A stretch of DNA of 64,000 nucleotides, taken from contig CAXFIU010000001.1 in the NCBI GenBank assembly GCA_964003245.1, positions 20,589 through 84,588 on the forward strand, given 5' to 3'. Within the stretch, counting starts at the first letter, position 1; the number at the start of each line of letters is the position of its first letter. The translations under genes and the position numbers were made by a program. Of the stretch, positions 1 to 64,000 are shown one piece after another. The stretch comes from an uncultured Candidatus Poseidoniales archaeon. Its GTDB lineage: Archaea > Thermoplasmatota > Poseidoniia > Poseidoniales > Thalassarchaeaceae. Under the pieces are notes generated by a model. That model was given only the letters and a program-made list of their open reading frames with translations, did not search any database and was not told where the DNA came from.

Positions 1-1
1 G

Positions 2-304
2 TTTGGAAAACAGGATGTTTCATGGTTAGCGGAATCTCAATTATCTGAAGCTCTCGATAAAAGACTTTATTTCGATGATTTATATGAAGGTGTATTATCA
101 CGTACACTAATTCCATTTGCTGATTTTACTGCATGGTTTGATAGAAATATAATTGATGGCATCATTAAACAAATAGAATCAAAATCGGTTCTCGGTTCAT
201 TTGAGATTCGTAAATTTACTACAGGAAGTGCTGGTGATTATATCTTAATGGCGACTATAGGAGCTCTCTGTATATTCGTGTTATTAATGGGGGTGAGTTT
301 CTGA
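2..304 (+). CDS. nuoL: NADH-quinone oxidoreductase subunit L (NuoL/ND5), C-terminal fragment truncated by window edge
   Basis: Frame-2 translation ...DDLYEGVLSRTLIPFADFTAWFDRNIIDGIIKQIE... matches the conserved NuoL C-terminal FDxxVIDG(L/I)VN region; stop at 302-304; immediately precedes nuoM. Confidence 0.65.
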   Translation, partial: FGKQDVSWLAESQLSEALDKRLYFDDLYEGVLSRTLIPFADFTAWFDRNIIDGIIKQIESKSVLGSFEIRKFTTGSAGDYILMATIGALCIFVLLMGVSF

Positions 305-312
305 ACGATCCC

Positions 313-1899
313 TTGACAATTCTAACATTAACTCCGATTGGAGTTGGTTTGCTATTGCTAATTTTACCTCAATTATTGCCTGGAAACTTAGCCTCTTCAA
401 TACGTAAATTTTCTCGAAATGTGAGTTTTGGAGTTTCAATGGCTCTATTTGCATTTGCAACCTACCTTTCCTTCACTACTTTCGGTGGTATTGACTGGCT
501 TGACATTAATATGGGTGAATATGAATTAATGAATGATAAACCAGTTACTCTTATCTCATCAATTGGTGTATCTTGGGTTGTCGGTGTTGATGCACTTTCA
601 TTACCAATGGTCTGGTTAACAGCTCTATTAATTCCACTATCAATGTTGGTAGAATGGGATGCTAAAGAAGGACATATTTTCCATCCGTTGATTCTTGTTA
701 TGGAAGGTGCCTTACTTGGTGTGTTTGTTGTTCTAGATTTGTTTGTATTCTACGTATTCTGGGAAATGACATTGATACCGATGTTCTTTTTGATATTAGT
801 TTGGGGCGGCGAAGATAGAAAATATGCTTCTATGAAGTTCTTCATTTACACATTCACTGCTAGTGTAATTATGCTAGTTGGGATTTTAGTAATGTATTTC
901 CACACCGGCGATGTATCTGGAGTATCTGGAACATTAACGGGACATCACTTTAGTCTCATTGAGATGAATAGTGAGATGATTCAATCAGAGGGTCTCAGAC
1001 ATTTGGTTTGGATTTTGTTATTAATTGGATTTGCAACAAAAATGCCTAGTGTACCAGTGCATACTTGGCTTCCTGATGCTCACGTTCAAGCACCAACAGC
1101 TGGATCAATGTTATTGGCTGGCGTAATGCTGAAAATGGGAGCATATGGTTTCTTGAGAGTTGCCGTCTCATTATTCCCAGAGTCTACAGTTGTTTTCACA
1201 CCCATTCTAATTATTCTTGGAATGGCAAGTTTAGTTTATGGTGCATTAGTATGCATGGGTCAAACAAATCTGAAAAGAATGGTTGCCTATTCATCAGTTT
1301 CACATATGGGATTAATATTCCTAGGGATTGCAACAATGCAACCACTGGGTATCGCTGGCGCCTTATTCATGATGTTCGCTCATGGAATAATTAGTCCACT
1401 ATTATTCGCAGTCGCGGGTGCTTTCAAACATCATTATCATACCTTAGAAATAGGCTCTATGAGAGGTATTGCACATCACTCACCATATTTGGCCGCTCAT
1501 ATGATGCTAGGTTGGATGGGTAGCTTAGGGTTACCATTACTAGCCGGTTTCGTTGCTGAGGTAGCCATTATGATTGCTTTCTGGATGAGTTTTGGATGGT
1601 TAGTCATTTTACCTGCATTGACATTAATTATTACGGCAGTCTACTATCTAACATCTATGCAGAAGACTATTTTTGAATCAAACGATAGACATCATGGAAT
1701 CCTTCCAGAGTCATTACACGGTGAAGAACCTAGAGATATTACTTGGAATGAGAATACTAGTATGTTTATTTTAGGTATTCTCACAATTGCTTTCGGTATA
1801 TTCCCATTCATATTCTTCGATATGATGTCTGATTGGTCTTCTGAATTTGTTAGTGAAGTATTACTTAGTTATCTAATTGATCAAGGGGTGAGTCCATGA
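313..1899 (+). CDS. nuoM: NADH-quinone oxidoreductase subunit M (NuoM/ND4)
   Basis: Polytopic membrane protein; proton-pumping antiporter-like motifs WLPDAHVQAPTAGSMLLAGVMLKMGAYGFLR and AYSSVSHMG; TTG start in ORF track; 4-nt overlap (ATGA) with nuoN. Confidence 0.85.
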   Translation: MTILTLTPIGVGLLLLILPQLLPGNLASSIRKFSRNVSFGVSMALFAFATYLSFTTFGGIDWLDINMGEYELMNDKPVTLISSIGVSWVVGVDALSLPMVWLTALLIPLSMLVEWDAKEGHIFHPLILVMEGALLGVFVVLDLFVFYVFWEMTLIPMFFLILVWGGEDRKYASMKFFIYTFTASVIMLVGILVMYFHTGDVSGVSGTLTGHHFSLIEMNSEMIQSEGLRHLVWILLLIGFATKMPSVPVHTWLPDAHVQAPTAGSMLLAGVMLKMGAYGFLRVAVSLFPESTVVFTPILIILGMASLVYGALVCMGQTNLKRMVAYSSVSHMGLIFLGIATMQPLGIAGALFMMFAHGIISPLLFAVAGAFKHHYHTLEIGSMRGIAHHSPYLAAHMMLGWMGSLGLPLLAGFVAEVAIMIAFWMSFGWLVILPALTLIITAVYYLTSMQKTIFESNDRHHGILPESLHGEEPRDITWNENTSMFILGILTIAFGIFPFIFFDMMSDWSSEFVSEVLLSYLIDQGVSP

Positions 1900-3581
1900 A
1901 TCTTCCAATTAATTATTCTGAGGCAGAATTGATTATTCCTGAATTAATAATGCTATTTGGTTTAATATGCATAATTTTAATTCCTAATTTGGGGAATGCA
2001 CGTTTCCGTATCCCTCTAACAAGAATTCATGTTCCCGTATTTATCGGCGGTAGCCGTTTCAAGAGAACCAGTAATCCTAAATTACCAAATCAAGTTTCAT
2101 TAATTATTTTCATTTCTGCTTTATTCTTTGGACTTATGCAGAACTCTTATGGTCCAATAGGAGATACATTAGAGGTCACTGAGTTCAGCCGTTTATTTTC
2201 TCTAATATTCATTGCTGCTTTACTCCTTGCGACTATTGCAACTACACACAGACTTCCTGCTAGACCTAATGTAAAACCACCAAATGATGACGATAGCGAG
2301 AATCTTTCTACTAAGAAAATTAATGCTTTAATTGATAATCGTCGTCAAGTTGATTTTCATATTATTCTGATTATGGTTGGTCTTGGGATGAGCCTTATGT
2401 CAATGGCCACCCATCTCTTTATGCTATTTGTTTGTATTGAGTTGGCATCATTATCGTCCTATATTCTTGTTGCCTTCCATAAGGAAAGTAAGGTTGGTGG
2501 AGAAGCAGGAATGAAATATTTCATCGTAGGTTCAGTAGCCTCAGCAGTTGGAATTTATGGCATGTCACTCCTTTATCTTTGGAGCGGAGATCTTTCATTG
2601 GATGCTTTGTCAATAAAGTGGGCAGAATCATCCTCAATTGATCCTCTAGCAGGAATAGCTGTTGGTTTAATGCTAGTTGCATTTGGATTTAAGGTAGGTG
2701 CAGCGCCCTTCCATCTCGCAGCGCCCGATGCCTATTCCGGGGCATCATCTCCTATTGCTGGCTTACTAGCCACAGCCTCGAAAGCCATGGGATTTGTTGC
2801 TTTAATGAGAATATTAGTATCAGTTACAATGCCTATTGAAGGTGAGGCTTTCTGGTATACTGCGATTGCTATCATTGCAGTTGTTACTATGACATGGGGT
2901 AACTTAGCAGCTCTAACTAGTAGTAATCCAAAGAGAATGCTAGCTTACTCCAGTGTGTCCCATGCAGGATATATGTTAGCGGGTCTGGCAGCTATCGGGA
3001 GTGGTCTTGGCTCCGAAGAAGCAATTGAACTTGTATTAACTGCTATAGTATTCCATCTCGCTGTTTTGGTTATCTTCAAGTTTGGAGCATTCTTGGTATT
3101 ATCTCTCTTAGAAACTGAGGGTAGAGGGCATAGATTGGAAGATCTACATGGGCTTGCTCGAAGAGATCCACTAGTTGCTGGTTCCATGTTCTTGTTTATG
3201 TTGTCACTAGCGGGGGTACCGCCATTGTCTGGATTCCTGTCAAAGTTTTTGATGATTAATGGAATAGTGAATATTTCTGCTGGTACTGGTTCCTCGGATG
3301 CAACTTCAGTTCTTGACTGGTTAACCAGTGTTGAACCAGTATTTTGGTTGGCTTTTGCAATTGTAATAAATTCTGCATTGTCAATGTTTTATTATCTAAG
3401 AATTGGATTAGTCATGTTCTTTGAAGAACCGGAAGATAGTAGGGCTATGAAGGACGCCTTCAGTCTAAGATTAGCAATTGTGGTCTGTGCGATACTCACA
3501 GTCATTGTTGGAATTGGGCCACTAAGTGATTCATTATTGGAAATGGTTGCAGATGCTATAAATTCCTTTGTTTCTAACTGA
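1896..3581 (+). CDS. nuoN: NADH-quinone oxidoreductase subunit N (NuoN/ND2)
   Basis: Motifs LAYSSVSHAGYMLAG and multiple TM helices typical of NuoN; follows nuoL-nuoM in canonical order. Confidence 0.85.
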   Translation: MNLPINYSEAELIIPELIMLFGLICIILIPNLGNARFRIPLTRIHVPVFIGGSRFKRTSNPKLPNQVSLIIFISALFFGLMQNSYGPIGDTLEVTEFSRLFSLIFIAALLLATIATTHRLPARPNVKPPNDDDSENLSTKKINALIDNRRQVDFHIILIMVGLGMSLMSMATHLFMLFVCIELASLSSYILVAFHKESKVGGEAGMKYFIVGSVASAVGIYGMSLLYLWSGDLSLDALSIKWAESSSIDPLAGIAVGLMLVAFGFKVGAAPFHLAAPDAYSGASSPIAGLLATASKAMGFVALMRILVSVTMPIEGEAFWYTAIAIIAVVTMTWGNLAALTSSNPKRMLAYSSVSHAGYMLAGLAAIGSGLGSEEAIELVLTAIVFHLAVLVIFKFGAFLVLSLLETEGRGHRLEDLHGLARRDPLVAGSMFLFMLSLAGVPPLSGFLSKFLMINGIVNISAGTGSSDATSVLDWLTSVEPVFWLAFAIVINSALSMFYYLRIGLVMFFEEPEDSRAMKDAFSLRLAIVVCAILTVIVGIGPLSDSLLEMVADAINSFVSN

Positions 3582-3625
3582 GCGAGAAGGCTCAACTTCA
3601 CATAGGTGACGCTAGACGGGTAGTC

Positions 3626-4138
3626 ATGGCTCGTAGAGAGGAGAAGGTTGACGCTGAGCTTTTAGCAAGGTTAGAATCAGGTAGTGGTGACAAAATAAGA
3701 GTACCTTTACCTAATCGTAAAGTCAACGAAATGTTTGCTATTGCAGATCAGATTCTAGGAGGAAGAAGGGTAAGGGCCGTTTGTGAAGATGGCGATAGCC
3801 GTCTAGCGCGAATACCTGGTAAAATGCGTCGTAGACAATGGGTTAGAGAAGGTGACTTAATTGTTGTACAACCATGGGATTTTCAAGACGAGAAAGCAAA
3901 TGTAGTAATGAGATATACAAAAACTCAATCGCTATATTTGTCTAGAAAAGGAGTATTGCCAGACATAGTAGATTTATTTGGAATGTCTGAAGATATCTCA
4001 GAAGTAACTGGAACTAATGAAGAATTAGAATTTATAGAAGAAGATTCCGTAGAAGAAGAATCAGAATTGGAAATTGAGGAATCAGTTGTAAAAGAAACAT
4101 CATCATTTGACGACGACATTGATTCTTTCTTTGGGTGA
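3626..4138 (+). CDS. eif1a: Translation initiation factor 1A (aIF-1A/eIF1A) with long acidic C-terminal tail
   Basis: S1/OB core RIPGKMRRRQWVREGDLIVV matches the eIF1A signature; 60-aa acidic extension ending ...SSFDDDIDSFFG; first gene of conserved archaeal aIF1A-Rio1-KH cluster. Confidence 0.8.
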   Translation: MARREEKVDAELLARLESGSGDKIRVPLPNRKVNEMFAIADQILGGRRVRAVCEDGDSRLARIPGKMRRRQWVREGDLIVVQPWDFQDEKANVVMRYTKTQSLYLSRKGVLPDIVDLFGMSEDISEVTGTNEELEFIEEDSVEEESELEIEESVVKETSSFDDDIDSFFG

Positions 4139-4142
4139 AATC

Positions 4143-5021
4143 ATGTCAGATTCAGAGGATTGGGATTTACCCGACCTCGACGCTTTAATGCGAGGCGAAA
4201 AAAAACACGAATGGTTATCCGAACCTCGATTTGAGAAAATGTTCTCAGAAATTGAAGATGGTCTTCAGGGAGTTTTAGGAAAGGGGACTTATGATTGGGT
4301 TGATCGACGAGTTTTCGACGCTGTATTTGATAAATCTACATTAATGTCATTACATAAGTTAATGCAAAAAGGCGAGATTGAGACGCTTGATTATCCAATT
4401 GCAAGAGGTAAGGAGGCCCATGTTTTTCATGCAACATCTAACCATGGTCCTGTAGCGGTGAAAATATTTCACACAACAAACGCGGTTTTCAAAGGATTAG
4501 CAAAATATATCGATGGAGATCCAAGATTTGGAGGGCTATCTCGTAGACATAGAGAGTTAGTGAATATCTGGGTACGTAAAGAATTTAGAAATCTAAAAAG
4601 AATGAGAAAATATGGATTAAGAGTTCCAAAACCTATTTCTAATTTGAAAAATGTTCTTATTATGGAATATTTAGGTGAAGGTGAAGGAGTAAGCCCAAGA
4701 TTGAAAGATGTAATTATTGATGAGCCATATGAGGTATTCGAAGACCTACTCGATTTTCTTGCTATTAATTGGCAAACAGCTGAACTTGTTCATGCAGATT
4801 TTTCAGAGTACAATATCTTATGGAAAGATGGTGAACCATGGGTAATTGATGTTGGTCAAAGTGTGACAAAGCAACATCCACATTCAGAAGAATTTCTTGT
4901 TAGAGACGTAACGAGACTGGTTCAGTGGATAAATCGTCAAGGATATAACGCGGATATTGGTGAAAGTTTACTTCGTGTATTGGAAGATCCAGTTCCCAAA
5001 TTACCTCCTTTATCCGATTGA
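4143..5021 (+). CDS. rio1: RIO-type serine/threonine protein kinase (Rio1)
   Basis: ATG 4 nt after aIF1A stop; RIO kinase motifs: GKEAHVFHA...VAVKIF, LIMEYLG, LVHADFSEYNILW, WVIDVGQSV. Confidence 0.8.
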   Translation: MSDSEDWDLPDLDALMRGEKKHEWLSEPRFEKMFSEIEDGLQGVLGKGTYDWVDRRVFDAVFDKSTLMSLHKLMQKGEIETLDYPIARGKEAHVFHATSNHGPVAVKIFHTTNAVFKGLAKYIDGDPRFGGLSRRHRELVNIWVRKEFRNLKRMRKYGLRVPKPISNLKNVLIMEYLGEGEGVSPRLKDVIIDEPYEVFEDLLDFLAINWQTAELVHADFSEYNILWKDGEPWVIDVGQSVTKQHPHSEEFLVRDVTRLVQWINRQGYNADIGESLLRVLEDPVPKLPPLSD

Positions 5022-5068
5022 AATTGAAACACAGGAAGTTAAAACATAACAGCCACTCCCCTAAACAT

Positions 5069-5800
5069 ATGGAGCATTTAGCACGGATTCCTAAAAATCG
5101 TATTGCTGTGCTTATAGGTAAACGTGGCTCTACAAGAAAAATGATTGAGAAAGCATGTGGGGCATCATTGCATATCGAGTCAAATTCAGGTGATGTTAGT
5201 GTTAACTGGCCAGATGAAGGTGTAGATCCTGTAATAAAAATGAAACTTCCTGATGTAATATTTGCTATTGGAAGAGGACTAGCCCCTAAAAGAGCAATCC
5301 AGCTTCTAGAAGATGATGTTTTCTTGAGGATGTATGATATCAGGGAGTGGGTTGGTAAGCAACCAAATCAAACTAGAAGAATGAGAAGTAGGCTAATTGG
5401 CACCAATGGTAGAATTAGGAGCTTAATTGAAGAATTAACTGGTACGGAGATGGCAATTTATGGCTCAACAGTTTTAGTAATCGGTGATCAAGAATCTTTA
5501 GCTTTAGCAACCCCTGCTATAGAAGGAATTCTCCAAGGTTCTGAACATGGTACCGTTCTTTTTGGCTTAGAACAGGACAGGAAACGTCACCGTATTCGTT
5601 CTTATAGTCTCGAAACTTATGAAGAAAAAGATGTTGAAGATACTTCGAGCTTTGAGGCTCTAGTTCCTAGTTTGGCCGACGCACGCCGTCGGAGAGAAAG
5701 AAAGTTTACCAATTCACAAGTTGACCCCTTGGATCAAGAAGCAATTTCAGAAATGATGGAGTTAGCAGAAGATGAAAAAATAGTATTTGAGGAAGAATAA
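5069..5800 (+). CDS. KH-domain RNA-binding protein (archaeal Dim2/Pno1-like), two KH domains, acidic C-terminus
   Basis: IPKNRIAVLIGKRGSTRKMIE (KH GxxG loop) and LIGTNGRIRSLIEELTG (second KH); conserved position downstream of rio1; start codon uncertain (ORF opens at 5018 with TTG; ATG at 5069). Confidence 0.65.
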   Translation: MEHLARIPKNRIAVLIGKRGSTRKMIEKACGASLHIESNSGDVSVNWPDEGVDPVIKMKLPDVIFAIGRGLAPKRAIQLLEDDVFLRMYDIREWVGKQPNQTRRMRSRLIGTNGRIRSLIEELTGTEMAIYGSTVLVIGDQESLALATPAIEGILQGSEHGTVLFGLEQDRKRHRIRSYSLETYEEKDVEDTSSFEALVPSLADARRRRERKFTNSQVDPLDQEAISEMMELAEDEKIVFEEE

Positions 5801-5829
5801 TTTTCTAATCTTAAATGCGTTATACCTAA

Positions 5830-7128
<1,299 letters not shown>

Positions 7129-7196
7129 TAAGCCCAAATCATGAATATGAACCCATTCAATTGAAAGTTCGAATGCCCTCTGGAGAGCTGAGAGAT

Positions 7197-8807
7197 ATGG
7201 ATAGGCTACCAACTCGAATCGACCGGAATAGTGAAGATTTCAATCGCCGAAGAGAATTTAATATCCAACTTGTCGAGGAATTAAAGCAAAAAATCAACGA
7301 AGTTAAGGAGGGCGGCGGTAAGAAATACGTTGATCGCCATCGTAGTCGAGGAAAATTACTTGCTAGAGAAAGGATAAAGGAAATATGCGACCCAGGAACG
7401 CCTTTTCTTGAATTTTCATCCCTAGCTGCAAATGGACTTTATGATTCTCGTGCTCATTCTGCTGGAATTATCACTGGCATAGGGGTTGTCCATGGAAAAG
7501 AGTGCTTATTTGTAGCAAATGATGCAACTGTCAAAGGTGGTTCATATTATCCTATGACAGTTAAGAAGCACATCCGAGCTCAAGAAATTGCAGATGAGAA
7601 TAATCTTACTTGTATTTATTTAGTTGATAGCGGTGGTGCATTTTTACCTATGCAAGACGAAGTTTTTCCCGACAAAGGACACTTTGGAAGAATATTTAGA
7701 AATCAGGCTATTCTTTCTAGTAAAGGGATTTCTCAAGTCGCCGCTGTATTGGGGAGTTGTACTGCAGGTGGCGCCTATATCCCTGCAATGTCCGATGAAT
7801 CAATAATCGTTAAAGGAAATGGTACGATATTTTTGGCAGGTCCTCCATTAGTAAAATCTGCAACTGGAGAAGAGGTTTCTGCAGAAAATCTCGGCGGCGC
7901 AGATCTACATACACGTGAATCAGGAGTAGCGGATCACTTTGCAGAAGATGAACCTGAAGCACTTAGAATGATTCGTAATGTTGTCCAAAATCTAAATATT
8001 AAGCCCAAACAAAGACTAGATGTTGAGGCCGTTGAGGAGCCTAAGCATGATGTTGAAGAATTAATGGGAATAATTCCAGATGATAATAGGACACCTTATG
8101 ATGTTAGGGAAGTAATATCTAGAATTGTTGATGGTAGTCGTTTTCATGAATTTAAACAGAGATATGGTAATACCTTAGTCTGTGGTTTTGCTAGGATTCA
8201 TGGTTATCCTGTTGGAATAGTCGCAAATAATGGAATTTTATTCTCAGAATCTTCTTTGAAAGGAGCTCATTTTGTAGAATTATGCGGTCAACGTGGAATA
8301 CCTCTAGTATTTCTACAGAATATTACAGGATTCATGGTTGGTAGAGATGCAGAGTCCGGAGGCATAGCAAAAGATGGTGCTAAGTTGGTTACAGCAGTAT
8401 CTTGCGTACCAGTCCCTAAATTCACAGTGATTATCGGAGGTTCCCATGGAGCCGGAAATTACGGTATGTGCGGTAGAGCATATGATCCAAGATTTGTCTT
8501 TATGTGGCCTAATTCTAGGATTTCTGTAATGGGGGGGCCACAGGCTGCAGATGTTATGGCAACGGTCAAACAAGATCAGATGTCCAGAGAAAATCTACCT
8601 GAAATGAGTGATTATGAACTAGAAAATCTAAGAAAGCCAATTTTAGAAAAATATGAAACTGAAGGCTCTCCTTACTATTCTACTGCGAGATTGTGGGATG
8701 ATGGAATAATCGACCCAAGAGATACTCGAGATGTTCTAGGATTATGTATTTCTGCTAGTTTGAATGCTCCTCTACCAGAACAAAATTATGGCGTATTCAG
8801 GATGTAA
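7197..8807 (+). CDS. Acyl-CoA carboxylase carboxyltransferase subunit (methylcrotonyl-CoA carboxylase beta-like)
   Basis: N-terminus [24 protein letters not shown]...[35 protein letters not shown] and [28 protein letters not shown] are close to MCCC2 / PccB-type carboxyltransferase; start chosen at the ATG matching the family N-terminus (ORF opens at 7125). Confidence 0.8.
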
Positions 8808-9676
8808 TGGTGATTAAAATGAAAATGAGTGATTCTCCTCCAGAAAATAAACTATGTGAACTTGTAATTGATGACGATATTGCTAGAATTAATCTAAACC
8901 GTAGTGACGTGTACAATGCTCTCAATACCGAATTGATTAGTGAGTTAATATCGCTAATTAAATGGACATCTGATAGAAGCGTATATGCAAACTCCTCTTT
9001 GAAAGATTCAGATGGTAATAAATTCCTCAGAGTAATAATTTTTACAGGTGAAGGTAAGCATTTCTGTGCTGGCGCAGATATCAATATGATGAGAGATGCT
9101 GGGGCACGCTCAGTTGCAGAAAATCGTTTAGATTCTGAAAGATTAGATACTTTATTCCATGGTCTTTGGGCGCATCCATGTTTTACTATAGGTTGTATAC
9201 AAGGTGTGGCTTTAGGCGGAGGAGCAGGCCTAGTATCTTGTTTTGATTATGCAATTGCTGAACCAAGAACAAGAATCGCTCTTTCTGAGGCCAAATTAGG
9301 CATACTGCCAGCAGTTATTGGTCCCTACGTCTATCGTAAAATAGGCAGTTCTAATTTCCGTCGATTATCAATGATGGCTAGTAAAATAGATTCAGATGAA
9401 GCTATGAGAATAGGTTTGATTAATTATGTCGTAGAATCTTCTGAGGATTTTGCGGATAAATCGAATATGATTGCTCAAGAAGTTCTAACAACCGGACCTA
9501 TGGCAGTTACAGAAGCTAAGAATTTGACATTGGTTTTCGATAGATGGAATGGTAATGATGCAGATCTTCGTGAATGGACTTTAGATAAAACTAGTCAAAT
9601 GAGAGGTTCAGATGAAGGTCAAGAAGGACTTTCATCTTTCTTAGAGCGCCGTAAACCCAATTGGTCTTCTGAATAA
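8807..9676 (+). CDS. Enoyl-CoA hydratase/isomerase (crotonase family; methylglutaconyl-CoA hydratase-like)
   Basis: IIFTGEGKHFCAGADINMM crotonase oxyanion-hole motif; start ATG overlaps upstream stop (TAATG). Confidence 0.75.
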   Translation: MVIKMKMSDSPPENKLCELVIDDDIARINLNRSDVYNALNTELISELISLIKWTSDRSVYANSSLKDSDGNKFLRVIIFTGEGKHFCAGADINMMRDAGARSVAENRLDSERLDTLFHGLWAHPCFTIGCIQGVALGGGAGLVSCFDYAIAEPRTRIALSEAKLGILPAVIGPYVYRKIGSSNFRRLSMMASKIDSDEAMRIGLINYVVESSEDFADKSNMIAQEVLTTGPMAVTEAKNLTLVFDRWNGNDADLREWTLDKTSQMRGSDEGQEGLSSFLERRKPNWSSE

Positions 9677-9689
9677 TGTGGTGTAAGAA

Positions 9690-11243
9690 ATGTTACCTGA
9701 TTGGATGATTAATGCGCCAACCCCATTCGATTCTGTTTTGGTAGCAAATCGTGGTGAGATTGCTGTTAGAATACTCAAAGCAGCCAAAGAATCAGGACTC
9801 AAAGGAATTGCTATTTACTCTGATTCAGATAAGAATTCATTACATGTAGAAATAGCCGATAAATCTGTTCATTTGCCTGGAAAAAGTCTCTCTGAGACCT
9901 ATCTAAATATGGAACTTATAATTTCTGCGGCCAAAGAATCCGGAGCTCAAGCCATACATCCTGGTTATGGTTTCTTATCTGAAAGGGCTAATTTTGCTAA
10001 ATTAGTAAAAGATTCTGGTTTAATATGGATAGGTCCATCTTCAGAAGCAATAGAAACCATGGGCGATAAAATATCTGCTCGTAGGAGAATGATTGAGTCC
10101 AAAGTCCCTATTATTCCTGGTGAAGAATTAGCAATTGAATCGGGTTCAAACCCTCTCGGTGTTTTAGCAACATCTGCTGCTAGAGTAGGATATCCGTTAT
10201 TGGTTAAGGCTAGTGCAGGTGGCGGCGGAAAGGGAATGAGGGCGGTTTACGAACCTAAGATGCTTAGGACAGAATATGAAGCAGCAGCCCGTGAAGCTTC
10301 AGCTGCCTTCGGAGATGGTACTGTTTATGTTGAGAGATTATTGACAGGTTCAAGACATGTTGAAATTCAAGTACTTTGCGATCAATATGGGAACTCAATA
10401 CATTTGAATGAAAGAGACTGTTCATTACAACGAAGACATCAGAAAGTAATCGAAGAAGCACCTTCTCCAGCTGTTACACCTGAGATTCGTGATAACATGG
10501 GGCAAGCAGCGATAAGGGCAGCCAAGGCTGTAAATTATGAAGGTGCAGGAACAGTTGAGTTTCTTCTAACTCCTAAAGGCGATTTTTTCTTTCTTGAAAT
10601 GAACACTCGATTACAAGTTGAACACCCAGTTACTGAGTTAATTACTGGAATTGATTTAGTTCAGAAGCAATTCGAAGTTGCCGCAGGATTTCCATTGAAT
10701 ATATCTCAGGAAGAAATAGGAATTACTGGGCATTCAATTGAAGCCAGAATCTATGCTGAGGATGTAAGCAAAGGATTCCTTCCAGCAATTGGAAAACTGT
10801 CAATGTGGAGACCGCCATCAACTCCTGGTGTTAGGATGGACTCGGGATTTAGAGAGGGTGATGAAGTTACTATTGACTTCGATCCAATGTTAGCCAAATT
10901 AATTGTTCATGCTCCTACAAGAGAAGCAGCATTGAGAAGACTAGATACTGCATTGTCAGAATTTGTTGTTTTGGGAGTCACTACTAATGTTGGATTCTTA
11001 CGCCAGGTATCCCAAAGTGAAGCATTCTCAAAGGGTCTTGTAACAACTGATTATCTCGATAACACATCTCTAGAAGAATTTAAGGAACCAGAAATTAGTG
11101 ATTCAATTTTAATTTCGATTGCAGCAGGGGCAAGTCGTTTTGGATTAGATCGTAATTTATCATCTGTCACTTCCGAAATAATAGATGAGTATAGTGGGCA
11201 TTCAGGAGACCCATTCAAAACATTGACGAGGTCTTATCCTTAG
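9690..11243 (+). CDS. Biotin carboxylase subunit of acyl-CoA carboxylase (no fused biotinyl domain)
   Basis: VLVANRGEIAVRILKAAKESG, ATP-grasp region, LEMNTRLQVEHPVTE; ends before any biotin-attachment motif. Confidence 0.85.
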   Translation: MLPDWMINAPTPFDSVLVANRGEIAVRILKAAKESGLKGIAIYSDSDKNSLHVEIADKSVHLPGKSLSETYLNMELIISAAKESGAQAIHPGYGFLSERANFAKLVKDSGLIWIGPSSEAIETMGDKISARRRMIESKVPIIPGEELAIESGSNPLGVLATSAARVGYPLLVKASAGGGGKGMRAVYEPKMLRTEYEAAAREASAAFGDGTVYVERLLTGSRHVEIQVLCDQYGNSIHLNERDCSLQRRHQKVIEEAPSPAVTPEIRDNMGQAAIRAAKAVNYEGAGTVEFLLTPKGDFFFLEMNTRLQVEHPVTELITGIDLVQKQFEVAAGFPLNISQEEIGITGHSIEARIYAEDVSKGFLPAIGKLSMWRPPSTPGVRMDSGFREGDEVTIDFDPMLAKLIVHAPTREAALRRLDTALSEFVVLGVTTNVGFLRQVSQSEAFSKGLVTTDYLDNTSLEEFKEPEISDSILISIAAGASRFGLDRNLSSVTSEIIDEYSGHSGDPFKTLTRSYP

Positions 11244-11251
11244 GTGATTTT

Positions 11252-11752
11252 ATGGAATGGAGCATAGATAATTCTGGACCTAGATATACAGTAAACTTCT
11301 CTGAAAAAGAGGGGCTACTTTCACTTTCTAAATTAATTTCTAACGGCGAAGAAATTAACTTTCCTGATATCTCACTGAGTAAAGATCAGCAATCAGGGAG
11401 AATTCTTTTAGAATTAGATGGAGTTAGAAGTTTTGCTCATGTTTCTAGATGTAACGACGAATGGTGGATACATTTCCAAGGGAGAATTTATGTTACTAAC
11501 ATGCACGAACCCGGAAGTAAAGACTCTTCATTATCAGAAGGCAGTCTAAGTGCTCCGATGCCTGGAACAATTCTTGATGTAATGGTAAAGAAAGGCCAGA
11601 GAGTGAGAGAAGGTCAGACATTATTAGTCATGGAAGCAATGAAGATGGAGCATCGGATTCAGGCACCAAGGGCTGGTGAAGTTACAGAGGTATACTTCCA
11701 GACAGGTGAGAGAGTGGATATGGGCGCAAATTTGGTAGAAATAGGCGATTAG
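11252..11752 (+). CDS. Biotin carboxyl carrier protein (biotinyl/lipoyl domain)
   Basis: C-terminal ...LLVMEAMKMEHRIQAPRAGEVTEVYFQTGERV with the AMKM biotinylation motif; separate ORF 8 nt after biotin carboxylase stop. Confidence 0.7.
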   Translation: MEWSIDNSGPRYTVNFSEKEGLLSLSKLISNGEEINFPDISLSKDQQSGRILLELDGVRSFAHVSRCNDEWWIHFQGRIYVTNMHEPGSKDSSLSEGSLSAPMPGTILDVMVKKGQRVREGQTLLVMEAMKMEHRIQAPRAGEVTEVYFQTGERVDMGANLVEIGD

Positions 11753-11826
11753 TACATTATTACGCTTCAATTCACCAATTATCATGCAGGGAGTGGGTTA
11801 ATTACATCCAAGGTCTTGGCATAATC

Positions 11827-12420
11827 ATGGGAATAGAAACGACAATACTTGCCGCTTTAATGGGCCTTAGCCTTGCATCCGCATCAGGATTTCGCGTTTT
11901 CTTACCTCCATTTATTTTATCATTAGCAGTTAGGACAGATACTTTTGTTAATTTTGATTTATCAGGAACAGAGTTTGCTGCTTTTGACAGTAACGCTGCA
12001 GTTCTAATTCTTGGAATAGCTTGCTTGGCAGAATTTGGAGCATATTATGTCCCTTGGTTGGATAATCTACTAGATACAATCGCGACTCCTGCAGCTGTAG
12101 TTTCAGGTGTTGGTATGACTTCCATGGCTTTAGTAGGGAGTGACCCAATAATTCAATGGTCTTTTGCAATAATTGCAGGGGGTGGGTCTGCAGGAATTAT
12201 TCAAGTAACTACAGTGGCAATCCGTGGTTTGTCATCTACTTTAACTCTGGGTTTTGGTAATTCTTTTGTTGCATCTGGTGAGAATATAGCAAGTATTATT
12301 CTTACATTTGCGGCTTTAATAGCACCTATAATTGCTGCATTTTTCGCAATTGTATTAGTTGTTTTATTGGTACGCCAATCAATTAAAATTAAAGCAGACA
12401 AATCAACTCAAGGGGCTTAG
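11827..12420 (+). CDS. Small-residue-rich integral membrane protein (DUF4126-like)
   Basis: Gly/Ala-rich TM segments with GxxxG-like packing motifs; family assignment from memory only. Confidence 0.4.
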   Translation: MGIETTILAALMGLSLASASGFRVFLPPFILSLAVRTDTFVNFDLSGTEFAAFDSNAAVLILGIACLAEFGAYYVPWLDNLLDTIATPAAVVSGVGMTSMALVGSDPIIQWSFAIIAGGGSAGIIQVTTVAIRGLSSTLTLGFGNSFVASGENIASIILTFAALIAPIIAAFFAIVLVVLLVRQSIKIKADKSTQGA

Positions 12421-13683
12421 GAATTTCTGCTCTCCCATATATGGCCTCAAAGCCTCTGGAATCATGATTCGACCATCCTCTGTTTGATATTGTTCAAGAA
12501 TTGCCACCAATGCCCTACTTGTCGCAACTGCAGTAGAATTTAGTGTATGGACAGCAGAGTTTCCTTCCGATGTCCTGTACCTCATACGAAGTCTATTGGC
12601 CTGATAGTCTGTACAATTAGAACAAGATACCACTTCTTTGTATTCTCCAACACCCGGTAGCCATGCTTCAAGATCATATTTCTTTGAGGCGACGGTCCCC
12701 ATATCTCCTGTACAAATATTTACAACTCGATAATGTAAACCCAAACTATCCCACAGCTCTGTTGCATTATTCAATAAATCTTCATGATGAGACCATGAGT
12801 CTTCCGGTTTGCAGATTATTATTTGTTCTATTTTTGTAAACTGATGTACTCTCCATATTCCTCTATCTGAGAGTCCATGGGCTCCAACTTCTCTACGGAA
12901 ACATTGCGATACTCCGACAAGTCTTATTGGTAGTTCAGATGGTTCGATAATTTCATCCATTCTCATAGCAGTTAATGGGTGTTCACTTGTGGCTATGAGA
13001 TAGAATTTATCTGGCTCAATTCCGTACATTACAGTTTCGAAATCTCCAAGATCTGTAACTCCTTCGTAAGCCTCTTTATTCATCATTAAAGGTGGTTGAA
13101 CGAGAGTATAATTCTTATTGATGAGAAAGTTTGTAGTGTAATTTTGTAGAGCCATCTCTAATCTTGCTAAATCTCCTTGCATGAAATAGAATCTGCTTCC
13201 AGTAATTTTTGCCGCTCTTGCTAAATCAACCCAACCATTATTTTCAATAATTTCATTATGATTTTTTGCTTCGAATCTCAAATCAACTTTCTCACCATGT
13301 AAGCTGTGTAAGGTATTCTTTTGATCGTCTTCCCCTACTGGAACACTTTCATGAAGAATATTCGGAACTCTCATCCTTATTGAGTCTCTATTTTCCAAGA
13401 AATCATCTGCCATTTTTGATAATTCTTCAATCTTATTTCCTATGCTAGATACTTCACTCATTATTTTACTTACAGCATCAGCATCTCCCGATTTTTTTGC
13501 TGCCGCTATACCTCTTGCAGCCTCATTTCTTGATTTACGAAGTTGATCAACTTCATACCTTGCTTGTTTCCATTCATTATCTAGTCTAATTACTTCGTCA
13601 ATGTTATCCTGAGGAATTTTTCTTTTATCATGATCTTTTCGTAAAACCTCTGATTTTTCACGAAACATACTCATGTCTAGCAT
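12403..13683 (-). CDS. serS: Seryl-tRNA synthetase
   Basis: N-terminal coiled-coil MLDMSMFREKSEVLRKD... and class II core (motif 2/3 regions: ...RREVGAHG..., ...GRIMIPEALRPY); start set at the Met that matches the SerRS N-terminus. Confidence 0.85.
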   Translation of the reverse strand: MLDMSMFREKSEVLRKDHDKRKIPQDNIDEVIRLDNEWKQARYEVDQLRKSRNEAARGIAAAKKSGDADAVSKIMSEVSSIGNKIEELSKMADDFLENRDSIRMRVPNILHESVPVGEDDQKNTLHSLHGEKVDLRFEAKNHNEIIENNGWVDLARAAKITGSRFYFMQGDLARLEMALQNYTTNFLINKNYTLVQPPLMMNKEAYEGVTDLGDFETVMYGIEPDKFYLIATSEHPLTAMRMDEIIEPSELPIRLVGVSQCFRREVGAHGLSDRGIWRVHQFTKIEQIIICKPEDSWSHHEDLLNNATELWDSLGLHYRVVNICTGDMGTVASKKYDLEAWLPGVGEYKEVVSCSNCTDYQANRLRMRYRTSEGNSAVHTLNSTAVATSRALVAILEQYQTEDGRIMIPEALRPYMGEQKFLSPLS

Positions 13684-13737
13684 AACTATCAACTCTAGGA
13701 GTGACCAATCTTCTTTCAATGAATCGGGCTTTTAGGT

Positions 13738-14838
13738 TCAGAAGAGGCTAATTTGTTGAATTAAATCAGATGGGCCATATACTATTAATCCAGTAATAAA
13801 ATAGCCTAAAATTGCTCCACCATTAAGCAAAGGTAACCCTGCTTGTGGTTTTCCTTTCGCTACTTGGGCCATCAATCCTAAGTAACCCATTAATCCTCCT
13901 AATAAAGCACCCAAACCAACTGTCAAGGGGTCTAGATGAATCCATCCAAAGAATGGTGTTAGCGGTAAAGAACCTAAAACTGGGCCTGTTTGAGGTAAGA
14001 AAGTGATAGTGGATATAATCAACATACCTGGGAAAATAACATCTCCAAGACCCATAAATAACGCATCTCTACCGGTTTTTTCTACTTTTATGGCTCCAAT
14101 TTTAGGATTATCCCAATCTTCTTGTGATGGTCTCTGAATTGTTTTTTCCATTACCCCTTCCTTCTCGTCTAAAAATGAATAACCTTTTTCTTTGGGAGCA
14201 ACTAATAATATTGGTAACTTCAAATCTATCATTGTGTCTGCTAGTTCTAACATATGTTTACTTCCATTAACTGCCCAATGGTCATAAATTGCAGCGAGAA
14301 TCATGAAGATGATAATTAATGTAGGGACAAAACTAATTCCAATCATTGTGATAACCCCTGCTCCAACTAGTATTCCCACAAGATTTACTATATACCATTC
14401 AGGATATCTCCATAGAGTTATCATTAGTAATAGATCTAAGATCAATGCAATAAAAAATGCATTTTCTTGCGTACTCATAATAATTTCCATTGCCAATGCA
14501 ATATACGGATATACTGTATATGTTAAGGAAAAATAAAGTGAGAACATAATAAATCCTTTAATGAAAATTTCAAGATTCTTTCTAGCAAGCCATATTATGA
14601 CAAAAGTAAAAATTCCGATTAGAACCAATTCCAATAATATGTAGCTTGTTTGTGTCGTGCCTTCTTCTCCAAACGCTCTAGCCTCAGAAAAATTCCAAAC
14701 AGGTTGAATTGAGATTCCTAGAAATATAGTTGTTACAAACATCCCAGCCATACTTGTCATTGACTTCCACTGGTCTTTTATGGCCTCAATCGTCTCGTTC
14801 ACTTTCACTCCCCAACCCCCACGAAGTTCAAAGACCAT
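13738..14838 (-). CDS. Presenilin/signal-peptide-peptidase-like intramembrane aspartyl protease (A22 family homolog)
   Basis: Polytopic; catalytic-type motifs AAIYDHWAV (YD) and LGLGDVIFPGMLI (GxGD) followed by a GAL/PAL-like segment LGALLGG; start uncertain (an ATG at about 14760 would leave a more plausible divergent promoter region). Confidence 0.55.
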   Translation of the reverse strand: MVFELRGGWGVKVNETIEAIKDQWKSMTSMAGMFVTTIFLGISIQPVWNFSEARAFGEEGTTQTSYILLELVLIGIFTFVIIWLARKNLEIFIKGFIMFSLYFSLTYTVYPYIALAMEIIMSTQENAFFIALILDLLLMITLWRYPEWYIVNLVGILVGAGVITMIGISFVPTLIIIFMILAAIYDHWAVNGSKHMLELADTMIDLKLPILLVAPKEKGYSFLDEKEGVMEKTIQRPSQEDWDNPKIGAIKVEKTGRDALFMGLGDVIFPGMLIISTITFLPQTGPVLGSLPLTPFFGWIHLDPLTVGLGALLGGLMGYLGLMAQVAKGKPQAGLPLLNGGAILGYFITGLIVYGPSDLIQQISLF

Positions 14839-14873
14839 ATCACTTTGACTAATACAAGTGCGTAGTTGAACTG

Positions 14874-16106
14874 GTGGGTGATTATCTTTTGAGCGTTAGA
14901 AAATGGCTAGAAAATACGAAAGATTCTGGTGTTAAATTAGGTCTTGAGAATTGTGAGGTCTTGTTGGAAAGGTTGGGGAACCCTCATCTTAATTTTCCTT
15001 CAATTCATGTTGCTGGGACAAACGGTAAGGGTTCACTATGTGTTCAACTTTCTGCATTTGCAAGAGAAAATAATTTGAAAGTAGGATTATTTACTTCTCC
15101 TCATTTGATAACAATTGAAGAAAGAATTAGAATAAATGGGGTTCCAATTTCTCCTCAAGATTTTGATATCTTTTTGAATAAGATACGTGAAGCCTCATTA
15201 ATTGCTCCAGTTTGTAAACCAACTTTTTTTGAAGTTACATTTTTGCTTGCCATGGTAGTTTTTAGTGAGAATAAAATTGACAGAGCTATTATTGAGACTG
15301 GTTTGGGCGGTAGACTAGATTCTACCAGATTGGTTGATGCTGATCTTTGTGTGATAACCACCATCTCAAAGGATCATACTGAGTTTTTAGGAGAAACCTT
15401 GGAAAAAATTGCTTTTGAGAAAGCGGGTATTCATCGTCCAGGGGTGCCTCTACTCTTATTGAAAAATGAGAATTTATCTTCTTCTGTATTGACAGTAATT
15501 TCCGATAAAGTTGGTGAAGATCTTTGGTTATTTGAAGAAAATAAAGAATTGTCGAATTGGCAGAATTGGAACATAATGGCAAGAAAAATTGCACAATTTT
15601 TCAAATGGGACGAATCAGAAATTAATTGTAAATGGCCGGGTCGCTCCCCAGGATATGGGTCATCCTGGTTCGATTTCCCTCTGAAGATATGTGCTGCTCA
15701 CAATAAAGAAGGCTTTGAGTCCGAACTTAATTCAATCAAAAAACCGAGTGTGTTTGTTATAGGAGTAACAGAAAAAGCAGATATCAATGATACATTAACT
15801 CCATTTCTACAAGAGAATCTTCATCAATCCATTTTTCATCATTTAATATTTACTGAACCTCTTTCTGGAAGAAATAATTCTGTAAGTGCAGAGCAATTAG
15901 AAAATATAATTTGTAGCCATAGAGAAACTTCTCGTGATATAATTAAGAATCCAGTTAATGCAATTGAAGAAGCATCAAAAATTTGTGAAATCGATAGTGT
16001 CGAGTTGGTCCTAATAGGTAGTGTTTATCTTGTTGGAGATATCCTAAATTATATTATTTCTAGGGATAATCTGAATTTCTGGGAAGAACTACGCGTTCAC
16101 CGATAA
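14874..16106 (+). CDS. folC: Folylpolyglutamate synthase/dihydrofolate synthase (Mur ligase family)
   Basis: LGNPHLNFPSIHVAGTNGKGS P-loop signature of FolC/Mur ligases; GTG start in ORF track. Confidence 0.75.
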   Translation: MGDYLLSVRKWLENTKDSGVKLGLENCEVLLERLGNPHLNFPSIHVAGTNGKGSLCVQLSAFARENNLKVGLFTSPHLITIEERIRINGVPISPQDFDIFLNKIREASLIAPVCKPTFFEVTFLLAMVVFSENKIDRAIIETGLGGRLDSTRLVDADLCVITTISKDHTEFLGETLEKIAFEKAGIHRPGVPLLLLKNENLSSSVLTVISDKVGEDLWLFEENKELSNWQNWNIMARKIAQFFKWDESEINCKWPGRSPGYGSSWFDFPLKICAAHNKEGFESELNSIKKPSVFVIGVTEKADINDTLTPFLQENLHQSIFHHLIFTEPLSGRNNSVSAEQLENIICSHRETSRDIIKNPVNAIEEASKICEIDSVELVLIGSVYLVGDILNYIISRDNLNFWEELRVHR

Positions 16107-16139
16107 TCAAAAAGGATGACCTATGTCGATGGCTCGTAG

Positions 16140-16448
16140 ATGACCAATAAGCCGGATGAGAAAACTGAAATTAGAGTGGTCTTGGAACCACAAGACAGTA
16201 CTTCGAAATATATCCTAGTAGCTCTTATTCTTGTTCTTTCTGGCTTGCTATTTGCTATTCTAGCAGGTGGCGGGGCAGAAAAATTACTATCATCAGATGA
16301 TGATACTATCGGAAACTGTGGTGATGGTTTAGATAATGACAACGGCGGAAAAGCCGATAGAGATGATCCTGACTGTTATGCCAACCCTACTTCTTTAGAT
16401 GGTTATGATCCTAATCGTACAGAGGCGAATAGGGATAATGACTTATGA
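16140..16448 (+). CDS. Small single-pass membrane protein with Cys-bracketed Asp-rich Ca/metal-binding-like motif
   Basis: One TM (YILVALILVLSGLLFAILAGGG) then CGDGLDNDNGGKADRDDPDCY; ATG start; sits between folC and dCMP deaminase on the same strand. Confidence 0.35.
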   Translation: MTNKPDEKTEIRVVLEPQDSTSKYILVALILVLSGLLFAILAGGGAEKLLSSDDDTIGNCGDGLDNDNGGKADRDDPDCYANPTSLDGYDPNRTEANRDNDL

Positions 16449-16470
16449 TAGATATTCAGGAGATATTCAT

Positions 16471-16908
16471 ATGAGCGACAAATGGGATAAAAGATTTCTA
16501 GAATTAGCGAAACATATCTCTGACTGGTCAAAAGACCCATCTACCAAAGTAGGTTGTATTGTTGTAGGTGAAGATCGTGAAATTAGATCTACAGGATTCA
16601 ATGGTTTTCCTAGAGGTATAGAAGATAAAACCGAGAGATTAGAAGATCGTGAACAGAAGTATCCTATGATTTGTCACGCTGAAGAGAATGCTATAATGCA
16701 CGCTGCAAGAATTGGTATTTCATTGAAAGGTACTACGGCGTATGTAACTTGGCCGCCTTGTTCTAGATGTACCAGGTCTCTTATTCAAGCAGGAGTAAGA
16801 GAGGTAATTTATCCTAAAGATCTAGAGATTCCAGAAAGATGGCAAAAAGATTTTGATATTGCATCCGGCATGATGCATGAAGCTGGAATAATCGTTAGAA
16901 CTGCATAA
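16471..16908 (+). CDS. dCMP deaminase (cytidine/deoxycytidylate deaminase zinc-binding family)
   Basis: HAEENAIMHAARIG ... PCSRCTRSLIQAGV (H-A-E / PC-x-x-C zinc motif); N-terminus MSDKWDKRFLELAKHIS typical of ComEB-type enzymes. Confidence 0.75.
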   Translation: MSDKWDKRFLELAKHISDWSKDPSTKVGCIVVGEDREIRSTGFNGFPRGIEDKTERLEDREQKYPMICHAEENAIMHAARIGISLKGTTAYVTWPPCSRCTRSLIQAGVREVIYPKDLEIPERWQKDFDIASGMMHEAGIIVRTA

Positions 16909-16916
16909 TTCAGAGA

Positions 16917-18737
16917 TTAGAAGTCTCCACCGCCGCCGCCGCCACCGCCGCTGCCACCGCTATCAAATCCGCCGCCGCCGCCGCCGCCGCCACCGCCACC
17001 GCTGCTACTTGCTCTCTCAGAACTGGTACTTCCTGAACTGGATCTGAAACTTACTCTTCTACTACTCATGACCCTGTAACTCCAATTGTAATGATCGTAA
17101 TGATCCATTTGATGATTATCTCCCATAGTTGTAAAAGATTTTGAGTGCATAATTGGTATTCCTAGAATTAGGCTCATTTCCTTTTTCATATCTCCCTGTG
17201 GAAATAGTAGCAATCGAAGAAGTACAATAAAAGGGCTTAAGAATGCTAAAACAAAAATAGAACCTCCAATACCAAACAAGAAATTACCAAATGTTATTTT
17301 TGATGCTTCCATTCCCCAAGAAGATTCGTCAAATCCTATCAATAAAGTTACAATTATGGGTATAGTAAGTATCAATAAAATTACAGAAAAATAGTCTGAT
17401 ATGTTAGTTCTTAGTTGGTATACCTCATTTATCATTCTCAATTCATTATCATATTTCTCTAGACTGATTTCCACATCAGATTCAGACAACCTATCGTCCA
17501 ATCTTCTAAAGGACTTGATTTCAGAATCACTCATCCCACTAAATTTCCCATTCCAGTTTTTCCTTATCGATGAGTCCTCTGCAAGATTACTCATTATTGC
17601 TCTGTTAATCAAGGCTATATTTTCAAATGCCATATCTTTTTTCTTTCGAAACTCAATCTTTTTCGGAATTGTCCTAGCAAACATACCAATAGATAATAAA
17701 ATCAATAATGGCAATAATAAAATTATGTATAGATTAATTTCTATCCATTCCTCCATATTGAAGCCATCATCCAGAATTGCTTTTTCAGAATAATCTACAA
17801 TCTCATGCAATAAAAAATCATCAACTTCTCCTCCGTTGAATTCTAATTCTTCGTAAATTTCCCATTCTTTATCGTACATGTAATTTATCCAACCACTATT
17901 ATATTCTGCCCCCATTGTAGTATAAACTCCCCAGTAAGACCAGCCTCCTTCAGACTCGATTAACCATAAAATATCGCATTCATTCAAATCATAATTCTGA
18001 AAAGCTCCATATGCATACTGATATGGGCCAATAAAAGAGGCATTTTTTCCGCTTAGACCGTCTATAGTAACAATTAATATAGAGCAGTTTGTATTCTTTT
18101 CAATATCATTTATTCTCAAATTAATATCGTTTTCATCCACATCAACAATTAATCCAGCTTCATCAATAATCCAGTTAGGTGATGAATCATCAGCAATCTT
18201 ATTCCATTCAGGATATGTAACATCTCCCTGGTTGACTATTTGTTCCATCCCTTCAACCGCAGCAAGTAAACCATCGAACCATCTATCCTCGCTAAGAAAC
18301 GGTCTCACTCCATAATCAAAGACCTCCTGGACGTACGAATCCCAACCTTCGTTAGAATACCCACCTCCTAATTCAGTCCAAAATTGTCTGTCTTGTTCTG
18401 ACATGAATATCAGTATTGCTTTATTCTGATTTTTGTCATCATTTATTCCGTATTCATCGAATGCAAATCTAGCATAATCCCATTTTTCCCAACCATCTGC
18501 ATTATGTTCTTCATAACTTTCTATTGTTAGAACTACAATCGGTTTTCCTGTTTCAAGATATATCTCATTGGATTTGTTATTCAGTATATTAAACTCAGAA
18601 TCTGACAAAACCTCTGCTGAATCAATAACCCAGACTCCTTCTTCTTCAGGAAGAGGAGGGACGTCTGCTGCTTGAACATTAATAGATAAAAAAATACTAA
18701 TTAATAGTGCAATGACAATTAGCCTGAGTTTCTTCAT
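16917..18737 (-). CDS. Exported/membrane protein with two TPM (YgcG/Psb32-like) domains, C-terminal TM helices and poly-Gly tail
   Basis: Signal peptide MKKLRLIVIALLISIFLSINVQA; TPM-like blocks VWVIDSAEVLSDSEF...IVVLTIESYEEHNADGWEKWDYARFAFDEYGI...AILIFMSEQDRQFW and NWIIDEAGLIVDVDEND...ILIVTIDGLSG...; tail ...SSSGGGGGGGGGGGFDSGGSGGGGGGGGDF as in YgcG-type proteins. Confidence 0.6.
   Translation of the reverse strand: MKKLRLIVIALLISIFLSINVQAADVPPLPEEEGVWVIDSAEVLSDSEFNILNNKSNEIYLETGKPIVVLTIESYEEHNADGWEKWDYARFAFDEYGINDDKNQNKAILIFMSEQDRQFWTELGGGYSNEGWDSYVQEVFDYGVRPFLSEDRWFDGLLAAVEGMEQIVNQGDVTYPEWNKIADDSSPNWIIDEAGLIVDVDENDINLRINDIEKNTNCSILIVTIDGLSGKNASFIGPYQYAYGAFQNYDLNECDILWLIESEGGWSYWGVYTTMGAEYNSGWINYMYDKEWEIYEELEFNGGEVDDFLLHEIVDYSEKAILDDGFNMEEWIEINLYIILLLPLLILLSIGMFARTIPKKIEFRKKKDMAFENIALINRAIMSNLAEDSSIRKNWNGKFSGMSDSEIKSFRRLDDRLSESDVEISLEKYDNELRMINEVYQLRTNISDYFSVILLILTIPIIVTLLIGFDESSWGMEASKITFGNFLFGIGGSIFVLAFLSPFIVLLRLLLFPQGDMKKEMSLILGIPIMHSKSFTTMGDNHQMDHYDHYNWSYRVMSSRRVSFRSSSGSTSSERASSSGGGGGGGGGGGFDSGGSGGGGGGGGDF
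16920..17010. repeat. GGN/GCC trinucleotide low-complexity tract encoding the poly-Gly tail of the TPM protein
   Basis: ccaccgccgccgccgccaccgccg... visible in sequence; coding, not an independent element. Confidence 0.6.
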
Positions 18738-18789
18738 ATCAAAGCCTATGATATTCAACTCATAAACTATTTTCCGTCATTAAAATTAC

Positions 18790-19332
18790 TTATTCGATTT
18801 TCTGAAAGAATTCTTCCAAGTCATCAATTAATTCCTCTTCCGTACCATCATTTAGAATTACTATATCTGCTAATTCTGCAGTTGCGTTTAGAGCCTGCCC
18901 TGCATCATCTTTAGCTACAGCCTCTGCCTTTTCTTGCTCCATAAAAGTCTCTTTGTCTAAGGGATCACCAGCTCTTGCCCGACTTTGCAGTCTCTCCCAT
19001 CTTGTTTCTGTATTTGCTCTAATTTCTATTAAGATAAAATCATCTCTTTTCCTCAAAGCCTCAACTTCCCCTGGGGTCCTAATTGAATCAACAACAGCAT
19101 CCTTTCCATCCAGAATCTCTAGTAACATTTCTGCTAATATTCCAGCGCCCCCTTTTCTTCTAAGTTCTCTCCCTCCTTCAATCAAAGCGTCTCTTGTGGG
19201 CTCAATATTTTGTTCTGCAAGCCATGCTCTAATTGAATCAGAACAAGAAGAAGTTTCCAATCCTTTATTTGAAAACCAGTTTACAACCGTCGACTTTCCG
19301 GACGCATTTCTCCCAGTCAAACCAATGAGCAT
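18790..19332 (-). CDS. P-loop nucleotide kinase (dephospho-CoA kinase/dNMP kinase-like)
   Basis: MLIGLTGRNASGKSTV Walker A at N-terminus, lid-like basic segment and ADIVILNDGTEEEL C-terminal block resembling CoaE; substrate not assignable. Confidence 0.5.
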   Translation of the reverse strand: MLIGLTGRNASGKSTVVNWFSNKGLETSSCSDSIRAWLAEQNIEPTRDALIEGGRELRRKGGAGILAEMLLEILDGKDAVVDSIRTPGEVEALRKRDDFILIEIRANTETRWERLQSRARAGDPLDKETFMEQEKAEAVAKDDAGQALNATAELADIVILNDGTEEELIDDLEEFFQKIE

Positions 19333-19374
19333 GTCAGTACGCTGTGAAAGGATGGAAATAGTGATTGCCTTTTT

Positions 19375-22365
19375 TCAACTCCAATATCTACGAGTTGAAG
19401 CATATTTTAATTCAGCATTATGTATAGAACGTAGCAACCTTACCTTCTCTCCAGGAACATGACCTCTGAGAATTCTTGTGGCAGTTTCTTCCGCAATTCC
19501 TCTCCCCATCATACAAATTATTGCATCTTTACCATGAGTACGTATTAACTCTGCATTCTTAGTCATTTTATCAGAAATCTTTGGGTCTTTACTTTCGACC
19601 CAACCAGATAACATATCTTCCATTCTTTCTGGCGAACATGCTTGCATAGTCCCCGAACAATTAGAGCATGGTTCAACTCTTTCAGTAAATCTTGCGACTC
19701 TCTTTCTTGTTCTATTCTTACAATTCAGACAAATCAATACGGCTCTTTCGTTTACTAATCTAACTTCTAAATGATCTCTAAGTTCTTTATCTGACCAAGA
19801 AGGAAGTAACAAGTCTTTTTCACTCTTTTTTGATTGTCCTAGCGGCCCTGGAGGAGTTTCTAATAATCTTATATCTCCATTTTGAATTTCAGTTAATAAG
19901 TCGACAGTTGCTTCTATATCCATTCTTTCATGGAATAACTTACTTAGAGCCTCTTCTATTACTGGTGTTCCTTTCCATCTCCTCATTAGACCCTGAAGAT
20001 TTACTTTGCGAGGGTCAACTCCTTTTTGCAAAATCCCCATTCTTCTTGCGACTTGTACAACTCTCCATCTTACAGCTCTTCCATTTGGTATCGTCATTCG
20101 CATTAGAGAAGGTATTGCTGCTGGAGGAGTTTCTTGTAACCATCCAATAATATCTGCAGAACTTGTACCTGGAATTTGAATAGATATTCGATAAGGGTCG
20201 ATTAAGGTTCTACCCATTTTCCCTTCTTTTAATGAACCAAATGCTTGAATTAGATATGCTAATGTTTCATTAATTTTAGATCCAGCACATGTGTTTAGAA
20301 TAATTGTTTTTTGCCTTTCTTCTATTGTTATGGTTCTTTCATCAGGCAATACTCCAGTAGCCTCAATATGTTCTGCAACTGTACTAATTAATACATCTCT
20401 TGCACTAGGAGATAGCGGATATTCTTCAAAAGGAATTACAGAATTGTCATCTTCAATTGCCCCAATAGTTATTCCAACAGACCTTCTTAGTTGCCCAACT
20501 TCTCTAGCTACTTCTTTGGGTACAGGAGGTAATTCTCCAGACCATACTGGTGCTTCTCCAGTTTCTTTTATTGGAGCAACTAGAAGCTCTTCTTGTTCTG
20601 GATCCGCATCAACAATTTGCCAAGTTCTTCCTGCCATAACAAATCTTCTTGCTCTTCCGAGTGAATCATCACTAGCATCATTGTTAAGAGATAAAACAAA
20701 CGCCTCATCTACAGAACCAAGAATGGACCTACTTACCGCATCTCTAACTCTATAAGAAATTTCATCAGGAATCATAGAGATATGGTCTGTTCTAGATTTA
20801 GATGCTTTTCCAGATGGAGAAAACCAACCTTTTTCTAAACTCGGGGGGAGTTCTTTTACCATTGCTTTCCTCCATCTTATTTTATCCGATTCTTTTTGCT
20901 CCTCGTCCCAAGGAGGCCTTTTCTCAGGGATATTCTGATTGCTTTTCTTCGCTAACTCTTCCCAAAGTCTCGCTGGCCATTTTGTTACATCTGAATCCTC
21001 AGGGGTTTCAATAAGTCTGATTAACCAACGATCATTTAGAACTCTCAATATATTGATACTTTTTTCATAATTCCATTCTCTGAATATTGAGCAATTTTCT
21101 ATTATCTCATTAGCTTTCTGAAGTGGAACTAATCCTCTCTCTATACCTAATTGAATAAACTGGTTAGCGGCCACAATTCCTGGATCTGTTTGCCACTCTA
21201 CTCCTTCAAGCTCCGACGACATCGCTCTTCTTGATATTACTGCACATTCGGAAATCTCATCTAATTCCCATGCTAGAATTTCTCCTCTTCCTGTACCTCC
21301 TAGATGATGCTCTGCTCTCCCCATTCTTTGCAATAACCTATCTACCGCTCTTGGAGATTGTAATTGATGAACTTTCTTAATTGATCCAATATCAATCCCT
21401 AACTCTAAACTACTAGTACAAATAATCCCGTGTAAATCCCCACTCCTTAATTTGTCTTCCATTTCTTTCCTAGTTTCAGAAGCAAGACTTCCATGATGCA
21501 CTCCAATTTTAATTTCTGGTGCTATAGATGTTAATCTTTGAGATACAGTTTCAGCAGCAGATCTTGAATTAACAAATACTAGAGATGGATAATCATCTCT
21601 TAATGAGTTAGCAAGTCTCCTAAAAGCAGCAACGGAATTGGGAGATACTGACCATTTTACTGATATAATCTCATCTTCAGGAGAAGGGATTTCTTTATGC
21701 ACTAAAACATCTGTAAATCTTGGAGAAGGGCCTAGTATAGGTTGCGCATTATTAGCCATGTAATTAGCAACCTCGTTGGGATTTCCAACAGTTGCTGAAA
21801 GACCAATCCGTTGTATATCATTGGGATTAATATCTGCGATACGTTCGAGTCCAACCATTAACTGCGAACCTCTTTCACTTCCAGCCAAATCATGTATTTC
21901 ATCTAGAATTATGACTTTAACACCTGAAAGATGTTTTCTTAATCTACTTCCGAGCATCATTATTTGTGTAGTTTCTGGTGTAGTAACTAATAAATTTGGA
22001 GGATTTTTTGATTGCCTTGTTCTCTCTTTTTGAGTAGTATCTCCATGCCTTAAACCAACAGTTAATCCAAGAGGTTCCAACATTGTGGACAATCTTCTAT
22101 CAATATCTCTGTTTAATGCCCTTAGTGGAGTAATATATAGAATTGACAAACCTTCCCAATTTTCATTAATCGCTCTTGAAATTACTGGTAATATTGCGGC
22201 TTCGGTTTTGCCACTTCCTGTTGGTGCAACTAATAGCCTATTTTCTCCTGCACATAAATCAATAATTGCTTCTTCTTGAATAGGTGTCAGATTCCAACCC
22301 AATTTGGATATTAATCCTCTAACTTTCGGGTGCAGAATTTCTATTGCTGCCCCTTCCATACCCAT
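19375..22365 (-). CDS. lhr: Lhr-type large superfamily-2 helicase with C-terminal zinc ribbon
   Basis: VAPTGSGKTEAAILPV (motif I), ILDEIHDL (DEIH box), RMGRAEH region; about 1000 aa; C-terminal CLNCKN...CSNC. Confidence 0.8.
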   Translation of the reverse strand: MGMEGAAIEILHPKVRGLISKLGWNLTPIQEEAIIDLCAGENRLLVAPTGSGKTEAAILPVISRAINENWEGLSILYITPLRALNRDIDRRLSTMLEPLGLTVGLRHGDTTQKERTRQSKNPPNLLVTTPETTQIMMLGSRLRKHLSGVKVIILDEIHDLAGSERGSQLMVGLERIADINPNDIQRIGLSATVGNPNEVANYMANNAQPILGPSPRFTDVLVHKEIPSPEDEIISVKWSVSPNSVAAFRRLANSLRDDYPSLVFVNSRSAAETVSQRLTSIAPEIKIGVHHGSLASETRKEMEDKLRSGDLHGIICTSSLELGIDIGSIKKVHQLQSPRAVDRLLQRMGRAEHHLGGTGRGEILAWELDEISECAVISRRAMSSELEGVEWQTDPGIVAANQFIQLGIERGLVPLQKANEIIENCSIFREWNYEKSINILRVLNDRWLIRLIETPEDSDVTKWPARLWEELAKKSNQNIPEKRPPWDEEQKESDKIRWRKAMVKELPPSLEKGWFSPSGKASKSRTDHISMIPDEISYRVRDAVSRSILGSVDEAFVLSLNNDASDDSLGRARRFVMAGRTWQIVDADPEQEELLVAPIKETGEAPVWSGELPPVPKEVAREVGQLRRSVGITIGAIEDDNSVIPFEEYPLSPSARDVLISTVAEHIEATGVLPDERTITIEERQKTIILNTCAGSKINETLAYLIQAFGSLKEGKMGRTLIDPYRISIQIPGTSSADIIGWLQETPPAAIPSLMRMTIPNGRAVRWRVVQVARRMGILQKGVDPRKVNLQGLMRRWKGTPVIEEALSKLFHERMDIEATVDLLTEIQNGDIRLLETPPGPLGQSKKSEKDLLLPSWSDKELRDHLEVRLVNERAVLICLNCKNRTRKRVARFTERVEPCSNCSGTMQACSPERMEDMLSGWVESKDPKISDKMTKNAELIRTHGKDAIICMMGRGIAEETATRILRGHVPGEKVRLLRSIHNAELKYASTRRYWS

Positions 22366-22424
22366 ATCGACAACGTTCTATCTAGAAAACCCAACGAATT
22401 AGGAATCAACTTTAATTATACAAT

Positions 22425-23609
22425 TTATGGATGTGGAGGTATTTCATCATTCCAATTTTCCATCTTGTTTAATGTGATTGTTACATTTGTTATTTCCCCA
22501 TCTTCCCAATAATCAACGGCTACAAATGTAGGTCTTCTATCCATAATTTCCCAACATTCTATAGTACGATTTAGTAAAAAATCATACTCATTTATCTCAT
22601 GAGCCTTGTAAGGATCTGCAGTGCCAAATATACTACTCAACCAATGGCTTAGATGCCAAACAGGTTGATTTGAATCTCCTCTCCCCAATTCGCATGTCAT
22701 TTCCTCTTTATCTTGTTGACCATATGGAGTATCCCAACTGTGCTTCCATGCGGGATGGAAATACGGATAACTCTCATTGTAATCATTCTGAACATATATC
22801 ACCACATCCTTTTTTTGTAGAATCATGTCTCCTATTGAAGGCCAAGGTTCTCCTAATTGATGAATAAATACTCTTTCTAAAATTCCAGTTTGATTAAATA
22901 AAAACTCTAGATGATCCGCAGGAACATAGTTTTCAACTAGTATTGATACAACCTCTCCACATACAAATGAACAATTCTCATCAGTTAAATTCATTTGTGA
23001 ATTTAGAAGAGATAACCACTCAAATGCATCTACTTCAGAATACGCACATGGGTGCGGAAACTGACCAGGAGAACCATGACAGAATCTTACATCTTCTGCC
23101 TCAGTTTCATCATTACTTAGATGATGTGCATCCACCATAAATGCTCTAATTCCTCCATCCCATTGAGCTTGAAGTCCAGTATAGTGATTAGTCCCAAGAA
23201 TTACACCATCTTCTGATGTAGCAAAAGCATTGTGTGTCTCAGGAAATGTAAAATTATCATAGTTTCTTAAACAGTATTTTGACAATCCATGGCAAATAAT
23301 CGTATCATTCTGATCTAGTGGGTCAAGACCTCTTTCTGATTCCCAGTCATTCGGCAAGTCATCTCCATCTATATCTTCATCCAAAGTGTCGCAGATTGTA
23401 TCGCCATCTAGGTCATTAGGCATTTCTTCAGAATTATCGGGATTACTATTACAATCAATTTCAATTAGATTTTCCCATCCGTCTCCATCTCTATCTAAAT
23501 CTTCACTATCTTCTATACCGTCATTATCCATGTCTAGAAACTCATCTCCTATGCAACCTGAAAGGACCAAGCCAACAACAATCAGAATCACTATCCAACG
23601 CTTTCCCAT
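22425..23609 (-). CDS. Secreted lipobox protein: thrombospondin-type-3-like Ca-binding repeats + PI-PLC X-domain-like phosphodiesterase
   Basis: Signal/lipobox MGKRWIVILIVVGLVLSGC; DxDxDG repeats (DMDNDGIEDSEDLDRDGDGW, DLDGDTICD, DIDGDDLPNDW); catalytic-like region ETHNAFATSEDGVILGTNHYTGLQAQWDGGIRAFMVDAHH resembling SHNTY...GCRxxELD of PLC X domains. Confidence 0.55.
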   Translation of the reverse strand: MGKRWIVILIVVGLVLSGCIGDEFLDMDNDGIEDSEDLDRDGDGWENLIEIDCNSNPDNSEEMPNDLDGDTICDTLDEDIDGDDLPNDWESERGLDPLDQNDTIICHGLSKYCLRNYDNFTFPETHNAFATSEDGVILGTNHYTGLQAQWDGGIRAFMVDAHHLSNDETEAEDVRFCHGSPGQFPHPCAYSEVDAFEWLSLLNSQMNLTDENCSFVCGEVVSILVENYVPADHLEFLFNQTGILERVFIHQLGEPWPSIGDMILQKKDVVIYVQNDYNESYPYFHPAWKHSWDTPYGQQDKEEMTCELGRGDSNQPVWHLSHWLSSIFGTADPYKAHEINEYDFLLNRTIECWEIMDRRPTFVAVDYWEDGEITNVTITLNKMENWNDEIPPHP

Positions 23610-23719
23610 AGTATTCCATTGATAGCATAGCACATCAATTAATTGGTATGATTGTGCTTTTGATGTGAACTTGTTAGCGTAAGACACTAAGCCACGAAGC
23701 CTTACCCACGATTGATATA

Positions 23720-24502
23720 ATGGCTCGTCGAGATGAAAGAAACTTGAGTTTTTTTGGCCGATTATGGGAAAGTCAGAGGGGCCGACATTTCCAAATTGTC
23801 AGAAATGTTTCAATTTTGTCCGTGGCTCTATTGGTTTGGGGTATAATTTTCCTTTTCGGACTTTCTGGGCCAACTGATCCATCCAAAGAAAATATCGTAG
23901 CTTTAAGTTGGATAGGTATGTTAATTGGAGCCATTGGTACATTCTATGTCGGCCCTGAGTTCTTCTACTATCTTGAGAAGAAACAGGTTCTCGATGATAT
24001 TCTATTGTTGGATTCACGTGCTGAAGTATTAAGACGTCGGAAAGAAGGTGAAGAAGCAGCAATTATGCTTGGAGAGAAGTACATGGGTATGATGCGAGGA
24101 TTACTTGAATTACATGAAATACCTGTAGGAAAGAATCTGACTAATTCTCCAATAATTAACTCTCATAGCGATGCCAATGTTGAAGGAAATTGGTGGAATA
24201 ATTCAGACTCAACTCTCTCACATAAACTTCCGGGATTAGATCTAATTAGAGAGTTATTTTTCCATAGAATATTAATTTTAATAACATCATTTAGTTTAAT
24301 TATGTTATTTTGGAATACTATTTTTGGTATTGCTTCTATGGGTGGTTCTAGAGAGTATACAATCGACCTCACAGAGAGGATTAGCGGCATCTCCTCTTTC
24401 CATCATCTTGCTCCTCACATAGATCCGGTTAGTATTATTTTAATTCTCTTCTTATCTTTCATATTATATCTAACTAGGCCGTATAACTACAAGGAGATTT
24501 AG
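23720..24502 (+). CDS. Hypothetical membrane protein
   Basis: Four or more hydrophobic helices; no recognisable motif. Confidence 0.4.
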   Translation: MARRDERNLSFFGRLWESQRGRHFQIVRNVSILSVALLVWGIIFLFGLSGPTDPSKENIVALSWIGMLIGAIGTFYVGPEFFYYLEKKQVLDDILLLDSRAEVLRRRKEGEEAAIMLGEKYMGMMRGLLELHEIPVGKNLTNSPIINSHSDANVEGNWWNNSDSTLSHKLPGLDLIRELFFHRILILITSFSLIMLFWNTIFGIASMGGSREYTIDLTERISGISSFHHLAPHIDPVSIILILFLSFILYLTRPYNYKEI

Positions 24503-24503
24503 T

Positions 24504-25388
24504 ATGGGAAATGATTTCAACCTCTATCTTAGAGAGGCATTTCTTGCCATAGGGCTGGTTTTCTTATTGCTTGGGTCAATGTGGTTAGCTACCGGCATGT
24601 TCCCTCCAATGGTTGTTGTTGAATCCGGTTCAATGAAACATAGTGAGGATGGATCTTTAGGAGCAATTGATCCTGGTGATTTGGTATTAATTATGAATCC
24701 TGATAGAGTCGACATAGTCACATATGTAGAAGCTTCTAATGAAGGAAATGAGAATTTTGGATATGAAATGCATGGCATGTATGGAGACGTAATTATTTAT
24801 GAAAAAAATGGAGGTTCTGATACTCCAGTAATTCATAGAGCATTACTCAAAGCAGAAGCAAATTTAACTGAAGACCCAATTGATGACTCATGTTCAGAGG
24901 GCGTATTTGATCATTTAGAAGAAATATGTATTTTAACATGGGATGTCCCAGGAACTCATTTAGTCAATGTAAATAATATTTCTTTAACATTAGATTATTC
25001 TTGCGCACCTCATGGAAATCTAACAATCGATAAGTGGGTTCCTGGACATGAAGGATATCTGACAACAGGAGATAATAGAATAACTAATGGATGTACAATT
25101 GATCAATTAAGAGCAACAAGTTCTACAGCCGATGAATCCTACATCCAGAGCCGTGGGTTAAAGGATGAATATGGTAATCCTGTAACTGCTGTAAGAGATG
25201 TTTGGGTAGTTGGTGTTGCATCATCTGAGATTCCATGGGTTGGAGCGATCAAACTCTTCTTTTCAGGAACTTATGATTTTGTATCTCCACAAACTTGGAA
25301 TTATCTGTTTACGTTGATTGCAGCAGTGGTCATAATTCCTATGGTTTATGATATGTTAATATTTAGAGAAAGTGAAGAAGAAGAATAG
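24504..25388 (+). CDS. Archaeal type I signal peptidase (S26B/Sec11-like) with extended ecto-domain and C-terminal TM
   Basis: N-terminal TM then VVVESGSMKHSEDGSLGAIDPGDLVLIMNP (boxes B/C) and LTTGDNRITNGCTIDQ (box D GDN). Confidence 0.65.
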   Translation: MGNDFNLYLREAFLAIGLVFLLLGSMWLATGMFPPMVVVESGSMKHSEDGSLGAIDPGDLVLIMNPDRVDIVTYVEASNEGNENFGYEMHGMYGDVIIYEKNGGSDTPVIHRALLKAEANLTEDPIDDSCSEGVFDHLEEICILTWDVPGTHLVNVNNISLTLDYSCAPHGNLTIDKWVPGHEGYLTTGDNRITNGCTIDQLRATSSTADESYIQSRGLKDEYGNPVTAVRDVWVVGVASSEIPWVGAIKLFFSGTYDFVSPQTWNYLFTLIAAVVIIPMVYDMLIFRESEEEE

Positions 25389-25394
25389 TATATT

Positions 25395-26936
25395 CTAGTT
25401 CAACATATTAGCCAATAGTATTGGGAATAATACAATTAAAAGTATAATTATGCTACTGAAACCACTTACCCGATTAGCTATATTTTCAACTCTTAGAGGA
25501 TTCATATTTCTCCCAAAGAATTTTATTACTGAGTGGGTTGAATCTCTAGTAATTTGTCCTCCATCAAAGGGCACCATGGGTATTAAGTTAGCAAAACCAA
25601 GTATGAAATTTATCCATGCAAACCAGAATAAGAAATCAAAAATAGCTAACATTCCACTCGTTCCTATTAATGAAGCAATAAATCCATCTCCGGCTTCAAT
25701 TAAATCTCTCTCTTCTAATGGCATAGAATGCCCCTCTAATCTTATCGGTTCACCCAATAGTTCTAATGGCTTGAATATGAAAATTACAGTTCTGAAAATA
25801 GGATTTAGATCTTCAGTAGATGATAACTCATATCCATCAACTGCACTGGTTCCAGAGGATATCCCACTCACTCCAAGAAAAGCATTTCCTTGCTCTATAC
25901 CATTATCATTTAAGAAATCAATATAATCTTCCATACATTGTTCTTGACTATCACAATCATCCTCAAACCAAGTAGGAATTCCTTGTGAAACATAGTAATC
26001 AAGTTGATCGGTTAGTGTTACAGTAATTTCTCTTGTTTCTCTATCCCCCAAATCATTTTTTCTAGACATCACGGATAAATTCATTTCATCTCCTGCTGAT
26101 TTAGAATTCATAATTTCTGTGAATGAATCATAATCTGGCACATGTACTCCATCAAGATGAGTAATTATTTCATACGGTTCTAATCCTGCTTCCTCTGCGC
26201 CACTATCTACGATAATTCCCTTCGCATGTAGTCCTGGCTCGGAAGCTACAAATCCCGAGGCTGTACATGATAGTAAGAGTATCACAATGTATGTTGAAAC
26301 AATATTTATCGACGGTGCAGCGGCATATATTCGTAACCTTTCTCTCCTAGGGGCCCTTGTCATTTCTTGAATCTCTGGTTCGAAAAATGCCCCCATTGGC
26401 AAAGGACCTAGTAGCAATAATCCAAAACTCTTTGCCCTCATTCCATGAACTCTTGCTTGTATTGCATGACCATATTCGTGAATAATTACAGCCATAATTA
26501 GTGCAATTACAGGCCACCAAAATGGAACAAAACTTGTCACACCAGGTATTAGCAACAGATCTTTTGCAGGAATCGCCTCCTCTGGGGGAGAAAAGGCACT
26601 TGCTACAGCTGATAAGATTAGGAGAAGAATAACTCCAAACATTACGATAAAACATAACCATATGGAAAACTCTCCAAAACCTCTCCAAAATTTCCTATAT
26701 TTTGAAATTCTTTCGAGTAAAATCTTTCCTTTTTTTGTTCTAATCATTAAAATGAAACCTAAGACTCTTGTTGCATCCCAATTATCTAGAGTCCCATCAT
26801 TTTCTAGAATAATCAATATCGAGTACCAAATTACCATAATTATAGCGCCCCATATTGGCAGCCCTAGAAGATAAAAAAAGTAGATTGAAATCATTGGTAA
26901 AAGATGATTCATGGCCGACCCCTCCTCATCTTGCAT
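25395..26936 (-). CDS. Site-2 protease (peptidase M50) with PDZ domain
   Basis: HEYGHAIQARVHGM HExxH motif within TM region, internal PDZ-like segment, C-terminal LDG-type motif NLIPMVPFDGG. Confidence 0.75.
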   Translation of the reverse strand: MQDEEGSAMNHLLPMISIYFFYLLGLPIWGAIIMVIWYSILIILENDGTLDNWDATRVLGFILMIRTKKGKILLERISKYRKFWRGFGEFSIWLCFIVMFGVILLLILSAVASAFSPPEEAIPAKDLLLIPGVTSFVPFWWPVIALIMAVIIHEYGHAIQARVHGMRAKSFGLLLLGPLPMGAFFEPEIQEMTRAPRRERLRIYAAAPSINIVSTYIVILLLSCTASGFVASEPGLHAKGIIVDSGAEEAGLEPYEIITHLDGVHVPDYDSFTEIMNSKSAGDEMNLSVMSRKNDLGDRETREITVTLTDQLDYYVSQGIPTWFEDDCDSQEQCMEDYIDFLNDNGIEQGNAFLGVSGISSGTSAVDGYELSSTEDLNPIFRTVIFIFKPLELLGEPIRLEGHSMPLEERDLIEAGDGFIASLIGTSGMLAIFDFLFWFAWINFILGFANLIPMVPFDGGQITRDSTHSVIKFFGRNMNPLRVENIANRVSGFSSIIILLIVLFPILLANMLN

Positions 26937-27154
26937 AACACATGGCCATCGCTCCTATTCTTCAACTTGTGTTCTTTATTACAAAAATGACTTCAAAGAT
27001 AAGCCTCTCCGGATTGCATGGTTCAACATGATTCAGAGGATATTAAGAGCAAAAAACGTCAGCTCGATATCATCAGAAGAGAAAGAGATAGCATCCAACG
27101 TTTGTTAAATCAGGCTAAATTAGGAAATCTAACTCGAGAAGTGAAAAATCTGAC

Positions 27155-27796
27155 TCAAGAATTCGATAGACTTGATGCTGTTCTTTCAGAAGAAGATTCA
27201 TATTGAACCATTATCGATTCTTTCATTGGGAAACTAATATTTTCTTCTGAAGTAGTTATTTGAATATTATTGGCATTTTCAGACTTAGAGATCAATGAAA
27301 GGAATTTGTGCAAAGGAAGTCCTTTGTCCCAATCCAAGTAAGGAGTTCCGTTCCTAGTCAAAGGCAACTCAGGCACTGTTCTAGAAAGTAATCTTAGTTT
27401 TCCTGTAAGTCCCTCAGTTCTCACCCTAAATATTCTCCAACTATCTCCTCTGACTCCTTTTAATCTGTAAGCATAGAATGGTTGTATTGAACATCTAATT
27501 CCAATTTCTTCTAGTGCCTTATATTGTAAAACAGTTCTACCAGAAAGGTATAACTTTGGCTTCTTTGAAGATTTTACTTCTATTGGAAAACACATATCGC
27601 CTCTTAATGCTAGAAGATCACCAGTACCTTCTGATCCACTTCCGGGTGCTCTTACAACTAGAAATGGACGTTGACAAATTTGCATAGCTTGAGCTCGTTC
27701 TATTTCATTACAAGATCTCGTAATCGCTCGAACTCCTTTTTCTTCACCTGCAAGTACTGAGCGCAACTCACGCTCGTATGCTCCTCCTATTCCCAT
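27155..27796 (-). CDS. hjc: Holliday-junction-resolvase (Hjc)-like PD-(D/E)xK nuclease with internal insertion and about 70-aa C-terminal extension
   Basis: AYERELRSVLAGEEKG...VVRAPGSGSEGTGDLLALRGDMCFPIEVKSS matches Hjc ERE...GSG...DL.A...IEVKS catalytic layout; extra about 18 aa between G and VVRA; extended C-terminus. Confidence 0.55.
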   Translation of the reverse strand: MGIGGAYERELRSVLAGEEKGVRAITRSCNEIERAQAMQICQRPFLVVRAPGSGSEGTGDLLALRGDMCFPIEVKSSKKPKLYLSGRTVLQYKALEEIGIRCSIQPFYAYRLKGVRGDSWRIFRVRTEGLTGKLRLLSRTVPELPLTRNGTPYLDWDKGLPLHKFLSLISKSENANNIQITTSEENISFPMKESIMVQYESSSERTASSLSNS

Positions 27797-27890
27797 GCTA
27801 CTATCGTAATCTCAAGGTTATTGAGGACATCGCATGATTAATGCTATTTCCCTCAATTTTTTAGGTTTTTATTGATTGACATTCAGCAAA

Positions 27891-28532
27891 TTATTGGAAT
27901 TTTCCTTTCCTATATTCTCTTGTCCTATCAACACCCGGGAATTGATCTTCACTTTCACGATATACGGTTTTCATATTTTTTAGAAAACTCTGTTCATTTG
28001 TAACAATTAATACCATATCTACACCAGGATCTTCTCCTTCATCCATCCAAGCTAATACAATCTCCATTGTCATTCTCGCTCCTTCTCTATGTGGATACGA
28101 GAAAACATCCATACCCAAAGGCGGTAGAACTAAAGTTTCGCGAGGTTTTAGATTTTCTACCTCTGCAAATAATGAATCATATGATTTTTTTAATAGCTCT
28201 CTTCTATATTGGTCTTGTGTAGGTCTCCTACAGTCTGGACCTACAACATGTACAAGATGTTCAGCTGGTAGATTGTAGGCAGATGTGGTGACGGCCTCTC
28301 CAACTCCACAAGGTTGCGAATTCGTCTTACGTTTTTCTTTTGCTATTTCAGTACAAGCGGCTCTTAATTCAGGTCCAGCTGCTAGTTGCATTACTTCATC
28401 TAATCCTTCTCTACCTGCTAGTCTATTATTGGCCGGTAATACCATTATGTCTCCTTCCACTCTAGTGACATTGCCAAAGCATACTCTCACCTGTCCATAT
28501 TTACATTCTCGGACTATGATGACCTCTGCCAT
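27891..28532 (-). CDS. Macro domain (ADP-ribose binding/processing) protein
   Basis: VTRVEGDIMVLPANNRLAGREGLDEVMQLAAGPELRAAC...GEAVTTSAYNLPAEHLVHVVGPD matches the macro-domain core; start taken at MAEVIIV (ORF opens further upstream). Confidence 0.7.
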   Translation of the reverse strand: MAEVIIVRECKYGQVRVCFGNVTRVEGDIMVLPANNRLAGREGLDEVMQLAAGPELRAACTEIAKEKRKTNSQPCGVGEAVTTSAYNLPAEHLVHVVGPDCRRPTQDQYRRELLKKSYDSLFAEVENLKPRETLVLPPLGMDVFSYPHREGARMTMEIVLAWMDEGEDPGVDMVLIVTNEQSFLKNMKTVYRESEDQFPGVDRTREYRKGKFQ

Positions 28533-28631
28533 ATTAATGATGAGGATAGGGCATCCAATATGTATGCTTCTTCTCATCATTCTGAATATCCAAGCGAACA
28601 TTTGATGCGTGACGACGTCTCCCAATGGAAT

Positions 28632-28865
28632 ATGTCAGTGGGTTACGTACTAGTAAATGTTGAACCAGGTTCAGAAGTAGATGTGTTTAATGCAGCATCA
28701 TCATTATCTTTCGTTACTGATGCAAATCTTCTTTTTGGTGATCATGATTTAATAGTCAAATTAGAGGCAGAAAATATGGGAGATATAGCTAGGTTAGTTG
28801 TAGAGTCAATACGCGCAATTCCAGGAGTTTTGAACACAAAAACACTTGCTTGCGCTGAAATGTAG
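28632..28865 (+). CDS. Stand-alone Lrp/AsnC C-terminal (RAM) ligand-binding domain protein
   Basis: MSVGYVLVNVEPGSEVDVFNA...DHDLIVKLEAENMGDIARLVVESIRAIPGVLNTKT; beta-alpha-beta-beta-alpha-beta RAM-like pattern with no N-terminal HTH. Confidence 0.5.
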   Translation: MSVGYVLVNVEPGSEVDVFNAASSLSFVTDANLLFGDHDLIVKLEAENMGDIARLVVESIRAIPGVLNTKTLACAEM

Positions 28866-28982
28866 ATGATTTTTTTACTAGTTGGTTTTTTCAGTTTTAC
28901 CTCAATTGTGGCGCAGTATGGCGTTTTTTATACAATACCTTCATATCCTATTTTGACAGGCGAGGTGATGGAGGATTGCTTT

Positions 28983-29246
28983 ATGTCAGACAAAAAATAC
29001 TTCGTACTGATGGAGAATGGAAAGGACACCACTCAGGTGTTCGTAAGCAAGCAGCCACGTGGAGCAGCCTTGAAGGCAGCTACTCGTGGTCATACCGATA
29101 TCCAACTGCGTGAGCGCGGAACAAACCGTGTTCACAATTTTGAAGGTTGGACTGAGGTTGTTGCAAAGCCAGCTAATGGACCTGCTTGGCTACCAGACAA
29201 AATCAAGAAGGCCAATGTAAAGAAAAATGGAATTACTCGATTATGA
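28983..29246 (+). CDS. Archaeal chromatin protein MC1
   Basis: KQPRGAALKAATRGHTDIQLRERGTNRVHNFEGWTEVVAKPANGPAWLPDKIKKANVKKNGI is close to Methanosarcina MC1 (GKQPRQAALKAA...RLRERGTKKVHVFKAW...PAWMP); GGAGG 8 nt upstream of this ATG. Confidence 0.75.
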   Translation: MSDKKYFVLMENGKDTTQVFVSKQPRGAALKAATRGHTDIQLRERGTNRVHNFEGWTEVVAKPANGPAWLPDKIKKANVKKNGITRL

Positions 29247-29254
29247 GTAATCTA

Positions 29255-29303
29255 TTTTTTTCGGAATTACAAAACCCCTCTCCGGGTTTACTCGGAGAGG
29301 GTT
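29255..29303. terminator. Bidirectional terminator region between convergent MC1 and sdhB: T7 run plus 9-bp stem hairpin
   Basis: ttttttt at 29255-29261 just after MC1 stop; ccctctccg(29276-29284)/cggagaggg(29293-29301) stem with 8-nt loop, flanked by A4 (= T4 on minus-strand transcript). Confidence 0.5.
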
Positions 29304-29307
29304 AAAA

Positions 29308-30069
29308 TCATCTTAACCCTAACTTACGTCCAATAATTGCAATTGGATCGTAGTATTCTGTAACTACTCTCTCTTTGAGAGGTATTATTGCATTATCAGT
29401 GATATTAATACCTGCAGGGCATACTTCAGTACAACAGCGAGTAATATTACAGTAACCTATACCAAAATCATCTTTAATTTGAGGAATCCTATTTTCAACA
29501 TCTAACGGATGCATTTCCAATCCTGCTAAACGTACAAAGAATCTTGGCCCAGCGAACTCATCGAACTTTTGATGTTCTCGGAGTACATGACATGTGTTTA
29601 CACATAACATACATTCAATACAACCTCTAAACTCTTGGATTCGATTAGCTTCGTTTTGATTAAATTCCCAATCTAATTCATCAGGACCATTTACAGGGAC
29701 CATTTTCTTATTCATTTCATATGCCCATGATGTATCAGTAACCAAGTCTTTTGTTAATGGAAATGATTGCATTGGTTTCACAAGAACTGGTTCGCCATCT
29801 GGAGTTTCTTCCATCACTTCTTCCATTCTTGTCATACACATAAGACGTGGTTTACCATTAACTTCTGCAGAACATGAACCACATTTACCTGCTTTACAAT
29901 TCCATCTGCAAGATAGATCTGGAGCATGCTCAGCTTGTATTCTATGAATTACATCAAGAACTACCATGCCTTCATCCATCTCAACAGTATAATCTACCAT
30001 TTCTCCAAAGGGATCACCATCTTCATCAGGTTCTCCTCTGAAAATCTTGAATGTCACATCTTCAGCCAT
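29308..30069 (-). CDS. sdhB: Succinate dehydrogenase/fumarate reductase iron-sulfur subunit
   Basis: CRWNCKAGKCGSCSAEVNGKPRLMC (2Fe-2S) and CIECMLCVNTC / C..TRCCTEVCP (4Fe-4S/3Fe-4S) cysteine clusters; GGAGG SD inside sdhA 3-prime end. Confidence 0.85.
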   Translation of the reverse strand: MAEDVTFKIFRGEPDEDGDPFGEMVDYTVEMDEGMVVLDVIHRIQAEHAPDLSCRWNCKAGKCGSCSAEVNGKPRLMCMTRMEEVMEETPDGEPVLVKPMQSFPLTKDLVTDTSWAYEMNKKMVPVNGPDELDWEFNQNEANRIQEFRGCIECMLCVNTCHVLREHQKFDEFAGPRFFVRLAGLEMHPLDVENRIPQIKDDFGIGYCNITRCCTEVCPAGINITDNAIIPLKERVVTEYYDPIAIIGRKLGLR

Positions 30070-30070
30070 T

Positions 30071-31897
30071 TTACTCCTCCTCATGTAAGTCTTCAACATC
30101 TAGTAATTTCTTTAGTTCCTCGTCTATCGGTGGGTATCTTCGATGCTCAATTGTCATTTTATCTTTCTTAGTTATAACACTATTTATTTTGCCCCAATAT
30201 TTGTAATCAGGCGTTGGAAAATCATCTCTAGTATGCCCTCCTCTCGATTCTTCCCTATGCAATGCGGCTAGTGTACACATTCTACTTACATCAATCATAG
30301 CATCAATTTCTAGTGCTTGATGCCAACCTGGATTATAAATTCGACTATTTCCTGTAGATGTGTTTTTACCACGTTTTTCTAAATCATCTAAATCTTTTAA
30401 TGCCTCTTTTAATAATTTTTCAGTTCTAATTATCCCTACTTTATACTGCATCATTTCTCTTAGATCTTCTACTACTTTCGCTGGATTCTCTCCATCCTTT
30501 CTATTTAATGGTGCTAATGTTTCTTCAATTGCATTTTTAATTTCAGAAGAATCTATAGGAAGAAAATCCTCAATATCTTTGGCTACCAATGCAGCGTTTT
30601 CTCCAGCAATTTTTCCAAATACAATAAGGTCTGAGAGTGAATTTCCTCCAAGTCTATTTGCGCCATGTAGTCCTGTAGCAGCTTCTCCGGCCGCAAACAT
30701 CCTAGGGACCGTAGTTTCTTGTGTCTCCGGATGTACTTTTATTCCCCCCATCACATAGTGCGCTGTAGGTCCTACTTCCATTTTTTCAGTAGTAATATCA
30801 ACTGCTGCTAATTCCTTGAACTGATGATACATTCCTGGAAGTTTCTTTCGTACTTGATCAGGTTCTCTCCAAGAAATATCCAGATATGCGCCTCCATGAG
30901 CGCTTGCTCTGCCTGCATCTCTTTCGGAATTAATCGCTTTAGCAACAACATCTCTTGTCAATAATTCAGGCGGTCTACGAACAGTTGCTAACTTCCCTTC
31001 TACGATCTCAGAAACCCATTCTAAGGCTTCTTTTTCAGTATCGGCAAATTCATCCTTGTACATCTCGGGAACATAGTCGAACATGAATCTCTTTCCTTCA
31101 GAATTAGTCAGCATACCACCCTCTCCTCGAACACCCTCAGTAACTAAAATTCCTTTTACTGACGGTGGCCAAATCATCCCTGTAGGGTGGAACTGAATGA
31201 ACTCCATATCTCCCATTTCAGCACCAGCCCAATAGGCTAGCGCATAACCTTCTCCAGTGTACTCCCATGAACCGGAGCAAACAGCCCAACACCTTGTGGC
31301 ACCTCCAGTTGCCATTACAATGGTTTTTGCTTTGAAAACATGTAATGACCCATCATTTCTATCATAGGCAAAACAACCAGATATTTTTCCATCTGTTTTG
31401 AACAGTTTACGGACAGTAAATTCCATAAATATCTCCATACCCATATGAACTCCTTTCTCTTGCAGAGTTCTGATTAATTCCAAACCGGTTGCGTCTCCGA
31501 TGTGTGCTAGCCTAGGATAGGTATGTCCACCAAAGTTTCTCTGATTTGTAAGTCCCTTCGGCGTTCTATCAAAAACCGCACCCCAAGTTTCCAATTCTCT
31601 AATTCTGTCCGGTGCTTGTTGAGCATGAATTTTTGCCATTCGCCAGTCATTTAGATATTTTCCACCTTTCATTGTATCTCGAAAATGAGTTTGCCAATTA
31701 TCGCGAGGATCTTTGTTGCCTAATGCGGCTGCAGCGCCTCCTTCAGCCATTACTGTATGCGCCTTTCCTAGCATTGACTTACATATCATTGCGACACTAA
31801 CGCCTGAATTACTAGCCTCTATTGCGGCTCTCAAGCCTGCACCACCAGCTCCAATTATTACGACATCATGTTCATGAATAATGTAATCCTCACTCAT
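30071..31897 (-). CDS. sdhA: Succinate dehydrogenase/fumarate reductase flavoprotein subunit
   Basis: [22 protein letters not shown]-binding fold, [10 protein letters not shown]-like His (FAD attachment) region, C-terminal ...[10 protein letters not shown]. Confidence 0.9.
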
Positions 31898-31906
31898 TAT
31901 ATCACC

Positions 31907-32719
31907 TCACATTATAATCCAATAATGGTCCTCAATTCTACCTTCAGAGACAGCCCAAACAAATAAATCTCCAAGGAAAACCATAACCAAACTAGTCCAA
32001 AACCAGAATGCATGCTCAATATTCAAATTACTAATTTTAATGTATAATTTGCCCATTATCCCTGAGATTCCGCCTCTCCATCGATTCATTCCTCCTCCAA
32101 AGAGATGTCTGAATGCATGACAAGAGGCAACATACATGAATAGGAGAAATGATTCAGTCGCCAAAACTAAGGTTCCCACGGATATTCCAAATTCAGTTCC
32201 ATGGTTAAACCACATTGTATGATATACATCGTAAACTTTCATTGAAAGAATAATTATTGCTAGATACAACATATATCTATGGATATTATTTAGTACAAAT
32301 AGTCCAGTCTCTCCTTTGTATCCCAGTCGATAATTAACTTCAGGCTTTGCAACAACACACGCTGTAGGATTCTGAAAAAATACTCTATGGTAGACTTTAC
32401 GCATGTAGTAACAAGTTCCTCTAAATCCAAATGGTATCCACAGAATTAGTAAGGCAGAATTCATCCAATTAGGCGTCTGTAAATGAAACAAATGTATCAC
32501 ATCTGGTGAAAAAATCGGTGAAGTTACTCTGTGATCATCATAGTGAATTGCTCCATCCCAAATTAAAACCCTTAATGATGTGTAAATCAAAGCCAGAGTT
32601 AATCCAAAACCCATCCAAAATGGCTTAGTCCACCATTTATCAATTCTATCTGTTTTTCCAAACCCCTTTTTTAGGGGCAGTTTAATCGAATCAGACAAAG
32701 AACTCACCAACTGGTGCAA
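31907..32719 (-). CDS. Putative succinate dehydrogenase membrane anchor / cytochrome b-like subunit
   Basis: Hydrophobic His-rich protein immediately upstream of sdhA on the same strand; assignment by context only. Confidence 0.4.
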   Translation of the reverse strand: MHQLVSSLSDSIKLPLKKGFGKTDRIDKWWTKPFWMGFGLTLALIYTSLRVLIWDGAIHYDDHRVTSPIFSPDVIHLFHLQTPNWMNSALLILWIPFGFRGTCYYMRKVYHRVFFQNPTACVVAKPEVNYRLGYKGETGLFVLNNIHRYMLYLAIIILSMKVYDVYHTMWFNHGTEFGISVGTLVLATESFLLFMYVASCHAFRHLFGGGMNRWRGGISGIMGKLYIKISNLNIEHAFWFWTSLVMVFLGDLFVWAVSEGRIEDHYWIIM

Positions 32720-32838
32720 GCACCAGTACTACTCGCGAACCAAAGAAGGGCAATAAGTGATTGCTTTTTCCCATGACTCAATCATTCCTCTCTAGCGGAA
32801 TATTAATGTGGACTTGGTTTTTCCAATGTTTTATTAAA

Positions 32839-32952
32839 ATGGACGATTTCAGCGACATCACTACATCAATTTGTCCTAATTGTGGTTATATGCCTGGAGC
32901 TTGGCTACCCACACTTCGTTGTCCTGAATGCGGAGAAATAATGTTCCCCTGA
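32839..32952 (+). CDS. Possible zinc-ribbon mini-protein
   Basis: MDDFSDITTSICPNCGYMPGAWLPTLRCPECGEIMFP: CxxC-x13-CxxC; lies in gap between two minus-strand genes; could be spurious. Confidence 0.3.
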   Translation: MDDFSDITTSICPNCGYMPGAWLPTLRCPECGEIMFP

Positions 32953-32956
32953 AAAA

Positions 32957-34585
32957 TTATGCCAAAGAAGAATAATCAACTTCTTCTTCAATCAACTCAA
33001 TTTCATCTACATCCATTTGAGCAAGTTGTAACTTACCTGATAACTCGTCATTTACTGCATGCCAATATGAATATGATTCAATAACCCATATTCCTGATTC
33101 GCGAGTGCCATTCCCGCTACCTTTTACTCCACCAAAAGGAAGATGAGCTTCAGCACCAGTTGTTGAATTATTTATTCCGGTCATTCCTGCTTTAATTCCT
33201 GATTTGTACCTATATGCCTCTAGTCTATCATTGGTATAAATTGCGCTTGATAATCCATATGGCGATGCATTTGCAAGATGTAATGCGTGTTCGAAATCTT
33301 TAGCTTTTACAATTGTGATTACTGGGCCAAATATCTCTTCATGGAAACAATCCATATCTTCAGTCACATCTGCATAAACATGTGGCCACATGTAAACTCC
33401 TTGTTCGGGATTACCGAGGAAATTTTCTGGTCTATTATCGGAGGTTATTCTTCCATTACCCCATAATTTCCTTGCTCCACTTTTTTCACATAATTGTAAA
33501 TCTCTCATGAAATCATTTGCATATTTTTCAGATAACATAGGGCCGTACAATACATTGTCGTGAACCATTGAGTCTCCAATTGTTGTTGATCTCACTTTTT
33601 CCATCAATTTTTCAATGAAATCATCATAAATATCTTCATGAATTATCAAATTACCGAGACTGGTACATCGTTGACCCGCTGTTCCAAATCCTGCCCAATA
33701 TGCTCCTTCAACAGCATTCTCCATATTTGCACTTGGCATAATTACTAATGGGTTTTTGCCACCTAATTCCAGACTCGCTGATACTAAGTTTCTACCACAA
33801 ACTTCTCCAATCATTTTTCCTACTGATGTAGAACCAGTGAAACTGATCTTATTGACTAACCCCTGATCGACAGCATCAACAAGATGTTGTCCTGCACCAC
33901 TTCCTTTCCCATGAACCAAGTTTATGACACCATTGGGTAATCCTGCTTCATGCATAATTCTAGTTAGCATGAAGGACAATAATGGAGAGTCTTGAGGGCT
34001 TTTCCAGACACATGTATTTCCACACATTATTGCTGGAATCATTTTCCAAAAAGGAACTGCTGAGGGGAAATTACATGCATTTATTATCCCACAGACACCT
34101 AAAGGCCGTCTATAAGTAAAAAGTTCCTTATCTGGTAATTCCGAATTAACTGTTTGACCATATAATCTACGCCCCTCAGATTGGAAAAATAGACAGGTGT
34201 CAATTGCTTCCTGAACTTCTCCCCCACTTTCTTTCAATGTTTTCCCAATCTCTCTTGTCTCAACTCTTACAATATCATCTTTGTATTGCATTAGCAATCT
34301 TCCCATATTGCCTATAATTTGCCCTCTAGTAGGTGCTGGTGTTGCAGCCCATGAAGGGAATGCGTTTCTTGCAGCTTTTAGTGCTTCATGTACGTCTTCT
34401 TTATTTGAAAGTGGGAACTCTCCAAGACAGTCAGAGAGTAGTGCTGGATTTAGACTATCAAAAGTTTCTCCACCACTTGATAATTTCAATTCACCATTGA
34501 TTATATTGTATCCCTTAATCTTCGGACTGCCATTGGGATTATTGGCTTCCATAAATTCAAATCCTGTTTCGAGTACATTGGTCAT
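32957..34585 (-). CDS. NAD(P)-dependent aldehyde dehydrogenase
   Basis: LELGGKNP (catalytic Glu region), GQRCTSLGNLIIHEDI (catalytic Cys), FTGSTSVGKMIG; start uncertain (34585 vs 34552 vs 34624). Confidence 0.8.
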   Translation of the reverse strand: MTNVLETGFEFMEANNPNGSPKIKGYNIINGELKLSSGGETFDSLNPALLSDCLGEFPLSNKEDVHEALKAARNAFPSWAATPAPTRGQIIGNMGRLLMQYKDDIVRVETREIGKTLKESGGEVQEAIDTCLFFQSEGRRLYGQTVNSELPDKELFTYRRPLGVCGIINACNFPSAVPFWKMIPAIMCGNTCVWKSPQDSPLLSFMLTRIMHEAGLPNGVINLVHGKGSGAGQHLVDAVDQGLVNKISFTGSTSVGKMIGEVCGRNLVSASLELGGKNPLVIMPSANMENAVEGAYWAGFGTAGQRCTSLGNLIIHEDIYDDFIEKLMEKVRSTTIGDSMVHDNVLYGPMLSEKYANDFMRDLQLCEKSGARKLWGNGRITSDNRPENFLGNPEQGVYMWPHVYADVTEDMDCFHEEIFGPVITIVKAKDFEHALHLANASPYGLSSAIYTNDRLEAYRYKSGIKAGMTGINNSTTGAEAHLPFGGVKGSGNGTRESGIWVIESYSYWHAVNDELSGKLQLAQMDVDEIELIEEEVDYSSLA

Positions 34586-34725
34586 GTGCCTGCGAAATAT
34601 AACTCTATGAAGAAACCTTCTCAAGAAGGATTATGGTGATTTTATCCATTATTCATTTGACATCTTCAAGTTCACAGGTTTAACTACCCCCGATTACTAC
34701 AAGGGATTGTTCAGAGGTATGTGGA

Positions 34726-36957
34726 ATGTCAAATGAGGAAGTAGATGACTTACAACTTAGAGTAGCCAAGGCAATACCAAGCGATGTAGGGCATGGTCGT
34801 GCACGAGTACCTTTTGATAACGATTTAAATCTGAAACCAGGAGATATTGTTGAGATTACTGGAGAGCAAAAAACCGCCGCTATCGTTTGGCGTTGTCGTC
34901 CAGAAGATGCCAATCTTGGTATTATCAGAGTAGATGGAATTATTAGGAAAAATGCAGGTGTTTCTCTGGGAGATAAAGTTTCAATTCGTAAAGTGGAGAC
35001 ACAGCCTTGTCAGAAATTAATCCTTAGTCCTGTAATGGCTAAGCAACAGAAAGTACGTTTTGGGCCCGGAATTGAGGGATTTGCTCGCAGAGGCCTGAAT
35101 AAGAGACCAGTAGTTTCAGGAGATAGGATATTCATACCTGGAATGACTCTTTTTGCAGAGGCTTTACCGTTCCAGATAGTCAAAACAACTCCTAAAGGGA
35201 TAGTCCAAGTACTTCCCGACACTGAAATAATAATCAAAGAAGAACCTGTTGATGAAGAAGATGAATCTGGCCAACCAATTTCAACAATTTCATATGAGGA
35301 TATAGGAGGAATAGGTGAGCAACTTCAGAAAGTTAGAGAAATGATCGAACTTCCATTGAAGCATCCTATTCTATTCCGAAGATTGGGAATCGATCCCCCG
35401 AGAGGAGTTCTTTTACATGGTCCTCCAGGGACTGGAAAAACATTGATTGCGAAGGCTGTTGCATCAGAAACTAAAGCCAATTTCACTTCAATAAACGGGC
35501 CTGAAATAATTTCGAAATATTACGGAGAGAGTGAAAAACAATTACGTGAAATATTTGATGAAGCAGCTGCTAATTCTCCGGCTATAATTTTCATTGATGA
35601 ATTAGATTCTATTGCTCCTAAGAGAGAAGATGTTAGTGGAGAAGTAGAGAGAAGAGTCGTTGCTCAATTATTGACTTTACTTGATGGTATGCAAGGTAGG
35701 GATAATGTCATAGTAATTGGTGCAACTAATCGTCCTGATGCAATCGATCCGGCTCTTCGTCGTGGAGGGCGATTCGACCGAGAATTAGAGATAGGAGTTC
35801 CAGATAAGAATGGCCGTTCAGAAATCATTGGAATCCATACCCGTGGAATGCCAATTAGTGATGATTTTGAAATTGAATGGTTATTGGATAATACTCATGG
35901 ATTTGTAGGGGCAGATATTTCAGCTCTTGTTAGAGAAGCTGCAATGAAAGCTCTTAGAAGATATTTGCCAGAGATTGATTTAGACGAAGAACAGATTCCA
36001 GCTGAAGTACTTGAAAAGATGGAAGTCAGAATGGCAGATTTCAAATTAGCAATTAAGGAAATTGAACCAAGCGCTCTAAGAGAAATATATCTTGAAGTCC
36101 CCGAAGTAAGTTGGGATCAAGTAGGAGGATTAACAGAAGTCAAAGAAAGACTGAAGGAAAGTATTGAATGGCCCCTCACAAGACCTGAGATGTTTGACCA
36201 TTTTGGTATAAATCCTCCACGGGGAATAGTTCTGTTTGGAGCACCTGGGACTGGTAAGACACTTATTGCTAAGGCGATTGCAAATGAAGCCAAAGCGAAT
36301 TTCATTACAATAAAAGGACCGGAATTAATTTCTAAATGGGTGGGTGACTCAGAGAAAGCTGTTAGAGAGTTATTCAAGAAAGCTAAGCAATCTAGTCCTT
36401 CTATAATTTTCTTAGATGAATTTGAGAGTATTGCTGGAGTCAGGAGAAGTAATACCGGCGAAGGTTCGGATGTGATGAATAGAGTAGTTAATCAATTACT
36501 AAGTTCAATGGATGGTGTTGAATCAATGGAAGGAGTAATCGTCGTTGCAGCTACTAATCGCCCAGAAATGATAGATCCCGCATTACTAAGAAGTGGAAGA
36601 TTCGAAAGAGTCCTCCACATCCCCCCTCCAGATGTTGATTCAATTAAGGCAATTTTGAAAATTCATTCCGAGCCGATGCCTCTTGGAAAATTCAAGATCG
36701 AAGACTTAGCTCCACAGTTAGTTAATTACACCGGTGCAGATATTGAAGCTATATGTAGGGAAGCTGCTTTAATTTCAATGAGAGCCGAGAAAAAAAGTGT
36801 ATCTAAAAAGCATTTTGAAGAGGCAATAAATAGAGTTCGTCCTACGATTACCGATGAAATGATGGATTATTACAATAGAATGGAAGCAAGATTAACTAGT
36901 GGTCTTGAATCAGTTCGACGTAGTTCAGAGGTCCATTCAGGAATTGAATCCGCTTGA
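34726..36957 (+). CDS. cdc48: Cdc48/VCP-like AAA+ ATPase (two AAA domains)
   Basis: N-domain, then two Walker A sites [20 protein letters not shown] and [20 protein letters not shown], two DE(L/F) Walker B sites; no C-terminal HbYX motif. Confidence 0.9.
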
Positions 36958-36967
36958 GGGAAATAAA

Positions 36968-37210
36968 ATGCCAGTAACATTCGGAAGAGAAATCATTAAT
37001 CGTGAAGTTCATGATAGTGCAGATGATAGACTGGGTAGCGTTACAGATTTTACTATAGATATTGAAAATGGACAGATCACTAATATTCTAGTTATGATTG
37101 AACCAGATATAAATCCTCAACTTCTTCCATGGCCTACTGTAAATGGTCTTTTATCTGTTCCAGTTGAAGAGATTGATAGTGTTGGCAAGGTAATTAAACT
37201 ATCAGAATAG
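36968..37210 (+). CDS. PRC-barrel domain small protein
   Basis: MPVTFGREIINREVHDSADDRLGSVTDFTIDIENGQITNILV...; ATG begins 11 nt after the cdc48 stop. Confidence 0.45.
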   Translation: MPVTFGREIINREVHDSADDRLGSVTDFTIDIENGQITNILVMIEPDINPQLLPWPTVNGLLSVPVEEIDSVGKVIKLSE

Positions 37211-37298
37211 CATGATGCATAACCGTTCATTCGTTCACAACCATCTTAAGTCGAAGTTCAGGCTCGATTTTTGTCGTATAGACTAGGTGGGGTATAGG

Positions 37299-38951
37299 AT
37301 GGCCAATTTTCGCGATTATACTCGTAGATTAACTACCTTGAAAGCACGTCGTAATATGTTGATTGGAGCTTTTTGGATTTTACTAATTCTCTTAATTTCT
37401 ACAATAGCAGCAACTTACGTCACAGATGGTCAAACTCAGCAATCAGCATATGGCGATGACTGGAACGATCTTGGTTTGTTTAGAGCTGAGATAAATAGCA
37501 TGGGAGTAGATACAACTGCATTGGTATCAAGCCCTCTATTATTGAGTGAGATCGATCATCCTGAAGAAGCTATTTTCATTATATCGGGTGTAGAGAAAGA
37601 TACTATCTCACTGCCTAGATTTACAGGTGATGAGAATGTGATTGAATTATCTGAGGGTTCGGGCTACACAACTTCTGAGATACTTGCAATCGATGAATTT
37701 GTTGAAGCAGGTGGTACTGTACTTTTGATGGATGATAAAGGCTATTCTTCAACTTTAGCAGAACAGTTTGGATTAGAATTCTCAGGCCATACCTTGTATG
37801 ATGGAGAAGCATATGCTACAGAATTAGATTACAATTTCATTTGGGTAAATACTACATCTGCCTTTAATTTCACAACTAATTCTGGTTCTTTATCAAGCAT
37901 TCATCCATGTCTTAGAGATACAGATACTGATGGTTTCATTGATTTACTAGACACTGACCCTTATGATATTACAACATTTCCAGCAGGAATTACTCGTGAA
38001 GATGCAGGATTGTGCTCCCACCGATGGATATCAGAAACACAATGGGATTTCTCTGAGAATTATAATTTGTTAACTAACCAACCATCTGCTTTCAATGCAG
38101 GTTCTTATAATCCCGTAGAAAATAGATATGATATAGGAAAATCTACTCTTGATTCATATTTAGATACTAATGATGACGGTAATCTCACGATTGGTTCTTC
38201 TGCATTTGGAATTGATGGAGATGAAGTAGGCCCATTTGCTGTTTATGTCCGTTACTGTGCAGATCGTTTGTGTGTAGGGGCTGACTCTGGAAGAGTACAT
38301 TTTGTTGCAGATGGTTCAGTATTAACTAATTCATTGTATGACGATGCATTTTACTCAGGAGTAGACGATGTTGTTCCTTCAAATGATAATAGGAAATGGG
38401 CGCTCGACATTATTGCAGAATCTTTATTGATTGGCAATTCGAGTGCAAAAAGTTCTTCAAATGCGATTGTAATTTTTGATGAATCAAGACATCAACAACC
38501 TACATTATTCGGAGATACATATAACTTAATGTATTACTTATTGATCTATTTTACCAATGATTGGATGGCAATGTTACTATTATTCCTTGGTTTATTTATT
38601 ACTTTAGAGGCGGTTTTAATTCGTAAAGAAGATCCTGAAAACTGGCGACATGTATTCAGAATAATTTACTACGGTTTTGGAGACGCTAGGAGATATGAAT
38701 ATTATCAAAAACCTGAAAAAATAAGGCAGGTATTACTTACGAGAATACGAAATCTGAATACGCTTTCAAGAGAAGAATTTGATGCACTCCCCGCTGCTGA
38801 ATTACAAAGAATGATTGATGACCAAGTATTAACTAAATTCATTTTCGAAGATAGAAGATATAAGCCCGATGAATTGGTTGGGATTGTGAAAAGAATCAAG
38901 GAATGGGGTTCAACTAATTCTGAAGAGGAGGTAGAATATGTGGACTCGTAA
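37299..38951 (+). CDS. DUF4350-like membrane-anchored ecto-protein (N- and C-terminal TM, large Asp/Thr-rich external domain)
   Basis: N-terminal TM MLIGAFWILLILLISTIAA, external domain with IVIFDESRHQQ block, C-terminal TM MAMLLLFLGLFITL; first gene of SD-coupled three-gene unit. Confidence 0.45.
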   Translation: MANFRDYTRRLTTLKARRNMLIGAFWILLILLISTIAATYVTDGQTQQSAYGDDWNDLGLFRAEINSMGVDTTALVSSPLLLSEIDHPEEAIFIISGVEKDTISLPRFTGDENVIELSEGSGYTTSEILAIDEFVEAGGTVLLMDDKGYSSTLAEQFGLEFSGHTLYDGEAYATELDYNFIWVNTTSAFNFTTNSGSLSSIHPCLRDTDTDGFIDLLDTDPYDITTFPAGITREDAGLCSHRWISETQWDFSENYNLLTNQPSAFNAGSYNPVENRYDIGKSTLDSYLDTNDDGNLTIGSSAFGIDGDEVGPFAVYVRYCADRLCVGADSGRVHFVADGSVLTNSLYDDAFYSGVDDVVPSNDNRKWALDIIAESLLIGNSSAKSSSNAIVIFDESRHQQPTLFGDTYNLMYYLLIYFTNDWMAMLLLFLGLFITLEAVLIRKEDPENWRHVFRIIYYGFGDARRYEYYQKPEKIRQVLLTRIRNLNTLSREEFDALPAAELQRMIDDQVLTKFIFEDRRYKPDELVGIVKRIKEWGSTNSEEEVEYVDS

Positions 38952-40191
38952 AGCAGCTATCCTCCTTACAAGCGGAATAAGCTTGATTCTCATAGGTATG
39001 ATGATTTCTAATTTCCAATTAATGATTGTAGGCCTGACTTTCGTTTCATTCTTAGCAATTAATGGGTGGGTTGAGGGACATTCAGATTTAGAAATAAAAA
39101 GAGAAGTTTCTGCTGTCAATGTTTACAAAGGAGATGACATAAATGTTGTACTAACTATAACAAATAAGTCATATCGGCGTACACAACAGTTAGAGGTTTT
39201 TGATAATGTACCTCATGAGATGAAAATGAGAAAAGGTATCAATCTAATGCGAATGAACCTAGGCCCTGGACAAACTGCCACGATTCGTTATACAGTTCGT
39301 TGTCCATTACGGGGGCACTATACCATAGGTCCGACATCTATTAGGTATCGTAATACATTCAATTTATTTGTTTCCGAAACTAGTATCGGAGATCGATCAG
39401 ATATCACAGTATTCCCTCAAGTTAGAGATGTGGAAGAGGCCTTGATTCGTTCTGATGTTCCAAAGATGTATACTGGAGCTACCACTCTAAAAACGCCAGG
39501 GCAAGGAATGGAATTTTACGCTTTGAGAGAATATTTCCCAGGGGATTCATTCCGCTCAATTAATTGGAAAGCTTTTGCTAGAACTGGGGAATTAATGGTT
39601 AATGAGAAGACTAGAGATGCGGTAACTGACGTTTTTATTATTCTCGATACTCGTGACGTAGCAAGAATTGGAACTGTGCTAAAGAATCCATTAGAAATGG
39701 GTACAGTAGCCGCTGCTTCAATCGCTAATTATTTCATCAAGAGAAGAGATTCGGTTTCTTTGGTTACCTATGGTGAAAGAATGGATTTCCTCCCTCCTGA
39801 AACTGGAGATAAGCAACATTACAAGGTTCTAAGCCAATTGGCTGCAGTTGAATCGAAAGGGAGTATGCCCTTACAAGCAGTAACTAATGCCCTTTCACCA
39901 AGAATTTCTAGAGGTTCTCCTGTATTTATTATCAGTAGTTTAGAAGGGGATGGTACGACTTTATCAGCAATTAGAAATCTCTCTGGCAAGGGTCATGAAG
40001 TAATTGTTTTGTCTCCAAGTAGCATTGATCTTGAGAGGCTTGTAAGTAGGATTCCAAGAATGGCCTATGAAGTATTAAAATTGGAAAGACAAAATCGATT
40101 AACAGCTATTTCAGGATATGGAGCCAAAGTAATAGACTGGACACCCAGTGTTGAATTATCTCAAGCTTTATTGCAAATTAGGACAGTATAA
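38938..40191 (+). CDS. DUF58 family protein (vWA-like, MoxR-associated type)
   Basis: N-terminal TM pair then REYFPGDSFRSINWKAFARTGELMVNEKTRDAVTDVFIILDTRD, matching the DUF58 core; GGAGG SD, 14-nt overlap with upstream gene. Confidence 0.65.
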   Translation: MWTRKAAILLTSGISLILIGMMISNFQLMIVGLTFVSFLAINGWVEGHSDLEIKREVSAVNVYKGDDINVVLTITNKSYRRTQQLEVFDNVPHEMKMRKGINLMRMNLGPGQTATIRYTVRCPLRGHYTIGPTSIRYRNTFNLFVSETSIGDRSDITVFPQVRDVEEALIRSDVPKMYTGATTLKTPGQGMEFYALREYFPGDSFRSINWKAFARTGELMVNEKTRDAVTDVFIILDTRDVARIGTVLKNPLEMGTVAAASIANYFIKRRDSVSLVTYGERMDFLPPETGDKQHYKVLSQLAAVESKGSMPLQAVTNALSPRISRGSPVFIISSLEGDGTTLSAIRNLSGKGHEVIVLSPSSIDLERLVSRIPRMAYEVLKLERQNRLTAISGYGAKVIDWTPSVELSQALLQIRTV

Positions 40192-40205
40192 GGAGGTTAG
40201 AAAAT

Positions 40206-41399
40206 ATGGCAATTGATGTAGTACCAGAATCAAAAACTCTCCATATCAAAAAATTACGTTTTAGATGGCAAGTACTTCTGTTACAAACTTTATCTACAGT
40301 TTCTCTATTATTTTTAATGCGTAAGATGAGTGAATTATATGGTGAATGTTCTGATAAGTTTGTCGCAAACTCAGGTTCAGATGGTTGGTGTCCAGCATAC
40401 GAACACACTAGAGGTTTGAGATGGATGGAATCTAATGGAAATACTATTTTACCTAATTTTATCACTGGAATTAATGAATCTGGTTTTGATGCGTTTACTA
40501 TGCCTTTGATACTATGTGTTGTTTTGACTGCATTATGGGTATTCGTGCAAACACGCGGAGAAAGAACTCAATTAATTATTAAAAGAACATTAAGTATAAT
40601 CTTGGCTTCTTGGTTCCTTCTTCCATTCCTAATTTCTTGGTTAATAGGCATGGTTTCATATGGCCCTTATCTTCCAATAGGAAATGCTGATGAGCAATAT
40701 AATCATATCGAATTAGTTTTAGTTCCATTCGAGTTTTTCTTTGAATTAATCTTTTTTGGTATTGTATTTGCTCCAATTCTTATAGGTTTAATGGGAATTT
40801 GGGGTCTTTCTAAGAGGATGATTACATGGGCTACAGGTTACTTTTTGATGGTGATTGGAATCCATGCAATGTTGACATTTGAAGGGGTAACCACCGCAGT
40901 AGATGTTGGATTGAGACCTCTATCTGCCCAAATTGGTGAAGCGACCTTATTTGGAGGATTAATTTCTCCATTAGCGTTTGATTTACTTACAGTAGCTATA
41001 CTATTGTTGGTATTCTTAGAATCTGGATTAGCAGTAATAACAAATCTTGAGTATACTTCTGTGCTTCCCGAAGCATCGAAGAATGATCCAGAATATGTCA
41101 ATCAATTTAATAATATTATTAATGGACATCTAATACACTTATTCGGAATAATGATTGTTGTAAGTTTAACAACAGCCCTTGCTCTTGAATTTGATGATTT
41201 CTTAATTTCATTCGTTGGGTTCTTAGAAGGTTCTCAATGGTCTGGTCAAGTAAAGGAGTCTTTAGAATTACAACTAACTTATGGTAAAGTAATTTCAGCA
41301 TCATTATTCATGATTGTTGTTGCCGGCGGACGATTCGTAATTCCTTGGCAAAGACTTACCGGAGTTATTGAGACAGGCCTTTCAAAAATTAGAAATTAG
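40206..41399 (+). CDS. Hypothetical polytopic membrane protein (third gene of DUF4350/DUF58 unit)
   Basis: AAGGAGG SD 8 nt upstream; about 9 TM segments; N-terminal Cys-containing extracytoplasmic stretch. Confidence 0.4.
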   Translation: MAIDVVPESKTLHIKKLRFRWQVLLLQTLSTVSLLFLMRKMSELYGECSDKFVANSGSDGWCPAYEHTRGLRWMESNGNTILPNFITGINESGFDAFTMPLILCVVLTALWVFVQTRGERTQLIIKRTLSIILASWFLLPFLISWLIGMVSYGPYLPIGNADEQYNHIELVLVPFEFFFELIFFGIVFAPILIGLMGIWGLSKRMITWATGYFLMVIGIHAMLTFEGVTTAVDVGLRPLSAQIGEATLFGGLISPLAFDLLTVAILLLVFLESGLAVITNLEYTSVLPEASKNDPEYVNQFNNIINGHLIHLFGIMIVVSLTTALALEFDDFLISFVGFLEGSQWSGQVKESLELQLTYGKVISASLFMIVVAGGRFVIPWQRLTGVIETGLSKIRN

Positions 41400-41671
41400 C
41401 TCAATCTTAAAATTTTATGAAGAGCTCCCCAAATAAAAATAATTAATACAAATTCAATAACTATGATTATAATATTATTTTCAATACCCAAAGATTGCGG
41501 AAGTTCCACAATCTGTTCTTGAAATAAGATTGTTATTAAAATAGTAATGAAAACTAAAAAACGATGTAACCAAGGACCAAATCTACTTACTTCATTTTCA
41601 TTGGTTAAGGAGGTGTGGTCATTCATACCTCTATCAGGGGTATCGGGGTCATCAATCCATCGCTTAATCAC
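41396..41671 (-). CDS. Possible small two-TM membrane protein
   Basis: 91-aa ORF convergent on the preceding operon; hydrophobic C-terminal half; may be spurious. Confidence 0.25.
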   Translation of the reverse strand: MIKRWIDDPDTPDRGMNDHTSLTNENEVSRFGPWLHRFLVFITILITILFQEQIVELPQSLGIENNIIIIVIEFVLIIFIWGALHKILRLS

Positions 41672-41718
41672 TATCTTTGACTCGTTGGGTTCAAGCGGAG
41701 AATACTTGACGGCACATT

Positions 41719-42714
41719 ATGGATGGAGGGCTCTCGATACAATCCTGCAGTCAATGTAGGGAACCATCCATTCTATTTCAGGAATATAGTGGTCAACATT
41801 TGTGTGGTAAACATTTAGCTTCATCAATCCGGAAAAGAGTAGCTAAGGAAGTTCGTTTACAGATTAATCTACCTAAAGATGCTAGACATTCTGATGGTAC
41901 TCCATTCAGAATATTTGTAGCTATTTCTGGGGGTAAAGACTCAGCAGTGTTATTGAGTATGCTTGTCGATATTATTGGCCAAAGAAGAGATGTAGAAATT
42001 ATTTCTGGCTGTATAGACGAGGGTATTGATGGCTATCGTTCTCCTTCACTTGAACTTGCAAGAGAACTTTCCGAATCTCTAGATGTAAGATTTGAAACTT
42101 TATCATATGAGGAAATGGGGTATGATAGGATGGATAATGTAGTAAATAAAATGGATGTTATTGGAGAAAACAATCCTGATGCTAAGGGAATGATGCCATG
42201 TTCTTATTGTGGAGTTTTTAGAAGACAGGGAATCAATGCTTTAGCAGAGAAAGTTGGAGCCGACATTATGGCTTTGGGACATAATCTCGACGATATGGCT
42301 CAATCAATAATAATGAATTTTCAGAAAGGAAATATCGAGAGATCGGTCCGATTGGCCCCTCATACTGATGATCCAATAGAGGGTCTTGCACCTAGAGTTG
42401 TTCCTCTACGTTGGATTCCTGAGCAAGAGATTCATGCTCATGCAATTTCCTCAAATTTACCTATTCATGATGGGGATTGCCCCCATGCCCCTGGTGCAAT
42501 GAGACAATTAAGTCGCAGAATAATTGCTGATATGGAAACAATTACTCCAGGTTCTAGGCATGGTTTATTGCATTCTTTAGATCAAATACGTAAGTTATAC
42601 AAAGAAGTCAATCCTATTAAATCAGAAATTAAGAATTGTGAGGAGTGTGGTGAAATAACTAGTAGAAGGATTTGTCAAGCCTGTACTATGAAACGTTGGT
42701 TAGAAGAAAATTAA
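41719..42714 (+). CDS. PP-loop ATP pyrophosphatase, tRNA thiolation enzyme (Ncs6/NcsA/TtuA-like) with N- and C-terminal zinc fingers
   Basis: VAISGGKDSAVLLSML PP-loop (SGGKDS); CSQC...C..H N-terminal and CEECGE...CQAC C-terminal zinc motifs. Confidence 0.7.
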   Translation: MDGGLSIQSCSQCREPSILFQEYSGQHLCGKHLASSIRKRVAKEVRLQINLPKDARHSDGTPFRIFVAISGGKDSAVLLSMLVDIIGQRRDVEIISGCIDEGIDGYRSPSLELARELSESLDVRFETLSYEEMGYDRMDNVVNKMDVIGENNPDAKGMMPCSYCGVFRRQGINALAEKVGADIMALGHNLDDMAQSIIMNFQKGNIERSVRLAPHTDDPIEGLAPRVVPLRWIPEQEIHAHAISSNLPIHDGDCPHAPGAMRQLSRRIIADMETITPGSRHGLLHSLDQIRKLYKEVNPIKSEIKNCEECGEITSRRICQACTMKRWLEEN

Positions 42715-43178
42715 ATTATAAAATCAACAATTTCATTGATATCTTGATTCTTACCACAATATGAACATCGTATTTCCATAGGTTCTGCAGAAATAATCTT
42801 TAATTTATGAGGCAAAGGCTCACGAGGATTCTGAGTTATACAATTTGAAAATGAACATCTTACTATGTTTATTAATTCTGAACCAAGTTCGATAGTTCTT
42901 TTCTCTGCGACATGATAATTTCGAATAATTGCAACAGATGCTTTTGGAGCGATAAGAGCTAAACGATCCAATTCTTCCTGATTTAATTCCCTATCTTCAA
43001 TTTTCAAAACATCTTTTCTGCCCATTTTTCCGCTAGGGACATTCATTACCATAGAAATTGGATTAGATCTTCCAACATCTAATCTTAACATTTTCAGCAC
43101 TTGTAATGCATGACCTGATGGTATATGGTCGATTGCAGTGCCATTACAAATTGCAGTCACACGTCTCATTTCACTCAT
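42711..43178 (-). CDS. pyrI: Aspartate carbamoyltransferase regulatory subunit
   Basis: N-terminus MSEMRRVTAICNGTAIDHIP and C-terminal Zn site CSYCGK; 4-nt overlap with pyrB. Confidence 0.85.
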   Translation of the reverse strand: MSEMRRVTAICNGTAIDHIPSGHALQVLKMLRLDVGRSNPISMVMNVPSGKMGRKDVLKIEDRELNQEELDRLALIAPKASVAIIRNYHVAEKRTIELGSELINIVRCSFSNCITQNPREPLPHKLKIISAEPMEIRCSYCGKNQDINEIVDFII

Positions 43179-44107
43179 TTATTCACCTTCTTTGGAATCT
43201 TTACTCCTAAACTTTTGCATAGTAAAGCCATTCTAGTCGGAACTCCATTGAATGCTTGCTGAAAATATCTAGCATGTCTTGTTGAATCAACACTGGCATG
43301 TAATTCATTCACTCTTGGTAGAGGGTGCATGACTATCATTTCTGCTTTAGCTCCTGATAGATCATCTTTTGTTAATTTATAAATTCCTGCTACTTTGATG
43401 TATTCATCTTCATCTGGGAATCTTTCTTTCTGTATTCTTGTCATGTATATCACATCAGCAGAATCAATTGATGATGACATTTCTTCTGTTTCATTTATAT
43501 CTCCGCCATGATTTTTCAAATCTGAAACTATTTCATCAGGCATTCTAAGTGATTCGGGTGAAACTAGAGTTATTTTAGCTCCAAATCTAACTAATGCATG
43601 AGATAAGCTATGTGTTGTTCTTCCATATCTAAGATCTCCTACCATCATTACATTCAAACCTTCAAGGCTACCATGAGCTTCCCGAATTGTGAATAAATCT
43701 AGCATAGTTTGCGTTGGATGGTTACCTGCTCCATCTCCACCATTTAACACTGGTATTTCCACAGCATCTGCACTATATTGGGCAGCCCCCTGATTTGGGT
43801 GTCTAATGACGGCGATATCTGCGTATCCATCTACCATCTGCATAGTATCATACAGAGTTTCACCTTTGGCTACTGAAGAGCCAATGGAACTTAGGTTCAA
43901 AACTTCACCACCTAATCTTTTCATAGCAGTTTCAAATGACATTCGAGTACGTGTGGAATTCTCAAAGAATAGATTCCCTAAAACCTTCCCTTGAAGTAAA
44001 GGCAAGTATACTTCACCTTTGGCAACCGGCAATAAGCTTCTTGCATTATCAAGTACTTGCAATATCTCTTCATTTGTTAAATCATCCATCGTGATAAGGT
44101 CGCCCAT
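43175..44107 (-). CDS. pyrB: Aspartate carbamoyltransferase catalytic subunit
   Basis: FFENSTRTRMSFETA (STRTR carbamoyl-phosphate motif), HPLP-like HPLPR motif (MHPLPRVNE). Confidence 0.9.
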   Translation of the reverse strand: MGDLITMDDLTNEEILQVLDNARSLLPVAKGEVYLPLLQGKVLGNLFFENSTRTRMSFETAMKRLGGEVLNLSSIGSSVAKGETLYDTMQMVDGYADIAVIRHPNQGAAQYSADAVEIPVLNGGDGAGNHPTQTMLDLFTIREAHGSLEGLNVMMVGDLRYGRTTHSLSHALVRFGAKITLVSPESLRMPDEIVSDLKNHGGDINETEEMSSSIDSADVIYMTRIQKERFPDEDEYIKVAGIYKLTKDDLSGAKAEMIVMHPLPRVNELHASVDSTRHARYFQQAFNGVPTRMALLCKSLGVKIPKKVNK

Positions 44108-44223
44108 ACTCGTTCCCCTAGTTAATCGCGTCAGAAGTCGGTCATATGTATTGCCCTCTAAGTATAACCTTTGATGACCGTATTCCGCTGTCTTGATGAA
44201 TAATGAATTATCCCATAAGCCTG

Positions 44224-45213
44224 ATGATAATCAGTCGGACCCCAGTTCGAGTTTCATTTTGTGGAGGTGGAACCGACGTAGATTGGTTCTCTACGTCATC
44301 TGAAAAAGGCGGAATGGTTACATCTCTGGCCATTGATAGATATATCCATGTAATTGTCAATAGGCGTTTTGATGAAAGAATTAGACTATCTTATTCAAAG
44401 TTAGAAGTTGTAGATAATTTTGAAGATCTTGAACATGAATTAGTTCGTGAATCAATGAGAATAACTGGCGTCACTTCTGGAGTCGAAATAACTACAATAG
44501 CCGATATTCCATCTAGAGGTACTGGTTTAGGGTCTTCTTCTGCCGTTACTGTAGGTTTGCTAAATGCTTTACATTGCTTCGCAGGGCGAAATGTTTCGGC
44601 GTCTCAATTGGCATCTGAAGCATGTGAAATTGAAATTAAGATATTAGGACAGCCTATTGGTAGACAAGATCAATATGCTGCAGCCTTCGGTGGAATAAAC
44701 TCCATCAAATTCTGTTCTGATGGCAATGTAATCGTCGATCCAATTAATATTTCCGAAAAAATACAGTCAAATATTTCAGATGAATTCACTCTTATCTTCA
44801 CTGGTCAGAATCGTTCCGCCTCTGCTGTACTATTAAATTCAGAAGAAGAGGGAAAATCTGCTATTGATAATTTAATTAGAATAAGGGAACAGGCAGATGA
44901 AGCGAGAGATTTTCTTTCTTCAGGAGATCTATCAAAACTAGGTCTCCTTCTCAATGAAGCATGGTCTATGAAAAGAGGTATTTCTTCAAATGTAAGTAAC
45001 GATTTCCTTGATGAGATGTATAGCCAAATAATGTCTACTGGCGCTAATGGCGCTAAATTATTAGGTGCTGGAGGGGGGGGATTCTTCCTTGTCCATGGAG
45101 ACCAACAACTTCGTGAAAAATTACAGTCCAATTTCTCTTCTGAGCATAGAATGTTGCCTCTGAACATTGACTTTAATGGTTCATCAATCATTTTTAATGA
45201 TTCAAGAGTGTGA
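44224..45213 (+). CDS. GHMP-family sugar kinase (D-glycero-D-manno-heptose-7-phosphate kinase HddA-like)
   Basis: SRTPVRVSFCGGGTDVDWF N-terminal motif and PSRGTGLGSSSAVTVG GHMP ATP-binding loop; start could be 44203. Confidence 0.6.
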   Translation: MIISRTPVRVSFCGGGTDVDWFSTSSEKGGMVTSLAIDRYIHVIVNRRFDERIRLSYSKLEVVDNFEDLEHELVRESMRITGVTSGVEITTIADIPSRGTGLGSSSAVTVGLLNALHCFAGRNVSASQLASEACEIEIKILGQPIGRQDQYAAAFGGINSIKFCSDGNVIVDPINISEKIQSNISDEFTLIFTGQNRSASAVLLNSEEEGKSAIDNLIRIREQADEARDFLSSGDLSKLGLLLNEAWSMKRGISSNVSNDFLDEMYSQIMSTGANGAKLLGAGGGGFFLVHGDQQLREKLQSNFSSEHRMLPLNIDFNGSSIIFNDSRV

Positions 45214-45217
45214 AAAG

Positions 45218-47323
45218 ATGAACAAAAAAATATTCTCATTTGTATTGATGTTGCTAGTTATTTTTAGCCTGAATAACACTTCTGTAAGTGCTACAAATGA
45301 TCAAAATATTGGCGATGAAGATATTATCTCTTCAATTACAGGATATTCAAAGTTTATCATAGAAGAAGAAATAAAAGTTAATTCACAGTTTAATGCATCT
45401 TGGGAGTCATCTATAATTCTCTCTGATCAGATTGGAACTGATCTTCTTCAGAACTCGGAATTAGGACTTAGGGCCCAAATTGATATTCATTTAGGAAATT
45501 CTGATGGCTTTGTAGATTCAAATGAATCAGATTTATTCGATCAATTATTTCGTATAGAAAGGAACTGGACCAATTCTGAAAATGGTGGTTGCTGTATTTT
45601 TGATTATAATCCTCTTTATTCACCCCAAGGAGTTAATTTACTTACATCTAAAGTAGTATCAGGTCCAATAGAATTAGAAAACTCCACATGGGGGTGGAAT
45701 GAGTCAACTGATTTGATAGGGCAGACAGATAGTCGAGCTACTAGAATTATCGACTTTCCAAGAGTCGGTTCATTAGTTGAAGAAGTTCCGTTAATGATTT
45801 TCCTTCCAGCAGATTGGGAATACACATATAGTGCAATGGGAGAAATATTTTCCGGAGAACCAGGTGAATTTATTGTAAATCGGTCCGAAGCAAATGTTGC
45901 AAGTAATATTCGAGTAACAATTTCTAATAATCAAATGCCCAATGCTCTGGGTTACAGAACTTCAACTGGAACAATGATTACTTTAACCTCTAATACATTA
46001 TATTATGGAGAATGTGAAGATAGTACTTTAGATCATAATCAACAATGGTGGACATTGTCAAACAATGGCGCTCTTGTTTTGACACACTATGGATCTAGTC
46101 TAAGTTTCATTTCTCAAGATTATGGTTTCCAAGAAGGAGATGTTGCTAGTATAGTTATGCATTGTAAAGATTGGTTTAATGTCACAGATACATGGCATGA
46201 AGATATAGTTATTGACTCTATTTTCCCAACTTGGGAATCAGTAATCTCTTACATAAATGATGATAATGAGAGAATTATACTTGATATTAATCAATCTATC
46301 GAAGTTAAATCAGATACAAGTATTTCATTTAATATTTCAGCAGATGATCCTAATTCTGAGTCACCTGTGGATATTAAGATCATATCAAATAAGACTCCTA
46401 ATTATATTCATAGAGATGTAAATAATTTAGCTTTCTCAGATGTATTTTATCAAAATAATGATGTAAACGGACTCCATCTAAATCTTTCTGAACGTCATAA
46501 AGCTAAGTATCCTACATCATGGTCAGTTAATCTGACAATTTCTGATGGTGCAGGGAATACGATTTATGAAGAATGGGAAATAATTGTTTTAGATGGTATA
46601 GGGCCAACAATAGTTCCTGACTTAATAATCAATAATCAATCGATTTCATCTAATAACCTCGCTAGAGAGGGTGATCTAATTACAATCTCTCTACAACAGT
46701 CTTTTGATGATTTAGATTCAATTAATGATACAAAATGGTCTCTATCAATTGATAATAAAGTAATTTCTGATAATGTTACAATGAATCAAATAGATAAAAT
46801 GACTCTCGGACCGTTCACTTCTGGAACTCATATCTTTAGTATAGACGCATATGATTCTTCTTTGAATCATCAGAATCTTGCATTTGGATTAGCAGTTTCT
46901 CCAAGTCTGGGAGTAGATATTGAATTAATTTCTACCGAAGTTGATGGTCAATTGATTGAGGGAAATACGGTTTTATTTTCAGCATCTATGAAAAACAATA
47001 GAGCATCTTCTGGATCTGGACAATTTTGTGTAAATAGTCAATGTGGGCCATTTGTTGGAGTACCCGCTGCAAATTCTAACTCTCCAGGATATTTCGATGT
47101 AGAATTGAGTTTTGAGTTGAGCAGTTCGACTCCGATTACTACATATTTTAAGTGGCAAAGTGAGAGTGCCGGAGATAATGGTCAAATAAATATTGAATCT
47201 GACATTCCAGTTGAACCATCTTGGCAAAAACCCATACAAACAGTTTTGTTAGTCTTTGTATCTTTATCATTATTTGTTATTATTGTTAATCGCCTCTGGG
47301 GAGTAGATTCTCAAAGGCCATAA
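45218..47323 (+). CDS. Large exported surface protein, N-glycosylation-sequon rich, C-terminal TM anchor
   Basis: Signal peptide MNKKIFSFVLMLLVIFSLNNTSVSA; more than 25 NxS/T sequons; C-terminal TM VLLVFVSLSLFVIIV then short basic tail. Confidence 0.5.
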   Translation: MNKKIFSFVLMLLVIFSLNNTSVSATNDQNIGDEDIISSITGYSKFIIEEEIKVNSQFNASWESSIILSDQIGTDLLQNSELGLRAQIDIHLGNSDGFVDSNESDLFDQLFRIERNWTNSENGGCCIFDYNPLYSPQGVNLLTSKVVSGPIELENSTWGWNESTDLIGQTDSRATRIIDFPRVGSLVEEVPLMIFLPADWEYTYSAMGEIFSGEPGEFIVNRSEANVASNIRVTISNNQMPNALGYRTSTGTMITLTSNTLYYGECEDSTLDHNQQWWTLSNNGALVLTHYGSSLSFISQDYGFQEGDVASIVMHCKDWFNVTDTWHEDIVIDSIFPTWESVISYINDDNERIILDINQSIEVKSDTSISFNISADDPNSESPVDIKIISNKTPNYIHRDVNNLAFSDVFYQNNDVNGLHLNLSERHKAKYPTSWSVNLTISDGAGNTIYEEWEIIVLDGIGPTIVPDLIINNQSISSNNLAREGDLITISLQQSFDDLDSINDTKWSLSIDNKVISDNVTMNQIDKMTLGPFTSGTHIFSIDAYDSSLNHQNLAFGLAVSPSLGVDIELISTEVDGQLIEGNTVLFSASMKNNRASSGSGQFCVNSQCGPFVGVPAANSNSPGYFDVELSFELSSSTPITTYFKWQSESAGDNGQINIESDIPVEPSWQKPIQTVLLVFVSLSLFVIIVNRLWGVDSQRP

Positions 47324-47375
47324 TCTGAAACAAATATCCGCAGCACTCATGAGTCATAACATATTGTGATTAATT

Positions 47376-49094
47376 GTGATTCTACTACCCGACTACCCTG
47401 ATCGAGTGATTCGAGATCATAGAGTTCGAGTTGAAAGAATAGCATTATCTGTAACTTTCTTACTTATTTTTTCCGCATCATGGTGGTTATTTTCTGGTTT
47501 ATTTGGTTCACCAGAGATATTACCTCGTTTAGGTCCAATATCTATGATATTTATTTCTTCATTAGTTGTAATTGACTTGATTGATTATGGACTGATTCAG
47601 AGATCTAGGTTAGGTGTAATTGCCAATATCTCTTATCCTAGTCTTTTAGCACTATCTGTCTCTAATATCGGATATAATGATGCCTTAATATCGGGATTAA
47701 TATATTTCCTATTAGCAATATTTCTCTGGTCTGTTGCTAGGAAAAACCTCTCCATAACTCATTCATCTAGGAGATGGAGAGGATTAACTAGTTTTCTCGG
47801 ACTCGCATTTTCAGCCTCAATTATGTATTCCATTTCGTCGGAAATGTACGTTTATTTATTTGTCTTAATTTGTGTACTAGTAACTATGGCGCCTGATTTA
47901 CTATCCAAGGATGAAAATTACAAATCAAGGAAAAAATTCACCAAGAAACTTGATGCCGTTGAGGGGCAGGTGTTACTATTACGGAGCAAAGGAATCTCTC
48001 TAGAACAAGCCTCCTCAATTTTGAAGAAAGCAAGAGAGGAATGTTGGAATGATCCTGAGAGAGGTATGGGGATGATCTCACTTGCTGAAGAAGAAATTGA
48101 ACGAGTTCAAGCGTTGGCTAAAGACTTAGATGACATAAGACAAGAAACTCATCTTTTTTTGAAGAAAGCAGAATCTATAGCTCCTGGAATAAATGGTCCA
48201 AGGAATGCATTTGAATCTGGAGAAAAAGAATCTGATTTCGGGTCATTGAGGGAGGCAGAGATATTCTTCCGGCTTTCCAAAAAGAAGTCCGAGGAGGTAA
48301 TTCAGTATTGGCAAAATGCAATTGATGAAATTGCAAGCGCTGAAGAACTAATTTCTAATATCAAACAGATTCAATTAGACTCAATAAAAAACATAATTGA
48401 TTCTGCCAAGGAAGCACTTGAATCGGAAAATCCAATTGAAGCAATTAAAATAGCTTCTTCAGTTTCCGGACATCTTGACAGTTTAGAAGCTACCACAATA
48501 GAGGCCAAAGAAGCAATAATAGAAGCAGAAAAGGCGATTGAAGAGGTTGATGATAGTTTCTCAATTAGTACCAAAGAGAGATTATTAGAGTCAAAGAATG
48601 CTTTAGAATCAGGAAACTCTTCCCTTGCTAAAGGATTGGCTACAAGTATTCTCAGAGATATAAATAAGGTTTCTGAATCTATGCAGAAAGTACAACGAGG
48701 ACTTAGGCAGAAGAAAAAATTGATTGCAAGATTCCCTACTGGTCAATCTGGTGATCAATGGAGAAATGAATTGAAGAATATTGAAGATAAAGTAGATTTA
48801 GAACAGTGGGTTGAAGCATCTAGACTCTTAGAATCACTTACCAAAGATCTTCAAATATATGAAAAATCAAAATCAGAGGCTTTAGAATTATACACTTTTG
48901 TAGAAAGTGAGTGGATGGACTTAAGGAAAAAACTAGATTCTTCTAATATTAAAGTCAATGACTCAATGAGAATGAATGCTGAGAATAAAATTTCTGAATG
49001 TAAGAGATTATTAGATGAGGGAGATATAGATTCTACACTTTCATTATTGGGAGAAACTGATGAAATCATCGAGAACCTTAGACGAAGAATCTAG
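47376..49094 (+). CDS. Membrane protein: N-terminal 4-5 TM domain + about 370-aa cytoplasmic coiled-coil/alpha-helical domain
   Basis: Hydrophobic N-terminal third; remainder highly charged with heptad-like E/K/L periodicity; GTG start per ORF track. Confidence 0.4.
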   Translation: MILLPDYPDRVIRDHRVRVERIALSVTFLLIFSASWWLFSGLFGSPEILPRLGPISMIFISSLVVIDLIDYGLIQRSRLGVIANISYPSLLALSVSNIGYNDALISGLIYFLLAIFLWSVARKNLSITHSSRRWRGLTSFLGLAFSASIMYSISSEMYVYLFVLICVLVTMAPDLLSKDENYKSRKKFTKKLDAVEGQVLLLRSKGISLEQASSILKKAREECWNDPERGMGMISLAEEEIERVQALAKDLDDIRQETHLFLKKAESIAPGINGPRNAFESGEKESDFGSLREAEIFFRLSKKKSEEVIQYWQNAIDEIASAEELISNIKQIQLDSIKNIIDSAKEALESENPIEAIKIASSVSGHLDSLEATTIEAKEAIIEAEKAIEEVDDSFSISTKERLLESKNALESGNSSLAKGLATSILRDINKVSESMQKVQRGLRQKKKLIARFPTGQSGDQWRNELKNIEDKVDLEQWVEASRLLESLTKDLQIYEKSKSEALELYTFVESEWMDLRKKLDSSNIKVNDSMRMNAENKISECKRLLDEGDIDSTLSLLGETDEIIENLRRRI

Positions 49095-49930
49095 GGGTCA
49101 TTTTTATTTTTATCTACACAATATGGGCAGTAAGAATCAAATTTATAATCATTAGATCTTCTTTCTTTATTCGTTAGAGGTTCTCTACAAGCGAAGCACA
49201 TTGAGTATTCTGTTTCATTTAACTCGGTATCTACTGCCACTCTTTGATCAAAGACGAAACAGTCTCCATTCCAATAAGAACCATCAGTTTCTTCAAAATA
49301 TCCAAGAATGCCGCCTTCTAATTGTTTAACATTTTCAAATCCCGCATTCATCATTACTACTGATGCCTTTTCACATCTGATTCCACCTGTACAATACATC
49401 ACTATTTGTTTTGTTTTATATTCTTCAGGGAGGTCCGAGATGGCTTCTGGAAAATCTCTAAATGTTGACAAATTTAGATCAATTGCATTCTCAAATAGGC
49501 CCACTCTAGTCTCATAATCATTTCTTGTATCTAGAATTAATATATCTTCATTATTATCTAACATATTCTTAAATTCTTGAGGTTTGATATTAGGGGCAGT
49601 GAATTCTGCGGGTCTAACTTCATCTAAACCCAATGAAATAATTTCTTTCTTAAGTCTAACAAGCATTCTTCTAAATGGTTGGTAATCGGTATAACTTATT
49701 TTTAATGGTATATTGACGAATCTTTTATCAGATTCTAGGAATTCTATGTAAGAATCTATAGATTTTTTATTTCCAGCAAGAAAGAAATTGATTCCGTTCT
49801 TACTCAATAAAATAGTTCCTTTTAGATTTAGTTTCTCACAAATAAATCGGAACGGTTGTCTTAGCTCGTCTCTATCATTTAGATCTACAAAGCGATAACC
49901 AGCAATATTTACTATTTTCTCCTCTTCCAT
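49091..49930 (-). CDS. trhO: Rhodanese-domain tRNA uridine(34) hydroxylase-like protein (TrhO/YceA family)
   Basis: UPF0176-type N-terminus IAGYRFVDL, rhodanese active-site loop CTGGIRCEKAS, C-terminal Cys cluster CFAC...CPYC. Confidence 0.7.
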   Translation of the reverse strand: MEEEKIVNIAGYRFVDLNDRDELRQPFRFICEKLNLKGTILLSKNGINFFLAGNKKSIDSYIEFLESDKRFVNIPLKISYTDYQPFRRMLVRLKKEIISLGLDEVRPAEFTAPNIKPQEFKNMLDNNEDILILDTRNDYETRVGLFENAIDLNLSTFRDFPEAISDLPEEYKTKQIVMYCTGGIRCEKASVVMMNAGFENVKQLEGGILGYFEETDGSYWNGDCFVFDQRVAVDTELNETEYSMCFACREPLTNKERRSNDYKFDSYCPYCVDKNKNDP

Positions 49931-49946
49931 ATAGACGCCTCAATAT

Positions 49947-51911
49947 TTATTTCACCAATGATAGGTCTTTACTTCTAGAAGTAATTTCTTCAGATATTTT
50001 TTCTAAGAATTCATTTAGGGGGACTCCATTACATTGTTCTCCACTTCTTGGTTCGCCTTTCCGATCAATTCTAATAGACACGGTTTTTTCTTTTTCTTCA
50101 TCTTCTCCTAGAATTAACATATATGCGGGTCGCATTTTTCTATGCATACGTATTTTCTTCCCAATGGTTGCATCTGAGTCATCTACAGAAACTCTAACTC
50201 CAATATCTGCTAAAGATTTTTCAACCTCTCTTGCATATTCTTTTTGCTTCTCAGAAATAGTAATTATTTGAATTTGTTTAGGTGATAGCCAAGTAGGAAA
50301 GTTTCCTGCCCAATGTTCTGTTAGGAATGCAACAAATCTTTCATGAGTTGATAGTGGCGCTCTATGAATAACAAATACTTCTCCATTTTCTTCCCCTTTT
50401 TCATCTTTGTAACTTAGTTCAAAACGTTCCTTAGCTGCAAAATCAAGTTGTATTGTAGACATCGATTCTTCTCTTCCCAATGCAGTTGTAAACTGAATAT
50501 CGATTTTAGGGCCATAAAATGCTGCTTCACCAATTGCTTCCACATAAGGAACCTTTAGTTCATCCAATATCCTTCTTAGGTGATCTTGAGTAGAATTCCA
50601 ATTTTCAGGCTGTTTGATGTATTTATCAGTATTTTCAGGATCCCAAAGCGATAATCTGAAGTGATAGTTTTCAAATCCAAATGATGAATAATAATCTTGA
50701 ACCATTTTTATATTACTCGCAACCTCTTGTCCAACTTGTTCAAGGGTACAGTAGATATGTGCATCATTCATAGATAACATTCTGACCCTTAATAGACCTG
50801 CTAAAGTTCCCGACATTTCATTTCTATACACGGTTCCATACTCTGCAATTCTTAGTGGAAGTTCTCTATATGACCTTTTTTTATTACTAAAAACTAAGTG
50901 ATGCATTGGACAGTTCATAGCTTTTAGATAATAAGTTCCATCATCCATTTCCATTGGAGGATACATTCCTTCAGCATAATGTGGGAGATGACCACTACAT
51001 TCGAACAATTCTTTTTTCGCTAAAACTGGAGTTGTAACTCTATCATATCCATATTCTTCTTCAGTTTCCAATGCATATCTTTCTATTTCTGATTTTAGGA
51101 TTTCTCCGTTAGGTAGCCAAACCGGCAGGCCTTTCCCAATCATTTCATCGATCATATAAAGTTCCATTTCCTTTCCAATTTTCTTATGATCTCTTTTACT
51201 AGCTTCTTCAATTTGCCTTTGCCTTTCTTTCAACCCTTCTTTAGTGGCATAACACATACCATAAATGCGAGTCAGAGGCTCTCTATTCCTATCAGCTCGC
51301 CAATACGCCTGACTTGTACTTGTTAATTTGAACCATCTAAGGTGAGAAGTTGATGGTACATGCGGGCCTCTACATAAATCAACAAAATCGCCTTGCCTAT
51401 AGGCGGTTGAACCAACTTCATTCCCTATTTTATCATCCATGATTTCAATTTTGAATTTATTTCCTTGGAACATTTCTCTTAATTCACTATTTTCATACTC
51501 TTCTCTATGAATTTTAATATTTTCTCGAACAAGTTGTTGCATTCTCTTTTCTATTTTTTTGAGATCATTATCGCCTATTGGATTCATATGAAAGTCATAG
51601 TAGAAACCATGTTCAATCGGCGGCCCTATTGTAGGCTTAGCATCGGGAAATATTTCCACAACAGCTTGTGCAAGTAGATGTGCGCAAGAGTGCCTAAGAA
51701 TGTACAATCCCTGTTCTGATTCGCCCAAGATTGGTTCAATTTTACAATTTTCATTGATTGTAAATGACATATCCCTTTCTATACCATCAACATTTGCAGC
51801 TACTGCCCCACTTCTTTTTCCATAGACATTCTGCAAGATATCTCCTGCAGTAATTCCGGATGCGTATTCATGTGTTTCTTCGTCATTGATTTTTACTTGT
51901 ATCATCGACAT
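49947..51911 (-). CDS. thrS: Threonyl-tRNA synthetase
   Basis: N-terminal TGS domain, second-additional-domain HxxxH (LRHSCAHLLAQAV), class II catalytic core, C-terminal anticodon-binding domain. Confidence 0.85.
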   Translation of the reverse strand: MSMIQVKINDEETHEYASGITAGDILQNVYGKRSGAVAANVDGIERDMSFTINENCKIEPILGESEQGLYILRHSCAHLLAQAVVEIFPDAKPTIGPPIEHGFYYDFHMNPIGDNDLKKIEKRMQQLVRENIKIHREEYENSELREMFQGNKFKIEIMDDKIGNEVGSTAYRQGDFVDLCRGPHVPSTSHLRWFKLTSTSQAYWRADRNREPLTRIYGMCYATKEGLKERQRQIEEASKRDHKKIGKEMELYMIDEMIGKGLPVWLPNGEILKSEIERYALETEEEYGYDRVTTPVLAKKELFECSGHLPHYAEGMYPPMEMDDGTYYLKAMNCPMHHLVFSNKKRSYRELPLRIAEYGTVYRNEMSGTLAGLLRVRMLSMNDAHIYCTLEQVGQEVASNIKMVQDYYSSFGFENYHFRLSLWDPENTDKYIKQPENWNSTQDHLRRILDELKVPYVEAIGEAAFYGPKIDIQFTTALGREESMSTIQLDFAAKERFELSYKDEKGEENGEVFVIHRAPLSTHERFVAFLTEHWAGNFPTWLSPKQIQIITISEKQKEYAREVEKSLADIGVRVSVDDSDATIGKKIRMHRKMRPAYMLILGEDEEKEKTVSIRIDRKGEPRSGEQCNGVPLNEFLEKISEEITSRSKDLSLVK

Positions 51912-51986
51912 TCACTCCGCCTCCGTAATCTATCCCGACGCGACAATGATATGAATACCTTGCTTATTTAATCACAAATCTAAAAG

Positions 51987-52895
51987 TTATTCAAGTAAAA
52001 ATTGTGTTCCCGCTAAACCATCTACCATTTTTTGAATATCATTCAGCGACCCAATCGCTGCTCTTTGTCCTGAGCGTTCAACAAAGGTACAGGCAGCCTC
52101 AACTTTGGGACCCATTGAGCCATTATCAAATTCATATTCTCTGATTTCTTCCGGTGTTGTTTTTGAAATAATTCTTTCCAAATCTCCCCCCCAATCAAGG
52201 TAAACACCTTCTGTATCAGTTGCCATAATGAGTAAATCAGCATCTAACTCGAAAGCCAGTAAAGAACTGGCTCTATCTTTATCAATTACAACCTCAACTC
52301 CCTCTAATTTACCCTTTTCAGCGTAAGATGTAGGAATCCCCCCACCTCCTGCACATATGACCACTGTTCCCTTTTCCAATAACCAATGAATAGGTCTTAA
52401 CTGGAAAATTCGATGAGGTTCAGGTGAAGGAACAACTCTTCTCCAATAAACTCCATCATTTTTAATATCCCAACCTTTAATTTTTGCGAGATTTTTAGCC
52501 TCTTCCTCAGTATATACCGGGCCGATTGGCTTTGTTGGATTTGAAAATGCAGGGTCTTCAGGATCTATCTCCACCATTGTTAGGATAGAAGCAATAGGCT
52601 TTTCAATTGGTAGAAGATTACCTAATTCTTGTTCAATCATATAACCAATCATTCCTTGAGTTTGCGCACCTAAAATATCAAGAGGATATTCTTCAACTTC
52701 TTTGTAAGCAGCAGACTGTAATGAGAGAAGACCAACTTGAGGGCCATTTCCATGACTAATTACTACTTCATGTTCTTCAATAATTGGTGCTAAAGCTTTC
52801 ACTGCTATTCTGATATTTTCTCTTTGATTATCAGCAGTCATTTCATCACCTCTCCGAAGAAGAGCGTTCCCACCAAGTGCAATTACGATACGCAT
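51987..52895 (-). CDS. arcC: Carbamate kinase
   Basis: [13 protein letters not shown]...[11 protein letters not shown] amino-acid-kinase family signature; length 302 aa typical. Confidence 0.85.
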
Positions 52896-52948
52896 TATGG
52901 TAAACCCGTAGGCTGTATTGATATTAACACACGCCCTTTGCGAGTGAT

Positions 52949-54094
52949 ATGGTGCGCATTGGCTTGTTGGTTAATCCTGATGCCGGTTTAGGTGGTAGAT
53001 TAGGCCTCAAGGGCTCAGATGGCCAAGCTAAATTTGCTCGTTCAATGGGTGCAGAAGATAGGGCAGGTCCAAGAGTAAGTGATGCGTTGTTATATTTCAG
53101 TAAAATTTATGATAATGACAAAGACATCCAATGGTATACAAGCAAGGGAAGGATGGGTAGCCAGTGGATACCCGATAATATCTCTATAGGCAATTTCAAC
53201 TTAATTCATGAATCGTCAGGATCTACAAGCCAGTCTGATACCTCAACATTAGTATCTCTCCTAATTGATTCAAATATAGATTTAATACTATATGCTGGTG
53301 GTGATGGAACTACAAGGGATATAGTATCAACTCTAGATTCTCAGAATAAATCTAGCATACCTGTAATTGGTATTCCATGCGGCGTGAAAATGCATTCTGG
53401 ATGTTTTGCCTCATCTCCTAAAGCTGGTGCAGAAGTACTTTCCTCATGGTTGAATGGAGATTTGTTACTATCCAGTACCGAGGTTCTTGATTTAGATGAA
53501 GACAAATATCGAAATGGCGAATGGGTAGTTAGGTTGTATGCTGAAGTTAAGACACCTGCATCGCCTAGATGGATGCAAGGCGCTAAAATGCGGGTTGAGG
53601 CAACAGGTGAAGAAGAGATAATAGAAGGACTCGCAGATCATATTCGAGAGTTGTTAATTCATGATGATAGATTAGTTATCTGGGGTTCTGGTGGGACATT
53701 GAGGACAATTTCTAATATGGTCGGTTTTGAGGGAACCGTTCTAGGAATTGATGCTACATTGGGTAATGAACAGGTAGGGACTGATCTTAATGAAGAACAG
53801 CTAATTGATATTTTATCTTCACACAAAGGTGAAGTTACTTTGCTCTTATCTCCCATGGGTGGCCAAGGTTTCCTTATAGGGAGGGGAAATTTACAACTTT
53901 CTCCGAGCGTTTTAAGAAAAATACCAATTGATGATATATTAGGTGTAGTTACTCCTGCTAAATTAATTTCTGTTCGTCGTTTACGAATTGAAACTGGGGA
54001 TGAAATATTAGATAATAGATTCTCTGAGAAAAAATATATGAAAGTATTACAAGGATATAGAACTACTAGGGTACTTCCAATAATTGTTGATTAA
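52949..54094 (+). CDS. ATP-NAD kinase / diacylglycerol-kinase-like superfamily protein (COG3199-like)
   Basis: [14 protein letters not shown]-terminus and [12 protein letters not shown] (GGDGT) motif. Confidence 0.5.
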
Positions 54095-54096
54095 TT

Positions 54097-55752
54097 TCAA
54101 ATCTTTTCCCCTATTGATGCCATTAGAAGTCCCAAAAATGGAGGGCTAGGTCTCCCTGGTCTCGATTTAAATTCTGGATGATATTGTGTACCTACGTAAT
54201 ATGGGTGGTCTTTCAACTCCATAATTTCACATCTCTGACCAGTTTCATCTTTGCCAACATACATTAATCCTGCACTTTCAATTTTTGAAATTAGTTCTGG
54301 ATTTACCTCGTATCTATGCCTATGTCTCTCATCAACATGTGATTGATTTCCATAAAGTCTCTTTATTTTACAGTCTTCTACAAGGAATGGTGTTGGTTTT
54401 GTTCCTAATCTCATTGTTCCTCCCATATGCGTCTTTGATATCTCTGGCATGAATACTACTGCTGGTTGAGATGTATCTTCATCAAATTCGGTAGAGTTTG
54501 CATCCTTCATTCCCAATACATTTCTACAGAACTCTATTGTCGCAATTTGTAAACCAAGACAAACTCCAAGATATGGTATTTTATTCACTCTAGCATATTC
54601 TGCAGCCTTTATCTTGCCCTCTATACCTCTGATTCCAAAACCACCTGGGACGAGTATTCCATCTGAATCCTTTAGTGATTTCCAAGCTTCAGTATATTTT
54701 TCATAATTTTCTTGTTTGATCTTTTCGTCCAGATTCTCTGCCTCTATCCAATTAATTTGGAGTTTACGATTTACCTCAAATGATGAATGCTGTAATGCTT
54801 TAATCACACTGAGATATGAATCTGAAAGTCCAGTATATTTACCAACCATAGCAATTTTTACGACTTCTTCAAGGTTATCTACGGTTTCAGCCATTCTTAT
54901 CCAATCATCTAGGAGAGGTCTTGATTTTGGCAACTCAAAACCAATTTCTTTTGAAAGTACATGACTAACACCTTGTTCTTCTAATAGAATTGGAATCCGA
55001 TATATATTCGACACATCATGAGCTGAAACCACGGCATCTGGCGAAACATGACAAAAAGCTGCTAACTTCACTCTTGTTTCTTCGTCCAATGGATTCTCTG
55101 ATCTACAAACAAGAATGTCTGGAATAATGCCCAGTCCTCTCAGTTCCTTTACAGTATGTTGAGTCGGCTTTGTTTTTTGTTCTCCAACTGGTCCCATTAC
55201 AGGAACTAAACTTACATGGACAAAGCAAATATTTTCTTCTCCAACTCTAAACTGGAACTGCCTTAAGGCTTCTATAAACGGTGCACTCTCAATATCTCCT
55301 ACCGTCCCTCCTAATTCAATTACACAAGCATCTGGAGTATTATTTGTCCCGTCACTCGAGGTATTGGCAACTCTTTCTATCCACTCTTGAATTTCATTTG
55401 TAATATGTGGGATTACCTGTACGGTTTTACCGAGATAGTCTCCTTTTCTTTCTCTTTCAATCACAGACTGGTAAACTTTACCTGTAGTTATGTTATTATC
55501 CTTGGTTAATGATATATCTAGAAATCTTTCATAGTTTCCTAAATCTAAGTCCACTTCTCCACCATCATCCAAAACATATACCTCGCCATGTTCGAACGGC
55601 GACATCGTCCCAGCATCACAATTCAGATAAGGATCAATCTTTACAGAAGTGACGCTCAGTCCTGCGGATTTCAGCAATACTCCTATGCTACTCGCTGTAA
55701 TCCCTTTACCTAGTCCTGACAAGACGCCTCCCGTGACTACAACATACTTCAT
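54097..55752 (-). CDS. pyrG: CTP synthase
   Basis: [25 protein letters not shown]-terminus; glutamine amidotransferase C-terminal domain with GVCLGLQ. Confidence 0.9.
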
Positions 55753-55798
55753 TCAATCAACGGGGTTTGAAGCCAACATACCTTGCCTATCAACATTC

Positions 55799-55838
55799 CT
55801 TAGACTTAGTCCAAAAAACAATCTTTGCTAAGTCTAAG
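55799..55838. promoter_or_regulatory. Perfect 11-bp inverted repeat (cttagacttag / ctaagtctaag, 18-nt spacer) in pyrG-tdh divergent intergenic region
   Basis: Seen directly: arm 55799-55809 and arm 55828-55838; ends 24 nt upstream of the downstream ATG at 55862. Confidence 0.35.
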
Positions 55839-55861
55839 TATCTCCATCTCTCCGGTCGACT

Positions 55862-56815
55862 ATGATTGGACGCGAGGGTGGCCGAATATTGGTCACAGGA
55901 GCACTTGGTCAGATTGGTACTGATTTAGTACAGTCATTAAGAGAGATTTATGGTTCTGATATGGTAATAGCTAGTGATATCAGGGAGAAACCAAATCATT
56001 CATGCATTCTAACTGGCCCATATGTTAATCTAGATGTACTTGATAAAAATCGAATTTTTCAGATTATTAATGATCAGAACATCAAAATTATTTATCATTT
56101 AGCTGCAATTCTTTCCGCAAGAGGTGAAGAAAATCCAGAATTATGCGAATTGATTAATGTAGAAGGTACTAGAAATATTTTTGATGCTGGCAGAGAATTT
56201 GGTTTACGCATTTTCACTCCTTCATCTATCGCTGTTTTTGGCCCAGATACACCCAAGAAAGCTCCTCAAGTAACTCCGCTTAATCCTACTACTAAATATG
56301 GAATGACTAAGGTAGAATGTGAAATCTTAGGTATGATATATTATCAAAAATATGGAGTAGATATTAGAGGTATTAGGTATCCTGGTCTTATTTCTTGGAA
56401 GTCACCTGTTAGCGGTGGAACTACTGACTATGCAGTAGATATATTCCATGCAGCACTTTCTGATGATTCAAAGTATGATTGTTTCCTTAATGGTGACACT
56501 CGTCTCCCCATGATGTACATGGACGATGCGATTAGAGCCACAATATCATTAATGGATGCTCCAATTGATTCATTGAGTTCAGCACGTTGCGGTTACAATA
56601 TTTCTGGTCTTTCTTTCACGCCCAAAGAATTAGTATCTGAGATTAAGAAGAGATTGCCACATTTCGTTTGTAAATATAAACCAGACATACGTCAAAATTA
56701 TGCCGATTCATGGCCTGATTCTATTGATGATGAGGTTTCAAGAAATGACTGGAATTGGCAATCAAGATTTGATCTAGAAACTATGGTTGATGAGATGATT
56801 AGTAACTTAAAGTGA
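55862..56815 (+). CDS. tdh: Extended-SDR NAD-dependent epimerase/dehydratase family enzyme, L-threonine 3-dehydrogenase-like
   Basis: ILVTGALGQIGTDLV Rossmann motif; blocks ASDI, HLAAILSARGE, VFGPDTPK, GGTTDYAVDIF, LPMMYMDDA, SFTPKEL resemble UDP-galactose-epimerase-like TDHs (from memory). Confidence 0.55.
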   Translation: MIGREGGRILVTGALGQIGTDLVQSLREIYGSDMVIASDIREKPNHSCILTGPYVNLDVLDKNRIFQIINDQNIKIIYHLAAILSARGEENPELCELINVEGTRNIFDAGREFGLRIFTPSSIAVFGPDTPKKAPQVTPLNPTTKYGMTKVECEILGMIYYQKYGVDIRGIRYPGLISWKSPVSGGTTDYAVDIFHAALSDDSKYDCFLNGDTRLPMMYMDDAIRATISLMDAPIDSLSSARCGYNISGLSFTPKELVSEIKKRLPHFVCKYKPDIRQNYADSWPDSIDDEVSRNDWNWQSRFDLETMVDEMISNLK

Positions 56816-56817
56816 TA

Positions 56818-58428
56818 TTAGTTATCTTCAATCTGGTTAGTCCAATCTGGAGTCTCAGGGCCTTTCTTTGCCCATAATACATCATCAATCCTCAGGATGC
56901 TTATTGCAGCCTCCGTTGCTCCTGTAATTGCATGTTCGGCTACAAATTTTGGATCAAAGATTTCTTCTTTAAGCATATTCGAGATTTCGCCTGAATTTCC
57001 ATTAAGGCCAATCCAAGCACCTTCTTCTTTATTTTTTGATTGTGCTGCTGAGAGTGATAAAACAATATCTATTGGGTCATAGCCAGCATTTTCAGCTAAT
57101 GTACGAGGGACTATTTCTAGAGCCGCTGCATATCCTTCAATAGCCATTTGCTCTCTACCCGATTGTGTAGTTGCATATTCTCTTAGTTTTCTTGCTAGGT
57201 GTATCTGTGTTGCTCCCCCCCCTGGAAGAATTTCTTCTTCCTTGGTTAATCTATGGCTTACTCCCAAGGCATCATCAAATGCCCTTCCTACTTCATCTCT
57301 AATCTCGGGAGTAGAACCTCTGATGATAACTGTCATTGCACCACCAAACTCTCCCTCTATCTTTGTATAATTAATTCCCCCAATATTTTCTTCTGAACGT
57401 GATGAATATTCTCCAATATCTTCCTTAGTAATTTTCTTGATATCTCTAATCATATTTGCGTTTGTCAACTTTGATAATCTTTCAAGATCGTTTCTTTCGA
57501 ATCTTCTATAGGCGGTAATTCCTGCTTCAGATAAGATGGAAATAGCTTCATCTGCTATCCCATCTCTAACTATAAGTAAATCAACTCCTAATTTTTCTAG
57601 ATGCCCTACAATTTCTGTGAGATATTTTTCATTACGAGCTTGAAAATCTTTTAGCACACCTAATTCATTAATCTCGATTTGCGCATCCAAACTCAATTTC
57701 CTTTCTTCAATAGCTCCATCAATTATTGCAACCCTACCTCCTTCCGAAAAAGTAGAAGTTGTCCCAATAAGTTTAGTTTTCGCTAGCACTAATGCAGGTA
57801 ACAATTCACTATCTAATGCTCTACCTCCAGAAATCTGTATTCTTTTTATTCTTAGTCTTTCTAAGTCTTTACCACCATCTTCATCAGACAATGATTCTGC
57901 GGCATTTAATGCTAATTCAGTAAGATGTTTAGACAATAAAGAATCTATTTTTCCTTGTAAAGAAGTTTTAACAACTGCTTCTTTCAGACCTCTATCGTTA
58001 GCATAGCGTGAGATATTATCAAGTTCTTCTAATGCTTTATCGTTTGCAATTCTGTAGCCATTAATAATTATTGAGGGATGAATTCCAGCCCTAACTAATT
58101 CCAAAGCATTTTGCAGCATCTCGGCCATCAAAATTACCGTAGTAGTAGTTCCATCTCTTGCTGCACGGTCTTGTGAACTTGAAGACGCAATTAGTAAATT
58201 CGCAGTTGGGTGCTCAACTTTAGCCATTTCTAAAACCGTCACTCCATCATTAGTGACACTCGCAGCCCCTTCCCCATCAACGAGCATTTTATCCATCCCT
58301 CTGGGACCTAATGTGGATCTAACGGCATTCGACAAAGAAACAGCAGCAGCGACATTACGCACTAAAGCAGTTCGGCCATGAATACGGTCAGTATCCTCCA
58401 AAGCAACTTCATGTTCGGCATCTGACAT
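56818..58428 (-). CDS. ths: Thermosome subunit (group II chaperonin)
   Basis: TLGPRGMDKMLVD, group-II chaperonin equatorial/apical layout; start set to MSDAEHEVALEDTDRIHG matching family N-terminus. Confidence 0.85.
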   Translation of the reverse strand: MSDAEHEVALEDTDRIHGRTALVRNVAAAVSLSNAVRSTLGPRGMDKMLVDGEGAASVTNDGVTVLEMAKVEHPTANLLIASSSSQDRAARDGTTTTVILMAEMLQNALELVRAGIHPSIIINGYRIANDKALEELDNISRYANDRGLKEAVVKTSLQGKIDSLLSKHLTELALNAAESLSDEDGGKDLERLRIKRIQISGGRALDSELLPALVLAKTKLIGTTSTFSEGGRVAIIDGAIEERKLSLDAQIEINELGVLKDFQARNEKYLTEIVGHLEKLGVDLLIVRDGIADEAISILSEAGITAYRRFERNDLERLSKLTNANMIRDIKKITKEDIGEYSSRSEENIGGINYTKIEGEFGGAMTVIIRGSTPEIRDEVGRAFDDALGVSHRLTKEEEILPGGGATQIHLARKLREYATTQSGREQMAIEGYAAALEIVPRTLAENAGYDPIDIVLSLSAAQSKNKEEGAWIGLNGNSGEISNMLKEEIFDPKFVAEHAITGATEAAISILRIDDVLWAKKGPETPDWTNQIEDN

Positions 58429-58569
58429 ACATGCTCGCGAGTAACCTAACAGATTTGAAACCGCTCCCGTGACAATAACATTTCCAATCAATACTTATTT
58501 GCAAAAGAATTCAAAACGAGAGGTTCATAAAGGATAGTACCTTCCCACTATACAACCTCAAGTTAAGTA

Positions 58570-59184
58570 GTGGCAAATATGGATGGAAATAGTAGGGATG
58601 AATGGGAAGAGCAGATGCTCAAGGAAATGGCGCGAATGTTTTCTGACATGGGTATGCCAATAGATATTAACATTCTTAGAAATATGCTTTCCCAAGTCCG
58701 CGAACAATTCGAAAAAATGGGTATTGATCCAGAGAAACTATCTAATCAGGATATGAAAATTGACATAAATGGAAACTCTGATGACTTTAGAAAAACTATG
58801 GAATCAATGTTGAATGGTCCTGATGGTTTTTCAGAATTATTCAGGAATATGGGGGTTAACATAGAAGTTAATAATCCAACTCCCGTAGTTGATGCCGAAC
58901 TAAATCATGAAGAAGATGTCGAAGAGCAGTTAGATTCGGTTGACATCCATATTCATGAAGATAGGATTTATGCAACTGTAGACATTTCTCGTGAATTAGA
59001 TATTGTAGAATCGGAATTAGAGATTAATTTGATAGATTCTGGGGGGGCATTTCAGTTGATGAAAACAACTCAATTAAGGCCCTTTAAGAGATTTGATTTA
59101 ACCGAACCTGCAAGTCAGATTGTTGAATGGAGCCTAAATAATGGCATACTTGATGTTATATTCGATATTAGGAATAATAATTGA
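58570..59184 (+). CDS. Hsp20/alpha-crystallin-domain-like small heat shock protein with long acidic N-terminal extension
   Basis: C-terminal about 80 aa VDIHIHEDRIYATVDISRELDIVESELEI...PASQIVEWSLNNGILDVIFD follows the ACD pattern (...NGVL.V.LPK); divergent from the thermosome, immediately upstream of dnaK. Confidence 0.45.
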   Translation: MANMDGNSRDEWEEQMLKEMARMFSDMGMPIDINILRNMLSQVREQFEKMGIDPEKLSNQDMKIDINGNSDDFRKTMESMLNGPDGFSELFRNMGVNIEVNNPTPVVDAELNHEEDVEEQLDSVDIHIHEDRIYATVDISRELDIVESELEINLIDSGGAFQLMKTTQLRPFKRFDLTEPASQIVEWSLNNGILDVIFDIRNNN

Positions 59185-59201
59185 AATAGGAAGTGAATAA
59201 A

Positions 59202-61082
59202 ATGAGTGGACCTGTAATAGGAATAGATCTTGGAACGACAAACAGCTGTGTAGCAACTCTTGAAGGAGGCCAGGCAGTGGTAATAGCCAATTCAGAAGGA
59301 TCTCGTACGACCCCTTCTGTCGTTGCGTTTAGCAAAGACGGCGAAAGACTAGTAGGTGTTACTGCTAAAAGACAAGCCGTGACAAACTCAGAAAGAACTA
59401 TTCTTTCAGTTAAAAGAGAAATGGGTACTGATTGGGTTCAGAATATTGATGATAATGAATACACTCCTCAAGAGGTATCTGCCTTCATTTTACAGAAATT
59501 AAAGGCGGATGCAGAATCATATTTGGGCCGAGAGGTTACTCAGGCAGTGATAACTTGTCCTGCGTATTTTACCGATGCCCAAAGAAAGGCAACACAAGAT
59601 GCGGGTAGAATTGCTGGTTTAGAAGTACTTAGGATAATCAACGAACCTACAGCAGCAGCTCTAGCTTATGGAGTAGATAAGGACGAAGATCAGACAATTC
59701 TAGTTTATGATTTGGGTGGAGGTACATTCGATGTTTCAGTACTAGAGATTTACCAAGTTGATGGCCAGCCACAGATTGAAGTCAAGGCAACAAGTGGAGA
59801 TAATAGGCTTGGTGGAGATGATTTCGATCAAGTGATTGTTGAATGGATAACTAGCGAATATATGAAATCTTCTGGAATTGATTTAACAAAAGATATGCAA
59901 GCAATGAGTCGTCTACGTGAGGCTGCAGAAAAGGCTAAAATTGAGTTGTCTGGTACTTCCATGTCTCAAATAAACCTACCATTCATTACAATGAAAGATG
60001 GTCAGCCTGAACACTTAGATCTTTCACTTTCTAAAGCTAAGTTTGAAGACTTAATTTCAGACTTAGTTGAGAGAACAATGTCTCCAACACGGAGAGCAAT
60101 GAAGGATGCAGGGATAGGTAAGGGCGATGTCGATAAGGTAATTCTTGTAGGTGGTTCAACTAGAGTCCCTGCTGTCCAGGAGGCTATCGAATCAGAAGTA
60201 GGAAAGTCTCCTTTTAAGGGCATTAATCCCGATGAAGCAGTTGCTTTAGGGGCAGCACTACAAGCAGGAATTATTGTAGGTGATGAAGGAGTTACTGATG
60301 TTCTTCTTCTCGATGTAACTCCTTTGACTTTAGGAATAGAAACATTGGGTGGAATTATGACTACAATGATTGAAAGAAATACAACAATTCCTTCTAGGCG
60401 CTCGGAAACGTTCTCAACTGCGGCAGACAATCAACCAGCAGTTGAAGTGCATGTGCTCCAAGGCGAGAGGGAGTTTGCAAACGATAACATAACTCTTGGC
60501 CGATTCCATCTTATGGGCATTCCACCTGCTCCGCGAGGGCTACCTCAAATTGAGGTTACATTTGATATCGATGCTAATGGTATCGTGAATGTTTCTGCAA
60601 AGGATCTTGGTACTGGTACCGAACAGTCAATTAAAATTGAGAGCCAAACTTCATTATCTGAAGAAGAAATTAAACAAAAAATAAGTGATGCTGAAGAATT
60701 TGCTGAAGAAGATAAACGCAAGAAAGCTAGGGTTGAATTAAGAAATACGGCAGATAGTATAGTATACCAAACTCGAAGAACAATCGATGAGACGAAAGAG
60801 AAATTATCAGAGGACGTAGTTAGTCCAGTTTTAGAAAAACTGAAAGAATTGGAATCTTTAATCGTCTCAGATGAAAAACCAGTTTCTGATGAAGACTTAG
60901 ATGAATCAAGTATCCAATCAAGAATACAAGAGTTAGAAGAATTAATGCATCGTTTATCCTCTAAATTGTATGAAGCAGCATCCGCAGAGGTTTCAGATGA
61001 AGATAATGATTCAGAAGAAGGTGATGTTGTAGAGGCAGATTTTGAAGTTTTGGACTCAGATGATGACGACACTGATGAGTGA
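59202..61082 (+). CDS. dnaK: Molecular chaperone DnaK (Hsp70)
   Basis: [41 protein letters not shown]; SD GGAAGTGA upstream of chosen ATG. Confidence 0.9.
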
Positions 61083-61086
61083 TTAG

Positions 61087-61308
61087 ATGGATGAAGAGTT
61101 TGCACTTAAGAAAATTAAAATTGGTGCTAAACCATTCGTCAGACCAATTGATGACAGGATAATTCTGGGAGTCTGCTCAGGACTTGCTAGGAAATTAGGA
61201 ATAACTTCTCTAACTTCGAGAGTCCTATTCTCTTTACTGACAATATTTACTGGTGGCAGTTTAGCAATTGCTTATCTCATTATTTTTTTAATATCTCCTC
61301 AGGAGTAA
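61087..61308 (+). CDS. PspC-domain small membrane protein
   Basis: RPIDDRIILGVCSGLARKLGITSLTSRVLFSLLTIFTGGSLAIAYLIIFLISP matches the PspC domain pattern; starts 5 nt after dnaK stop. Confidence 0.5.
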   Translation: MDEEFALKKIKIGAKPFVRPIDDRIILGVCSGLARKLGITSLTSRVLFSLLTIFTGGSLAIAYLIIFLISPQE

Positions 61309-61309
61309 T

Positions 61310-62818
61310 TTACTTACTCGTTATTAATCGATGTAGAGTTCGAACTTGTATTCCCGTGGCTCCATGGCTAACAGTTGCATTTGACTCTCCACCCCAAATT
61401 CCTGCAGTTCCTGCAATATCTAGATGTGCCCATGGAATTTGAGATTTTTCTCCGTTTTCATCTTCGCGTTCTTGGACAAATTGTTTCAAGAATCCTGCAG
61501 CTTGGATTGCCCCTCCCCATCGACCTTTTCCTTGATTTCTTACATCTGCGATTTTAGAGGATGTCATTTGTTTTTCAAATGCAGGTAACAATGGCATAGG
61601 CCAACAAATTTCATCAACCTCATCTCCTGCCTTCTTTATTCTTCCCGATAATGAATCATTGTTCGAAAATAATCCTGTTGCTTCATGACCAAGAGCCACT
61701 ACAATTGATCCGGTTAATGTTGCTAAATCAATGATGTAAGATGGATTCAATTCACTGGCCTTCCAAAGCCCATCTGCTAGTACGTTACGTCCTTCAGCAT
61801 CTGTATTTAGGACCTCTATAGTTTTTCCAGAATATGTGTCTATGACGTCCCCTGGCCTATATGCTTCAGCACTTGGCATATTCTCTGCCATACATGTTAT
61901 TCCATTAACTCGACCTTCGTAACCGGTTGCATGAAGAGCCTGAAAGAGTCCAAAAACAGTAGCGGAACCATGCATATCTAATTTCATTTCATCCATTCCT
62001 GCACTGCCTTTGATTGAAATTCCTCCAGAATCAAAGGTAATACCTTTGCCTACAATACAAGGAACTTGTTTATTGGTGTCTGTAGTAGGATTAAGACGGA
62101 AGAATACCATACATGGCTTATGTACACTTCCTTTTCCAACCTCAACAAGTCCATTCATTCCTTCTTCTTTGAGACGAGAGAAGTTCCAGACTTCCACTTC
62201 AACATTTTCTTTTCCTTTGGACCATTCTAATGCTCTTCTTCCAAACTCTTCAGGATAAAGTCGATTTGCAGGCTCATTTCCTAAGTCTCTAGCGAGGTGC
62301 ACACCAGTAGCTATGGAAGAAAGTCTATTTATCTCTAAATCGAGATCTTTAGTATATCTTTTTGTTGTTTGACAAATTATTGACCATTCACTATCATTTT
62401 TCTCATCATCCTTTTTTTGATACTTATCGAATGAATAATCTCTCAGTATCATTCCTTCTGCAAATGATGCCATATTCTCATTATTCCATCCTGAGGTAAA
62501 TCTGATAACAATATTTCTTCCTTGATTATTTGGAAGATTGCTAAAGCATTTCGCACCAAAATCTCTAGATTTCTTAAGAGTCAATTTATTTCTATCGCCA
62601 ACTCCTAAAAGTATTATTTGACATTCTTTCGTCCATATTGAAATCTGACATTTTTCCTTTCCATCAAAACCGTCGCTAGAAATCGCAGATTTTACGGCGA
62701 TACTTGCACTCCTACTCAAACCCCTTGTTGAATTATTTGGTGCCTTTTCCGTATCCTGAAAAAGAGGAATAATCATAATGTCTCCGGTTTCTAAAAATTC
62801 ACTAACTGTTACATGCAT
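61310..62818 (-). CDS. pepA: Leucyl aminopeptidase (peptidase M17)
   Basis: NTDAEGRNVLADGL (M17 NTDAEGRL signature), VGKGITFDSGG. Confidence 0.85.
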   Translation of the reverse strand: MHVTVSEFLETGDIMIIPLFQDTEKAPNNSTRGLSRSASIAVKSAISSDGFDGKEKCQISIWTKECQIILLGVGDRNKLTLKKSRDFGAKCFSNLPNNQGRNIVIRFTSGWNNENMASFAEGMILRDYSFDKYQKKDDEKNDSEWSIICQTTKRYTKDLDLEINRLSSIATGVHLARDLGNEPANRLYPEEFGRRALEWSKGKENVEVEVWNFSRLKEEGMNGLVEVGKGSVHKPCMVFFRLNPTTDTNKQVPCIVGKGITFDSGGISIKGSAGMDEMKLDMHGSATVFGLFQALHATGYEGRVNGITCMAENMPSAEAYRPGDVIDTYSGKTIEVLNTDAEGRNVLADGLWKASELNPSYIIDLATLTGSIVVALGHEATGLFSNNDSLSGRIKKAGDEVDEICWPMPLLPAFEKQMTSSKIADVRNQGKGRWGGAIQAAGFLKQFVQEREDENGEKSQIPWAHLDIAGTAGIWGGESNATVSHGATGIQVRTLHRLITSK

Positions 62819-62929
62819 GTATTTGCGATAATATTCAATTATACAAAGAATTGTATTTCAAAGTTTCAATTTCAGAGCATATTTGATTAAATATATAATC
62901 AATTATTCGAATTAATAAAGTATTTACTA

Positions 62930-63859
62930 TTATTGTTCTTTCGTACTCATTATATGACAAGCCATAATCTTTGTAGCAATTAAAGCTGCAGAGAATTCTG
63001 TCAGGTTAGTATCTGGTGAAGTTGAGATTTCGTTAACATCTGCACCTATTACTTGTGATTTTTTAGCATTAAATAATTCTTGTATTATTTTATTTGCTCC
63101 CCAGAATGATAATCCTCCGGGGACTGGGGTTCCCGTTGCTGGAACTAGAATCCCATCTAATCCATCAATATCGAAACTAAGCCATATAGGCCCTGATAGA
63201 TTCTTGATTTGATTAATCATTTCATTCCAATTTGAGGATTCTGAATCTATACTAATAAGATCTCTGGCAAACCATGTATTCACTCTTCCATCACTCTCAA
63301 TTATTTCTTTTTCTTCCGAACAATATGCTCTGACGCCTATCTGGATTATTTTACCCACACCTTCATCTAAAGATCTTCTAATCACGGTGCCATGAGAAAA
63401 TCTTTCTCCATTTAATTGATCTCTTAAATCCGCATGTGCATCAATTTGTACAATAGTTAGTTTTTCTAGTTCTCCCTCAATTTTTGGATGTTTTTTTAGA
63501 GATCTAATTATTGGTAGTAATATGCCATGTTCACCACCTAAAAATATTGGAAATTGTTCACCATTAACCCACTTTGAAGAAAATCTTTCAATACTTTCCA
63601 AAGCTTCTTTGAGACTTGACACCTCATTATTCCAATTATCAGAGGTGAATAATTTGAAACCACAAGGAAGATCATCATCTAATAATTCATCAAATAATTC
63701 GACCTGTGAACTTGCACTAATGCAAGCCTCTGGTCCAAATTCAGTTCCTTCCTTGTAACTTGTTGTCATTTCATAAGGTATGGGTAAAATTACAATGTCA
63801 TAAGGGCCATTTTCATTTTCTTCTAGGCCCAAGAAAGTCTTCTTGCCAGCCTCTTCCAT
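62930..63859 (-). CDS. speB: Agmatinase/arginase-family ureohydrolase
   Basis: IVQIDAHADLRD (DAHAD), SFDIDGLD, Mn-binding His/Asp pattern; ORF stays open to window edge, start placed at MEEAGKKTFLGL by family length. Confidence 0.7.
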   Translation of the reverse strand: MEEAGKKTFLGLEENENGPYDIVILPIPYEMTTSYKEGTEFGPEACISASSQVELFDELLDDDLPCGFKLFTSDNWNNEVSSLKEALESIERFSSKWVNGEQFPIFLGGEHGILLPIIRSLKKHPKIEGELEKLTIVQIDAHADLRDQLNGERFSHGTVIRRSLDEGVGKIIQIGVRAYCSEEKEIIESDGRVNTWFARDLISIDSESSNWNEMINQIKNLSGPIWLSFDIDGLDGILVPATGTPVPGGLSFWGANKIIQELFNAKKSQVIGADVNEISTSPDTNLTEFSAALIATKIMACHIMSTKEQ

Positions 63860-64000
63860 GATGATTACGACTCGCGTCTCTCGATTAATGGCTTCGGGAT
63901 TCAAATCAAATCTGTAATCGTAATAAAGTATGGTTGATAAGTCACACCCATCCATGGAATATATATCGGAGTCGGTGATATGGGTTTGACACTTGCACAA

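Follow-up and report, generated by a model that had tools for sequence, protein, structure and literature searches.

The (beta/alpha) barrel is a fold common to PI-PLC, GDPD and SMase D. The eukaryotic PI-PLC core (EC 3.1.4.11), exemplified by PLC-delta1 (1djg/1qas), belongs to a cytosolic signalling enzyme, which carries an X/Y linker and accessory PH, EF-hand and C2 domains, and which binds Ca2+ through N312, E341, D343 and E390. Bacterial PI-PLCs are either metal-independent, such as Listeria PlcA (2plc) and the Bacillus cereus/thuringiensis enzyme (1ptd/6s2a) of the PF00388 type, or Ca2+-dependent, such as those of Streptomyces antibioticus (3h4x) and Pseudomonas (5fyo) of the PF16670 type. 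A further family, PF26146/PF26178, is large (2,671 family representatives) and mostly bacterial: wherever a non-archaeal member bears a name, that name is bacterial. It includes Pendulispora WP_394844475 and M. tuberculosis Rv2075c, and its proteins frequently have lipoprotein-type N-termini. We know of no member of this last family that has been assayed, so that statements on its substrate and on its metal dependence draw on analogy, and membership in it provides a fold rather than a function.

The gene we study here lies in a window of 64,000 nucleotides (the whole stretch of DNA that was analysed) from an uncultured Candidatus Poseidoniales archaeon, one of the Marine Group II archaea (MGII). 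According to the ORF list and its translation, it occupies positions 22425..23609, exactly as originally predicted, on the minus strand, and comprises 394 codons plus TAA, from the ATG at 23609 to the stop at 22427-22425. Its 394-aa product begins with a lipobox signal peptide, continues in a TSP3-like stalk and ends in a PLC-like phosphodiesterase domain. The choice of start codon matches independent gene calls, which give the identical 394-aa protein on nine marine metagenome contigs; a longer ORF with a GTG start, reaching 23687, is without backing from homologues. When the window gene is compared with five orthologues, dN/dS is 0.06-0.10. On these values we reject a pseudogene or a chance ORF, and we conclude that 22425-23609 is a real gene under strong purifying selection.

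The protein is a well-conserved, uncharacterised member of the PF26146/PF26178 family. The exact window protein, like all its listed homologues, has precomputed Pfam matches to PF26146 (PI-PLC_X) and PF26178 (Rv2075c_cat); those of the window protein are unmarked and hence have E ≤ 1e-5. Its catalytic domain, residues 106-394 (about 290 aa; 22428..23294, minus strand), matches the bacterial family members end to end over ~270 aligned residues, and those members score E 1e-35 to 1e-47 against our family profile. Common to both are the motifs C-N/H-G-x4-C, T-H-N, G-x-R-x4-D, C-H-G, an invariant Glu, R-G and V-D. The MGII proteins share ~24-33% identity with the bacterial ones and branch off as a divergent archaeal group. 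In bacteria the domain also occurs in fusions, to a second PI-PLC (PF16670) or to GH1 together with an endonuclease/exonuclease/phosphatase domain, and the UniRef names attached to relatives include ‘PLC-like phosphodiesterase’ and ‘Phosphatidylinositol diacyl...’. At the level of the protein family there is no surprise, the domain being already in Pfam and widespread in bacteria.

The relationship to the classical PI-PLC models is more distant. The original prediction had proposed HMM searches with PF00388 and PF16670, and neither finds the protein directly: a direct search of the window protein and its close homologues gave no PF00388 match at E ≤ 10 (gathering threshold 23.1 bits), and the window protein has no match to PF16670 PI-PLC-C1 (gathering threshold 29.9 bits). 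An hmmscan of the window protein against Pfam-A (PF00388.25 release) and NCBIfam returned neither a PLC nor a TSP3 match; the Pfam copy used predates the release holding PF26146/PF26178 (PF00388.26). Two relatives, P0155 (27.0 bits) and P0211 (25.1 bits), do pass the PF00388 cut-off of 23.1, and both score E ~1e-40 against the family profile; the window protein is therefore related to PF00388 at the superfamily or clan level. Narrow queries of the PDB, by single-sequence phmmer or by hmmsearch with the close-family profile A1, matched only the TSP3-like region of BamM and, spuriously, a collagen adhesin, whereas the broad profile A3 matched PI-PLCs alone (43 sequences, best E 2e-7). The HMM evidence is negative for the two named models taken directly and positive for PF26146/PF26178 and for profile A3 against the PI-PLCs.

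Structural comparison agrees with this placement. The full-length AlphaFold model is mediocre (pLDDT 72.6, with a poor C-terminus) and gives weak Foldseek matches, and the fold comparison rests on a model of the catalytic domain alone, which supersedes it. The best structural matches of that model are bacterial, with PLD (12.8) and GDPD (10.8 or lower) clearly below, and Foldseek agrees. Residues 106-394 thus form a (beta/alpha) barrel of the PLC-like phosphodiesterase superfamily, which is complete, contiguous and single-domain, as in the bacterial PI-PLCs. Within the latter, the structural score is lower for the Ca2+-dependent 3h4x/5fyo type than for the metal-independent enzymes, with which sequence identity is just 14-16%. 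The domain contains eight cysteines (106, 113, 177, 188, 213, 217, 306 and 352), compatible with four putative disulfides (C106-C113, C177-C188, C213-C217 and C306-C352), which would be extracellular; C106, C113, C177, C188, C306 and C352 are conserved among relatives.

The active site can be read from profile alignments, which cover the N-terminal half of the barrel only. Aligning profile A3 with the PLC-delta1 X-box by hhalign (E 1.4e-5) pairs H126 with H311, N127 with N312, D160 with D343, H178 with H356 and E226 with E390, and aligning it with Bacillus PI-PLC pairs H126 with H32, H178 with H82 and D160 with R69; hhalign gives these alignments moderate probabilities, 80% and 56%. The diversity of the profile matters here, in that the narrow profile A2 failed against the PLC-delta1 X-box (probability 0.5%). 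In the PDB search with profile A3, the Asp that the family conserves falls opposite the one engineered into the R70D mutant 1t6m. Among 54 relatives (24-49% identity), H126, N127 and H178 never vary, and R155, D160 and E226 hardly do. The catalytic domain first recognised by eye, through a block ETHNAF...GIRAFMVDAHH likened to the PLC X-box, is supported at the level of fold and active site: the block is present and aligns with its PLC counterpart, and both members of the histidine pair are in place.

We predict that H126 and H178 are the catalytic residues and that N127, D160 and E226 are Ca2+ ligands. Compared with the metal-independent Bacillus enzyme, Asp160 stands in place of Arg69, Asn127 in place of Asp33 and Glu226 in place of Lys115, which is the pattern of a metal-type active site and not of an Arg-type one. 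Three of the four Ca2+ ligands of PLC-delta1 are retained; the fourth, E341, corresponds to Met158, a position that holds Met or Leu throughout the family, so that the metal site, if present, is not identical to that of PLC-delta1. By analogy with the latter, the enzyme may well depend upon Ca2+.

Only in this active-site chemistry (His-Asn, Asp where the Bacillus enzyme has Arg69, and Glu) does the protein resemble the Ca2+-dependent eukaryotic type. The domain had been called a eukaryote-like PI-PLC X domain, a description that is not supported: the barrel is contiguous, with no X/Y split, a Pfam search of the window protein detected none of the accessory domains of eukaryotic PLC, that is, neither PH nor EF-hand nor C2, and the N-terminus consists of a signal peptide and acidic repeats, which is not the EC 3.1.4.11 layout. 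Unlike the cytosolic PLC-delta1, moreover, the window protein is predicted to be extracellular and lipid-anchored. The nearest named non-archaeal relatives are all bacterial (Myxococcota, Actinomycetota of the Microthrixaceae, Pirellulales and Sulfobacillus; ~24-33% identity). With such relatives, and with an architecture of bacterial type, we reject horizontal transfer from a eukaryote to an archaeon.

The signal peptide, residues 1-19 (23553..23609, minus strand), is read directly from the sequence as MGKRW-IVILIVVGLVL-SGC. A lipobox is defined as [L/V/I]-3 [A/S/T/V/I]-2 [G/A/S]-1 C+1, preceded by a positively charged n-region and a hydrophobic h-region (PMC12462473). In the window protein, L16-S17-G18-C19 follows an n-region with K3 and R4 and a hydrophobic core, I6-L15, of about 11 residues; the L-S-G-C lipobox is that of the original prediction. 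An x-x-[G/A]-C motif closes the hydrophobic stretch in 33 of the 34 homologues with a complete N-terminus, the remaining one reading C-S-G-C. To our knowledge, neither lipid modification of the Cys nor lipoprotein biogenesis has been demonstrated for any MGII archaeon. Lipoboxes are common in Euryarchaeota, and in Haloferax they are processed by AliA/AliB-type enzymes (PMC12462473). We predict that the mature protein starts at C19 and carries its lipid there. Many bacterial relatives likewise begin with lipobox-like signals, and one relative bears a T9SS secretion tail; together with the retained lipobox and the conserved cysteines, these features suggest an extracytoplasmic location.

Between anchor and enzyme lies an acidic stretch, residues 20-105 (about 87 aa; 23295..23552, minus strand), which we take to be a putative Ca-binding stalk from its Asp content, its DxDxDG motifs and the TSP3 matches of homologues and of the family profile. 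Asp makes up 28% of its residues, and it contains five overlapping D.D.D[GDN] matches, a count that shuffling the protein 10,000 times never reached. It is built of two TSP3-like units, DMDNDGIEDSEDLDRDGDGW...C53 and DLDGDTIC73DTLDEDIDGDDLPNDWE, which contribute a single Cys pair (C53, C73). The stalk resembles PF18884 regions, as in BamM (9n2d_D), and the thrombospondin/COMP type 3 repeats in its Ca-binding motifs of the form DxDxDGxxD, between which Cys pairs are placed; but it differs from such regions in having two units only, in falling below the reporting threshold, and in serving as a linker that joins a lipid anchor to an enzyme. The window protein itself has no reported match to the TSP3 models of our local Pfam, whereas its homologues P0018 (26.2 bits) and P0053 (25.6 bits) pass PF18884 TSP3_bac (cut-off 25), and a search with the family profile finds the TSP3-like part of BamM at E 3.8e-5. 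Foldseek places the stalk region with the signature domains of COMP and thrombospondin (TSP-2), at 27-34% identity and with weak scores. The calcium-binding repeats that had been anticipated are supported and would be of the bacterial PF18884 type, although the window protein scores below threshold. Among homologues the stalk occurs in discrete lengths of 87, 111, 126-127 or 166 aa: it is a modular feature of MGIIb proteins, and is absent from MGIIa orthologues, which keep the barrel. A scan of the other genes in the window for a lipobox combined with DxDxDG motifs found none.

Taken together, this is a probable membrane-tethered, Ca-dependent PLC-fold enzyme on an acidic Ca-binding stalk. We favour, with a probability of roughly 0.6, an extracytoplasmic lipoprotein in which a Ca2+ stalk carries a PI-PLC-type barrel that cleaves lipid-headgroup phosphodiesters. 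The precursor would be exported and cleaved at the lipobox, and Cys19 would be lipid-modified, leaving the mature protein anchored on the outside of the cell membrane. Residues 20-105, with their two TSP3-like units, would form a Ca2+-loaded, disulfide-stapled spacer that keeps the catalytic domain off the membrane. In the barrel, His126 and His178 would provide general acid/base catalysis of phosphodiester cleavage, and Ca2+ bound by Asn127, Asp160 and Glu226 would replace Arg69 of the metal-independent Bacillus enzyme. Its substrates would most likely be headgroup phosphodiesters, either in phospholipids of the inositol type and their relatives or in glycolipid anchors, that occur in organic matter, dissolved or particulate. 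Cleavage would yield a lipid moiety and a phosphorylated headgroup, which could supply phosphorus and carbon to the heterotrophic MGII cell. The originally suggested action on ether lipids is purely speculative. An association with lipid and phosphate is seen in the PI-PLC (PF16670) fusions, in the UniRef names and in the genomic context: in 27 of 81 MGII loci, an arrangement of one lineage, PPK2 (polyphosphate kinase 2) lies directly upstream on the same strand, with a spacer of roughly 35 nt in loci of this type. The adjacency could reflect inherited synteny rather than an operon.

A phosphodiesterase that scavenges phosphorus from soluble, non-lipid substrates, resembling a GlpQ/GDPD ecto-enzyme rather than a membrane phospholipase, is an alternative to which we assign a modest chance; glycerophosphodiesters, teichoic-acid-like polymers or other small phosphodiesters would then be cleaved.

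It is somewhat less probable again that the protein acts upon its own cell, remodelling the headgroups of its own phospho(inositol) lipids or releasing its own lipid-anchored surface proteins, as the GPI-PLC of trypanosomes does. The lipobox would tether it to its own membrane, and the gene is widespread: at least 147 matching loci occur in species-representative MGII genomes, so that the function is not as unusual for the phylum as had been claimed. In about 50 of the 81 loci, furthermore, the gene sits in a conserved housekeeping neighbourhood, where it adjoins an M50 protease and a gene with a weak match to signal peptidase I. Such spread and such neighbours would suit a core role in the envelope better than an accessory role in nutrition. 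However, a stalk of 87-166 aa would keep the catalytic domain at a distance from the membrane, suitable headgroups are not established for the lipids of MGII, and the housekeeping neighbourhood is absent from the PPK2-type loci, which argues against any obligatory coupling to those neighbours. The gene's neighbours in the window (Lhr helicase, M50 protease and Hjc) are likewise housekeeping genes, and this context says nothing about the function of the PLC-like gene.

Finally, a non-catalytic adhesin or lectin, whose barrel would bind a sugar or inositol ligand and whose TSP3 stalk would attach it, in a Ca-dependent manner, to particles or other cells, is very improbable: TSP3 repeats do occur in adhesion proteins, and the namesake Rv2075c comes up in reviews of mycobacterial lectins and glycan-mediated adhesion, but the catalytic histidines and proposed metal ligands are invariant or nearly so across thousands of relatives, which is not expected of a mere binding module, and MGIIa orthologues retain the barrel without the stalk.

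MGII are among the most abundant planktonic archaea, and, being uncultured, have a surface biology inferred from genomes alone. Every MGII copy of this gene that carries a source name is labelled ‘hypothetical protein’, and a literature search combining MGII or Poseidoniales with phospholipase found nothing relevant. To this label the present analysis adds a fold and predictions of the active site and of the location, and a strongly conserved, probably surface-anchored MGII hydrolase offers a definite target for expression and assays. A bolder version, which we regard as speculative, is that most MGII display, on a stalk whose length can be adjusted, a Ca2+-dependent, PI-PLC-like ecto-enzyme that strips phosphorylated headgroups or GPI-anchored proteins off the membranes of phytoplankton or bacteria, with co-expression of PPK2 in some lineages. 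If so, archaea would have a way into the marine phospholipid-phosphorus pool that has so far gone unrecognised, and the enzyme might also serve to attack other cells on contact. If phospholipid headgroups are indeed cleaved, the enzyme would tie MGII to the turnover of organic phosphorus and lipids in the surface ocean.

The PLC-like gene occupies window positions 22425-23609 (-), running from an ATG at 23609 to a TAA at 22425-22427, and its translation is a protein of 394 residues. The longest mechanical ORF begins at a GTG at 23687; homologues start at the MGKRW methionine or close to it. The same 394-aa product is found, identical, on nine independent marine metagenome contigs, one of them a Tara Oceans assembly, and the closest genome match of the window, which stems from an archaeon of Marine Group II (MGII, Poseidoniales), is the MAG UBA439, with 99% identity in the catalytic domain and 97-99% in the flanking genes. 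Since pairwise dN/dS is 0.06-0.10 for five orthologues of 79-96% protein identity, we conclude that this ORF is an expressed, constrained gene.

The original prediction was to be abandoned if no PLC-like profile matched, and a direct hmmscan of the window protein against local Pfam-A and NCBIfam returns no PLC-related match whatever. The local Pfam is an older release, however (PF00388.25, as opposed to PF00388.26 in the precomputed tables), and because it lacks PF26146 and PF26178 the blank is not evidence of absence. It is overturned, first, by precomputed matches to PF26146 (PI-PLC_X) and PF26178 (Rv2075c_cat), which are recorded for the exact window protein and for every homologue. Judged by the thresholds of PF00388 and PF16670, the models against which a check had been suggested, the protein belongs to neither; its family is that of PF26146 and PF26178. 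At E <= 1e-3 a profile of the catalytic domain reaches 2,671 cluster representatives, 287 of which match over the whole domain at E <= 1e-30. Several family relatives also match PF00388 (PI-PLC-X) in the local library, the distant relatives P0155 and P0211 scoring above its gathering threshold at 27.0 and 25.1 bits. Finally, we searched all PDB sequences with A3, a profile built from 54 diverse members. All 43 sequences returned are PI-PLCs, with the Listeria enzyme best (E 2e-7), followed by those of Bacillus and S. aureus and then by PLC-beta, delta, gamma and zeta.

The predicted model of the catalytic domain (residues 106-394) is a PI-PLC-type barrel, with a clear hierarchy of structural scores. 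Listeria PI-PLC scores 20.6 (228 residues, 2.9 A) and Bacillus PI-PLC 19.2; the Ca2+-dependent PI-PLCs of Pseudomonas and Streptomyces score 15.8 and 15.6, and eukaryotic PLC gamma, epsilon, beta and zeta about 15. PLD (12.8), GDPDs (about 10) and generic TIM barrels (below 9) follow. We place the joint probability of this fold and of the barrel's predicted catalytic competence at about 0.9.

In PLC-delta1 the catalytic Ca2+ is held by N312, E341, D343 and E390, while in Bacillus PI-PLC Arg69 stands in place of the metal. We aligned the rat PLC-delta1 X-box and B. cereus PI-PLC sequences (exact PDB matches) to A3, obtaining E 1.4e-5 (probability 80%) and E 1.1e-4 (probability 56%), respectively; the former agrees with the alignment to the X-box block that had been made by eye. 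In these alignments H126 pairs with H311 of PLC-delta1 and H32 of the Bacillus enzyme, N127 with N312 and D33, M158 with E341 and D67, D160 with D343 and R69, H178 with H356 and H82, and E226 with E390 and K115. By hmmsearch, the engineered Asp of 1t6m, an R70D Bacillus mutant, aligns with the family's conserved Asp. It is established that, of the two histidines of PI-PLCs, one serves as the general base and the other as the general acid (Essen et al. 1996, Heinz et al. 1995). The expected catalytic pair, H126 and H178, is invariant in the 54 relatives, as are N127, Q149, G153, C306, G311, N340 and C352; R155, D160, E226, R310 and D366 are conserved in at least 90% of them. The V-D-Y motif at D366 appears to resemble I-Q-D274-Y of Bacillus PI-PLC, a region beyond the profile alignments, which cover the N-terminal half only.

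A divalent metal is most likely used by the family enzyme, because the family has both histidines and three of the four Ca2+-binding residues of PLC-delta1 and, unlike Bacillus PI-PLC, no Arg equivalent to Arg69. By the same analogy we lean towards metal dependence in the window enzyme itself. Seawater contains about 10 mM Ca2+, which would saturate both the predicted active-site metal position and the stalk described below.

Besides the lipobox Cys the protein has ten cysteines: the conserved C106, C113, C177, C188, C306 and C352, the stalk pair C53/C73, and C213 and C217, which lie within a lineage-specific insertion. This number would allow five disulfides and fits a position outside the cytoplasm. 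The insertion, of seven residues (residues 211-220, window 22950-22979 (-)), also occurs in the homologues P0001, P0002, P0004, P0005, P0008 and P0013 and is missing from most of the family; it probably forms an extra disulfide-stapled loop.

The predicted lipoprotein signal is borne out. Residues 1-19 comprise K3/R4, an 11-residue hydrophobic core and L-S-G-C19, and [x][x][G/A]C ends the hydrophobic stretch in 33 of the 34 homologues with a complete N-terminus. L-S-G-C19 agrees with the lipobox definition quoted in PMC12462473, which also reports that proteins of this type are common among Euryarchaeota and that AliA/AliB lipidate them in Haloferax. Judging from the motif, Cys19 of the window protein would be lipidated.

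Between the signal and the barrel lies an acidic stalk (residues 20-105, window 23295-23552 (-)) that is 28% Asp and carries DMDNDG, DLDRDGDG and DEDIDGDD. The observation of repeats with DxDxDG motifs, putatively Ca-binding, was correct: none of 10,000 shuffles reached this number of motifs, and the orthologues P0018 and P0053 exceed the PF18884 (TSP3_bac) threshold, the window protein itself giving no TSP3 match in local Pfam. With the family profile, BamM (9n2d_D) is matched in its TSP3-like segment (E 3.8e-5), and Foldseek pairs the stalk region with COMP and thrombospondin signature domains (27-34% identity, weak scores). In alignment A1 of close orthologues, the lipobox Cys and the first catalytic-domain Cys are mostly 87, 126-127 or 166 residues apart (111 in two proteins). 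The stalk thus lengthens for the most part by increments of about 40 residues that bring two Cys apiece, and the window lineage has the short form of two units. In MGIIa (Poseidoniaceae) the orthologues are about 315-320 aa long; they retain the lipobox but lack a stalk. This pattern suggests that repeat gain and loss tune the enzyme's distance from the membrane. One other ORF of the window, and only one, pairs an N-terminal hydrophobic segment with two DxDxDG-like motifs; it encodes 550 aa and lies at 37299-38951 (+).

Although the function was first thought unusual for this phylum, the gene is widespread in MGII: a scan of species-representative genomes finds at least 147 loci encoding relatives, and among the best 80 of these all informative labels are MGII, Poseidoniales or Thalassarchaeaceae, the others being generic archaeal phylum names. 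Every MGII copy that carries a source name among the matches retrieved is a 'hypothetical protein', and a literature search found no link between MGII and a PLC-like enzyme. The nearest named non-archaeal relatives are bacterial (about 24-33% identity): Myxococcota including Pendulispora (UniRef 'PLC-like phosphodiesterase'), Microthrixaceae, Pirellulales and Sulfobacillus, whose UniRef name begins 'Phosphatidylinositol diacyl...'. The label 'eukaryote-like' thus holds for the Ca-type active-site residues only; architecture, nearest structures and nearest relatives are bacterial. Because bacterial members are fused to PF16670 Ca2+-dependent PI-PLC, GH1 plus endonuclease/exonuclease/phosphatase, S15/CocE peptidase or a T9SS sorting tail (P0155, P0269, P0164, P0211), and many have lipoprotein-like N-terminal signals, the whole family looks like one of secreted or surface-anchored phosphodiesterases.

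In about 50 of 81 MGII loci, including the window, the gene order is Hjc, M50 protease, two unknown membrane proteins, PLC-like, Lhr-type helicase and AAA_18 kinase, a housekeeping neighbourhood that gives no functional hint. The two membrane-protein genes, at 24504-25388 (+) and 23720-24502 (+), lack Pfam matches, adjoin the PLC-like gene divergently and are syntenic with it in those loci; the second (VVESGSMKH) could be a signal peptidase that has diverged strongly, as it weakly matches TIGR02228, archaeal signal peptidase I (E 6.8e-4; 19.5 bits, below the cut-off of 51.85). The 996-aa helicase (DEAD, Helicase_C, DEAD_assoc; 19375-22365 (-)) lies 59 nt downstream on the same strand, and the spacer contains a T-rich stretch, GGGTTTTCT, that could serve as an archaeal terminator. 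Polyphosphate kinase 2 (PPK2) is absent from the window. A second set of MGIIb lineages accounts for 27 of the 81 loci (for example, L014 4815-6900 and L044 4742-6876); there the order is TIM, PPK2 and PLC-like on one strand, with PLC-like directly downstream of PPK2. These two genes are about 35 nt apart when the Met before the signal peptide is taken as the start, and show an apparent 4-nt overlap with a TTG start. This adjacency is suggestive, if weak, evidence of a tie to phosphorus metabolism, and in some MGIIb lineages the two genes may form a phosphorus-related operon.

How the enzyme is used is open to rival readings. It might scavenge soluble phosphodiesters, or remodel the cell's own envelope; an adhesin without catalysis has to be set against the invariant histidine pair. 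The reading we prefer is that of a surface phosphodiesterase: the precursor would be exported, cleaved and lipidated at Cys19, the TSP3-like stalk, stiffened by Ca2+, would push the barrel outward, and a phosphodiester would be cleaved through His126/His178 and Ca2+ by a PI-PLC-type mechanism. A lipid or inositol substrate is a tentative assignment, drawn by analogy. The window protein adds a new archaeal member, uncharacterised and with a modular stalk, to a known kind of enzyme. Its most probable substrates would be the headgroups of inositol-type or related phospholipids in organic matter, whose cleavage would yield usable phosphorus and carbon.

Follow-up and report, generated by a model that had tools for sequence, protein, structure and literature searches.

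A closely packed DUF4350-DUF58-membrane protein operon of Marine Group II archaea with no MoxR gene in its neighbourhood

Three genes lying one behind the other in the stretch of Poseidoniales DNA analysed here (64 kb, hereafter the window) are a genuine, closely packed operon of Marine Group II (MGII) archaea, and are probably co-translated. The locus fits the arCOG01314/arCOG02742 system, split from its ATPase and equipped with a lineage-specific membrane partner. The explanation that we favour, with a probability of roughly 55%, is that the gene products form a three-part complex of this kind in the cytoplasmic membrane, whose MoxR ATPase is encoded at another place in the genome. The locus would then represent, in local form, a surface or secretion system predicted for archaea. 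The operon genes (g1, g2 and g3) and the features around them are as follows:

34726-36957, + strand: Cdc48/VAT AAA+ ATPase (Pfam match; context, membership in the module not claimed)
36968-37210, + strand: PRC-barrel protein, 80 aa (Pfam match; context, membership in the module not claimed)
37211-37298, + strand: conserved 88-nt spacer from the PRC-barrel gene to g1 (conservation of length and sequence)
37299-38951, + strand: g1, 550-aa DUF4350/arCOG01314-type bitopic membrane protein, start ATG
38938-40191, + strand: g2, 417-aa DUF58 protein (arCOG02742 type)
40206-41399, + strand: g3, 397-aa polytopic membrane protein, about 8 transmembrane helices (TM)
41396-41671, - strand: small convergent ORF, 91 aa, two hydrophobic stretches (ORF call)

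A preliminary description of this DNA had proposed a coupled three-gene locus on the + strand, which both the layout and the synteny bear out. The Poseidoniales origin was confirmed as well. The 14-nt overlap of g1 and g2 (38938-38951) is as described there, while the g2-g3 distance is 14 nt and not 15. Likewise, the GGAGG said to precede every gene is present before g2 (38927-38931, 6 nt upstream of the ATG) and g3 (40192-40196, abutting the g2 stop codon and 9 nt upstream of the ATG), but the ribosome-binding site of g1 is GGTGG (37286-37290), a position occupied by GGTGG or GGAGG in orthologs; the mechanically called ORF of g1 opens within this site, at GTG 37287. Co-occurrence of the three genes in related genomes was also confirmed, their order being kept in 85/85 Poseidoniales loci of sufficient reach (80 species-level genome loci and five metagenome loci), with a g2-g3 gap of about 2-50 nt across all genome loci. 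The dN/dS ratio is ~0.01 for g1 and g2 and 0.03-0.08 for g3, and the operon is inherited vertically and strongly constrained within Poseidoniales. In coastal metatranscriptomes, its transcript coverage is very low (about 0-0.1).

In almost every Thalassarchaeaceae locus, the spacer in front of g1 has a length of 88-91 nt, and it retains the sequence GATGC..GTTCA..CAnAACGGTCTTAAG..GAAGTTnAGGCTCG. Only 6 of 91 positions differ between the window and locus L003, synonymous sites of the flanking genes being near saturation (dS 0.5-1.2), and a core, A(A/C)CGGTCTTAAG, persists in the distant loci L081 (68% GC) and L085. The motif occurs a single time upstream of a gene in the 64-kb window, and the spacer gave no Rfam match and no consensus RNA fold. 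It is probably the operon's own promoter/operator, followed by a short leader that ends in the ribosome-binding site.

Judged from its sequence, g1 is a DUF4350-type protein, as had been proposed: the Pfam match of the window copy is weak (E 1.4e-5, 25.9 bits, under the 30.4-bit cut-off) and confined to about 55 residues (115-179), but it recurs in 10/10 orthologs tested (best E 4.8e-8), and PF14258 is a precomputed assignment on most of the best 120 homologs. A weak similarity to ABC_transp_aux/GldG was also found in the Pfam search, and the AF2 model, with a pLDDT of 35, does not confirm a fold. The expected succession of TM, large ectodomain and TM is there as well, with TM segments at 22-40 and 423-441 enclosing an ectodomain of about 380 aa, which contains conserved Cys and DxDxDG-like motifs, and with a very conserved C-terminal tail of 109 aa, predicted to be cytoplasmic.

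The DUF58 assignment of g2 is clear (Pfam E 1.6e-21, 76.9 bits, cut-off 23.4), and COG1721/arCOG02742 is the annotation given to its ortholog in SIMO Bin 19-2, an MGIIb MAG. The protein consists of a TM hairpin (6-24, 27-45), an Ig-like domain that gives weak DUF11/BatD matches, and a VWA-like DUF58 domain in which D237-x-R239 occupies the place of the DxSxS metal site of VWA proteins. Of the three proteins, g2 is conserved best: identity is 80-100% in the 80 genomes and still 69-71% in the loci that are most distant. The D-x-R and about 40 further residues are common to g2 and MoxR-linked haloarchaeal DUF58 proteins. All residues that are invariant in the MoxR-adjacent haloarchaeal proteins are retained, and nothing suggests that the ancestral partner interface has been lost.

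The third protein had been described as having nine TM and no family; no family or fold match was indeed found, but the number of long hydrophobic helices is about eight. These helices hold many conserved polar residues. Two motifs are conserved, WCPSYEHTRGL, in a predicted outer loop with two invariant Cys, and QWSGQVxESLELQxTYGKVISA. The protein is neither transglutaminase-like nor DUF4129-like, and there is no profile similarity to DUF7519 either. The family is limited to Poseidoniales and seems not to exist outside the g1-g2 context.

Among known systems, the closest is the 'putative novel secretion / membrane remodelling system' of arCOG01314 (Makarova, Galperin, Koonin 2015, PMC5898192, section 3.2 and Table 2), whose function, like that of DUF58, is a prediction and which is, like the present locus, experimentally uncharacterised. 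Both have a DUF4350 protein that is anchored in the membrane and exposes a large GldG/flavodoxin-like domain to the outside (here g1), an adjoining Ig-like and VWA protein of arCOG02742 (here g2) and additional membrane proteins in the operon. In contrast, the MoxR/GvpN ATPase (arCOG00434/00435) of most described operons is absent from the operon and the window, as are S-layer-like Ig proteins; the partner is a Poseidoniales-only 8-TM protein instead of the listed 2-3 TM or 5-TM families; and in g1 the N-terminal TM looks uncleaved and the conserved tail appears cytoplasmic.

In SIMO Bin 19-2, an apparently paralogous locus (genes 973-977; PMC9723583, Suppl. file 4) encodes proteins of 313 aa, 534 aa (weak PF09822), MoxR, DUF58 (arCOG02742) and again 313 aa. 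As judged by annotation alone, it resembles the operon in that an arCOG02742 DUF58 gene comes after one of GldG/DUF4350-like type, in the same organism group, but MoxR lies between the two, the flanking genes differ, there is no g3 homolog and transcript coverage is about ten times higher than that of g1-g3. Haloarchaeal plasmids (NZ_CP011949, NZ_CP034941, NZ_CP101460, NZ_CP100001) carry clusters of the order DUF4129 or transglutaminase, DUF7269, DUF58 and DUF7519, with an optional convergent MoxR. Their DUF58 proteins have the same architecture as g2 (25-28% identity over about 90% of its length, with shared invariant residues including D-x-R), a membrane protein gene again follows DUF58 and MoxR is adjacent or not, whereas the partners are those just listed and not DUF4350 and g3. 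The bacterial MoxR (MRP subfamily)/Bat aerotolerance operons (MoxR-DUF58-BatA/B (VWA)-BatC (TPR)-BatD-BatE) have in common with our locus a DUF58 protein carrying a TM hairpin at its N-terminus and, in g2, the weak BatD/DUF11-like Ig domain. MoxR, a MIDAS-bearing VWA protein, TPR and BatD/E genes are all missing here, however, and the host is an aerobic marine archaeon. To our knowledge, Bat operons do not include DUF4350. The Bat-like comparison of the preliminary description is a loose one, the archaeal arCOG01314 system being closer (PMC5898192).

That no MoxR gene lies within 10 kb had been noted from the start, and this extends to the whole window: a Walker-A scan of its six frames returned Cdc48 and two unrelated ORFs but no MoxR, and tblastn with two haloarchaeal MoxR queries against the window and the 85 loci gave just weak matches within Cdc48. 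No MoxR flanks the orthologous loci within 10 kb either. The term 'MoxR-less variant' nevertheless fails at the genome level, as published tables count MoxR among the core genes of MGII (156/158 and 92/92 MAGs, 248/250 together; Tully 2019, PMC6336850, Suppl. Data 10) and SIMO Bin 19-2 has, besides the orthologous locus, two MoxR genes at other positions (Damashek 2021, PMC9723583, Suppl. file 4). The table of this MAG contains exactly two COG1721 (DUF58) and two K03924 (MoxR) genes, one MoxR being inside the paralogous DUF58 operon and the other stand-alone and unlinked. According to these published annotation tables, which give presence by annotation and not by MoxR sequence, MoxR is missing from the neighbourhood only. 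Because MoxR is not adjacent in two haloarchaeal DUF58 operons either, its absence from the neighbourhood is nothing special.

In the proposed complex, g1 would display its probably glycosylated, Ca2+-binding ectodomain, with a GldG-like core, at the cell surface and re-cross the membrane into the conserved cytoplasmic tail. The TM hairpin would hold g2 in place with its Ig-like and VWA-like DUF58 domains in the cytoplasm, a topology suggested by positive N-terminal flanks and TM positions, although the Ig-vWA protein was drawn as extracellular by Makarova et al. (PMC5898192). The third protein may be a lineage-specific 8-TM subunit standing in for the small membrane proteins of other archaea; since the archaeal versions found elsewhere contain no homolog of it, only gene order speaks for its taking part in a shared mechanism. 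If MoxR/VWA pairs are a guide, the DUF58 domain could serve as the adaptor on which a MoxR AAA+ hexamer docks, and this hexamer would assemble or remodel either the complex itself or a surface substrate that the complex handles. Candidates for the ATPase are the stand-alone MoxR adjoining aIF5B (MG2_1709 type) and the MoxR of the paralogous DUF4350-like-MoxR-DUF58 operon. We infer complex formation of g1-g2-g3 and MoxR dependence, and the cellular role may be surface or secretion maintenance.

The operon could also encode an ATPase-free, static complex of the membrane or surface (an anchor, an adhesin or substrate-binding platform, or a transporter accessory like GldG) with DUF58 as a purely structural scaffold. 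The lack of an ATPase gene inside the operon, the MoxR-free haloarchaeal operons, the ABC_transp_aux/GldG similarity of g1 and the polar residues in the g3 helices, as in a transporter or membrane enzyme, are consistent with this, as is D-x-R in place of the metal-binding DxSxS. The D-x-R is equally found in DUF58 proteins encoded beside MoxR, and is therefore a subfamily trait and not a mark of lost function. Moreover, MoxR is universal in MGII, DUF58 and MoxR copy numbers agree in the one MAG, and the MRP subfamily of MoxR has DUF58 as its signature neighbour (PMC12067865, PMC11834572), which leaves such a static module rather unlikely. A functional g1-g2 pair with g3 as an unrelated transporter or enzyme on the same transcript would account for the lack of a g3 counterpart in haloarchaeal and published arCOG01314 neighbourhoods and for its evolution being several times faster (33-46% identity in distant loci, against 69-71% for g2). 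Against this, all four full-length family members looked up directly follow the DUF58 gene, and the short g2-g3 gap, the ribosome-binding site at the g2 stop codon and the seeming absence of the family from other contexts point the same way, so that we hold a mere passenger role to be very unlikely.

Just as little probability attaches to Cdc48, the PRC-barrel protein and g1-g3 being one unit, in which the Cdc48/VAT unfoldase takes the role of MoxR and, for example, extracts or remodels the complex. In its favour, the five genes adjoin on the same strand in every locus of sufficient reach, including the distant L081, L082 and L085, the gaps are short (10 nt for Cdc48-PRC, about 88 nt for PRC-g1) and the region downstream of g3 is variable. 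However, a divergent aldehyde dehydrogenase gene upstream is equally syntenic, so that vertical inheritance in one order explains the conserved arrangement, and the PRC-g1 spacer is separately constrained and promoter-like. The Cdc48 gene is also the only full-length one (arCOG01308) in the SIMO Bin 19-2 table, hence a housekeeping copy, and is more transcribed than g1-g3 (coverage of 0.2-0.4 vs 0-0.1). We know of no link between Cdc48 and DUF58, nor was a Cdc48-DUF58 case found outside Poseidoniales, and the annotation tables place MoxR genes in the genome.

The small 2-TM ORF convergent to g3 exists as described, but does not belong to what is conserved at the locus. It is detectable only in relatives whose flanking genes reach at least about 90% identity, where it shows 34-82% amino acid identity, and it has a dN/dS of 0.22-0.70 (0.01-0.08 in the operon genes); in more distant loci, other genes occupy its position.

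The three-gene operon of the window belongs to a known, predicted archaeal type of DUF4350/DUF58 membrane system, of which it is a lineage-specific variant. It consists of the following genes:

37299-38951, plus strand: g1, DUF4350-type gene, 550 aa
38938-40191, plus strand: g2, DUF58 gene, 417 aa
40206-41399, plus strand: g3, polytopic membrane protein gene, 397 aa

A 'putative novel secretion or membrane remodelling system' was described around arCOG01314, a membrane-anchored DUF4350 protein with a GldG/flavodoxin-like ectodomain (Makarova, Galperin and Koonin, 2015; PMC5898192). Its partners are an Ig-like and vWA protein (arCOG02742/02747), a MoxR/GvpN ATPase (arCOG00434/00435), found in the neighbourhood for the 'majority of operons', and membrane and S-layer-like proteins; the accessories comprise S-layer-like Ig and small membrane proteins, arCOG02884, 03875, 07126, 11232, and others (PMC5898192). 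The window operon resembles this system in g1, a membrane-anchored DUF4350 protein with a large extracellular domain, and in g2, an Ig-like and VWA (DUF58) protein encoded in the same operon. It differs in the lack of a MoxR/GvpN ATPase gene. Its sole accessory protein is g3, which has 8 TM helices and matches no Pfam or NCBIfam family. The Bat-type module to which the locus had been likened in the preliminary description is a more distant comparison: of the bacterial Bat/MRP-MoxR operon (MoxR first, DUF58, MIDAS-bearing VWA BatA/B, TPR) DUF58 alone is present here, while MoxR and the VWA, TPR, and BatD/E genes are all absent. tblastn found no AAA_3 homolog at the locus, whose other genes encode Cdc48, a PRC-barrel protein, TtuA, PyrI/B, SdhA/B, and similar proteins.

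The three-gene plus-strand layout with a 14-nt overlap of g1 and g2 had been described correctly apart from small details: the g2 stop codon and the g3 start are separated by 14 nt rather than 15, and g3 has about 8 membrane helices rather than 9. The GGAGG reported before each gene is indeed found 6 nt 5' of the g2 ATG and 9 nt 5' of the g3 ATG, where it directly abuts the g2 stop codon, but g1 is preceded by GGTGG, with GGAGG at the same place in several orthologs.

Scanning one genome per prokaryotic species recovered 308 relatives of g2. The best 80 of these 308 show 80-100% identity and all come from MAGs of Marine Group II (Poseidoniales), predominantly Thalassarchaeaceae (MGIIb), with 100% identity in UBA439. 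When the window proteins were compared by tblastn with these best-80 loci, a single fixed order was seen wherever contigs reach, namely aldehyde dehydrogenase (minus strand), Cdc48, PRC-barrel, g1, g2, g3, a variable stretch, and TtuA; the expected co-occurrence of the three genes in related genomes is thereby borne out, the g1-g2-g3 order being fixed in all loci that extend far enough. The Cdc48-PRC-DUF4350-DUF58-g3 block is also present on the contigs of the most distant full-length g3 relatives (46-68% GC; one contig of 3.0 Mb), whose identity to the window is 69-71% for g2, 43-60% for g1, and 33-46% for g3. In pairwise comparisons, dN/dS comes to about 0.01 for both g1 and g2 and to 0.03-0.08 for g3, with dS approaching saturation. 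The three genes are a real operon, inherited vertically and strongly constrained. The operon is found in no fewer than 308 species-level genomes and purifying selection on it is very strong, so it probably serves a core function of the Marine Group II cell envelope. These archaea are among the most abundant microbes of the surface ocean and, to our knowledge, none has been cultured.

The DUF4350-type assignment of g1 and its TM/ectodomain/TM layout stand: the match to Pfam DUF4350 is weak (25.9 bits, under the 30.4-bit cut-off; residues 115-179), yet 10/10 orthologs also match (best E 4.8e-8), and the match is precomputed for most of the best 120 g1 homologs. Membrane helices at 22-40 and 423-441 flank the ectodomain and are followed by a 109-aa C-terminal tail, which is the best-conserved part of the protein. 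The ectodomain contains conserved cysteines (four of them invariant), several N-x-S/T sites, and two conserved DxDxDG-type Asp-rich motifs, DTDTDGFIDLLDTDPYD and DTNDDGNLT (residues ~207-223 and 289-297), a composition that suggests an insertion in the DUF4350 core, namely a surface domain that binds Ca2+ and is disulfide-bonded and glycosylated. The fold of g1 stays unconfirmed because its AF2 model, for which the alignment was shallow (12 homologs, 72-93% identity), was unusable (pLDDT 35); a PDB sequence search returned chance matches alone for g1 and nothing for g2.

For the middle gene, DUF58 identity is firmly established (PF01882, E 1.6e-21, 76.9 bits for a gathering cut-off of 23.4), and weak Ig-like DUF11/BatD matches lie N-terminal to this domain. 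Two hydrophobic helices (6-24 and 27-45) form an N-terminal hairpin; from this and the positive N-terminus (MWTRK), a cytoplasmic location can be inferred for the Ig-like and VWA-like domains. A scan of viral contigs with the g2 alignment found zero relatives, and the best plasmid-borne relatives are haloarchaeal, with 25-28% identity. They are encoded in DUF4129-or-transglutaminase/DUF7269/DUF58/DUF7519 clusters, four of which were inspected on haloarchaeal megaplasmids:

L086, 5333-8778: haloarchaeal cluster
L087, 4777-9699: haloarchaeal cluster
L088, 3452-7742: haloarchaeal cluster
L089, 3496-10776: haloarchaeal cluster

A convergent MoxR gene lies just downstream in two of the four, and none is listed within 7 kb in the other two, although the PLSDB gene tables are incomplete. 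About 40 invariant residues are common to g2 and the haloarchaeal plasmid DUF58 proteins in the alignment, including D237-x-R239 of g2 at the position of the VWA metal site. Since D-x-R is common to g2 and MoxR-linked haloarchaeal proteins, the alignment indicates that the absence of DxSxS is a trait of this DUF58 subfamily, MoxR-linked members included, and no sign that g2 has lost a partner.

The preliminary description had asked whether the third protein has a transglutaminase-like fold; it shows neither a transglutaminase-like nor a DUF4129 domain: none of 17 family members has a Pfam or NCBIfam match, even at E up to 5, and an archaeosortase-like identity is rejected on the same grounds. 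Identity with DUF7519 was likewise rejected, with no hhalign match and no profile similarity. A g3 profile run against 1.84 billion representative proteins gave only 82 matches, 5 of them full length. Two motifs are strikingly conserved: QWSGQVxESLELQxTYGKVISA and WCPSYEHTRGL, the latter in what is predicted to be an outer loop containing invariant cysteines. The g3 protein is a separate family, a partner restricted to Poseidoniales.

The reported lack of MoxR within 10 kb holds for the entire 64-kb window, in which a six-frame Walker-A scan detected Cdc48 and two unrelated ORFs only. Two genuine haloarchaeal MoxR proteins (AAA_3 at E 4e-63), used as tblastn queries, gave weak matches inside Cdc48 only, both in the window and in 85 related loci, and MoxR is absent within 10 kb in these 85 orthologous loci. 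At the genome level, informative data come from SIMO Bin 19-2, an MGIIb MAG of genus O1 annotated in Supplementary file 4 of Damashek et al. (2021) (PMC9723583). Its contig 4 carries Cdc48, a small ORF, a 547-aa protein, DUF58 (the g2 ortholog, arCOG02742), a 403-aa protein, and TtuA, and is the same locus as the window operon. Contig 40 carries a set that by annotation is paralogous to the operon, made up of a 313-aa protein, a 534-aa protein (weak PF09822), MoxR (K03924, arCOG00434), DUF58 (arCOG02742), and another 313-aa protein, while a second, stand-alone MoxR adjoins aIF5B on contig 58. This MAG thus has two DUF58 and two MoxR genes, one pair adjacent and the other unlinked (PMC9723583). 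More broadly, moxR is recorded in 156/158 and 92/92 MGII MAGs (Tully, 2019, Supplementary Data 10, sheet 'MGII Core'; PMC6336850). By these two published MAG annotation tables, the presumed MoxR partner has its gene at another site of the genome, and the 'MoxR-less variant' of the preliminary description has to be abandoned. Nothing known is overturned: an existing prediction is refined, with the operon assigned to the arCOG01314/DUF58 membrane systems, which are predicted to be driven by MoxR, and its putative ATPase located elsewhere, and the 'MoxR-less' puzzle is removed. Newly identified are g3, as an order-specific partner, and a constrained, probable control region.

This region is the 88-nt spacer that separates the PRC-barrel gene from g1 (37211-37298), whose length is kept at 88-91 nt and whose sequence is also conserved across MGIIb. 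It follows the pattern GATGC..GTTCA..CAnAACGGTCTTAAG..GAAGTTnAGGCTCG, after which many clades have a short hairpin ahead of the GG(A/T)GG site. Between the window and the related locus L003, 6 of 91 positions differ, whereas the flanking genes have a dS of about 1, the spacer being more conserved than their synonymous sites; the core A(A/C)CGGTCTTAAG is retained even in a relative of 68% GC. A structured RNA or sRNA, such as a C/D box RNA, was considered and rejected, with no Rfam match and no RNAalifold consensus; the hairpin, found beside the ribosome-binding site in many orthologs, is out of register between clades. A generic MGII promoter was also rejected, as the motif occurs only once upstream of a gene in the window. 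Judged from these sequence patterns, the spacer probably combines a leader with a promoter or operator specific to this locus. A AACGGTCTTAAG box in the same region is a putative promoter box.

Co-oriented, overlapping or abutting, constrained genes, two of them from families that accompany MoxR, and MoxR genes elsewhere in the genome point to a membrane complex of g1, g2, and g3 with MoxR supplied in trans, to which we give a probability of roughly 0.55; the placement in the arCOG01314/DUF58 systems is much firmer than this mechanistic model. In such a complex, g1 would display its large ectodomain and return its conserved tail to the cytoplasm, g2 would offer a VWA-like docking domain there, and g3 would make up the core or channel within the membrane. 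Binding to g2, a MoxR hexamer would then, at the expense of ATP, assemble or remodel either the complex or the surface substrate of the complex. The obvious candidate ATPase is the stand-alone MoxR adjoining aIF5B, as the other MoxR has its own DUF58 neighbour. That the complex works without any ATPase seems unlikely, and it is quite improbable that g3 is a mere passenger on the transcript, a reading against which stands the finding that profile searches and locus comparison placed the g3 family in no other context.

A different motor could be envisaged in Cdc48, whose adjacency, with the PRC-barrel gene, to the operon is kept throughout the order. Cdc48/VAT and the PRC-barrel protein would then be wired to the DUF4350-DUF58-8TM complex in a five-gene unit, Cdc48 replacing or supplementing MoxR and the 88-nt spacer acting as an internal control element, which would be a previously unknown link from archaeal Cdc48 machinery to a MoxR-type membrane module. 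However, the divergent aldehyde dehydrogenase gene is just as well kept, the 88-nt spacer resembles a separate promoter, and the ortholog of the window Cdc48 is the only full-length Cdc48 in the SIMO Bin 19-2 table; both Cdc48 as the motor and the five-gene unit are accordingly quite improbable. The complex served by a MoxR from elsewhere remains our preferred reading.

Several observations concern the surroundings of the operon. The Cdc48/VAT and 80-aa PRC-barrel genes, 10 nt apart (34726-37210), lie directly upstream of it in all Poseidoniales loci examined, and identity declines much faster for the PRC-barrel (34-60%) than for Cdc48 (75-89%). Downstream, the small convergent 2-TM ORF (41396-41671, minus strand) that had been included in the locus is ruled out as a component by its conservation and dN/dS. 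The g3-TtuA interval is variable, and was delimited in the window and in three distant loci:

Window, 41396-41719: a fast-evolving 91-aa ORF
L082, 7160-11652: g3-TtuA interval
L085, 11446-15344: g3-TtuA interval
L081, 11285-12810: corresponding position, with unrelated genes and TtuA absent

In other lineages, this interval holds three or four different minus-strand genes, one of which has an unannotated product some 1,090 aa long. L081 (ENA ERZ26167216), which carries the aldehyde dehydrogenase/Cdc48/PRC/DUF4350/DUF58/g3 block, is a contig of 3,002,195 bp with 68% GC over the 21 kb examined, unusually large and GC-rich compared with the 35-50% GC of other Poseidoniales loci. A second gene with strong ABC_transp_aux/DUF4350 matches lies some 10 kb further downstream on this contig (20469-21200, truncated where the locus ends).

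Further unannotated genes and their neighbours in the window are:

45167-47323, plus strand: ORF of 718 aa, no Pfam match at E up to 0.001
47376-49094, plus strand: ORF of 572 aa, no Pfam match at E up to 0.001
29308-30099: succinate dehydrogenase iron-sulfur subunit
30071-31897: succinate dehydrogenase flavoprotein subunit
31907-32719, minus strand: ORF of 270 aa, no Pfam match

Genes 273 and 272 of SIMO Bin 19-2 are ORFs of similar size to the first two, in the same syntenic position and likewise unannotated. The 270-aa ORF immediately precedes the succinate dehydrogenase genes and may encode the membrane anchor of this enzyme.

Follow-up and report, generated by a model that had tools for sequence, protein, structure and literature searches.

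A predicted surface stalk glycoprotein family of Poseidoniales encoded between a GHMP-type sugar kinase and a helical-repeat membrane protein

The window, i.e. the whole 64-kb stretch of DNA analysed here, belongs to a genome of the Poseidoniales (marine group II archaeon), and the locus under study is surrounded by housekeeping genes. Three co-directional open reading frames (ORFs) were confirmed (44203/44224-45213, 45167-47323 and 47376-49094), which code for a sugar kinase, a predicted surface protein, X, and a membrane protein, CC. An Rfam scan of the region gave no matches. The genes and their features are as follows:

44224..45213, + strand: gene 1, GHMP-superfamily sugar(-phosphate) kinase, HddA/WcbL-like, 329 aa (Pfam, NCBIfam and PDB matches)
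45218-47323, + strand: gene 2, X, predicted surface protein, most likely 701 aa (orthologues and signal-peptide logic)
45218..45292, + strand: predicted signal peptide of X, aa 1-25, made up of MNKK, a hydrophobic core and VSA/T, the slash marking the putative cleavage site (hydropathy, AlphaFold, orthologues)
45329..45928, + strand: head domain of X, about aa 38-237, beta-rich
45935..47209, + strand: four tandem beta-sandwich (Ig/PKD/HYR-like) domains of X
47225..47323, + strand: C-terminal transmembrane (TM) helix of X (aa 670-693), tail NRLWGVDSQRP and stop codon (hydropathy, AlphaFold)
47338..47352, + strand: conserved non-coding element CCGCAGCACTCATGA, probable promoter element of CC (spacer conservation)
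47376-49094, + strand: gene 3, CC, downstream membrane protein with helical repeats
47376..47909, + strand: membrane domain of CC, aa 1-178 (hydropathy, AlphaFold)
47913..49094, + strand: cytoplasmic helical-repeat domain of CC, aa 180-572

An alternative start of the kinase, ATG 44203, would give 336 aa, and the length in most orthologues is 329 aa. The longest ORF of X, described as a 718-aa protein in the original prediction, opens with TTG; ATG 45218 (701 aa) is favoured, and ATG 45197 (708 aa) is chosen by some gene callers.

Pfam identified the domains GHMP_kinases_N (3.5e-15) and GHMP_kinases_C in the kinase. Its top NCBIfam match is HddA (NF049969) with 156.2 bits, which is far below the curated equivalog cut-off of 600 bits, and the alignment is full-length, running from residue 8 to 307 against positions 2-312 of the 338 in the profile. 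Among solved structures, too, the top matches are heptose kinases, namely 3k85 (2e-36), 4n3o and WcbL (4usk/4usm), and with these two sets of matches the proposed resemblance to D,D-heptose-7-phosphate kinase is borne out. The alignment to 3k85 retains the motifs P-x-R...GGG-D, PxGxGLGSSS, GxQDQ and GAGGGGF, and, taking Pfam and this alignment together, the GHMP fold, the ATP-binding loop and the catalytic Arg and Asp, which have been defined previously (PMC4691232), are all retained. Judged by its sequence the kinase is catalytically intact, and it is best described as a predicted anomeric sugar(-phosphate) kinase of the HddA/fucokinase branch. The idea that it stands in a nucleotide-sugar precursor setting did not hold for this window: in the Pfam survey GmhA, GmhB and HddC were absent, no glycosyltransferases, AglB or further nucleotide-sugar genes were detected, and the sole other sugar gene of the surveyed window codes for an epimerase/dehydratase (55862-56815). 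The survey covered a total of 54 ORFs, 46 of them lying around the three genes, i.e. all large ORFs of the window except three; these three downstream genes are annotated from the orthologous locus only. The homologue lists of both the kinase and CC were filled by near-identical Poseidoniales sequences and are uninformative on distant relatives.

X carries an N-terminal hydrophobic segment (residues 5-26 by hydropathy), which AlphaFold models as a helix from 5 to 18 followed by a low-confidence linker, and an equivalent segment is found in every orthologue. At the other end hydropathy gives a TM segment at 670-697 and the AlphaFold model a helix at 670-693. Both the signal peptide and the membrane anchor of the original prediction are thus supported, the likely start at ATG 45218 reducing the length of the protein to 701 aa, and its short basic tail is indeed short, but only weakly basic. 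The nearer half of the X family keeps the motif N-R-L-W-G-x-[DE]-S-x-[RK]-P in its tail, and deeper clades have different tails in its place; tails are conserved clade by clade (NRLWGxDSxRP in one, WARSRNEPRF in another). The AlphaFold model of X is all-beta and of high confidence (pLDDT 85), the protein is acidic (pI 4.08), and in the orthologue alignment six cysteines are invariant and several acidic motifs are retained. The head features a helix-loop-helix insert (LGNSDG...E motif) and the vicinal pair Cys125-Cys126, and the beta-sandwiches extend over about aa 240-335, 338-460, 463-562 and 566-664.

Structure prediction and remote homology searches, proposed earlier as a check, revealed Ig/PKD-like beta-sandwiches: PKD/Ig/FN3 structural matches were obtained for the domains of X, which superpose on solved PKD domains. 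In X itself Pfam PKD (PF00801) stays below the gathering score, and one relative, P0214, passes it with 27.2 bits (cut-off 23.5). No family in Pfam or NCBIfam matched X at E <= 0.01, in agreement with the earlier statement that no known domain family can be recognised, and the X family profile found short PKD-like stretches only among PDB sequences. A Foldseek search of the full model against the PDB returned generic multi-Ig chains (complement C3, alpha-2-macroglobulin, contactin) with TM-scores of 0.13-0.18, which we rejected as homology.

We counted 17 N-x-S/T sites in X and not the more than 25 reported originally. X is nevertheless sequon-rich, its density of 2.43 per 100 aa being four times the window median of 0.60 and unsurpassed in the window, where only the cytoplasmic kinase equals it, and composition-preserving shuffles gave 11.2 +/- 2.9 sequons (p ~ 0.04). 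The orthologues hold 12-20 sequons, several positions are conserved, with column 391 being present in 20 of 21 sequences, and the density is similar in all clades. X is probably N-glycosylated at conserved sequons, although the equal density in the cytoplasmic kinase speaks against this. The sequon density of X did not differ between loci with and without the kinase.

Homologue searches found the X family in Poseidoniales only, as expected for the lineage-specific protein that had been proposed. Each genome contains one orthologue at a fixed locus in about 80 species, and X diverges fast, with 32-92% identity across orthologues versus 75-97% for pyrB. At the same locus, the tip of some orthologues bears an enzyme head (420 to 1150 aa) consisting of a Beta-lactamase domain with intact SxxK and YxN motifs, an EEP domain, or both. 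A literature search for an S-layer of marine group II (MGII) or for the X family returned nothing specific.

The membrane domain of CC comprises four strongly and two weakly hydrophobic helices. Hydropathy yields four strong TM segments, in line with the 4TM protein predicted originally, whereas AlphaFold draws six TM helices (12-42, 49-70, 80-95, 100-123, 132-150 and 156 onward) with a pLDDT <50, in a model that is built on a shallow alignment and unreliable in its TM part. The N-terminus MILLPDYP is invariant across all loci, and the motifs WW, DLxxYG, RSR, RxRG and TMxPDL are invariant as well. The C-terminal 393 aa are all-helical and their heptad score is above that of shuffled sequences (0.635 vs 0.487 +/- 0.029), but only 28% lies in strong heptad segments, and since this part is modelled as six repeats of about 62 aa that pair a short helix with one of 37-45 aa, the description 'almost pure coiled coil' was overstated. 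In Pfam CC gave only a sub-threshold YfdX match, in NCBIfam nothing usable, and among PDB sequences no match at E <= 1. EzrA is one of many structural matches of CC, the model being of moderate to low confidence and unrelated helical bundles scoring alike.

The conserved element CCGCAGCACTCATGA lies in the spacer 20-21 nt upstream of the CC start codon, and the window contains it only once. Of 81 spacers, 65 show a relaxed version of it at this same fixed distance of 20-21 nt, and where CC abuts pyrB the equivalent position holds the TATA-like GCATACTATATGTTTGA. CC seems to be preceded by a promoter-like element of its own. Another TATA-like sequence, TTTTTAAT, lies about 24 nt before the start of X; we do not claim it as an internal promoter because it is inside a conserved coding stretch, the C-terminus of the kinase.

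The order kinase-X-CC is the same in all of the roughly 80 species-level genomes with enough flanking sequence. Of 82 loci, 75 contain the kinase, and in the remaining seven the sequence breaks off upstream; the distance between its stop and the start of X ranges from -29 to +27 nt across all of the loci (here X starts 4 nt after the kinase gene). CC adjoins X at every locus with downstream sequence, and this adjacency recurs in more than 90 loci, even where the outer flanks differ. The positions of pyrI-pyrB, and often of TtuA, are kept as strictly as that of the kinase, and as the neighbouring pyrBI are unrelated to the set the synteny largely reflects collinearity. In deeper relatives the set comes apart, with X-CC being present without the kinase at no fewer than 12 loci and CC without X or kinase at at least six, in some of them beside pyrB, whereas the kinase never occurs at an X/CC locus that lacks X. 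The result is a nested pattern of CC alone, X-CC and kinase-X-CC, so that the joint conservation of the three genes, part of the original prediction, holds among the roughly 80 genomes and breaks down in deeper relatives, which agrees in part with what the prediction had named for its own refutation.

The explanation that we prefer, though with about as much doubt as confidence, is that X is a stalk- or display-type surface protein whose gene is co-transcribed with that of the kinase, while CC is an independent scaffold. We weighed it against the possibility that the three genes are functionally unrelated neighbours in a collinear block of the core genome, the kinase serving general sugar salvage or nucleotide-sugar metabolism, X being a stand-alone adhesin or hydrolase anchor and CC an independent membrane scaffold, e.g. 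for cell shape or division. The equally fixed pyrI-pyrB and TtuA, the separable gene set, the conserved element upstream of CC, which is TATA-like in the lineages with CC only, the equal sequon density of X with and without the kinase, and a window that is otherwise housekeeping and devoid of glycosylation genes all agree with this. The kinase, however, never stands at the locus without X and its stop abuts or overlaps the start of X everywhere, suggesting co-transcription, and X, where it exists, is always directly upstream of CC although the outer flanks vary, so that complete independence of the three seems unlikely to us. The reverse claim that the three genes form one surface-layer or envelope unit was not upheld either, as the set is separable, pyrBI are just as collinear and CC has a promoter-like element of its own; a functional link of X to its neighbours is plausible but unproven.

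It is rather unlikely, in our estimate, that X is the lattice-forming S-layer glycoprotein of Poseidoniales, with the kinase providing a sugar for its N-glycan and CC organising the lattice from the cytoplasm. X does share the build of archaeal S-layer proteins (signal peptide, Ig-like chain, acidic sequon-rich ectodomain, C-terminal anchor), and a single, rapidly diverging orthologue at a fixed locus in each genome would suit such a role. Against it, X has no sequence match to S-layer families in Pfam, NCBIfam or the PDB, its structural matches are the generic multi-Ig chains with low TM-scores, the bulky heads of some orthologues are hard to fit with a conserved lattice, X is missing from the CC locus in some relatives, and its gene follows directly on that of the kinase with no obvious strong promoter ahead. 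Moreover, the dominant MGII transcripts in a Red Sea metatranscriptome encode collagen-like disordered surface proteins rather than the X family (PMC5069720). The supplements of that study do not mention the fosmid carrying an X orthologue. The original assignment of X to archaeal surface or S-layer-type glycoproteins therefore stands as far as an exported, anchored, acidic and sequon-rich beta-sandwich protein is concerned, but not with regard to homology to S-layer families. We regard it as highly doubtful that X and CC make up one trans-membrane complex in which the ectodomain senses or binds outside and the tail of X contacts the arm of CC, coupling the envelope to a cytoplasmic scaffold as an EzrA-like organiser or signalling unit. 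The clade-wise conservation of the cytoplasmic tail of X, the frequent X-CC adjacency and the resemblance of CC to the membrane-anchored spectrin-like repeats of EzrA speak for such a complex; CC, however, occurs without X nearby, is apparently separately promoted and has a low-confidence model, and there is no co-variation of the tail motif of X with the N-terminus of CC, which stays constant when the tail changes. A variant in which X and CC are an order-wide trans-envelope unit, the clade-conserved tail of a glycosylated Ig-stalk, in some cases bearing hydrolases at its tip, docking on a membrane-anchored EzrA/spectrin-like scaffold and a dedicated sugar kinase being recruited in one family for modifying the stalk, we hold to be quite improbable; if true, it would link the surface to a cytoplasmic organiser of shape or division for which no archaeal counterpart has so far been described.

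According to the preferred stalk reading, X would be exported via Sec and, after signal-peptide cleavage, expose an acidic ectodomain (pI ~4.1) on a single C-terminal TM helix, with a distal head of about 200 aa that includes the EF-hand-like insert, followed by the four Ig/PKD-like beta-sandwiches. Three disulfides probably stabilise the ectodomain, and calcium may be bound as well. X would then most likely serve the cell envelope as a rigid stalk or scaffold, and in several related species the same stalk carries a serine hydrolase of the beta-lactamase family and/or an EEP phosphoesterase at its tip. Given these hydrolase heads in relatives, X is more aptly viewed as a protein for surface display or spacing than as an enzyme or an established lattice of the S-layer. 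As the kinase gene abuts or overlaps that of X, both are probably co-transcribed, and the kinase might conceivably supply a sugar phosphorylated at its anomeric position for a glycan carried by X or by the envelope. CC would be polytopic and extend a helical-repeat arm of the spectrin/EzrA-like type into the cytoplasm. It predates X, has a wider distribution, and is probably a membrane-associated scaffold in its own right, beside which X was placed, rather than an obligate partner of X. Our verdict is that X represents a new family of putative archaeal surface stalk glycoproteins; it is an envelope protein of a fairly ordinary kind, though uncharacterised, and the three genes should not be taken for an established three-part machine.

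Poseidoniales rank with the most abundant archaea of the plankton. To our knowledge they have never been cultured, and we know of no experimental data on their envelope. We define here a family of surface proteins, conserved and specific to this order, whose fold is modelled with confidence; some species reuse its stalk to tether serine-hydrolase and phosphoesterase heads. Members of the family are candidate surface antigens, virus receptors and cell-bound exoenzymes for the turnover of organic matter, and CC is flagged as a possible, widespread archaeal membrane scaffold with a spectrin-like cytoplasmic arm. Current ideas are not overturned by this; rather, annotations are filled in and an over-reading of the gene neighbourhood is corrected.

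Each of the three proteins can be compared with known systems. The kinase resembles HddA/WcbL, the D-glycero-alpha-D-manno-heptose-7-phosphate 1-kinases (4usk, 4n3o, 3k85), in its full-length alignment, in both GHMP domains (N and C), in the loop that binds phosphate and in the catalytic residues Arg (P-x-R) and Asp (GxQDQ), and the automatic JGI name of its orthologues is that of an HddA-type enzyme; it differs in scoring 156 bits against a cut-off of 600 bits and in lying in a window that lacks the isomerase GmhA, the phosphatase GmhB and the nucleotidyltransferase HddC. The helical repeats modelled for CC may be compared with EzrA, the bacterial membrane-anchored FtsZ regulator with spectrin-like repeats (4uxv/4uy3), which is a resemblance only: there is no sequence similarity, CC has four to six TM helices and EzrA one, and the repeats measure about 62 aa in CC versus about 100 aa in EzrA. 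The domains of X compare with the PKD/HYR-type Ig-like domains of surface-anchored hydrolases (PKD of the collagenase ColH, 4u7k; PKD of a Thermoplasmatales M14 peptidase, 4xed), although the X of this window has no catalytic domain and its domains are under the Pfam PKD threshold. Finally, X is like the archaeal Ig-like S-layer and surface glycoproteins (Haloferax volcanii csg, 7ptp; Methanosarcina mazei S-layer protein, 1l0q) in its overall build, without detectable sequence homology to them and without PGF-CTERM or another sorting signal; it is set apart from them by a plain TM helix as anchor with a conserved cytoplasmic tail, by its unique head and by the hydrolase heads of its orthologues.

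The three co-directional ORFs of the original prediction are found in the window, where a conserved non-coding element separates the second from the third:

44224-45213 (+), GHMP kinase gene, 329 aa
45218-47323 (+), gene of the surface protein X, 701 aa
47338-47352, element CCGCAGCACTCATGA in the spacer between 47323 and 47376
47376-49094 (+), gene of the helical-repeat membrane protein CC

X had been described as a 718-aa protein. The ORF is real, but the 718-aa form begins at a TTG, and the likely product is a protein of 701 aa that starts at ATG 45218, 4 nt past the kinase stop, and has a classical signal peptide; distant orthologues have a start codon at the equivalent place. Hydropathy and the AlphaFold model confirmed both the signal peptide and the C-terminal membrane anchor (TM helix at 670-693). 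No known domain had been recognised in it, and searches of Pfam, NCBIfam and PDB sequences matched no family. A word-indexed search gave 81 relatives with identities down to 33%, every one from marine group II sources, and a profile search against 1.84 billion representatives yielded about 30 full-length clusters, beyond which only giant repeat proteins matched, over two short stretches of Ig-like repeat motifs (profile positions about 435-475 and 525-570). The alignment contains six invariant cysteines, among them a vicinal pair, a helix-loop-helix motif LGNSDG...E and an invariant SFDDLD motif. In the confident AlphaFold model (pLDDT 85) the signal helix is followed by a beta-rich head, which spans about aa 38-237 and includes two helices, then by four beta-sandwiches and finally the TM helix, and Foldseek retrieved generic Ig/MG/FN3 domain chains only, with low TM-score. 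The anchor, the sandwich model, the strongly acidic ectodomain (pI 4.08), the cysteines and the generic Ig-chain matches indicate that X is an exported, membrane-anchored stalk of Ig-like domains, probably glycosylated and disulfide-stabilised. One 398-aa database protein (P0079) joins a Glycos_transf_4 domain (PF00953) to a segment that matches 29% of X at 81% identity; it is possibly chimeric or derived from a misassembled short contig (2 kb).

The proposed richness of X in sequons holds for their density, 2.43 per 100 aa or four times the median of the window, but not for their number, which is 17 (same-composition shuffles, 11.2 ± 2.9) instead of more than 25. Orthologues carry 12-20 sequons each, with conserved columns such as N391 (20/21 sequences). 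In the cytoplasmic kinase, however, the 329 aa contain 8 N-x-S/T sequons where shuffles predict 3.3 (p about 0.008), a density equal to that of X, so that sequon counts alone are unsafe to interpret; the excess in the kinase is probably an effect of its Ser-rich composition. Our conclusion is that X is very likely glycosylated.

In one clade X orthologues of about 1125-1140 aa, encoded at the same locus, carry a Beta-lactamase-family domain between signal peptide and conserved X module (L003:7001-10390, L025-L038, L053, L063), with intact SxxK (SLSK) and YxN (YSN) motifs. In another cluster the module bears an N-terminal endonuclease/exonuclease/phosphatase (EEP) domain, and one species combines both heads in a 1861-aa orthologue (L055:2398-7980). 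The shared module of headed orthologues, P0204 included, is preceded by a conserved linker, W-x-W-P-[ED]-P-L-P-P-Q-D-D. As heads vary on a conserved 660-aa module, this module behaves as a reusable membrane-anchored stalk able to present exoenzymes, consistent with the degradation of proteins and polymers by which marine group II archaea have been proposed to live. The enzyme heads argue against a strictly lattice-forming S-layer role, which head-less forms such as X of the window could still have.

The kinase contains GHMP N and C domains (Pfam) and, as predicted, resembles heptose kinases: it matches the NCBIfam HddA model over its full length, though with 156 bits against a cut-off of 600, and its closest relatives among solved structures are heptose kinases (3k85, 4n3o and WcbL). 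The alignment retains the phosphate loop as well as the two residues, Arg and Asp, demonstrated to be catalytic in WcbL (PMC4691232). By sequence we classify it as an HddA/WcbL-like sugar kinase. From its position, the gene is probably transcribed together with X, and its product may supply a sugar for a glycan on X. Near the kinase none of the remaining heptose pathway was found.

CC had been predicted to combine four TM segments with an almost pure coiled coil. Hydropathy supports four strongly hydrophobic segments (six helices in a low-confidence model), and the C-terminal 393 aa are helical, but their heptad periodicity is only partial. Neither Pfam, NCBIfam nor PDB sequences gave a match. 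The N-terminus is invariant among orthologues, M-[IVLM]-[LMIT]-[LM]-[PS]-[DNG]-Y-P, and the membrane part has conserved motifs. At least one internal repeat of the cytoplasmic part has statistical support (315-380 versus 380-445, hhalign probability 84%), and this part was modelled as six units of about 62 aa, each a short and a long helix. The relaxed CCGCAGCACTCATGA element occurs in 65/81 orthologous spacers, always 20-21 nt ahead of the CC start codon, with no second copy in the window, and lineages in which CC abuts pyrB have a TATA-like GCATACTATATGTTTGA at its position. Because of this constant spacing and the TATA-like sequence in CC-only lineages, the element is probably CC's own promoter.

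The window is a core-genome segment of a marine group II archaeon and not an island. Its G+C content is about 37%, and the ORFs surveyed with Pfam are housekeeping genes (Nuo/Mrp subunits, eIF1A, RIO kinase, acyl-CoA carboxylase, SerRS, signal-peptide peptidase, Lhr-type helicase, succinate dehydrogenase, Cdc48, a DUF4350/DUF58 cluster, TtuA, thermosome, DnaK, leucyl aminopeptidase, an arginase-family protein); the orthologous locus L001 adds PyrBI, ThrRS, an amino-acid-kinase-family gene, NAD kinase and CTP synthase. The nearest homologues of kinase, X and CC are in 'Candidatus Poseidoniales', Thalassarchaeaceae and marine group II MAGs. Other features of the window are:

22425-23687 (-), 23720-24502 (+), 24504-25388 (+), adjoining ORFs of 420, 260 and 294 aa, no match in a Pfam scan; the first may encode a further surface protein, as its sequon density (8 sequons, 1.9 per 100 aa) is the third-highest in the window
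34726-41399 (+), Cdc48-like AAA ATPase, then DUF4350, DUF58 (N-terminal part DUF11/BatD-like) and a 397-aa multi-pass membrane protein matching no family; the DUF58 and membrane-protein genes are kept upstream at related loci too
41396-41671 (-), 91-aa ORF matching no family, with one hydrophobic segment and a conserved position between membrane protein and TtuA; the gene called there in L001-L003 is 75-79 aa long
55862-56815 (+), NAD-dependent sugar epimerase/dehydratase, besides the kinase the sole sugar-nucleotide-type gene in the window; about 6.8 kb downstream of the trio, with unrelated housekeeping genes intervening

Gene order was read by tblastn at 82 loci, obtained from four look-ups and a scan taking one genome per species. 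Every locus with enough flanking sequence has the order pyrI-pyrB (divergent), kinase, X, CC, while the outer flanks differ; the distance from kinase stop to X start is -29 to +27 nt at all loci and that from X to CC 39-68 nt in nearly every locus. As the position of pyrBI is equally fixed, conserved order within this archaeal order is weak evidence of function. Measured against the refuting condition set with the prediction, a lack of joint conservation in relatives, the genes stay together within nearer clades and come apart in deeper ones, where four loci retain kinase and X, at least 12 have pyrB, X and CC without the kinase, and at least six have CC directly beside pyrB with no kinase or X within up to 13.7 kb (metagenome contigs L098-L102 and L105). 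This distribution is nested, CC being most widespread, followed by X and then the kinase, which at this locus never occurs without X, and it demonstrates that the trio is separable. Sequon density of X does not depend on kinase presence, nor does the CC N-terminus co-vary with the X tail motif; the connection between X and CC is solely one of adjacency, and we see a small chance that they form a genuine trans-envelope module. CC itself appears to be an older membrane protein, whose modelled cytoplasmic arm is spectrin-like.

The proposed surface-layer or envelope-scaffold unit is partly supported for X alone and not established for the trio. Our most secure conclusion is that X defines a new family of membrane-anchored Ig-domain surface proteins restricted to Poseidoniales, which most likely serve as stalks or scaffolds of the envelope and in certain species also tether hydrolases. 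The novelty lies in X as a family, archaeal Ig-domain surface glycoproteins as a kind being already known.
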